Assembly: GCA_004431415.1 (NCBI GenBank)
Contig: QPMI01000462.1
Coordinates: forward strand, 1-40,146
From: Cyanophora paradoxa CCMP329
Lineage: Eukaryota > Plantae > Glaucophyta
DNA: 40,146 bases
Reading direction: 5' to 3'
The position numbers were made by a program, and so were the translations under genes. The notes beneath the pieces are model-generated. The model did not search any database, had not been told where the DNA came from, and saw only the letters and a list, made by a program, of their open reading frames with translations. Shown in pieces: positions 1 through 40,146 of the stretch (position 1 is its first letter; every line of letters starts with the position of its first letter).

Positions 1-242
1 CCGGAGGAGGAGACACGGCTGGCACAGCTCGTGGCGGTGACCTTTGAGGACCGCCTTGTGCTCGCCCGCTGCGCCCGCTCCCCGCTGGCCCCGTCCCCAT
101 GGCCCTCCAGATCGTCCACGCCGCGCCCCTTCCCCGGGGCTACACCGCTTCGAAGCCTCCGCTCTCTCTGCCGATGCAGGTGCCCTTTTCGTCCTCGCCA
201 CCCGGTCGAGGAAAGGGCAGTCCCTACTCGTCTTCGACCTCT
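1..242 (+). repeat. Direct duplicate of host coding segment 11046-11289, truncated by the foldback element
   Basis: Near-identical to 11046-11289 (two 1-bp homopolymer indels). Identity stops at ...TTCGACCTCT, where the element terminus begins. Confidence 0.92.
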
Positions 243-243
243 A

Positions 244-492
244 GATCGTCACTTTTGGCTCCAGGTACGTTCGGTACAAAATAGGTACAAAATGGTACGT
301 TGCCGTACCAGGTTCGTACCGCCCACTGTACCGTGCACCGACGGTACACCCGCTGCACCGTCGGTGCATTTGGTACGCGGCGGACTCGTTCGGTACACGT
401 CAGTACGCTGCCGTACCGTCGGTACGCGTCGGTTCACGGCACTGTGTCCAAGCTGCACCAGAACGCACCGCCGGGAGCCAAAAGTGAAGATC
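244..492. repeat. Terminal ~250-bp imperfect hairpin (left) with repeated palindromic ACCG(A/T)CGGT motifs
   Basis: 244-262 pairs with 474-492 (1 mismatch); inner stem 337-347 pairs with 413-423; palindromes at 333-349, 355-369 and 413-425. Confidence 0.85.
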
Positions 493-771
493 GGAGCCGC
501 GCACCGGACCAGCGTACCAGTATACGTATATATATAGGTATATGCGTATACGTACGCCGGCGGAGGGCGTCATTCCCCGCCCACTTCTCAGCCCGGCTAC
601 TAGAGAGCCATGGCTAGCCCAGTTCTCGCCCAGCTAGCAGAACTAGAGATCTAGAGCCAGATCGCCACCAAAGATTTGCCAGGCTGGCTCTGGCGTACGC
701 GTTCTGGCTAGAAATATATCAAAGCGTGGTATCTGATTCTTTGGGGGGTGATCTATCTATCTATCTATCTA

Positions 772-955
772 CGATTCTGACTGTGAATACATCTTACTGG
801 CCGCTGGTGGGCTCGTCTAGGCTGCACACACTGAAACTGAAACTGAAATTCTCTGCCTGCCGATTCTGACTACTGATACATCCAACTGGTCGATGGCGAA
901 CTCAACTAGGCTGTACAAACTGAAACGGAAACTGAAACTGAATTTCGCTGCCTGC
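772..955 (+). repeat. Diverged ~90-bp tandem duplication with (ACTGAA)n, preceded by a (TATC)n microsatellite; mirrored near 9777-9983
   Basis: Units 772-860 and 861-955 both read CGATTCTGAC...TACATC...CTAGGCTG..ACTGAAAC..CTGCCTGC. Confidence 0.8.
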
Positions 956-2944
956 CGCTCCTCTGCATAGCCTAGCGGCGGCTACGCAAAAGTATGCGTG
1001 CGGGCCAGCAAGGAAAGGGACCGGGGGGGACGCGACTAGGGATTCACGTGGGAGGGGAGGGCGGGAAGCGATGCGGCCCGCGCGCGCTCTAGGTCGTGCG
1101 GCACCTCGCCGAGCCCGATGCGCTGTGCGCATCGCGGTTAGCGAGCGCTCGAATCGAGGCGGGATCGAACGGGCCGCTGTGCACCTCGGCCAGGAGAGGG
1201 AGCAGCAGACCGGCTCGAGCTCGCCCCGCGGCCAGGATTCCCGCGACCGCGACCGCGAGGGCGAGGGCGACGCGCTCGCTGCGCTCGGAGAGTCAATCGA
1301 AAGAAAAGAAGCGTGCGCGCCGGCAAACGACCGCACCTGCGCCCGAGCGGCCGCAAGCATGAACTTCGAGAGCGCCAGCAGCCACACGTCCGGCGGAGAG
1401 CGGCATGCGCTGCGCTGCGCACGTCGCCGGCGTTACAACAAGATCAATGGGCAAGCAGCGGAGACAAGAGCGAGCACCTGGCCTGCGGAAGAAGTCGCCA
1501 AGCGAACTGGGCGGTGGTCTTCTGCTCGCGGGACCAGTCACGCCCGCTCCCTGGCCCGCCAGCGGAGTGAGGGATTGAATCAAAGGAGAGGAAACGAAAA
1601 GCACCTTGCTTCGCCTCCGCAGCCACCGCCTACGTGCTGCGCGTGCCTGTCAGCGGCAGAACGCCCATTGGCGACAGCCGCGGGAGGAATGGACAACAAA
1701 GGCAACAAGGAGGTCGACAGCGATGCGTTCGCGAGCGTTCGCGGCCGCAACCGGGAGCCAGCCGCCCTGAAGCAAGGCTCTGCGTTTGAAATCAGGCGGG
1801 CGACAGGCGGCGAGAGGGCAGAGGATGCAAGAAAGTACCTTCGAGCATCGTTCGCGCTTGAAGCTGACGATGTTCGCTGCGGCGGCAGCAAGTCCGTTCG
1901 ACCTGGTTTGAAAAAGCGGCATCAGAGACGCGGGCAGCGCTGCGAGACCCCGGAGGAGCCAACGAACCGACCCGCTGTGAGAGTGAAGCGCGTCCGCGCG
2001 GCAGCCTTCCGTCGAGGCTGCAGCTGCTGGCAGCAAGGCATTTGAAGGCAGCAAGTTTGGGGTACACGACTGATGGGGAAAAAAGGCTTGCGAGGCCCAC
2101 AGCGGCAGGGCCGCCGCGGCAGCCGCGCCGTAGTACAGCTTGTCGAGGCCACCTGAAGCGAATGCCAGCGGCTCTTGCGGCCCTCGCTCGCAGCGCCGCC
2201 CGCTGCAGCAACTTCGCGGGTGCTCGCAGCACGCAGCGCGCGGCAGCTACGAGCGTGCGAGCTTGTAACTACAGGTCCAGCTCCCCCCGTGGCGTCGTCC
2301 TTGCGCCGCGCCGATCTACAGCTAGATCGACCCGGCCCGCAACCCCGCGCCGGGCGACTTCGCCGCGCTGGCCGGCTTCTTTGCGTGGCTTTCAGCTCAC
2401 TTACATCCGCAGTATCTCTACTAGACAGCCCCGCGGTCGATTTGGAGGGTTGAGGTGCACGCCGGCCGTGGATGCGGTTCTGGTCGCCGGCGGAGCTCTC
2501 TCGCATGTTTCGGTGCATAGAGCGTCCCTTTGAGATGCTAACACAGTGCCTCTGACTCTGGACTGGCAGGACGTTGCGTGAGCGCGCGGACCGACGCAAC
2601 CTCCCGATCGGCGGTCGCCTCGGGTGCGCCTGCCAAGCACAGAATTGGGCCAGCGACGCGCGAGCGCGTGGCTGAAGAGGCCCAGACCGCCGGGATGGGT
2701 GAGCCGGCTCGGATCGTCGCAGTTTGGGAGACATTCTTCTACACTGCCTAGGTGAGCTGGCTGGGCCCGTGCGCGTCGCTGACGGGACGCGTACGCGTCG
2801 CTGACGGGGCGCGCCGGTAACGCAGGGGGTGCGGCGGGTGGCGACGCCACTCGCGGGGCGGGGCGGATCTGGAGGCGCGGCAGGCGGCCCCGTGACTTCC
2901 AGGATAGGGCGGAGGCGCTTCCTGCGGTGCTGCGGGTCACAGAG

Positions 2945-3826
2945 CGGAGCGGAGGCGGGCGGAGGCGCGGCGGGAGGCCGCGCGGCTCTCCGGGCGATGC
3001 AGAGGCGCGGCAGGCGGCCGCGCGGCTCGCCGGGCGGGACGGAGGCGCGGCGGGCGGCGGCGGCGGCTCGCCGGGCGATGCAGAGGCGCGGCGGGCCGCC
3101 GCGCGGCTCGCCGGGCGGGACGGAGGCGCGGCGGGCGGCGGCGGCGGCTCGCCGGGCGATGCAGAGGCGCGGCGGGCCGCCGCGCGGCTCGCCGGGCGGG
3201 GCGGAGGCACGGCGGGCGGCGGCGGCGGCTCGCAGGGAGGGGCGGAGGCGCGGCGGGCGGCCGCGCGGCTCGCAGGGCGGGACGAAGACGCGGCGGGCAG
3301 CGCGGCGGCTCGCGGGGCGGGGCGGAGGCGCGGCGGGCGGCCGCGCGGCTCGACGGGCGGGGCGGAGGCGCGCGGGCGGCCGCGCGGCTCGTGGGGCGGG
3401 GCGGAGGCGCGGCGGGCGGCCGCGCGGCTCGCAGGGCGGGACGAAGACGCGGCGGGCAGCGGCGGCGGCTCGCGGGGCGGGGCGGAGGCGCGGCGGGCGG
3501 CCGCGCGGCTCGACGGGCGGGGCGGAGGCGCGGCGGGCGGCGGCGGCGGCTCGCCGGGCGATGCAGAGGCGCGGCGGGCGGCCGCGCGGCTCGCGGGGCG
3601 GGACGGAGGCGCGGCGGGCGGCGGCGGCGGCTCGCGGGGCGGGACGGAGACGCGGCGGGCAGCGGCGGCGGCTCGCGGGGCGGGGCGGAGGCGCGGCGGG
3701 CGGCCGCGCGGCTCGTGGGCGGGGCGGAGCGCGGCGGGCGGCCGCGCGGCTCGACGGGCGGGGCGGAGGCACGGCGGGCGGCGGCGGCGGCTCGCAGGGA
3801 GGGCGGAGGCGCGGCGGGCGGCCGCG
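2945..3826 (+). repeat. GC-rich ~40-bp minisatellite
   Basis: Recurrent GGCGGAGGCGCGGCGGGCGGCCGCGCGGCTCG variants. Confidence 0.9.
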
Positions 3827-6800
3827 CTACGAGCTAGCACCGGGCCTCCGGCGACCTCAGAATCAAATCCAGCACCTTCACGAACCCCCGGGAGCGTCTC
3901 CGCGCCCGGATGTAACTTGTCAGATAAGATGTTTTACTTGGTGATATTTGCCGACTAGGCCCCTTGGTGGCAGGTTGGCAGTCTCAAGTAGCGCCCTCGA
4001 CCTGACTCCTTCGCGTCGTTCGGGGCCGCGACTGCCCCCAAATATGCACCCCGCCCAATTTGAGGGCGGGGAATCCGAATCTGACGCTCCTACAAGCTCG
4101 TTCGTGCTCCTAAGCTCGGCGCGGCGAGCTTGCAATTCTTTGCACATGTTCATGAGTCTCTTCACGCCATAAAAACATACTGAGTAAGTGGCATCTATGA
4201 GCGCCCGGAGACGATATCAGTGCTTGCAACTGTACATGCAGAGTATTTGACTCGAAGCTCAGGTCGCCCGGGCGCAGCTGCGGCGGGGAACAACTCCCAA
4301 ATAAAGTTTTTCCCGAGATCAATTTTGAGAGCCGATTCCCAGTACGCCCGTGCCTCTCTAGCTCACTTGCCGGCGGATGCGAGTCATTCAGTAGCGTCTT
4401 AGACAGGGCCTCGACGTGACTACCGGCTGCCGGGCTTCTACTCGCACGCCCTGCCGCGCGGGAAGATCCTGAAAAGCCCGCCAAGAATTATGGCGACTCG
4501 CCCTCCAAAATAATGCGCAGCGCGCTACGAGCTAGCACCAGGCCTCCGGCGACCTCAGAATCAAATCCAGCACCTTCAAGAACCCCCTTGAGCGTCTCCG
4601 CGCCCGGATGTAACTTGTCAGATAAGATGTTTTACTTGGTGATATTTGCCGACTAGGCCCCTTGGTGGCAGGTTGGCAGTCTCAAGTAGCGCCCTCGACC
4701 TGACTCCTTCGCGTCGTTCGGGGCCGCGACTGCCCCCAAATATGCTCCCCGCCCAATTTGAGGCGGGGAATCCGAATCTGACGCTCCTACAAGCTCGTTC
4801 GTGCTCCTAAGCTCGGCGCGGCGAGCTTGCAATTCTTTGCACATGATCATGAGTCTCTTTACGCGATAAAAGAATATATACTGAGTAAGTAGCACCTATG
4901 AGCGCCCGTAGACGATATCAGTGCTTGCAACTGTACATGCAGAGTATTTGACTCGAAGCTCAGGTCGCCCGGGCGCAGCTGCGGCGGGGAACAACTCCCA
5001 AATAAAGTTTTTCCGAGATCAATTTTGAGAGCCGATTCCCAGTACGCCCGTGCCTCTCTAGCTCACTTGCCGGCGGATGCGAGTCATTCAGTAGCGTCTT
5101 AGACAGGGCCTCGACGTCACTACCGGCTGCCGGGCTTCTACTCGCACGCCCTGCCGCGCGGGAAGATCCTGAAAAGCCCGCCAAGAATTATGGCGACTCG
5201 CCCTCCAAAATAATGCGCAGCGCGCTACGAGCTAGCACCGGGCCTCCGGCGACCTCAGAATCAAATCCAGCACCTTCACGAACCCCCGGGAGCGTCTCCA
5301 CGCCCGGATGTAACTTGTCAGATAAGATGTTTTACTTGGTGATATTTGCCGACTAGGCCCCTTGGTGGCAGGTTGGCAGTCTCAAGTAGCGCCCTCGACC
5401 TGACTCCTTCGCGTCGTTCGGGGCCGCGACTGCCCCCAAATATGCACCCCGCCCAATTTGAGGCGGGGAATCCGAATCTGACGCTCCTACAAGCTCGTTC
5501 GTGCTCCTAAGCTCGGCGCGGCGAGCTTGCAATTCTTTGCACATGATCATGAGTCTCTTACGCGATAAAAAGAATATATACTGAGTAAGTAGCACCTATG
5601 AGCGCCCGTAGACGATATCAGTGCTTGCAACTGTACATGCAGAGTATTTGACTCGAAGCTCAGGTCGCCCGGGCGCAGCTGCGGCGGGGAACAACTCCCA
5701 AATAAAGTTTTTCCCGAGATCAATTTTGAGAGCCGATTCCCAGTACGCCCGTGCCTCTCTAGCTCACTTGCCGGCGGATGCGAGTCATTCAGTAGCGTCT
5801 TAGACAGGGCCTCGACGTCACTACCGGCTGCCGGGCTTCTACTCGCACGCCCTGCCGCGCGGGAAGATCCTGAAAAGCCCGCCAAGAATTATGGCGACTC
5901 GCCCTCCAAAATAATGCGCAGCGCGCTACGAGCTAGCACCGGGCCTCCGGCGACCTCAGAATCAAATCCAGCACCTTCACGAACCCCCGGGAGCGTCTCC
6001 GCGCCCGGATGTAACTTGTCAGATAAGATGTTTTACTTGGTGATATTTGCCGACTAGGCCCCTTGGTGGCAGGTTGGCAGTCTCAAGTAGCGCCCTCGAC
6101 CTGACTCCTTCGCGTCGTTCGGGGCCGCGACTGCCCCCAAATATGCACCCCGCCCAATTTGAGGGCGGGGAATCCGAATCTGACGCTCCTACAAGCTCGT
6201 TCGTGCTCCTAAGCTCGGCGCGGCGAGCTTGCAATTCTTTGCACATGTTCATGAGTCTCTTCACGCCATAAAAACATACTGAGTAAGTGGCATCTATGAG
6301 CGCCCGGAGACGATATCAGTGCTTGCAACTGTACATGCAGAGTATTTGACTCGAAGCTCAGGTCGCCCGGGCGCAGCTGCGGCGGGGAACAACTCCCAAA
6401 TAAAGTTTTTCCCGAGATCAATTTTGAGAGCCGATTCCCAGTACGCCCGTGCCTCTCTAGCTCACTTGCCGGCGGATGCGAGTCATTCAGTAGCGTCTTA
6501 GACAGGGCCTCGACGTCACTACCGGCTGCCGGGCTTCTATCGCACGCCCTGCCGCGCGGGAAGATCCTGAAAAGCCCGCCAAGAATTATGGCGACTCGCC
6601 CTCCAAAATAATGCGCAGCGCGCTACGAGCTAGCACCGGGCCTCCGGCGACCTCAGAATCAAATTCAGCACCTTCACGAACCCCCGGGAGCGTCTCCACG
6701 CCCGGATGTAACTTGTCAGATAAGATGTTTTACTTGGTGATATTTGCCGACTAGGCCCCTTGGTGGCAGGTTGGCAGTCTCAAGTAGCGCCCTCGACCTG

Positions 6801-7008
6801 ACTCCTTCGCGTCGTTCGGGGCCGCGACTGCCCCCAAATATGCACCCCGCCCAATTTGAGGGCGGGGAATCCGAATCTGACGCTCCTACAAGCTCGTTCG
6901 TGCTCCTAAGCTCGGCGCGGCGAGCTTGCAATTCTTTGCACATGATCATGAGTCTCTTCACGCCATAAAAACATACTGAGTAAGTGGCATCTATGAGCGC
7001 CCGGAGAC
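3823..7008. repeat. Tandem array of ~700-bp units (4 full copies plus ~0.55 copy)
   Basis: CGCGCTACGAGCTAGCAC starts at 3823, 4521, 5221, 5922 and 6619; the units are highly similar. Confidence 0.97.
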
Positions 7009-7012
7009 TATA

Positions 7013-7612
7013 CCGCGCCCGCCGCCGGCCGCGCCTCCTGGGGCCGCCCCGCACGGCGAGCCGCGCCCGCCGCCCGCTGTTCCTCCGCCCCGCCCCGCCG
7101 GCCCTGTCGCCGCCCGCCGAGCCTCCGCCCCGCCCGCCGGCCCTGTCGCCGCCCGCCGAGCCTCCCCCCGGCCCGCCGGCCCTGTCGCCGCCCGCCGAGC
7201 CTCCGCCCCGGCCCGCCGGCCCTGTCGCCGCCCGCCGAACCTCTGCCCCGCCCCGAGAGCCGCGTCCACTGCCCGCCGCCTGCTGCGCCTTCGCTCCGCC
7301 CCGCATGCTGCGCCCGCCGCCCGCCGCGCCTCCTGAGACTCTGAGACCGCCCCGCCCGGCGAGCCGCGCCCGCCGCCCGCCGCGCCTCCGGCCCGCCCAG
7401 GGAGACGCGCCGCCGCGCGCCGCGCCTCCGCCCCGCCCCGCGAGCCGCCGCCGCCGCCCGCCGCGCCTCCGGTCCGCCCGGGGAGACGCGCCGCCGCGCG
7501 CCGCACCTCCGCCCCGCCCGCGAGCCGCCGCCGCCGCCCGCCGCGCCTCCGTCCCGCCCATCGAGCCGCGCGGCCGCCCGCCGCGCCTCCGCCCTGCCCC
7601 GCGAGCCGCGCG
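7013..7612 (-). repeat. GC-rich minisatellite, same family as 2945-3826 but inverted, with a ~35-bp sub-array at ~7093-7240
   Basis: CGAGCCGCGCGGCCGCCCGCCGCGCCTCCGCC motifs; CCCGCCGGCCCTGTCGCCGCCCGCCGA occurs four times. Confidence 0.88.
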
Positions 7613-7643
7613 GACGGGGGCGGCGGGGCGGCGGGGGGCGCAC

Positions 7644-7985
7644 GGCGGCGGCGGTGAGGGCGGCGAGGGTGCGGTCGGAGACGCCCATGCGGCTCACGTC
7701 GAGCCGCTCCAGGCTGCGCGCGCCCCGCCCCGTCGGCCCAGGCCCGGCCCGAGCGGGGCGGGGCGGGGCGGGGCGGGGCGGCGGGCCTTGCGGCGTGCAC
7801 GGCGATCGTGAGGCCGGCCTCGTCCGCCACGCCCCTGCGCGGGGCTCGCCGGGCCGGCGCGGCGACTGGGCTCGCGGGCGGGGCGCACGGGTAGTCCAGG
7901 AGGAGGGCGGCGAGCCGTGGCAAGGCGCCCATGGTCGCCGCCACCGCCCCGTCCTCCAGCCACCCGCTGCCCCGCCCGCTCGCTG
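7644..7985 (-). pseudogene. Captured fragment of a leucine-rich-repeat (RNI-like) gene, about two exons with a GC-rich intron
   Basis: Minus-strand peptides LEDGAVAATMGALPRLAALLLDYP and SLERLDVSRMGVSDRTLAALT; GCGCGCAG acceptor near 7714 and GTGCGC donor near 7643. Confidence 0.6.
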
Positions 7986-7993
7986 GAGATGTA

Positions 7994-10505
7994 GTAGAAG
8001 CACTCCCAAACTGCGACGATCCGAGGCGGCTCACCCATCCCGGCGGTCTGGGCCTCTTCAGCCACGCGCTCGCGCGTCGCTGGCCCAATCTGTGCTTGGC
8101 AGGCGCACCCGAGGCGACCGCCGATCGGGAGGTTGCGTCGGTCCGCGCGCTCACGCAACGTCCTGCCAGTCCAGAGTCAGAGGCACTGTGTTAGCATCTC
8201 AAAGGGACGCTCTATGCACCGAAACATGCGAGAGAGCTCCGCCGGCGACCAGAACCGCATCCACGGCCGGCGTGCACCTCAACCCTCCAAATCGACCGCG
8301 GGGCTGTCTAGTAGAGATACTGCGGATGTAAGTGAGCTGAAAGCCACGCAAAGAAGCCGGCCAGCGCGGCGAAGTCGCCCGGCGCGGGGTTGCGGGCCCG
8401 GTCGATCTAGCTGTAGATCGGCGCGGCGCAAGGACGACGCCACGGGGGGAGCTGGACCCGTAGTTACAAGCTCGCGTGCTCGTAGCTGCCGCGCGCTGCG
8501 TGCTGCGAGCACCCGCGAAGTTGACGCAGCGGGCGGCGCTGCGAGCGAGGGCCGCAAGAGCCGCTGGCATTCGCTTCAGATGGCCTCGACAAGCTGTACT
8601 ACGGCGCGGCTGCCGCGGCGGCCCTGCCGCTGTGGGCCTCGCAAGCCTTTTTTCCCCATCAGTCGTGTACCCCAAACTTGCTGCCTTGAAGTGCCTTCAC
8701 GTGCCTTGCTGCCAGCAGCTGCAGCCTCGACGGAAGGCTGCCGCGCGGACGCGCTTCACTCTCACAGCGGGTCGGTTCGTTGGCTCCTCCGGGGTCTCGC
8801 AGCGCTGCCCGCGTCTCTGATGCGCTTTTTCAAACCAGGTCGAACGGACTTGCTGCCGCCGCAGCGAACATCGTCAGCTTCAAGCGCGAACGATGCTCGA
8901 AGGTAATTTCTTGCATCCTCTGCCCCTCTCGCCGCCTGTCGCCCGCTGATTTCAAACGCAGAGCCTTGCTTCAGGGCGCTGGCTCCCGGTTGCGGCCGCG
9001 AACGCTCGCGAACGCATCGCTGTCGACCTCCTTGTTGCCTTTGTTGTCCATTCCTCCCACGGCTGTCGCCAATGGGCGTTCTGCCGCTGACAGGCACGCG
9101 CGGCACGTAGGCGGTGGCTGCGGAGGCGAAGCAAGGTGCTTTTCGTTTCCTCTCCTTTGATTCAATCCCTCACTCCGCTGGCGGGCCAGGGAGCGGGCGT
9201 GACTGGTCCCCGCGAGCAAAAGACCACCGCCCAGTTCGCTTGGCGACTTCTTCCGCAGGCCAGGTGCTCGCTCTTGTCTCCGCTGCTTGCCCATTGATCT
9301 TGTTGTAACGCCGGCGACGTGCGCAGCGCAGCGCATGCAGCTCTCCGCCGGACGTGTGGCTGCTGGCGCTCTCGAAGTTCATGAGCTCGGGCGCAGGTGC
9401 GGTCGTTTGCCGGCGCGCACGCTTCTTTTCTTTCGATTGACTCTCCGAGCGCAGCGAGCGCGTCGCCCTCGCCCTCGCGGTCGCGGTCGCGGGAATCCTG
9501 GCCGCGGGGCGAGCTCGAGCCGGTCTGCTGCTCCCTCTCCTGGCCGAGGTGCTCAGCGGCCCGTTCGATCCCGCCTCGATTCGAGCGCTCGCTAACCGCG
9601 ATGCGCACAGCGCAGCGGGCTCGGCGAGGTGCCGCACGACCTACAGCGCGCGCGGGCCGCATCGCTTCACGCCCTCCCCTCCCACGTGAATCCCTAGTCG
9701 CGTCCCCCGCGGTCCATTTCCTTGCTGGCCCGCACGCATACTTTTGCGTAGCCGCTGCTAGGCTATGCAGAGGAGCGGCAGGCAGCGAAACTCGATTTCA
9801 GTTTCCGTTTCAGTTTGTACAGCCTAGTTGAGTTCGCCATCGACCAGTTGGATGTATCAGTAGTCAGAATCGGCAGGCAGAGAATTTCAGTTTCAGTTTC
9901 AGTGTGTGCAGCCTAGACGAGCCCACCAGCGGCCAGTAAGATGTATTCACAGTCAGAATCGTAGATAGATAGATAGATAGATCACCCCCCAAAGAATCAG
10001 ATACCACGCTTTGATATATTTCTAGCCAGAACGCGTACGCCAGAGCCAGCCTGGCAAATCTTTGGTGGCGATCTGGCTCTAGATCTAGATCTCTAGTTCT
10101 GCTAGCTGGGCGAGAACTGGGCTAGCCATATGCATGGCTCTCTAGTAGCCGGGCTAAGAACTGGGCGGGGAATGACGCCCTCCGCCGGCGTACGTATACG
10201 CATATACCTATATATATACGTATACTGGTACGCTGGTCCGGTGCGCGGCTCCGATCTTCACTTTTGGCTCCCGGGCGGTGCGTTCTGGTGCAGCTTGGAC
10301 ACGGTGCCGTGAACCGACGCGTACCGACGGTACGGCCGCTGCACCGTCGGTGCGTTTGGTACGCGGCGGACTCGTTCGGTACACGTCAGTACGCTGCCGT
10401 ACCGTGGGTGCACGGTACAGTGGGCGGTACGAATCTGGTACGACAACGTACCAATTTTGTACCTATTTTGCACCGAACGTACCTGGAGCCAAAAGTGACG
10501 ATCTA
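7994..10505 (-). repeat. Right arm of long inverted repeat
   Basis: Reverse complement of 242-2742. Confidence 0.95.
10253..10503. repeat. Terminal ~250-bp imperfect hairpin (right)
   Basis: 10253-10271 pairs with 10485-10503; loop 10337-10396 is inverted relative to the rest of the arm. Confidence 0.85.
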
Positions 10506-10519
10506 CCGGCGCCCCGCCC

Positions 10520-11674
10520 CGCCCCGCTGGACGCCTCCACCCCCGACCCCACCGCCGAGGGTCGCTGGATCTACTGCACCTTTGCTGCCTCTGGGACGTG
10601 CGTGATTCGACCTGTGCCCCCCTTCCCGCCGACCCGTCCTCGCCTCCAGCGGGCGGCGCAGAAGCCTGTTGGCACTCTTCATGCCCTCCGCCGAGTTGCT
10701 AAACGTGCAGCCGCCTGAGGGCGCCGGCCCCACACCGGACTGCAGTCCGCCCCTTCCACCTTTCCTATCTCAGCGCGGCGTCTTCTGACCTAGCACGCAG
10801 CACTGGCGCAGCTGGACCTCGCGGGGACCGCCCCGCATGGATCCACCGCCCGCGTCGTCCCCGGCGGTGCGCGCCTCGCCCACCCGCGCCGCTGAGCAAA
10901 GAACCCTCCGGGTGCAGGAGTGCATTTCTTCCTGCAGGGGTTTGACCCGGCGCGGCGCACACCGCCGGCACCACCGCTGCCGCGGCGCCCCGGGGGCCCG
11001 CCGCCTCCCCCGCCACTGCCGTTCGGGCTGCCGCCGGTGGACCTCCCGGAGGAGGAGACACGGCTGGCACAGCTCGTGGCGGTGACCTTTGAGGACCGCC
11101 TTGTGCTCGCCCGCCTGCGCCCGCTCCCCGCTGGCCCCGTCCCCATGGCCCTCCAGATCGTCCACGCCGCGCCCCTTCCCCGGGGCTACACCCGCTTCGA
11201 AGCCTCCGCTCTCTCTGCCGATGCAGGTGCCCTTTTCGTCCTCGCCACCCGGTCGAGGAAAGGGCAGTCCCTACTCGTCTTCGACCTCTCCCCGGGCCCC
11301 GCCAACCTCGCCTGGACTCTGCCGCCGGGCCGCCTCGCCCATCCTGCCTGCACCTCAACCTACGTGCCGCCATCCGGCCCCGCCTGCGCACCGCCAGCGA
11401 CGGCTCCCCCGGGGCGCCTCCCGCACCCGTGGATGCCCACATCGCCACCTGCCTAGCTGCCTCACCCAAAACCCCAGTCTGGTGCAACTTCTCACCGGTA
11501 CCCGAATCTGCTGGACTGACAGTCCCGCAGGTCGCGGTGGGCACGCGAGGGGGGCAACAACCCTTCTCCGCATCCCGGAGCCATTCCTGCGCATGCGGGG
11601 GCCGCAGCCCTATCTGTAGGCTTGATTTCGAATTCGAAATTGCACCTCATGAAGCTCGTGTCTCGTATACGTAG
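10520..11674 (+). CDS. 3' exons of a GC-rich host gene of unknown function (possibly a beta-propeller C-terminus)
   Basis: Coding-like peptides LAQLVAVTFEDRLVLARL, ALSADAGALFVLAT..LLVFDL and ICRLDFEFEIAPHEARVSYT with stop at 11674; beta-strand-like pattern only. Confidence 0.45.
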
Positions 11675-11679
11675 CTAGT

Positions 11680-12200
11680 GACCCTGAGCGTAGACCAAGC
11701 CCAGCCCTGATGATGAAGCCCTCAAAGTCGAGTCGTAGTCATGAAGCTAGTGAACACTAATCCCCCGCTAAGCCGAGACCCTCAAGATCCGATTATCATG
11801 ATCTTGACGTGACTCTGGCCGACTCGGCAAGGGCCTTGTGATCATGATGAACTTCAGAAGCACTACGCCGAGCCCCTCAGGCCTAATAATTAAATGATCA
11901 TGAAGCCTTGAGCTCATGTGGCGGGGCCTCCGACTCGGCGAGGCTCGCAGAGCCTCGGAGTCGACAGCTTCCTTTCAAGTTTCAAGTTTGGCTCCCTGAT
12001 TATCACATATGGTGATCATGACTCAGTGACTCGTGATCATGATCAGTGACCGTCGCACACTGACGACGTCATGCCATGATGGAGGCTCTGAGGTCGAGCC
12101 TTACCGTACCCTAGTACTGAGTCATGATCAGGGCCTTGCTGCCTCGTAACCCTTGACTCAGTGATCATAATGATCATGTCATGCCGCAGTGCGTACTAGC
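11680..12200. repeat. TGATCA/TCATGA palindrome-rich low-complexity zone with a hairpin at 11931-11963
   Basis: Dense TGATCATGA motifs; CGACTC..CGAGGCTC-GCA-GAGCCTCG-GAGTCG stem-loop. Confidence 0.65.
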
Positions 12201-12653
12201 TATATACCCATTTCGCCATTCGCGATCGGTGCAAGCTTCAATTGCAAGGAAAGATTCAAGTCCTTGGCAAGCACAAATAAGGTACATCGTACACTCTTGG
12301 CCACTGTGAATCTTTCGTAATGTAGTAAAACCCTGGCAGCAGCTCCGCCTGCACAGGCGCAAATTAAACGCGCACAATTAACTTTTGCCAGCATCTGCGC
12401 GTGCGTGCCGAGCTCACCGACGCGCCTGGTCTGTCAAAAAACCCACACCTCTTCACAAAGTAGTATAATCTCAACTCAGGTTCACTGCATTCCTCGATGC
12501 CAAGCATCCGAATCGATTTTTGCAGAAGCTGCTCCTGCCAACCACCTGCCTTAGGTATTTTCACGGACACAGGTCCTGCGCAGCGATTCAACTCGGGCTG
12601 GTGCGGGATGCCGGGTTATATTAACAGAACTCATATCTAACCTTCGACTTTGG

Positions 12654-15236
12654 TTATGCCCTGCGGGGAAGGCCGAGAGTCCCCGAGAACCTGCACTTCA
12701 AGCACCTGCATACTCTCGAACGACGTCTGGTGCCCGCTGGCAGAACGCGGATGAAGGCCCGCTTAAAAACGTCGATATTAATATCAATAGGAACGAGGAA
12801 GCGATGGTACACAGGCGGTCCGCGCGTGTCCCGACGGTTGAGATGAAAGGAAGTCCAGAATACTTGGCTAACTGGGAAGGTACTGCAAAGAGGAACCCTT
12901 CGAATTCGGGAGATGTAAGCGCTTGCTCGAAATGTATGAGCGTAGAGCATGGAAGCGAACCAGAGCTCTCTACCATCATATTTCGCTCGACATCGAAGCA
13001 AGGATCGTGGTGGCTTGCTCGAATGAGCTGGAGAGCATGTTGGAACTGCTCTTGAACACAGCTGCATCGATGTTCCAATGTGTGGCGGCTTGTGTCTACA
13101 TTGTCACGCAACCCGCGCAGGAGATCGATCGTCTGAATGAGCGCCAATCGGTATTGCTGGGACGTTATAATCTCTGCGATCCTTTTTTCATATTCAAGGG
13201 AGTTCGATGTTGTAAGTGGCTCCGAACCATGGAACGACTTCGACAGCTCCAAAGCAGTTAAATTGGTCGATGCCCCGAACGTCGTCTCCAGGGATCTGTA
13301 CCGTCAGCCATTGCGTGGACCTGATGGTGAACACATATCGAACAATTGCAAGTTCTCGACACGTCAACAGCTCACGTACCAACAAGAAAGATGGGATAAG
13401 AGCTTTTCCAATGAGGATGCCGTGGACAAGAACACGCCCCCAGCGGCCACTGCCGCGTCAACGAAATCTTGAAAGGCAAAAAAAGTCCTAGCGTTTCGGA
13501 AGCACGCTGACGCGAGAAAAGACAGTTACAATGTATGCAGTCAAGAAGTAGTACATGCGAAAAACAATGCGAACTCGTGAGTGCCTCGTCGAACACAAGT
13601 GCAATTCCATAGCAAGAGCACAGATCGGATAACCGGATGAGGAAGTCGAGGGAGAGGAATTGAAGCCCCTCGACTGGATCGACACGCACGGCCTCGCAGA
13701 CGATGATCCGGATTGGAAGGTCAGCAAAAGGAATGGAACGACTCATTAACGTGTCATCCACACCCTTCACCGCCTGCCGCCTGTGTTCGATGCGCTACAG
13801 GTCGGAGTCAGTGTTGACGTTGCTCCGAAGCACGGACGAATATAGATTAAAAGAGTGTCACCTGACGGATGTTGTCGATCACCTCCTCGATGTGAACCAG
13901 ACGATCCCTCTAATCTGATCAGTTGGCGGATGCTTTTCGTAGACAGCAGGCAAGGTCATATGCGCTTCTCTGAAAGTCCCAATCACGATTTTGCATTGCC
14001 AATCAAAACAGACAAAAGCAGACCTGCCCGGATATGCATTGGCTAGAGCAGTGGCGCTTGCTGGTTCGTTCTTGAGATTGACACCGAACACTCCGCGAGA
14101 TGCGCCCCATGAGCCTTCGAGCCAGTTGATGAATCCTCCAACTTCTCCTGAACTACGTGCGATCTGGAAAGTGCATCATCAAGAAAAAGCCATAATAAGC
14201 AGCAGACCAGAAGGGCACACATGGTTCGCCACCTCAAACACCACGGGCTCAAGGTCTGACACGCTCCCAGCGTTCGACAGCGTAGTCACAGTTAGACCGG
14301 ACATTACATTTATGTTTTCTTCGATCTGTTCCCGCAATTTGGAAATGTCACCTGGCAGTAAGTAGTGAGCGATAGCAAATGAGAGACATAACACGGATCT
14401 TACAAGACGATTCCCTTGATGAAAAGACACCCACGGTTTCATCCGGATCCTCAGATGCGTTCGGGCTACGATCACCGAAGCAGATGTCGCGCGAGAGAAA
14501 ATCTGCAGCCGAATCGAAGCCGATTGGATCCATGAGGCGCTCCCAGAAACTGGACGAGAGTGAGACAAAAAGCTCTCGCAATGTGCATACACATGACTTG
14601 CCTGATTGAGTGGCCGAGCTGCTGCACGGTTCGCGAAACGATGTGCGTTGCGCTGCCCCATCCTCCGGCAAAGTCGTAATCAAGACGCTGACGGTATGTC
14701 ATCCAGGTAGATGAAAATCTCTCGCCCCACTCGGCCAATGCGCTCCGCAAGTGTGATGCTATTGCCCCCCACGTTTGTAGTGAAGTCTTATTGTGTGTAT
14801 CCGACCATGTACACCCGTCGACGTCAAAGATTATTGTCTCGAAGGCATCGAACTCAGGACTGGGCAGCGCGCAGCAGGTCCTGATGATCAATTACGTCTG
14901 GACAGCTCGCTAGCGGCTGGGAGTCGACGAAAAACATGCACCTGAACGCGCGTATAACATCTTCAAAGCTGGCCTGCGGAGGCAGGGCACGGCGGACAGC
15001 AAGGATGACGAGGAATGCCACCGTTGCGGGAGGCGAATCGGGCAGGTGCAGATCCAGACTCTCCACGGCCACCCTTCCAGAGGACCAGAATGACTTACGT
15101 AAGAAAGATGAGCATGCGCGCACTCACTGAAGCACAGCTGACAGCGAAGCGAGGGCAACGAGAGCCTTTGTATGGTCCGAAGTTTGTCGGAGTGCGCGTG
15201 CAGAAGCACCTGTTGAGGACGGTTGCTCGAAAGCAC
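12654..15236 (-). CDS. Divergent PLP-dependent class-III aminotransferase-like protein, multi-exon
   Basis: IIVCEAV..FLIRLSDLCSCYGIALVFDEALTS (ORF 13372-13770) followed by GILIGKAL (~13400) resembles the class-III D-E-x-x-T...G-K signature; C-terminal HRFLVPIDINIDVFKRAF. Confidence 0.6.
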
Positions 15237-15289
15237 GACGGAGTTCCTCTGCGACGAGAATGAGGATGAGGGCCAAGACCCGCCATAGC

Positions 15290-15705
15290 TAGCGCGGCCT
15301 ACGAGCTAGCATGACGCGCTATGACATCGATACCAGTAGCATACCCTTCCAGTCTGACATTCTGACCGCTGACTGCGTTCTGACCGCTGACTGCGGGCGC
15401 GCTGCACGTACTTCGAGTACCCCCCACCCGCCACTCAGCGGCCACTGAAACTGGAAAGGCGCTAGAACCAGATCCCATGAAGCGCCCGCTTTCGCCGGGC
15501 GGTGAACATTCTGGCGGTGAACATCAGAGCAAGATTGAACGGCCCGGTGAACACCTGCGCTTTTGTGGTCAGCGCGTTTTCATCTTACTAGCACCCTCTG
15601 GCAGGGGCCGGAATGTCCAGCACAATGCCCGTTAGCGGAGCCGACAGCCACCCGCTGGCAGGGGTCGGAATGTCAAGCTCAATGCCCGTGAGCGGCGCCG
15701 CCAGC
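15290..15705. promoter_or_regulatory. Divergent intergenic region with short direct repeats
   Basis: 18-bp unit x2 (15360-15395), CGGTGAACA x3 (~15500-15553) and 57-bp unit x2 (15592-15705), between divergently oriented genes. Confidence 0.45.
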
Positions 15706-15783
15706 GAGGGAAACGAGAGTCGTACCGGTTCGCGGACGGAATCCATGCATGCATTGCTGTCTCGCAAGTAAAGCTGACTGCGC

Positions 15784-18257
15784 GTGCACGAAGACTCGTC
15801 TGCGCATGTGGAGCTCGAGGCCGGAGGCGGCGGCGAGGCTGCCTATCTTCCCGACGCTCTTATCGTGGAAGCTCTCAAGAACGCTGACTTCGTCGATTTG
15901 TGGGACGGGTTACGGATTCATAAGGTTTCGCCAGCGTTCGGCAAGCTGCTCCGAAATCTTGCTATTGGCGAGCTCAATCTATCGTTCGCACTTGAATCTC
16001 GCGGGGGTCGTGATTGCGATCTGCATACCCTCTATGGCGGCGAGGAAGTCCGCTGGCTGGCACAACGCGTCACGGAAACGATGCGCGAGCAAGCAATAGC
16101 GTCATGGAGTCGGCTTTTGAGGTTTTGCATTCGATGTGCCGCGGCGTGGGGTTTTCGCACAAGTGTGTTTCGCTTGGAGGGCAGTTTCTACAAGCAAGTC
16201 GATCAGGTCTTCGTTACGCTGGTGAAATCTTGCGTTTTCGTTTTTCGTGATTGTGACATTTTTCAATTACGCACATTTTTTGCGACACGGCAGGTTCCCC
16301 GCCTGCTCTCCCAACTCGACGGGCTTCGCACGCTCAGGATTGCTCACCAGGCACCAGACAGCGAATTTATCCGTGCATCTCGCACTGCTCGTCGTTATGC
16401 ATACATTTTGAAGGTCCTACAAGAATGCCCCAAGACTGTCGAGCACTTGAGTTTGCTTCTGTCAGTCTCCGACGGTCGCAACGATAAGTCCCTATCCGCA
16501 TCTTGGCTAGGTACCCTCAGCAAGCGCATATTCGCATTAATATTCCAGTGGTTTTCATTGACTGTACATAGATCCGGTACTTTCTTCCGCTTGCGAAGGT
16601 CCAGGTTCGTCGGGTTAGATGCATCCACGTCTTATTTATCGTGTAGCCACGTGCAAATGTGCTCACACATTCGATGCAGAACGAGAAGTATTCAATGGGA
16701 TTGTCGCGGCCCTTTCTGCCCTTCCAGCCCTCATGCATGTGGACTTCGGCGAAGGCATGCTCGTAAACAGGCGCATGCTTGAAGAGCTCGCGCCAGCACT
16801 TCCAAAGTTGGAATCTCTGGGACTAGACGTCGACGGTCCGATCCCGACTCTCTTTCTCTCTCTGTCTCTGTCTCTCTCTCTCTCTTCTCACGAGCAGTCG
16901 AACATCTTCCGCAGCTGGTCCGCGCTCGAATCAAGATGTCATCACGGAATGTGCAGTCGCAATTGCTGAGCGCTTTCCAAAGCTGAAGCATCTTCGATTG
17001 TTTGTCAACGCTTCACCTGGTCATCATGCTCAGCTGCCGGCTGCGTTTGCACGTATTGGAAAAATGAAAGAGCTGAGAAGCGTGCATATAGGTTTGCTCT
17101 GTCATCGAAGTATGCACGTATACGTATGCTTCGTCCTCTGAAGACTTCATATGCAGATCACACCGCATTTCGTGCCCTGGCGCTGTGCACTAGGTTGCCA
17201 GATTTCGATCTCAAGAAGCTTCGCAAGTTTTCGGTTGACCTCACCGGGGCTACCGCGCCCTTGTCGGATTGCCTGCCCATGGGAGCCATCACTAAGACGG
17301 AGGTGTCTTATATTGTTTATTTATCAATTCCGATTGCAAAGTTTACATCTCGCTCACATCCGAGTAGGTTCTCCCGGAGCTTGATCGAATTGAGTTATTC
17401 AATGCTCCAAATCATTATTCGCTGGTGGACCTTGTGATGACCTGTCTGGCAGGCAATGAGCTCGGCGAGTCGTCGTCCAGTCAATCGCAAAGCACGAAGC
17501 AGAAGCAAAAGCAAAAGCAGAAGCAGCCTGAGTCTTATCCGAGGCAACTGTCTGTCGCTATATCTATTGACGACTGCGGTGACACTGGCCCGTGCTTCAG
17601 TAGCGAGATTGTGGGATCGAGCTCGAGGACGGCCTTCGCTTGCACTGACCTTCCGACGTCAATCAAAGTAGAATCGGCTTCAATCAAGCATCCATGTCGC
17701 CAATTCTTGCAAACTTGCGCTCACTTGATCTCTCCGTCACTGGCTGCGGCGGATACTTGGCGAGTGTGCTCACGCAACTTTCATCCGTCGTTGCGTGGAG
17801 CGCGATTCTGCAAGCCGTCAAACTTGAGATCGTCCATCAAATTCCATTCCATGTTCACAGCAAGGATTCTGTGCTGGCTGAAACATCTCTTGCGCTTCAC
17901 ATGGTGGACCTGCTCATGACAAAGCCCAACGTCTTCACGGCAATCAAGCGGGTGGGCCTCGTGCCTGTCGCGTGCGAGAATCAGTCGCTTGCGCGATGCG
18001 CGAATCTGGAACGAGTGGATCTCGTGTACAGGGCCGCCCGGAACGAGTTGATCGATTTGTGTGTCCTCGCTTCAGCTCTGCAACCTCTCCGTCCCATCGC
18101 TACCCAACTGAATAGATGGCCTTCGTGCAACATTCGTTTTGTGAAGGACGCGATTTCGGACCCCATGGCCAAACTCGTAAAAGCTTTGCTTCCAGGTTGG
18201 CATATTGCCTTTAGTCATGTTGCAGACGCTCTTGCCACTCGTGCTCGCTTCTGGTGA
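15784..18257 (+). CDS. F-box/LRR-like protein, multi-exon
   Basis: N-terminal YLPDALIVEALKNADFVDLW..HKVSPAF (F-box-like); LRR-type segments LPALMHVDF, LPKLESLGLD, LANLRSLDLS and CANLERVDL. Confidence 0.65.
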
Positions 18258-18494
18258 TGGTGAATTTCCAGAAATATTGTCGTTCTCTCTCTGTCTTACT
18301 ACAAACTTGCAATTGCTACTTGCAATTGGCCGGGATTCTTGGACAGAACTTTAAATTTAGACGGGCTATAGCGCGCTGCTTTTTAGAATTTCACCTGTAC
18401 ACGGTGTTTTGCATTAGATAGCCTCTGTACCCTCGCTCCAATTATACTGTACCCTCTGTCCGGGTTACCGACCAGAACGGAAATCAAAGTTTTC

Positions 18495-19500
18495 ATGGAG
18501 CACGCTGTAGCTTGCAAGATAGGGCAGCATCAGGACGAATGCGGTCCTACAATCACAAAGCGTGCGATGGATGACGGCCGCGGCAACATCAACGGACTTG
18601 TTCCGGCTTCGGTCGGTGATGACCACCAGAAGCGTGCTCGTACCGAAGGCAATGCGCCGGATTTTGAGGTTTCAAAGACTGGTGCGCGGCCGCTTTTAAA
18701 TTGTTGATTGTGTTTGGATCTCTGAATTCCAATCTGGCTCTGCAGACACTGAGAGTGACGTGCTGGATGTCGCTTGCGCCCAGCCCCAGGTAAAGCTGCG
18801 AGTGTGCCGGTGTTGGGACTTCTGCTGGATCTTGGTCGAAGATTCTGATCGGACAAAGCAGCAGGAGCAGCGTGAAATAGTGGTAACCGATGTTCAGTCC
18901 GTGCCGGTTCCTGACGGCGATGCGATTCTTAATGAAACTGAGAATTCCAAGAATGATCTTATGGACAATATCGACGCACGTCGCGCCCAGCTCCAGGTAT
19001 GGTTTTCATCATTCCCCCCGAGTTCACTTGCATATGAATATAATGTGATGCATCTCCCAGGTGGATAATGCATTCGATCTCGAAACGTCAAAGGAGCAGG
19101 AGCAGGATGCAATCGTGGCGACCGGCGTTCAGCCCGTGCCGGTTCCTGACGGCGATGCGATTCTTAATGAAACTGAGAATTCCAAGAACGATCTTATGGA
19201 CAATATCGATGCACGTCGCGCCCAGCTCCAGGTATGGTTTCTCTTTCCCCCCCTGAATTCACCTGTTTACGAATTGAATTCGACGCACCTTCCAGGTGGA
19301 TAATGGAGTCGATTCCGTGCGGGCTGCTGCCGGCGATGCGAAGCTAAATGTGCTTGAGAATGCCAAGAACGCTGTCATGGAATTCGAAGATGCACATCGC
19401 GCCTCTTGCCAGTCCCAGGTTTGGCTTTAATAAAACGACAGACTCAGATTGACGCTTTTTGCAGGTTGATGATGGATTCGATTCGAATTCAGTGACGTCA
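18495..19500 (+). CDS. Hypothetical protein built from tandemly duplicated exons
   Basis: Coding repeat VPVPDGDAILNETENSKNDLMDNIDARRAQLQ occurs twice plus a diverged third copy, each followed by a GT donor. Confidence 0.5.
18860..19420 (+). repeat. ~236-bp exon+intron tandem duplication (2 copies plus a diverged partial third)
   Basis: 18860-19070 resembles 19095-19305; the third copy lies at ~19297-19420. Confidence 0.85.
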
Positions 19501-19896
19501 GAGTAACAGCAGCAGCAGTGAGCTGGAGCAGTATATGCAGAGCAGCTCAGGCAAGCAAGCTCTAGTCACTTAGCAGAGCATCTCAAGCAGAGCAGCTTAG
19601 GCAAGCAAGCTCAGGCAGGCAGAGCACATTCCGCTTATGCACTTCGGTCGAGAAAGACATGTTTTCGGACATTTAATCTGTTATCGTGAAAAACCTTGCA
19701 TAATTGCATATTTAATCTGTTATCGTGAGAAACCTGCAAGGATACACTTAATAAGAATTTGCAAGGGCGCCTGCCACCCTGAATCCTTGATTGAGAGCCC
19801 CTGATATGTGCACATGCACTGAGAAAATATCTAATTGATTCCACCGCACTCCGCGCACCCCCCCCCCCCCCCTCTTCGCAGCTTCTCATCCCCCAT

Positions 19897-21724
19897 TTGT
19901 ATGCTCTACCCAACTGGTTCGGTAGCGCGGGAAACGTTAACTGCCATGTTCAAGGGAAGCGTAAAAGGCAGTATGAGCATGCCCAGTCACATGCTCCAGC
20001 GCTAGCTGCAGCTGAAGAGCTTCTGGATGGCATTGTCACCAAGATTCTCTCCAATCTGACACCTTGGGAATTCTTCACGAGCGAAGTATGGTTAGTGAAT
20101 AGGCAGTTCAGGCGATGCAGCCGCAGGGCACAGCAATTGTGGAGAGCTTTCCGTGTGGAGAACTTCCCTCCATTTCGTCTCTTCGATGCACAATGTGAAC
20201 ACGCAATCGAGGAACATGTAAGAATATTGCAGCGTGCCGCCCGCGGATTCGAAAAGGCGCCTTGGCGGGCTGCCGGCATCTCCACATCGGCTTTGGGCCG
20301 TTTCTGTCAACACAAAACGCACTGTACTCCGTTGCTGTCCAATCTGTCATGGGTAAGCACAGCATTACGTTCTTGTGGAATGCTGAAAATGGAATCATGC
20401 AGGAGTTTTATTGGCTGCTTCACAATCGATGGTGGAGCTGGAGCATGTAACCATCTCTGAGGATGGCTGGGATTCACACCCTTTGTGTGCAATCGCGAGT
20501 CATTTGAGCACAATTCCTTCACTTTCATCCGTTGTCATGCGATTGGGAATGCGGAAACAGCTACTGCGTTGCATCGAGAGTTCAACGTTGTTTCCTCAAC
20601 TGAGAAGCCTTTCTATATCTGGCGCTGCCCTGCGCGACACCGACATCGTGAGCTAATGTTTTCCGTACATTTGAAAGCTTCCTTTCGATCTCACCGACAC
20701 ATTCTGGCAGCGGATGATAATGAAAGCTTGGCCAGCGCTCCAGGAGTTCTCGTGCGCAACTGTGGTGGATCCAATGGCGCTGCACACAATTTCTTCTTGG
20801 GGCGTTCGAGCGCAGGCTCTCGATTTCTGCAACTCTTCAGTAGCCACAATCGACCTGTTCAGCACAATATTCCATTTACGGAGCTTCTCAAAGCTGGAGC
20901 TGAAGGTACGGACGCTCGGTCTGAATGCAATCTAATAATTGATTTGTTTTATTTTCGCAGGTTGATTGCGAGTCGGGGAAATGTCTTTCGTCTCTAGGAA
21001 CGCTGCGTGGACTTCGCGAGCTGAATCTTGACATATGTGTACGTTTTTAAACTTGGATCGCCCTCTCTCCTTATACTGATCGCAGTTCGGAGACTGTCAA
21101 GATTCTTGTGGAGGTGGAAGTGAACTGCTGCAGGCCACTGCAAATGGGCTGGCCGAAGTTCTTCTGCATGGCAACGAGAATTTGGACTGGGTCGAGTTGA
21201 AAATCTCATCTTGCGGTCGACGGCATTCCTTGGACGGAGACAGTCTGGTGGAGCTGGTACGATCGGCGAGGCCAGCCCTCCGTCGGATCACCATACAGCA
21301 CTCTGGAGGGATCATCGAAAGACATGTTCTGCGAGTGCGATTTGTGGTGCAGAAGTGAGTCGATATCCATCTTTTCATTGACATTAGCACTGCAGGAAAT
21401 TGCGGGATGCTACCAAAACCTTCGGGTGTGAACATTGGCATGGAGTTTGGACTGGCCATCGGGTCCGGAGAAAGCTTGCAGCAGCTGGATGCTGTTTGCA
21501 AGGATCTACTTAGCTTTTCCCGCGCTAATATGCCTCCCTTGGTGCTTACTGTAAGCACGCGCGGCAATTACAAACTTTTCCACCCGGCCGTAACATTTTG
21601 CCGGAGCTGGTTTACAAATTCTACGATTCCGATTTCTGTTTTTGTCGATCAAAAAGCAGTTGTTCGCAGAGCAGTTATATCGAGTAAGAGCACATGTAGC
21701 ATATCAAGTATGCCACTTTTATAA
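19897..21724 (+). CDS. F-box/LRR-like protein, multi-exon
   Basis: ELLDGIVTKILSNLTPWEFF..VWLVNRQFRR (F-box-like); FPQLRSLSISG, WPALQEFS and LRGLRELNL LRR segments. Confidence 0.62.
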
Positions 21725-21921
21725 GTGTATACATATGCAGCTTTGTACCTATGATCCTACCCATTTACATCGTAGCTTTAAATTTCATGACATGAATTTG
21801 ATTGGTACATCAGACGAAAACTCGAGAGACTTCAGTCGCTGCCCGCCCTGCCCATACCCATCCTTCGCCGCCGATTACCCTCGGCTTGACTGTCTTATAA
21901 TTAGTGTCATTCAATTGCAAG

Positions 21922-23090
21922 TTACATTGCTTCTGGCTCTACACAAAAGGTTTTATTCCGCCACTTCAAACTCTGCCGTTTGAAGTGCCCTTTACAGCTT
22001 TCGGAAAGTAAAACAACGTCTGCTTCGGACCACGTCCAAGGTAAATCCAATTGCAGCACAGCCTCGGAACGGACGCGAAGAAGTTTCGAGCGCAGCTCGT
22101 AAATTTCACCTGCATGGGCCCTTTTAGTTTCCGCGAAGAAAGACTTCGAACGAATAGATCGCACCAATCAAATTGGATGGTAGTGTCTGTATCATGATCA
22201 GGGACGGCGTCTCAAAATGATATGCATCAGTGAGAGTCACGCTCGTAAGCTTTGGCATGCGGTCCGATGAGATAAGCTCAAGAATGGCGGGGTGAAGCGC
22301 CAGTGCTCCTGCTGATAGCTCGATGAAGCAACTCGCAAGTTTGCCAAAAATCAGGTCCACCGGCCAACCCGTCGGCGGAACCACTTCACGGAGGCTGAGG
22401 TGGTCGCACACCATACGCGCAACCCAGGAAAAGACTTTGACAGTCTTTTCATCCCGGAGATTCCAATCTTGAAGCCAAAGCACAGAGATTGATTCAAGGT
22501 GCGGTAACGCCGCAAGCGCACGTTCAAGATGGTCAGGCTCCGGGTCCACTATAGTGGTGTCCAGATGGCGCAATCTTGTCAAGGGAAAGAGAGTTGACAT
22601 TGAAAAGACTGTGCAGAAGTGTCGAGGGAGGTTCAAATGCGATCCCCATGCAATGTGTACACGTCCAGGCGCGGAAGAATCTTCGAATCCCATTTTCATG
22701 TAGGACGTCGGCATATCGACGTCAACGTGGATAGCATTGCACCAACGTCCTTCAGGAATCCGGAAGTATTTCTTCGCGATGCGAACTGGAACTCCGTCCT
22801 GAGGAGTGCGTTGATCGCCCTCTTGGCGGGAGGTCCTCGGAGCCTGGTGCTCTTTCAGTTAGTACCTGTACAGCAGCATTTCTTCAGCTAGTACAGCAGT
22901 TAGTAGAGAGTCTCGTGCATGCCTTAAACTCACACTCGTCTTGTCCATATCCAGGCTGATCAAACGCCACTGCCTGCAGACTACTCCAAACGCATGCGCT
23001 CGACAGTGGACAATCCAGACAAAACTTGCATCCAGATTTCGTCGGGAAGATCGATCTCTACACTTCGGGCGTCATGGGCTCTGATGCGTG
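21922..23090 (-). CDS. F-box/LRR-like protein, multi-exon, with one homopolymer frameshift in the F-box
   Basis: Minus strand from ~23055 reads DLPDEIWMQVLSGLSTVERMR(F)GVVCRQWRLIS, a canonical F-box pattern; LRR segments LTRLRHLD, LPHLESISV and MPKLTSVTL. Confidence 0.72.
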
Positions 23091-23544
23091 GATTTCGAAT
23101 TCAGGCATCGATATCACCCTGACCAAGGTGAAAATATCGCATCCGCACCTCTCCGCTTGCGGTGTTGTATTAACGTAAATTTGAGCATTCTTCTTCTTCC
23201 TCATCATGGATCGCGTCTCAATCTTTCGCATGTGGTCGCTGAAGGGATTGCTGTCATCGCCCCTGCATGCGCACTCAATAACGTGTTCTTATAAGCCATC
23301 ATTCACACATTGGAGCCCCATCGCACCGTCGTTTGCGGTCGGCTGTGCGCCCTTCGTTTGTGTTCTGTGCGCTCATGTTGGTGCGATTTGTTGCGATTTG
23401 AAAGATCACAAATCTGTACCCCATCGAGGATACCCCTCCACGCAAACAAACCCATTCCACCGCGTTCGCAAACAACGCAAACAGGCATTTAATTTCGTTT
23501 TCACCAAACAAACTAGCTATAGCACAATTCCCATCGGAGGAAAA

Positions 23545-23955
23545 CTACTTTATTGTGCCGGTTACGATTTCGCCGACGCGCGTAAGTGCAGATTCAAGCT
23601 CTGTTATACGTTCCCGGAGCGCATGCCGTCTCGCCTCTTCCGCTGCTACCTCGAGCTCCAGCTCGTCGATTCGTTGGCTGAGCTTGCCGGCCAATTCATC
23701 AGCTGCACGCACTACAACTTCAACGGCGCCATGCAAGTCTTGAACATTTCGTTGTAGGGCATTGAGCGCTTCCTCGTGTTCGGATTGTGTTCTCACCGCT
23801 CGGAAAGCAGCAGTCACCCGCATGATCTCTTGCACGGTTTGGCTCAGCTGCTGACGAGCCGCTGAAAATGTGAACCAAATCAGTTCTATAGTAGCCTGGT
23901 TAGCACACACAGCTGCAGGTTGGACGGTCTTACCTTCTTCTTCATTGCTTTCCAT
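23545..23955 (-). CDS. Small coiled-coil hypothetical protein
   Basis: 136-aa ORF with heptad-rich ALNALQRNVQDL..LSQRIDELELEV..LRERITELE. Confidence 0.55.
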   Translation of the reverse strand: MESNEEEGKTVQPAAVCANQATIELIWFTFSAARQQLSQTVQEIMRVTAAFRAVRTQSEHEEALNALQRNVQDLHGAVEVVVRAADELAGKLSQRIDELELEVAAEEARRHALRERITELESALTRVGEIVTGTIK

Positions 23956-26900
23956 GCCGCTTCACCGAGAACAGAACGGGTACAGAGAAATTGGAGCCTG
24001 GGTACATCCAGATCGCACGATGCACATCAGCGCTGGTTCCGAAGCCCTTTACATGCTAGCGCAACTCTGCGAGTCTCTTCTAAAAAGAAACGGTACGTTC
24101 GACCTCTACATGTGAAGCGCGCAGAACTCCCAAAGTCTGACGTGTCTGAAACAGAGCAGGAAACGTCATTCCCACCCGGGCCACGAAAACGCAAGCTCCG
24201 AATCCAGGCAACCGAGCCTCCGCCACCTCCGCCTTCTTTTTCGAATTCGACCGGAAGAGATGTCCAATGGACTGAACAGATTCCCAACGGCGTCAGCGAA
24301 TTCTTCATTCTAGCTCAACCGCCACTTGAATTTGGGCGCCATGGAAAAGCAGCACCCTCAACCATTCCAGCGTTCCAAAACTGCGTACTCCAGAAAAGAG
24401 CACCGATATCGACCGGGACTTTCTACGTCAGCCCTTCGTTAGCGAGTGGCGACACTGTCCACAGCTTTCAGACAAAATAAGGTCAACCATGCTGTACATT
24501 TCCATCGACTTTCGTGAGTCCGAAACACGCAGAAATCGCCTGGATCAAGCTGAAGTGGTTATATCATGCATAAGGTTGAGCCCTCCCATGCAGTTGAGCT
24601 CGAGGTTCAGGTTGCTGTACCTGACAAGAAGCATTTCCTAGCTCATGGCGCAACGATCCGCGAGTTGTGGCGAACAAGAGGCACTATGTCACGCTTCGAT
24701 TCTATCAGCGGTCCTTGTGGTACACGATTCTATCAGCGGTCCTTTTGATCGCGTTATGAATAAATTTCATTTTTTCATGCTTACTTTAAATTTCACGCGG
24801 GCGTGTTTGCAGCTCAGACCCGGTCCCTTTTCCACTTGCTCCGTTTGTTCGATATGTTCGCCTCCATCCATATATGGCATTTAAAGGGTCCGCATCCTTC
24901 CGCCGCATCGACACTACGGGGGTGGGCTTTGGTTTTCCCTGGTCATTGGTTTTACTATCCTGGTTGTAACTCGGCGCGCGGATTTCAGTTCAAGCTGAAA
25001 ATGTGCGCGCGAGTTCTCGAGTTCGAAGCAGACAATGGCGATCCATCAGTGCTTCGAGCTAAGGTGTGACCGTGTGATGCGGGCGAATGTTAGTAAAATC
25101 TGCCCGCAGCTGAAACATTACAGGTGCAGACAATGTTAAAGGAATCTGATCTCGCAGCATGGAATATCGACGCACTTTGTTATCAGGTCTGTGAACGAAG
25201 AAATTCGTCGACAAACGAAAAAGATAGATGATGTTCGGAAATTCAGGTCGGCGTATTCGCACAGCAGGCTGATTGTTCAATTCGACTCTTGGGGTGGGGA
25301 ACGACAGAACCTTTCACCAGTTGTTGCAAACAGAATGTCAAGGATAAACAGGTGCAGTTCAAATGCGGCCAGAACATGGCAATGCCGAATATCGAGATGG
25401 TGATTGCGTTCCCGATAACAGGCAGATGCAGGCCAACACCTGCGCCCGTTGTAGCCTCTAGTGCTCACCTTGCGTATACAAGCATGCGTATACAAGACCC
25501 GAGCAGTGAAGCAGACATCACTTGCCGTCATGTATGTTTTAAAAATACACTGATCAGACAATTGCCCTACAATTGCAATTGCATACTACAATGGAAAACT
25601 ACTGAACTCAAAATAAAATTGTCATGACATCGTACGCATCAAGCGCCTGATCATGAATGCTTCATCGATGTGCTAGGCTGGCTAGGCTGGCCTTTTTTCG
25701 GGGGGTACTCTGTTCCATTTTTGAACCTTGACGTCCGAGCTTTACAGGGCGAGCAGACCGGCATGCCAACGTGCACGCCAAGACCATGGCAAGGAGCGTT
25801 CGACTTGGGAGATGTTCAGTGCAAGCTTTTTTCACTACATGCTTATCGGAAAGCTGAAGTGCATGCGGTTACATGCAATCATCACAGCGCTTGCAATTGA
25901 CTGATACAGTGCTTGCGTTCGGATTTCAGCAATCCGCCGTGGGCGAAACCCACTTTCCTACATCAAAACTCAATTACTTTCGATCGTACGATACATGTAG
26001 TGGCACAGGAGTGGTACCCGCCGAGTCCAACGTTTTCGTGTGTTCCAGGAGCAGTGGGCCTCTTGATTCGCTTGTGGACATGTGTCATAAGCATTCGACC
26101 GCAGATTGTATTCGGAGGCAAGGGCAGTGTCCGAATTTCCGGAAATGTCACCTTCTGCTTCAAAGATCCCGACTCCGACAAGTACACTTGGAGGGGCAAT
26201 GCAGGGTAAAGCTTTATGTCGCGTTGTTGTTTACTTGAGGGGAATATATTGACGGCGCAGCTGGATGAAACACAACAAGAATGGGGAAAACAGTTCTTTG
26301 GAAATCGAAGTCCCAGGCTATACTATGTTCAGATCGCCCAAATCCGGCACCCCGGCAACTTTGTATATCGATGCGAAAGATCAGACGTACGAACTGGCAA
26401 TCATCGTGAAAACAAGTGCGTGAACAAACGAGATCTGAGCATGGCCACGGCCGCGGGCATCAGATCCGTATCAACTCATGACATCAGATCTGCGCAAATC
26501 TTGCGTCGAAAATCTTACATCAGAGGATAAAAAATGGATCGCGTTAACAGTATGTTTCTGCCTGAACTTTCCGCTCAGCTTCTGTTGAATGCGCGCTTCA
26601 CGCAGGCGATGGCCGATGCACTCGTAGGTTCCGAGAATTTGAAGCACTCAACGATTTCGACTTCAATGAATCGGAGTCCATCGCGCCTGGCATCGCTTGC
26701 TTATTCAACTGTGCAAGCTGCATTCCAAGCAAATTCGATCAACGCCACAGGCATCCGTTTCCAGAACTCTGCTACCGGCGAGCAGGTCGTCGAAAGCTTC
26801 ATTTTGTACTGTCTGCTTTCGAATTCATGGGGCTCACTTCAGTTGCTCTGCAGTTAACGCTCTCAAAAATGTCTGGACAGTATATTTTTAGCGCAAGCCA

Positions 26901-26961
26901 AGATCATGAACACGCTGTCAAACGACAGCGCACCGGTGCTACGAAATCGAAACCACAGATA
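23954..26961 (+). CDS. One or two multi-exon hypothetical genes with Cys-rich segments
   Basis: Chain of coding-like ORFs separated by short GT-AG introns; no family recognised. Confidence 0.35.
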
Positions 26962-27064
26962 GAGGAAGAACAGAATATCGACAGCAATGAATAAATCTCA
27001 TTAGACGCTTTGTACCCGTGGTCGGCCCTGTACCCCGGCCGTGTGCATTGGGCGCCCCGATGTT

Positions 27065-27433
27065 ATGATGATCATGATCGGTCCAGAGAGAAGTTCGAAT
27101 TCGATGCTCGATAGAGAATTACTTCAGTTGGATCATATGGCTGCAGCATCAGGCGCGAGTTTGTTTCGGCTTCAACGCGAGATGGAGCAAACGTATCGGG
27201 CATGTTTAGCCTGGGACGTTCGAGTGACTGCCTTGGAGAGAAAGATCCTCCAAATGCATTCTCATGGTCTGGTCGCTGACCTTCAGCGCGCGTATCAGAA
27301 GCAGTCCCGTCTTTACGTCAAGCGTCTTCAGCTAAGCCTCAAGCGCGCTGACATTTATCGCGACCTGTTAGCCGTGCATGCGACTCTGGCTTTGATTAGA
27401 TCTCTGATGCTTTGTGCAATGCTGAACTCATGA
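27065..27433 (+). CDS. Small helical/coiled-coil hypothetical protein
   Basis: Leu/Arg-rich ORF 27041-27433 with in-frame ATGs from 27065. Confidence 0.45.
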   Translation: MMIMIGPERSSNSMLDRELLQLDHMAAASGASLFRLQREMEQTYRACLAWDVRVTALERKILQMHSHGLVADLQRAYQKQSRLYVKRLQLSLKRADIYRDLLAVHATLALIRSLMLCAMLNS

Positions 27434-27499
27434 TATCACGATTGTTAAAATAAAACTGCAAGGTACATTTTCAATTGCACATGGCGGCACTGCATGATC

Positions 27500-29233
27500 A
27501 TTCCTTGGGCGATGCGCGTTGAAAAACGGTGACTATGATGTGGATTCGTGGGCGTGGTCACAGTTAAAGAGATATGCTTGCACAACGTTGCTGAATCCCC
27601 TTGCGAAATCCTCGTCACACGCTTGTTTCAAATGAGTCTCGACATCCACCCATAAAATGCGGAAGTCGTATGTGGCCTGTGGTTAAACCCGTGACCTTCG
27701 AAACATGAAGAAACAGATATGAGTTACCCTGATAAGGTTATTGTGGGTATTGATGTATGCCTCTGCCGCCGGCATCCAGCCGTCGTCCTCTTCATTTTGC
27801 GTTGCTGTCTCCCACTGCAGAAAACCAGAAGTTGAGATCTGCAAACGTTGCACAAAACAATAGCAGTAAACGTACTTCATAGATAGCTCGGGCAGTTTCA
27901 AGGCAATGCCCTCGCTCGCGAGTCATTTCCATAAGCACCAGCTTGGCAGGTCGAGTTCGTATTCCCACATTTACGTTTGCAGGTCGTTCATAATATGGTT
28001 TCAGCACATCCGCAGCCTTCTTGAGACCCATTTCAGCCACCCGGAATCGGATGTAAAGATGCTGCGAAGCCATTTAAAACACAAATCCTGTCCGCGATGC
28101 TGTCTTTGCTTGCAAAATATCCTTCGAAACCTTTTACCTTAAGAAGGCTCTGATCCTTGTTGTTGAGATCGTCCCATTTTCGTGGGCGCCGAAACAGTGC
28201 CATGATGTTACTGATCTGAGCTTCTGAGATCACAGGTTCCAACAGCCACTCGCGAATGATGCCAGCGACGTGTGTCGGCAGAACAGGTGAACGTGTCGCA
28301 ACGGGTCGCTTGTTGGAGAAGTCTGAGAAAGCGTTGCTTCGTGTTTCGTGATTCAACAAGAAAATGCGGGTGAAGGCAAAGCGAAGCGGGTGCCCAGGAG
28401 GAAAAATGGGTCGCAGACGTGTGTTTCCGCGCCATGGGCCACTTCGGGTTGGAACCCAGCCATCAGTCTTCATCGTGCGCGACGCAGCCATCCACGTTTC
28501 CACAGATAAGCCGCAATCGACTTCGTTGGTTATCACGTGAGCAAGAACTCCTGGTCGACGACACGGCCAAGGAGAGAGTAAAATACCATCACGCCAGTGC
28601 CGCGAGAAAAATCCGACTTGGTCGCGGCAATGCCAACTTAGCTGAATGTCGTCCGGCCGTTGGACGAAACGAATGAATGTTGGGAAGGTGGTCTTGAACG
28701 GCGGGAATTTGTTGCAGGCTTGGCATGGATGAACAATATCACCGTGTTGCACGAAAAAATCTTTGCAGCAAAGACCACAGGCTTCTTTGCAGGCACATTT
28801 TACTGGAATTGCTTTCGGAAAACCGGAGTTGATCAGACGTGCTGTCACAGGATCGCTCATGTCGAAAGCGGGTGCGGGATTGCCGACATCCTCTGCAGTG
28901 GTCCTGAAAACACAAGGTCAATAACTCTAAAGCACTCAGCACACAAATGTTATTATCCACACCTATGCCTGCCGGCGCCAGTGCTGCCGGCCGCTGCCGA
29001 TATCGATGGCGATACGGTCGTATCCAGCGACGTCGACTGCACCTGGTTTGCATTCTCCGCTCTCTCCCTGTCGGATGGCATGAGCGAAAACATTGTTGTC
29101 TTTCACTTCGAAAACATACCCAGCTGACTCTTGAAACGTGTGCTCAAGATCTAAGTCTGCTGCCTCCGCTGCTGGTAGCACTTCGGGCGACAGGACGTCG
29201 ACGTGCTCACCGTCTGGAGATTTAACGTCCCAT
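27500..29233 (-). CDS. Multi-exon hypothetical protein with a Cys cluster (CxC..CxxCC..CxxC)
   Basis: 275-aa ORF 28033-28860 plus flanking exon-like segments. Confidence 0.45.
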
Positions 29234-29345
29234 GTATCATGTGCAGCCGAAGGGCCGAAGAGGATTTTCCTGATACCGCCTAGCATTGGCACCAAAAAGT
29301 GTGGTTTCGAAGATGTACCGCCCTGGCGCTCTACTACCCGACATC

Positions 29346-29442
29346 CCCCCCTCCCCCCCCCCCCTACAACAACAACAACAACAACTAAAACAACAACAAC
29401 ACACACACGCATGTACACACACACACAAACACATCAACACAT
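29346..29442. repeat. Poly-C, (ACA)n and (AC)n microsatellite tract
   Basis: Seen directly in the sequence. Confidence 0.85.
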
Positions 29443-29471
29443 GCAAAAGTGCGTAGAGAATTCCGATGTAA

Positions 29472-30056
29472 ATGTCACTCACGATGACTCACGATCACGG
29501 CAGATCGAACTCGATAACCTCGACGTGTAAGAGCTCGAGGCGTGTTACCTTCCCGGACGGCCATTCCTTCTGGGTTTCTTCAGACACAGTCGAACATCGG
29601 AATGCATCTGGACAAGTATTGTGGACCGTAGAGCACAGTGCTCAGATTACAAGTGGCTCGCTGGATCTTTACAAATATTGCTCCATGTCGCGAACACACA
29701 TGGCAGCCTTTCGTGAAGCGGGCTTATTCGGTGAGGCACTCGTGGTGGTTTCAAGTGAGACGGAGCTTTTGTTCTTGGACGTACTGTCCGGTGAGCAGAG
29801 GATCGTGTTCTCGGAGGACGGTGTTGCCGCGTGTGTGTGGACTGCGAGCAGCTGGCGCCCGTATCGCATCATCCGAGCTGGTCAAGCTGGCGAATGGGAG
29901 CACTTTTCGGCTAAATTCCCTTCTCGAGTGGAGCTGGACAGCGATAATTGGGACATTGTGGGGATGCCGGATCCCCATACTATCATCTGCCTTTTCCCGA
30001 TGGAAACGTCAAGCGATTTGCGATTCACGGCATCAACGGCAACCGCAATGCCCTAA
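29472..30056 (+). CDS. Hypothetical protein (194-aa ORF)
   Basis: ATG-started ORF with globular-looking composition; no family recognised. Confidence 0.45.
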   Translation: MSLTMTHDHGRSNSITSTCKSSRRVTFPDGHSFWVSSDTVEHRNASGQVLWTVEHSAQITSGSLDLYKYCSMSRTHMAAFREAGLFGEALVVVSSETELLFLDVLSGEQRIVFSEDGVAACVWTASSWRPYRIIRAGQAGEWEHFSAKFPSRVELDSDNWDIVGMPDPHTIICLFPMETSSDLRFTASTATAMP

Positions 30057-30181
30057 TCTGTCAGTTTGAAAGCATCGCGATTGAATACGAAGTGCCTGTA
30101 TCTTCCGAGAACTAGTTCTAGGTATACCGGAATGGAAATGGAAATTTGATTAATCTTGTCTGAAAACAAAGCTTGCGCTCC

Positions 30182-30284
30182 CGTGCGCGTTCTAGTGTTT
30201 AAGCCAGATACCGATATCTTGGCGCCCTAGGAGCTCGTGCGCGTTCTAGTGTTAAAGCCAGATATCGATATCTTGGCGCCCTAG
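30182..30284 (+). repeat. 49-bp direct repeat x2 in a palindrome-rich spacer
   Basis: CGTGCGCGTTCTAGTGTT(T/A)AAGCCAGATA(C/T)CGATATCTTGGCGCCCTAG at 30182 and 30236. Confidence 0.9.
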
Positions 30285-30899
30285 AAGCAATCGATCGATA
30301 TCGATATCGATAATTTGCCGGCGCCCCCAGGAGCTAAAGCTGGTCCCCCCAGGAGCCAACATCGGCCAAAGGAGCGTCGGGCAAGTACCCCCCCCCTCGG
30401 GTTTTCCGGCAGCAGGTACCCCCAACCGGTACCGGTCCGGTTGAATTCGTCGAGTCGCAGTTGTCAGCTCAAACTCGTACTAGGTGGCGCGTTCTAGTCG
30501 CGTGGTCAGCCGTGCTTACTTGCAAGCGAATACGGAGTGCTAGTATAATAAGCGATGCAAGTGCTATACTCCACGGCCAGTCGCAAACGACGTCTGAGTG
30601 GCGGTAAGTCGTCTCTGAACGTGGCGTCTTGGAACGCGCGCCTGATTTTCAGCTTCAAAGTTCAAATCGGCCGAAGTTCAAATCCTTCATATTCGCCTTT
30701 GGGTGACGAAGCAGTGGGTATTCACATTCCCAGTGTATCCAAAACTCACGTTGCGGTACTAATGCCACTAACGCTGCAGGTTTCAGTGCAGTTTACGAGC
30801 CAGGTGCCTTCCCGTCTATCTCGCGAGTTTTGACTCTCAAACCTACTCAAACACAACATTCGAAGGCGAAGACTCAAACACACTAATACAAGACGAGTT

Positions 30900-32120
30900 T
30901 ACAATTCGAAAACCGTTGCGAAATCGCTTTTTGCGTCCAGGTGGGCACTCGGTTTCCTCGCCATTTTGAACCAAATGCCAACCCCCCAGCAGACATTCAG
31001 AAATGCATTGTGCCATTTCGAGCAGTCATCCAAAACATTGAACAATTCCTTGCGTCTTCTGGAAAGGAAGCCAAACGAATCAACCTCTGCTTTGAAGTCT
31101 ATTCATGGGCGCTTGCGTCGGTAACGCATACCGATCTTTGGGGTCCTGAGGTTGTTTTTTTCGAAGATCTTTTTATAAAAGGTGAGCTAAGCACACGCAG
31201 CCCGATCTCGTCAGGCCCTTTGAATCCAGCTTGCAGGCCTCAAAAGAGAATTGGACGTGTGCGGGTTCGGGCGTGGATTCGATCTTCTGTTTGCAGAGCT
31301 TGACCCATTTCCAGTCATACCAAAACCGGAGGATATTTCATTAGCGAAGCTACTTGCTTTATGTATGATCGAACGTATGTTTTCGTTCTTTTGTCAAGAC
31401 ACATGTCACCTGACAGTGCCCTAGATAATCCCGAAAACAAGTCATCACCACTTCATTCACTCTGTGTCCGAGCAGCATCGACAACGATATTCGCGGCGTG
31501 GGCAAGAGTCGCGGAATTGACCAAAGATCTCGAAACTGTGCTTCTGCACGAAAAAGAGCAGGACACGTTTCGTAACAGAGCTGTTCAAATTGCACGCTTA
31601 ATCGTGTTTGGATATATGCATGCTGGTGAATTTTGATTCTTCGGTATTCGTTTTTGTGATAAAACGTTGCTGATCTATTTTTGTCGCAGCCTTGATCTGT
31701 CAAATCCGTGCCCCAGCCGAAGTGCTTCTGAAGGCGGCTGTTGTGAATGCATTTCATGACCTCAGACAAGAAGTCCAGAATGATTTCATCCAACTCCATC
31801 CTCAATTGCACAGGGCTGATTTTCAGCTAGGTGTGTTATATTGATCGGTCTTTGTACATGTATGGTTGCCAATAACGTTTTGGAAGAAAATGTTTCGCAG
31901 GGTGCAAGCACTGCTGAACTTCGGTGCCTGGAACATTTATCGCTCGCAACATTGTATTCCGTGAGCCATGTGGGCGCAATTTGGCGCACAAGTTATCCTT
32001 CTTCGGCTTTGCGATCTTGTCTTCGAGCACACACTTCAATTCCGAGCTCGAGTCTCCAACGATTTGTATCCTTGCTTCTTGTTCTCGGTTTGTCGAACCT
32101 GAAGCTTCGATTGCAAAGAT
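30900..32120 (-). CDS. Multi-exon hypothetical protein
   Basis: Coding-like minus-strand segments (ORFs 31836-32039 and 31359-31811, and ~30900-31330) separated by short intron-like gaps. Confidence 0.4.
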
Positions 32121-32143
32121 GCATCTGAGGCCCGAAAACAGAA

Positions 32144-34787
32144 ATGCGGGAAAGATTTCAGTTGGGGCATCCTCATCGAATCAAACCTGAATCCGACTTG
32201 CGAAAAGATCCTTCTGAGAAGGTCAAAAAGCAGTTGGTTGACGCATCAGCTGCCTTCATCGACCTTGTGTTCAAGATGAGCGATATGCTGCAGAGCGCCC
32301 AGGGGATCCCTATTCCAAGTGAGTGAAATATTCCTTCCTATAAGGAATAGGGCCTTTTTAAGTGCCGTTTTTCTTGCGTCGTATTTCGAAGTCCTGATGT
32401 CAAAATCAGAGACGCTCGCACAACATATGCATCACTCTATCGGCGCTCACGTGCACCATTCTACGCCGACGTCGGAGCAGTGCGAACCTGTCGATTCTGG
32501 TGTCCCATTGACAGCTTGGAGCCATTTGTGCTTGGACGTTTTGGACGCTCTTTTTGATGTCATCGGTCTCGCGGGCGTCCTCGACGCTCCTGATCAAGGA
32601 CTGCTTCGTGTTTCCCAATACTTTATGCAGTCGTTCAAGAATCATCGTTGGAAAGAACTCCAAATTGGGACGCTCTGGGCCGACACCAAAGCTCTCCAGA
32701 AGCTGCGATGGATTCGACATCGTTTTGCAAACGGGTCTCTGAAGCTCAGGAACCCCCTTCAACTATCGATCACTCTTCACACTCAACCGGATATGTCTAC
32801 GGCAACTCAAGCTGCCCAAGAAGTTCTCGGTCTTCTTCGTTGCTTATCGCGAGGAGGAATTCGCCTGCAGTCCTTTTTTCTCGAGTGTTCTGTTCCAGAC
32901 TCCCACGCATTCCGCTCCGCTGTAATCGAAACACTCGGGAACGGTCTCTCGGCTGTTCGTCTTGACATTTGTGAGCATCGTAATATCCGGCACTTCGAGG
33001 AGTATCTTCGACATACTGAAACTGATTCGGTGCCACATCTCAGCTGCGATTTTACCGAGCCGTCCAATTTCAGCGCATCGATTCCATCGATGCAACATTT
33101 CAACACCTTCCTATCTTTTATGCAGAGTTTGCATCGCCTTCAGTCGCTTGATTTGCGTTCACATGGCATCGGCGGATTTTTCGAGCTGGATGATGTTCTA
33201 CGAATTGGAGCTGCAACGCGGGCACTCGTCTGTCTTCGTGTTCCTCTGCAGAATGTCACCGCTCGAACTCCTTCACAGCTCGTCGCTGCCCTTCCAAACC
33301 TGCAGGTGCTTTGAATGCATCCCACTCAACAACAAGTCTTATTTGCACAGGAACTGGAGATTCGGGGTGAAAACGTTCCTTTTTACGGCGCGGAAAACTC
33401 TCCACCTATTGCTAGCAGTGGCAGTGTCAATTTGAAAACTCTTGGTAGCTTCGTTGGATTATTACTGGTGTCATACGTTCATTTATCTGAACTTCCACGT
33501 GCGCAGTGCTCGACTTTCCAATGCGAAAGGGGATGTTCACTGCGATCATAGCCTCGATTTTTGGTGTGATCGATTATCTGTCCGACACTGAAGACTCGGA
33601 CAAAGAAATCGCGAGCTCATCGCGAACACTTCCAAATGTCATTTTCGGCGGTTCCGGGCCCCGCAGACTGGATTTGGTATTTCGTCGTCTCTTATGGCCT
33701 TGAAGCATGGGGTCGTCTTCGATTGCAACGATATTTCTGCGATTGCTAAACTGGTCTGAAAGTATTTTTCAAACATTAAGCACGTTCTCTGACCTGAGTT
33801 CAGGAATCTTGTGCATTTCATGTTCCTTGCACATGGCTGGCGAAGCGAAATCTGGATTACTTTTCCCAATCAACATGCAAGATTCCGTTCAGCAGATCAC
33901 TTCAGAGCATGAGTTATGTGATTTTGAATCACCATGAATCTAATCGACTTGCGTCACTTTCTTCAAATATACCGTCTCTCCTACATCTCCGCCTCACGTT
34001 TCATCTGCGCTTCCGTCGCATATACGATGACATGGCGGAGCCGAATGAAGGGTTTATTGCCCATGAGAATCAGCAAGAATGCCTGTCTGCATGGAGTGAT
34101 GCCCTCAGCTCTCGCCATCTCAGTTCCCAGTTAAAGAGTGTCAGCCTTCACCTTGTTGGAGCTCGAGATTATGTTTCGGTGGCACTTGCCGAACTCATCT
34201 TTGCAGCAAGGAACACGTTGCGTGAGTTTTGTTACGTGGGTGAACCTTTTGGAGAACCGGTCGCGATTGCTCTCTCGACATGCAAACGTCTTCAACGAAT
34301 CCATGTCGTTTTCGAAAACTTTAGACCTTCCAAGCTCTCAACAGAATGGCCGATAGGTTATCAGCCGCTTTCGGAAGCCCTGTCTTCCCCGCAGGAGAGC
34401 GAGGCATCTGTTCCATTGGATATTTGGATGCAAGAGCTGATTCCTTTGGCGCGATGCAAGCCGGACGTGCTGGCAGAGTGCAGTATTGCTTTCAGTCGTT
34501 GCCGCGGTAGTGTCACCGACGACTATGCCGCGCGTCTGCTTCACATTCTCCCATACTGGACGATTTCGGAGTGTTTGTGCGGAGGCCATACTGGACGAAA
34601 TGCCTGCGGCTACGTCGTGTACACGGAGGGAAACGAGAAATGCCGTCTTCTGGACTTCCGTCAGCAGGCGGCGCAGCGCTCGTGTGATTTTCATTTTCGG
34701 GATACATATGCAGCTATGTTAAGAGGACTTTACGGAGAAATGACTTGCATGATGCCGTCGTGTAATGAATGTCTTCCGGCTTCTTAG
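32144..34787 (+). CDS. F-box/LRR-like protein, multi-exon
   Basis: AWSHLCLDVLDALFDVI..LLRVSQYF (F-box-like); LHRLQSLDLRS, LPNLQVL, IPSLLHLRLT and CKRLQRIHV LRR segments; long ORFs 32319-33314 and 33909-34787. Confidence 0.62.
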
Positions 34788-34799
34788 AACAGTGTACTA

Positions 34800-35545
34800 G
34801 GACCAATCATGATCATGTACTGGAGTTAACGTTCCGATGGCCGGGCACGGGTCGTGATCTTGATCATGAGCCCCGGGCCCCGGGCATGGCTGCCCTTCCT
34901 GCAGCTCAGCGGCTGTACATGTGATCGCACCTCGCCGCCGGCGCCCCGGGGGCTACTTGCCTCTGCCACTGCCGCCGTGCCACGCGCATGTACGGTGCTG
35001 ATCACGAATCATGCTCATGATCATGAGGCCCGGGCCCGGGGCTTGGTTGCCCTCCCTGCAGCGGAAGTCACATTTTCCCCGCCTGGGCCCCAGGGGCCTC
35101 CGCGGGCTCCCTTCAAGGCTTCCTAAAGATCTCAAAGTCTGCCAATGCCGCACTGCCACATGTTCACTGAGTCAGTGCTCATTACGAGACATGACATGAT
35201 CATGAGCCCCGGACCTGGCTGCCCTGCCTCAGGGCCTGCAGCTGTGATCCCACCGGTACCTCGCCCCGGGGCCGGCGCCTCCGAGGCCGGGCGCCCTGAG
35301 GGCTCTAGCTCCTGGAGTCCTCGCCTCTGCCACTGCCGCCGTGCCACGCGCATGTACGGTGCTGATCATGAGGCCCGGGCCTGGGGCTCGTCATGCCATG
35401 ATGAGTCATGATATGATCATATAAGCCCCGGGCCTGGCTGCCCTAGGCCTGCCTTCAACTGTAGCCGATGTCACGATCGCAAGTCGTGGTACGGTCCGAT
35501 GATCATTATCGATATCATTCATGAGCCCCGGGCCCGGCTTCAATT
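34800..35545 (+). repeat. Degenerate ~160-180-bp tandem repeat anchored on TGATCATGAG(G/C)CCCGG
   Basis: Anchors at 34861, 35018, 35197 and 35363; an exact 46-bp duplicate at 34959-35004 and 35323-35368. Confidence 0.8.
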
Positions 35546-35743
35546 TCTCCGGAGTTATGATTGCTCATTGTACACTAGCTTTTTTCCAAATAGCCATACG
35601 GGGGCATTGTTGTATTGGCAGAGACCACAAATGCGACCTGAACGCTGGTAAATATAGGCTATTATATAGCCCGGGCCAGGACATTCGTTGCTAGGAGGGC
35701 TGGGACCTACCCAAACTGCCTTCCGAGTTCTAACTAGCCCCCC

Positions 35744-35987
35744 GGGGGATGGTGGAATGGGAAGGGGGGGTCTTGGCGGGGGGAGTCGGCACCAGGCAGG
35801 GTCGGGGGGGGCCTTGGCGGGCGCTGGGGGTCGGGGGGGTGGAATGGGAAGGGGGATCTTGGCGGGGGAGTCGGCACCAGGCAGGGTCGGGGGGGCCTTG
35901 GCGGGCGCTGGGGGGGCGGGGGCCGCATGCCTGGGGGGGGATGGGGGGGGTACGCGGACCGGCTTCGGGGGGGGGGGGGGGGGGGGG
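35744..35987 (+). repeat. G-rich ~85-bp tandem duplication followed by poly-G
   Basis: GGTGGAATGGGAAGGGGG..GAGTCGGCACCAGGCAGGGTCGGG..CCTTGGCGGGCGCTGGGGG occurs twice; long G run ends at ~35987. Confidence 0.85.
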
Positions 35988-36796
35988 TTACGCGGTGTCG
36001 CGTGCCGCGATTCCCTCGGATTAGGCTAGCCGGCAGTCTATGCGTAGCCGCTAGCCCTAGTCTAGTGCTATCGAGCAGCTAGCTCTAGCACTCTCTGTAT
36101 TCTGACTTAGCGCCGGGCGCGACTCCGTTTGGGGGTACGCGATCCCTGGACGGGTACACTTGTGAATAGACCACTTGTGCTCCCAGCTACAGCCCCAGCC
36201 CGTGCGTGACCGCACGGACGCTGCACCGGGTGGGAATCCTCTCATCCGACAGGCGCCATCTGCTCACGGAGCCAGAACCCCGATCATCAGCGACCCGTCA
36301 TCAGCAACCGACCCAGCTCGGCGACCGCGGCTCAGCCGGCGCGCAGGTAGACCTCAGCAGAGGTCGTGGGTCGCTTCTCGCGCCCCGCCTGCGCCGCTCC
36401 GGGCTGATCCGCAGTTGGCGACCGAACATTCTGGAAAGAACCAGAACTTAGTCCTGCGGATCCAGGAACGCGCGCGAATACCGAGGGATCCCCGTCCCGA
36501 TCGGATCGTCGCCGTTTCCTGAGCGAGCTGCGTGCGAGCCCGTGGGATCATTCCTGATCGGTCGCTAGTCACTCGCCGCGACGCCAGCCTTCTCCGGCTG
36601 TTGCGATCGTGCTGGACAAGACGAAGAGCGATCGGATCGACGGCTGAGGCGTGCGCGCCCGAGCTGTCTCCGGAATCGCCGCAGCCGAGCTAGTGAGCTT
36701 GCTCGCCGCTGCTGTGGACCACGACGGCCTCGGATCTCGAGCGAGGCACATTCTCTCACGGAAAAGCGTGGCATTACGTCGCCGCTTGACCTGAGA

Positions 36797-37255
36797 ATGT
36801 CCTCGGGGACCGGAGCCTCCGCGGAGTTCGTCGTCCGGGCCGCGCACGCGCGTGGCGCCGCCGACATGGACTCTATGAGCGGATCAAATGTTTTGCAATG
36901 GATCCAGAGCCTGCCGAAGCTGCCGCCGGGCAGCGATCAGCGCACGGTTCAGGACCACCTCCGCCAGTTCGAGAGCTGCGCGAGCATGAGCAAGGACTTG
37001 CTCAGTGTCTCGCCGACTGCACACATTGAAGTGCAGAAGCGAACTGGGTGGGCTCTTCTCGGCACGCTAGATCACGGGCACCCCGTGCGCCAGAACATCT
37101 CGCTGTTCCAGAGCGCCGAGCAGATCGACACTCGCGAGCTCGAGAAGCTGAAGGCGTACCGGGCCGAGCGTGCGCGCACGAGCACGGCGGACCCGCGAGA
37201 CGTCGCGATCCTCGAGACGCTCGACGAGAAGATCGCGCAAGCCGAGGAGGGCTTG
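36797..37255 (+). CDS. gag: Probable gag N-terminal portion
   Basis: ORF immediately upstream of RT (SLPKLPPGSDQRTVQDHLRQFE); assigned mainly by position. Confidence 0.45.
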
Positions 37256-38580
37256 CAGCGGACCGCCCCAGCAACCTGCTCTATTACGAGCACGTGATCA
37301 AACTCACGACTCGCCTTCCGGTGTTCACGCCTCCGCGGCGTATGAACCCGCACGCCGAGGAACACGCCCGCAAGGAAATTCAGAAACTCCTTGAGCTTGG
37401 GCTGATCGAGCCCTCCCAAGCGGCATATGGCTCGCCGGTAGTGCTGGCCCCCAAAAAGGACGGCACTTGGCGTTTCTGTGTCGACTATCGGAGGCTGAAT
37501 CAGATCACCGAGCGGGACGTGTTTCCCCTACCCCGCATAGACGACCAGCTCGAGCGCCTCCGCGGCTCGATGGTCTTCTCGACTGCTGACGCGACTGCCG
37601 GCTTCTGGCAGCTGCCTCTGCACCCCGGCTCCCGAGCCTACACTGCATTTGTGGTCCCCTGGGGTCACTTTCAGTGGAAGGTTACGCCGTTTGGGGTCAC
37701 GAACGGGCCCGCGGCATTCTCCCGCGCGATCACTGCGATCCTGGGCCCTTGCTGACCACCTGCGTCGTCGCGTACATCGACGATATCACGGTCTTCTCAC
37801 CGTCCATCGATCAGCACCTTCTAGACTTGAAGGCGCTCTTCGAGACGATCTCTAAGGCGAACCTGCGCCTGAAGCCGTCGAAGTGCCGCTTCTGCGTGCC
37901 TGAAATCGACCTTCTCGGCCACCGCATCTCCGCCGAAGGGATCCGCCAGGACCCTGCGAAGACCAAGGTGATCACGGACTGGCAGACGCCGAAGAACGCG
38001 GACGAGCTCCGCTCGTTCCTCGGCCTCGCCGGCTACTACCGCCGCTTTGTCGAGAACTTCTCCAAAGTGGTGCACGCCATGCAGCGCCTTCTATTGAAGG
38101 ACGCCGTCTGGAGTTGGCCAGAGGACGGCCCCGCCGACCGCGCCTTTAAGGAGCTGAAAGAACTCCTGGGCCGCGATATTATATTGCGGTTCCCGGACTT
38201 CTCGAAGCCCTTCATTCTCCAGACGGACGCCAGCACCTACGCTATCGGCGCAATTCTGAGCCAGGCCGACGACAAAGGCGTCGAGCGGCCGCTCGCGTTC
38301 ATCAGCCGCACGCTGCTGCCGGCCGAGATGAACTACTCCGCTACGGAGCTGGAGTGCCTCGCAGTAGTCTGGGCCATTAAGTATTGGCGCCACTATCTGC
38401 TGGGCGGCCCCCAGTTCCTGGTGCGGACCGACCACCACGCCCTCCAGTGGCTGAAGACGCTGGACCCGACGACGGGCCGCCTCGGTCGCTGGTCCCTGCT
38501 CTTGCAGGCCTACGACTTTGAGATCGTCTACCGCCCTGGCAAGCAGAACGGGGGTCCCGACGCGTGCTCGCGTCTCCCTA
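37255..38580 (+). CDS. pol: Gypsy pol: reverse transcriptase and RNase H (frameshift near 37750)
   Basis: SPVVLAPKKDGTWRFCVDYRRLN, PFGVTNGPA, YIDD (37773-37784), LRSFLGLAGYYRRF, LQTDAS, ELECLAVVWA, TDHHAL and YRPGKQNGGPDACSRLP. Confidence 0.96.
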
Positions 38581-40146
38581 AGGACCACCCCGTCTGGCAG
38601 CCAGGCGGTGCAGACGGTTCCTCGTCCAAGCCCGCGGCCTACAAGGGCGCCGAAGGCTTCGGCATCCCGCAACATGCTGTAGGGGCTGAGCCTGAGGATC
38701 CCGACGTCCCGCTGGGCATCTTTAGGATGCAGCTGGGCCCGACCGAGCGGGCCCTGCGCCAGCTCGCCAACTCCGCCGGCTTCCGCGCGGAAGCCCCAGC
38801 CGAGGGTGGCCGAGCCGCTAGACGCCGAGCGCCCGGGCGGCGCCTGCGAGCGCCCCCTCTTCCCCGCCGGGCCGCTCCTCTTATGCAGAGGAGGAGTCGC
38901 GGCCCCTGTGCCAGCCAGTGCTCCTGAGGCCGAGCCCGACGCCGGCGCCCCTGAAGCGCCCGCGCCCGAGCCTGAGGGTGAGGCTGGCGGTGCTGCGGAA
39001 ACCGATTCCGACGCCGAGCCCCCGCCGCCAGAGCGCGCGCCGCGACGCCTGCCCCGCGAGCTCGCCAAGCTTGCTGCGTCGGCTGGGTTCGCTGAGGCCA
39101 AGGCCTCCGCCTCGGCTACTGACGCCGCCACGCGCAAGCGAGCGCGGGCCGCCCCAGAGCGCTTCGCGCCTCCCGCGCCAGAGTCGGTCTCGCCGCCCCG
39201 AAACGACGAGAGCCGGCCCGGCGCCCGCTGTCGAGGAGCGCGAGGCTCCCTCGGACGCGGAGATGCCCGACGCCCCTGAGGGCGACCTGGGCGCCCCGGC
39301 CGCGCTGCTAGAGGACGCTCACGCAGAGGCCGAGGCCTCGGGCGAGATCGATGACGAGTCGCTGCCGGAAGGGCCTGTCCCCTCCGACGCCTGCGACGCT
39401 GACGGCTTCCCCCTCGCTCTTGCGGAGCGAGTCCCGAAGCGCTCGGAAACCGGGCCCCGTCGGTGGGGCGCCAAGGGATTTGCCGAGCCGCGGCCCCTGC
39501 ATCCCGACGCGCTCTTCCTCGCGGCCCGCCTTGAGGCGGCAGCCTCGAGATGAGTACAACACGCGCCACTGGCGCTCCCGGTCGACCCCTCGGATCGGCC
39601 GGTGCCGATTCATATTGAGTGGGAGCCGGAGGACCCTGAGGGCGAGCCGCCTCCCGGGCCTCCGCGCCGACGCTCGCTCTCCCGGAGACTGCTCGCCACC
39701 AGATCCGCGTTCGGCCGGTCCCCCGGACCCAAGCCAGCGCCGCGGGCTCGAGGTCGCCCCTCTGCCCGCGGGCAGGCTTCCGACGACGCCGCCCCGCTCG
39801 AGCCTGAGACGGTCGCCGCCGAGGCCGCTGCCCCGCAGCGGTGGGTAGAACTCGACCCTAGAGGCCGGGACGTTCGCCCGCCGTGCAAGCCGGTCTTCGT
39901 GGATACCGTCCTCGACGCGTGGGCCTGCGGACCCTCGCCAGCCGTCGATGGGGCGCTCCCCGACGCGCTGCGCCGTATGTTCCCGCCCGAGAAGCGCAAG
40001 CGTCTGCTCGCCGCTCAGAAGGAGGATTCCTTCTGCAAGAAGCTTCTCGCCTTCCACGCAGAGGGCGAGAATCCAACTGTCTGTACCCGCGGCTCGAGGC
40101 GCGACGCAGATCCCTGCTCGCCCAGCTGCGCTCACTGCCTGCGGGC

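What the first reader, a model, noticed from the sequence alone, without database searches (positions are those of the whole stretch)
242..10505. 10.3-kb nested-symmetry foldback element: hairpin, 2.5-kb arm, cargo, minisatellite, 700-bp array, then the mirror image
Seen: ~2.5-kb inverted arms, each capped by its own hairpin, enclosing two different unique segments, two oppositely oriented copies of one GC minisatellite and a central tandem array. No transposase, Rep or polymerase is visible. Known: Foldback and Pack-MULE elements have long TIRs and carry cargo, but MULEs make ~9-bp TSDs and none is present. Only a TA at each end (242-243, 10504-10505) could be a TSD. Inference: a non-autonomous member of a possibly undescribed long-TIR, hairpin-ended cargo element family.
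Basis: partly seen in the sequence, partly recalled or inferred. Interest (0 to 1): 0.88.

Follow-up and report, generated by a model that had tools for sequence, protein, structure and literature searches.

The report
Foldback transposon splitting a Cyanophora gene
The 10.3-kb mirror-symmetric structure is real and is best read as a non-coding "foldback"-type DNA transposon inserted in a gene of the glaucophyte alga Cyanophora paradoxa. This is a known kind of element in a lineage where I found no report of one, and its odd feature is that it sits between two tandem copies of 784 bp of the host gene instead of a short target duplication.

Summary
Inverted arms 242-2766 and 7969-10505 are about 98-99% identical outside one flipped 87-bp piece. 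They enclose 187-bp and 351-bp unique pieces, one 40/81-bp GC minisatellite in opposite orientations, and 4.56 copies of a 699-bp unit. Each arm tip is a ~250-bp MITE-like module bounded by a 19-nt inverted repeat that occurs only four times in the window. That module is packed with GTAC motifs phased at about 10 bp. Nothing in the element looks coding.

The window comes from Cyanophora paradoxa contig tig00020754. The element interrupts a host gene. Its left flank (1-242) recurs at 11046-11289, and gene models on other contigs give both intact junctions. The element therefore lies between two tandem copies of a 784-bp gene segment, and its first triplet TAG ends the upstream gene copy. The uninterrupted site has no TA, so the proposed TA target duplication is refuted. 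"Cargo" is unsupported.

Best reading: a non-autonomous foldback-type class II transposon built like Tetris, Galileo and FB, superfamily unknown. I could not test whether the 784-bp duplication is real or a chimeric join of two insertion alleles. Interest is moderate.

The parts
1..241 (+). Left flank 'A': the end of the upstream copy of the duplicated host-gene segment (coding, ...LLVFDL). It runs off the window's left edge.
   Evidence: Identical to 11046-11289 except for two 1-bp C-run indels. tblastn of P0121-P0124 maps here. Protein P0122 from contig tig00020753 ends exactly at this junction.
242..10505 (.). The whole foldback element, 10,264 bp, with termini TAGATCG...CGATCTA.
242..494 (+). 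Left cap: a MITE-like end module with outer 19-nt TIR at 244-262 and inner inverted copy at 474-492. It holds 13 GTAC motifs, the first eight about 10 bp apart.
   Evidence: The maximum GTAC count in any other 254-bp stretch of the window is 5, and 0 of 5000 shuffles reach 13.
337..423 (.). Core of the left cap that is inverted relative to the right cap (counterpart 10323-10409). It is bounded by the perfect 11-bp inverted repeat ACCGACGGTAC / GTACCGTCGGT.
   Evidence: Direct-orientation BLAST hit at 95.4%; alignments.
495..2766 (+). Body of the left arm (flanking domain of the long TIR). Non-coding. Contains an 89-bp repeat in 1.9 copies at 772-937.
2767..2953 (.). Unique-L: 187 bp, with a 22-bp unit in 2 copies and degenerate minisatellite-like sequence.
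2954..3827 (+). GC minisatellite, G-rich strand, 40-bp unit in about 22 copies (81-bp higher order).
   Evidence: score 1220-1405.
3823..7012 (+). Middle domain: 4.56 direct copies of a 699-bp unit. Non-coding, no Rfam match.
7013..7617 (-). The same GC minisatellite in reverse complement. It is shorter and more diverged, in two sub-blocks at 7068-7255 and 7347-7611.
7618..7968 (.). Unique-R: 351 bp, GC-rich, no detectable homology.
7969..10505 (-). Right arm including the right cap (10253-10505; TIR copies at 10253-10271 and 10485-10503).
10506..11289 (+). Downstream copy of the duplicated 784-bp host-gene segment (X = 10506-11045, A' = 11046-11289). It continues uninterrupted into 'B' from 11290, which gives the intact A|B site GACCTC^TCCCCG.

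Best explanation
A non-autonomous, foldback-type class II (cut-and-paste, TIR) DNA transposon of Cyanophora paradoxa, inserted in a copy of a multi-copy host gene.

Likely working (inferred): a transposase encoded elsewhere binds the 19-nt terminal repeat and the GGTAC/GTACC motifs phased at about 10 bp in the 250-bp end modules. It then cuts exactly at TAGATCG...CGATCTA. The long arms, the inverted minisatellites and the 699-bp middle array are non-coding passengers and expansions, as in Tetris, Galileo and FB.

Shown: the ends are precise and mirror-symmetric. They abut two points of the host coding sequence 784 bp apart. The locus therefore reads U-(X-A)-element-(X-A)-B, with no footprint at either intact junction, and the element's first triplet (TAG) terminates the upstream gene copy.

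Most likely cause of the 784-bp duplication (inferred): one integration event in which the two ends were joined to opposite strands 784 bp apart and the gaps were filled. That amounts to a giant target-site duplication.
For: Source:
- The RT ORF is 100% identical to EukProt Cyanophora paradoxa tig00020754_g13695.

Element ends:
- The 19-nt TIR occurs 4 times in nested inverted order and nowhere else.
- The caps hold 13 GTAC each, against at most 5 anywhere else in the window and 0 of 5000 shuffles.

Architecture:
- Arm, tandem-repeat domain and non-coding middle match the published foldback plan (PMC4079207).
- No coding signal.

Insertion in a host gene:
- Flank A recurs at 11046-11289 and there continues into B.
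- P0123 (tig00020661) is the intact U-X-A-B protein.
- P0122 (tig00020753) is U-X-A and ends at ...LLVFDL, exactly at the element's TAG.
- P0124 is the window's own X-A-B model.
- The two offset reading frames of P0122 and P0123 fix a unique DNA for the intact U|X site. Its right half equals window 10506-10539.
- No host-gene piece lies inside the element.

Relative age, and the case against a read artefact:
- The arms differ by 43 substitutions, 13 indels (including 6, 6, 8 and 10 bp) and one inversion.
- The duplicated flank has 0 substitutions in 242 bp.
- The arms are therefore older than the insertion or duplication, and the palindrome is not a chimeric read.
Against: - Only one copy is seen. 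Copy number, simple insertions with ordinary TSDs and an autonomous partner could not be looked for, because no other Cyanophora DNA is in the reachable collections.
- No short TSD can be read, so no superfamily can be assigned.
- The upstream copy of X is not in the window. It is inferred from a gene model on a different contig.
- The first 242 bp carry homopolymer indels typical of a thinly covered PacBio/Canu contig end. The A|element junction in this contig could therefore come from reads of another allele or paralog.
- Kilobase-scale target duplications are not the norm for DDE transposases.
Confidence: 0.7

Rival explanations
1. The transposon is real but the 784-bp duplication is not. 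Two alleles or paralogs each carry a simple insertion of the same 10-kb element, one at A|B and one at U|X. The assembler joined them inside the near-identical element.
For: The gene exists on at least four contigs. The A|element junction is also on tig00020753. The window's first 242 bp show homopolymer errors, which suggests few supporting reads. The assembly is PacBio RSII/Canu (PMC6704402), and the element is longer than many such reads.
Against: It needs two independent insertions of a 10-kb element within 784 bp, in the same orientation. Neither expected reciprocal junction (element|B, U|element) was seen, although my searches could not have found them. Both breakpoints follow the same tetranucleotide CCTC, which fits one coupled event slightly better.
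Confidence: 0.2
2. Two-step origin: local re-insertion followed by unequal crossing-over between the two copies, or hybrid-element / alternative transposition between sister chromatids. Either would leave one element between tandem duplicates.
For: Class II elements can create tandem direct duplications with a transposon at the joint (PMC3744419). The element offers reversed-end pairs, namely the inner TIRs at 474(-) and 10253(+).
Against: In the reversed-ends model each duplicate starts with a transposon copy. Here U-X is contiguous in the upstream copy (P0122). No footprint or retained short TSD is present at the intact A'|B junction or at the intact U|X junction, and models that pass through an earlier ordinary insertion predict one.
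Confidence: 0.12
3. Not a mobile element. It is a local inverted segmental duplication (palindrome) that formed in place around a satellite array by break-induced or fold-back replication, with the flank duplication as a by-product.
For: Only one copy is observed. Large palindromes with satellite centres and flanking duplications can arise from replication-based rearrangement (general knowledge). There is 4-bp microhomology (CCTC) at both breakpoints.
Against: No part of the 10.3 kb resembles the surrounding gene. The boundaries coincide exactly with a 19-21-nt terminal repeat and a phased motif cluster found nowhere else. The arms are more diverged than the flank duplication.
Confidence: 0.06
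4. An assembly artefact from a fold-back (missed-adapter) chimeric long read.
For: The PacBio CLR assembly and the position at the very start of the window are both typical settings for such artefacts.
Against: The arms differ by 43 substitutions, multi-base indels and an 87-bp flipped piece. The interior is not symmetric: different unique pieces, minisatellites of 874 and 605 bp, and a direct 699-bp array that starts at unit position 1 and ends at about position 395. A second contig independently carries the A|element junction.
Confidence: 0.02

Closest known systems
Tetris (Drosophila virilis) and the generic foldback plan (FB, Galileo-like)
   Same: Non-autonomous. Long TIRs built of an outer flanking domain and then a domain of tandem repeats. 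A non-coding middle domain. Satellite-like arrays inside. The TIR tips form or are shared with a MITE (DAIBAM for Tetris; here the 250-bp cap) (PMC4079207).
   Different: The arms here are longer (2.5 kb against up to 1.7 kb) and mostly unique sequence. Each tip is itself a complete mini inverted-repeat module. Tetris has 8-10 bp TSDs, whereas here no short TSD is readable and the flanks are a 784-bp duplication. The host is a glaucophyte alga rather than an insect. No sequence similarity was tested because no library was available.
Mutator/Foldback elements (Drosophila FB, Tm1 of root-knot nematodes) and Pack-MULEs
   Same: Composite TIRs of variable length with short internal repeats. MITE-like and long forms occur in one family (PMC3169594). 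About 10-bp repeat periodicity near the tips (my recollection of Potter 1982 for FB; not checked here).
   Different: The defining 9-bp TSD is not seen. No MULE transposase was found; the only hit is a sub-threshold SWIM match (E = 0.12, 12.4 bits against a cut-off of 19.6) on a CxCxC string, which I take as chance. No captured gene fragment was demonstrated.
Transposon-associated tandem direct duplications (reversed-ends transposition of Ac/Ds)
   Same: A class II element sits at the joint of a tandem direct duplication of host sequence (PMC3744419).
   Different: In that model each duplicate is initiated by an element copy and carries 8-bp TSDs. Here only one element is present and U-X is contiguous upstream.
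Flip/flop terminal hairpins of linear replicons (parvovirus ITRs, poxvirus and chlorovirus termini)
   Same: The central part of a terminal inverted-repeat module is found in both orientations at the two ends. The existence of flip/flop forms in those replicons is from general knowledge.
   Different: The element is integrated, has no ORFs, and its cap is only 48% self-complementary. The inversion is bounded by an 11-bp inverted repeat, so simple intramolecular recombination explains it.

Membership tests
Foldback-type DNA transposons (structural class) | Long terminal inverted repeats making up a large share of the element | tested here: met
   Arms of 2525 and 2537 bp, 97-100% identical per 100 bp outside the flipped core.
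Foldback-type DNA transposons (structural class) | Tandem sub-repeats inside the inverted parts, and a non-coding middle domain | tested here: met
   The 40/81-bp minisatellite lies in opposite orientation at 2954-3827 and 7013-7617. The middle is a 699-bp unit in 4.56 copies. No coding signal.
Foldback-type DNA transposons (structural class) | Short (7-10 bp) target-site duplication | tested here: inconclusive
   The two flanks come from host positions 784 bp apart, so a short TSD cannot be read. No 7-10 bp direct repeat abuts the ends.
Foldback-type DNA transposons (structural class) | Several copies at unrelated sites; mobilised by an autonomous relative | not testable with these tools
   No other Cyanophora DNA is available. 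TIR scans of three collections gave only chance hits. Protein-proxy searches were blank.
Mutator superfamily / Pack-MULE | 9-bp TSD | tested here: inconclusive
   Same reason as for the short TSD above. None is visible.
Mutator superfamily / Pack-MULE | MULE transposase or SWIM remnant, or captured host gene fragments as cargo | tested here: not met
   Only a sub-threshold SWIM hit (E = 0.12). The unique segments have no Pfam match and no host-gene similarity.
Tc1/mariner-Stowaway (TA target) | Insertion at TA with TA duplication | tested here: not met
   The intact A|B site reads GACCTC^TCCCCG. The intact U|X site reads GGGCCTC^CCGGCG. Neither contains TA, so the TA belongs to the element's termini.
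MITE (for the 250-bp cap alone) | Small, non-coding, own TIRs | tested here: met
   253 bp, with 19-nt TIRs at 244-262 and 474-492 (1 mismatch).
MITE (for the 250-bp cap alone) | High copy number as a free-standing element | not testable with these tools
   No further TIR copies in the window.
Reversed-ends / alternative-transposition tandem duplication | An element copy at the start of each duplicated segment, with matching TSD on one side | tested here: not met
   The upstream copy has U-X contiguous, from P0122 and P0123 in two reading frames.
Hairpin-telomere linear replicon / virus-like element | Encodes its own replication or integration proteins (pPolB, Rep, integrase) | tested here: not met
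   No Pfam family in any ORF of the element. No match in the phage or plasmid collections.

The most novel reading that the evidence does not exclude
The element belongs to an undescribed superfamily whose two ends integrate in an uncoupled way. A single transposition event would then duplicate hundreds of base pairs of target, here 784 bp holding several exons, with no footprint. The flipped cap core would reflect a hairpin intermediate at the ends. This would be a one-step, transposon-driven route to tandem exon or segment duplication.
Probability: 0.12. Interest if true: 0.7.

Novelty: new member of a known kind. Interest (0 to 1): 0.4.

Why it matters
Foldback elements are known from insects, nematodes, plants and sea urchin. 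My literature search found no paper that mentions both Cyanophora and foldback, and 11.5% of the C. paradoxa genome is reported as unknown repeats (PMC6704402). A well-delimited element with a defined 19-nt terminus and a phased GGTAC motif gives a concrete probe for classifying part of that fraction and for finding its transposase.

If the 784-bp flank duplication is real, the locus is a clean natural example of a DNA transposon producing an in-frame truncated gene copy and a tandem multi-exon duplication at once. If it is not real, the locus marks a mis-join between contigs tig00020753 and tig00020754 that users of this reference should know about.

Tried and rejected
- Rfam at gathering threshold on the whole window, Rfam in E-value mode on 1-11700, and a tRNA scan: nothing. 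The 699-bp unit is therefore not a known RNA gene array.
- Pfam on 30 ORFs of the element, its flanks and the low-GC island: nothing above threshold. The SWIM hit (E = 0.12) sits on 'CNCTC' and is rejected as chance.
- Exact scans for the 19-nt TIR in viral, metagenome and prokaryote-genome collections: 0, 8 and 6 single hits, about the number expected by chance. None extends beyond 25 nt, and L004 and L009 are the same bacterial gene.
- Arm and 699-bp unit against the plasmid and phage collections: no match.
- Copy number by proxy, looking for Cyanophora gene models overlapping other copies: arm ORF 942-2042(+) and ORF 1925-3826(-) gave no hit. Ten ATG ORFs of the element are not in the protein collection.
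- Fetching DNA of tig00020753 and tig00020661 through their proteins: not on record.
- The LRR-like look of unique-R on the minus strand was my own reading only. No HMM supports it, so it is not claimed.
- Paralogy among ORFs of the 12-35 kb island: none.
Host-gene evidence rests on database proteins by id and on single ORFs by reference.
- The contig is not human and is not a virus or toxin locus.
Full report

Yes. Self-BLAST and the repeat finder give one inverted pair, 242-2766 against 7969-10505, with 2556 aligned columns at 95.7% identity. A global alignment shows that nearly all of the shortfall comes from one 100-column block. Elsewhere the identity is 97-100% per 100 bp.

Between the arms lie these parts:
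- 187 bp of unique sequence, 2767-2953;
- a G-rich minisatellite, 2954-3827, with a 40-bp unit in about 22 copies and an 81-bp higher order;
- a tandem array, 3823-7012, of 4.56 units of 699 bp that are 97-99% alike, in which units 1, 4 and 5 share one variant and units 2 and 3 share another;
- the same minisatellite reverse-complemented, 7013-7617;
- 351 bp of different unique sequence, 7618-7968.

**2. The ends**

The 19-mer GATCGTCACTTTTGGCTCC occurs at 244(+), 474(-), 10253(+) and 10485(-) with at most one mismatch. It occurs nowhere else in 40 kb, and 0 matches are expected in shuffles. Each arm tip is thus a ~250-bp module with its own short inverted repeats.

That module folds much better than shuffles (z = -7.5). 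It is only 48% identical to its own reverse complement, against 29% for shuffles with a maximum of 41%. It is a MITE-like module rather than a perfect hairpin.

The module holds 13 GTAC tetramers, mostly as GGTAC or GTACC. The first eight lie at 265, 274, 285, 295, 305, 316, 328 and 344, about one helical turn apart. No other 254-bp stretch of the window has more than 5, and none of 5000 shuffles of the cap reaches 13. A terminal repeat followed by phased short motifs is the usual layout of transposase-binding ends. That reading is inference.

An 87-bp core (337-423) matches 10323-10409 in direct orientation at 95% identity. It is therefore flipped in one arm relative to the other. It is bounded by the perfect 11-bp inverted repeat ACCGACGGTAC / GTACCGTCGGT. 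Recombination between those repeats is a sufficient explanation.

**3. Coding capacity**

I found none. ORFs in the arms show GC1, GC2 and GC3 about equal, and the long left-arm ORF is broken in the right arm. Thirty ORFs gave no Pfam family above threshold. A SWIM match (E = 0.12, 12.4 bits against a cut-off of 19.6) sits on a CxCxC string in the 699-bp unit, and I take it as chance. Rfam and the tRNA scan are blank.

**4. Where the window comes from**

The RT/RNase H ORF at 37590-38924 is 100% identical to EukProt EP00741 Cyanophora paradoxa tig00020754_g13695.t1. That assembly is PacBio RSII plus Canu with Illumina correction. The reported genome GC content is 67.6%, with 29.4% repeats, of which 11.5% of the genome is unknown repeats (PMC6704402). 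The contig is a eukaryotic alga. It is not human and not a virus.

**5. The flanks: the most informative result**

Window 1-242 recurs directly at 11046-11289. There are no substitutions and two single-base deletions in C runs. The repeat reaches the first base of the window, so its full length cannot be seen here.

At 242 the sequence enters the element...GACCTC|TAGATCG. At 11289 it continues as ...GACCTC|TCCCCGGG.

I searched the representative protein library with ORF 10896-11453. It returned only Cyanophora proteins:
- P0123 (tig00020661_g12576, 469 aa) reads U-X-A-B without interruption.
- P0121 (tig00020682_g12843) reads X'-A-B.
- P0124 (tig00020754_g13693) is the window's own X-A-B model.
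- P0122 (tig00020753_g13684, 582 aa) reads U-X-A and ends at ...LLVFDL. That is exactly the codon before the element's first triplet TAG (alignment).

tblastn places P0123 residues 171-397 on 10503-11354. Residues 1-170 (U) map nowhere in the window, and nothing maps inside the element.

The element's left end therefore abuts the A|B point of the gene and its right end abuts the U|X point, 784 bp upstream. The locus reads U-(X-A)-element-(X-A)-B.

P0122 and P0123 translate the U|X region in reading frames offset by one base. Together they fix a unique DNA for the intact site...GAACCCGGGCCTC^CCGGCGCCCC.... Its right half equals window 10506-10539. This assumes that the two contigs share the sequence, and the single consistent solution over 63 nt supports that.

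Four consequences follow:
- Uninterrupted versions of both junction points exist, so the 10.3 kb is an insertion relative to them.
- Neither intact site contains TA.
- Neither intact junction carries a footprint.
- Both breakpoints directly follow CCTC.

**6. Relative ages, and the artefact question**

Outside the flipped core the arms differ by 43 substitutions. About a dozen of these lie in the last 35 bp, where the homology decays, which leaves about 1.3% over the rest. The arms also differ by 13 indels, including ATGCAT, AGATCT, an 8-mer and a 10-mer.

At 1.3%, three or more substitutions would be expected in the 242-bp flank repeat. None is seen (Poisson P about 0.04). The arms are therefore older than the flank duplication. 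This fits an element that already had diverged arms when it arrived.

These differences and the asymmetric interior also exclude a missed-adapter palindromic read. The two C-run indels in the first 242 bp look like residual long-read errors at a thinly covered contig end.

**7. What it is, and how it most likely works**

Best reading (confidence about 0.7): a non-autonomous foldback-type class II transposon. Its plan matches that drawn for Tetris and other foldback elements, namely an outer flanking domain, a tandem-repeat domain and a non-coding middle domain. In Tetris the TIR tips are shared with a MITE and the internal repeats can seed satellites (PMC4079207).

Mobilisation in trans through the 19-nt terminus and the GGTAC array is inferred. 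The superfamily is unknown. [quoted passage not shown] Tm1 is a Mutator/Foldback family with 9-bp TSDs (PMC3169594). No such TSD or transposase remnant is visible here.

**8. The 784-bp duplication**

I see three readings.

(a) One integration event with the two ends joined to opposite strands 784 bp apart, followed by gap filling. This predicts precise element ends, two perfect copies and no footprint, which is what is seen. It would be unusual for a DDE enzyme.

(b) Two steps: a nearby re-insertion followed by unequal exchange, or sister-chromatid or alternative transposition. In the documented reversed-ends model each duplicate begins with an element copy and retains TSDs (PMC3744419). Here U-X is contiguous upstream and no footprint is seen.

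The gene lies on at least four contigs, the A|element junction is also on tig00020753, and the window's first 242 bp are poorly polished, so this cannot be excluded.

I rate these (a) about 0.45, (b) 0.12 and (c) 0.2 within the transposon reading. An in-place, non-mobile palindrome gets about 0.06, because nothing in the 10.3 kb resembles the surrounding gene and the boundaries coincide with a dedicated terminal repeat.

**9. What could not be done**

No other Cyanophora DNA is held in the searchable collections. The TIR scans gave only chance hits. Protein-based proxies for further copies were blank. The neighbouring contigs could not be fetched.

Copy number, ordinary TSDs, free-standing caps and an autonomous partner therefore remain untested. 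They are the decisive next steps, together with long reads spanning the locus.

**10. Verdict**

The structure is real. 'Non-autonomous long-TIR element' is supported. 'TA TSD', 'cargo' and 'hairpin-ended' are not. It is a new member of a known kind, a foldback-type transposon, in a lineage where I found none described. Interest is moderate at 0.4. It is carried mainly by the footprint-free 784-bp target duplication, which is either an unusual integration product or a flag for a mis-join in the reference assembly.

Noticed in passing
window 12000-35000: A 23-kb island at about 48-53% GC lies between flanks at 64-75% GC, in a genome reported at 67.6% GC. Only short ORFs are present (344 aa or less), with no Pfam match and no internal paralogy. 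From the gene numbering, at most one gene model (g13694) can lie between the X-A-B gene (g13693) and the RT gene (g13695). It may be foreign or degenerate DNA.
   Followed up: partly
window 36500-39000 (+): A fragment of a Ty3/gypsy-type retrotransposon (RT plus RNase H) equals gene model tig00020754_g13695. Paralogs at 72-88% identity lie on at least six other Cyanophora contigs. The very GC-rich sequence after it (39-40 kb, 75% GC) runs to the window end.
   Followed up: partly
window 1-242 against 11046-11289: The only differences are two single-C deletions in C runs in the first 242 bp, and they break the reading frame of the left copy. They look like unpolished long-read errors at a contig end. 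The A|element junction is also present on contig tig00020753, so the two contigs probably overlap or are mis-separated.
   Followed up: partly
window 609-614 and 646-651 (against the right arm): Two of the indels between the arms are palindromic hexamers (ATGCAT, AGATCT) inside a CTAG-rich stretch just inside the cap. An AT-rich near-palindrome (TATACGTATATATATAGGTATATGCGTATACGTA) lies at 522-556.
   Followed up: no
window 11289 and inferred U|X site: Both host breakpoints directly follow the tetranucleotide CCTC (GACCTC^T and GGCCTC^C). This could be microhomology or a target preference. With only two sites it cannot be judged.
   Followed up: partly
window 35751-35942: A G-rich 85-bp tandem repeat (2 copies, 84-93% matches) lies at the boundary between the low-GC island and the retrotransposon region. 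A 52-bp direct repeat pair lies at 34956 and 35320.
   Followed up: no
window 18854-19313: A 235-bp unit in 2 copies (86%) lies inside the low-GC island. It overlaps ORFs that are 73% identical to each other at the protein level.
   Followed up: no
L004:9138-9162 and L009:4151-4175: A Bacteroidetes MAG and a metagenome contig share a 25-nt exact match to the element's terminus. The context is an unrelated, identical bacterial gene, so this is a chance match.
   Followed up: yes
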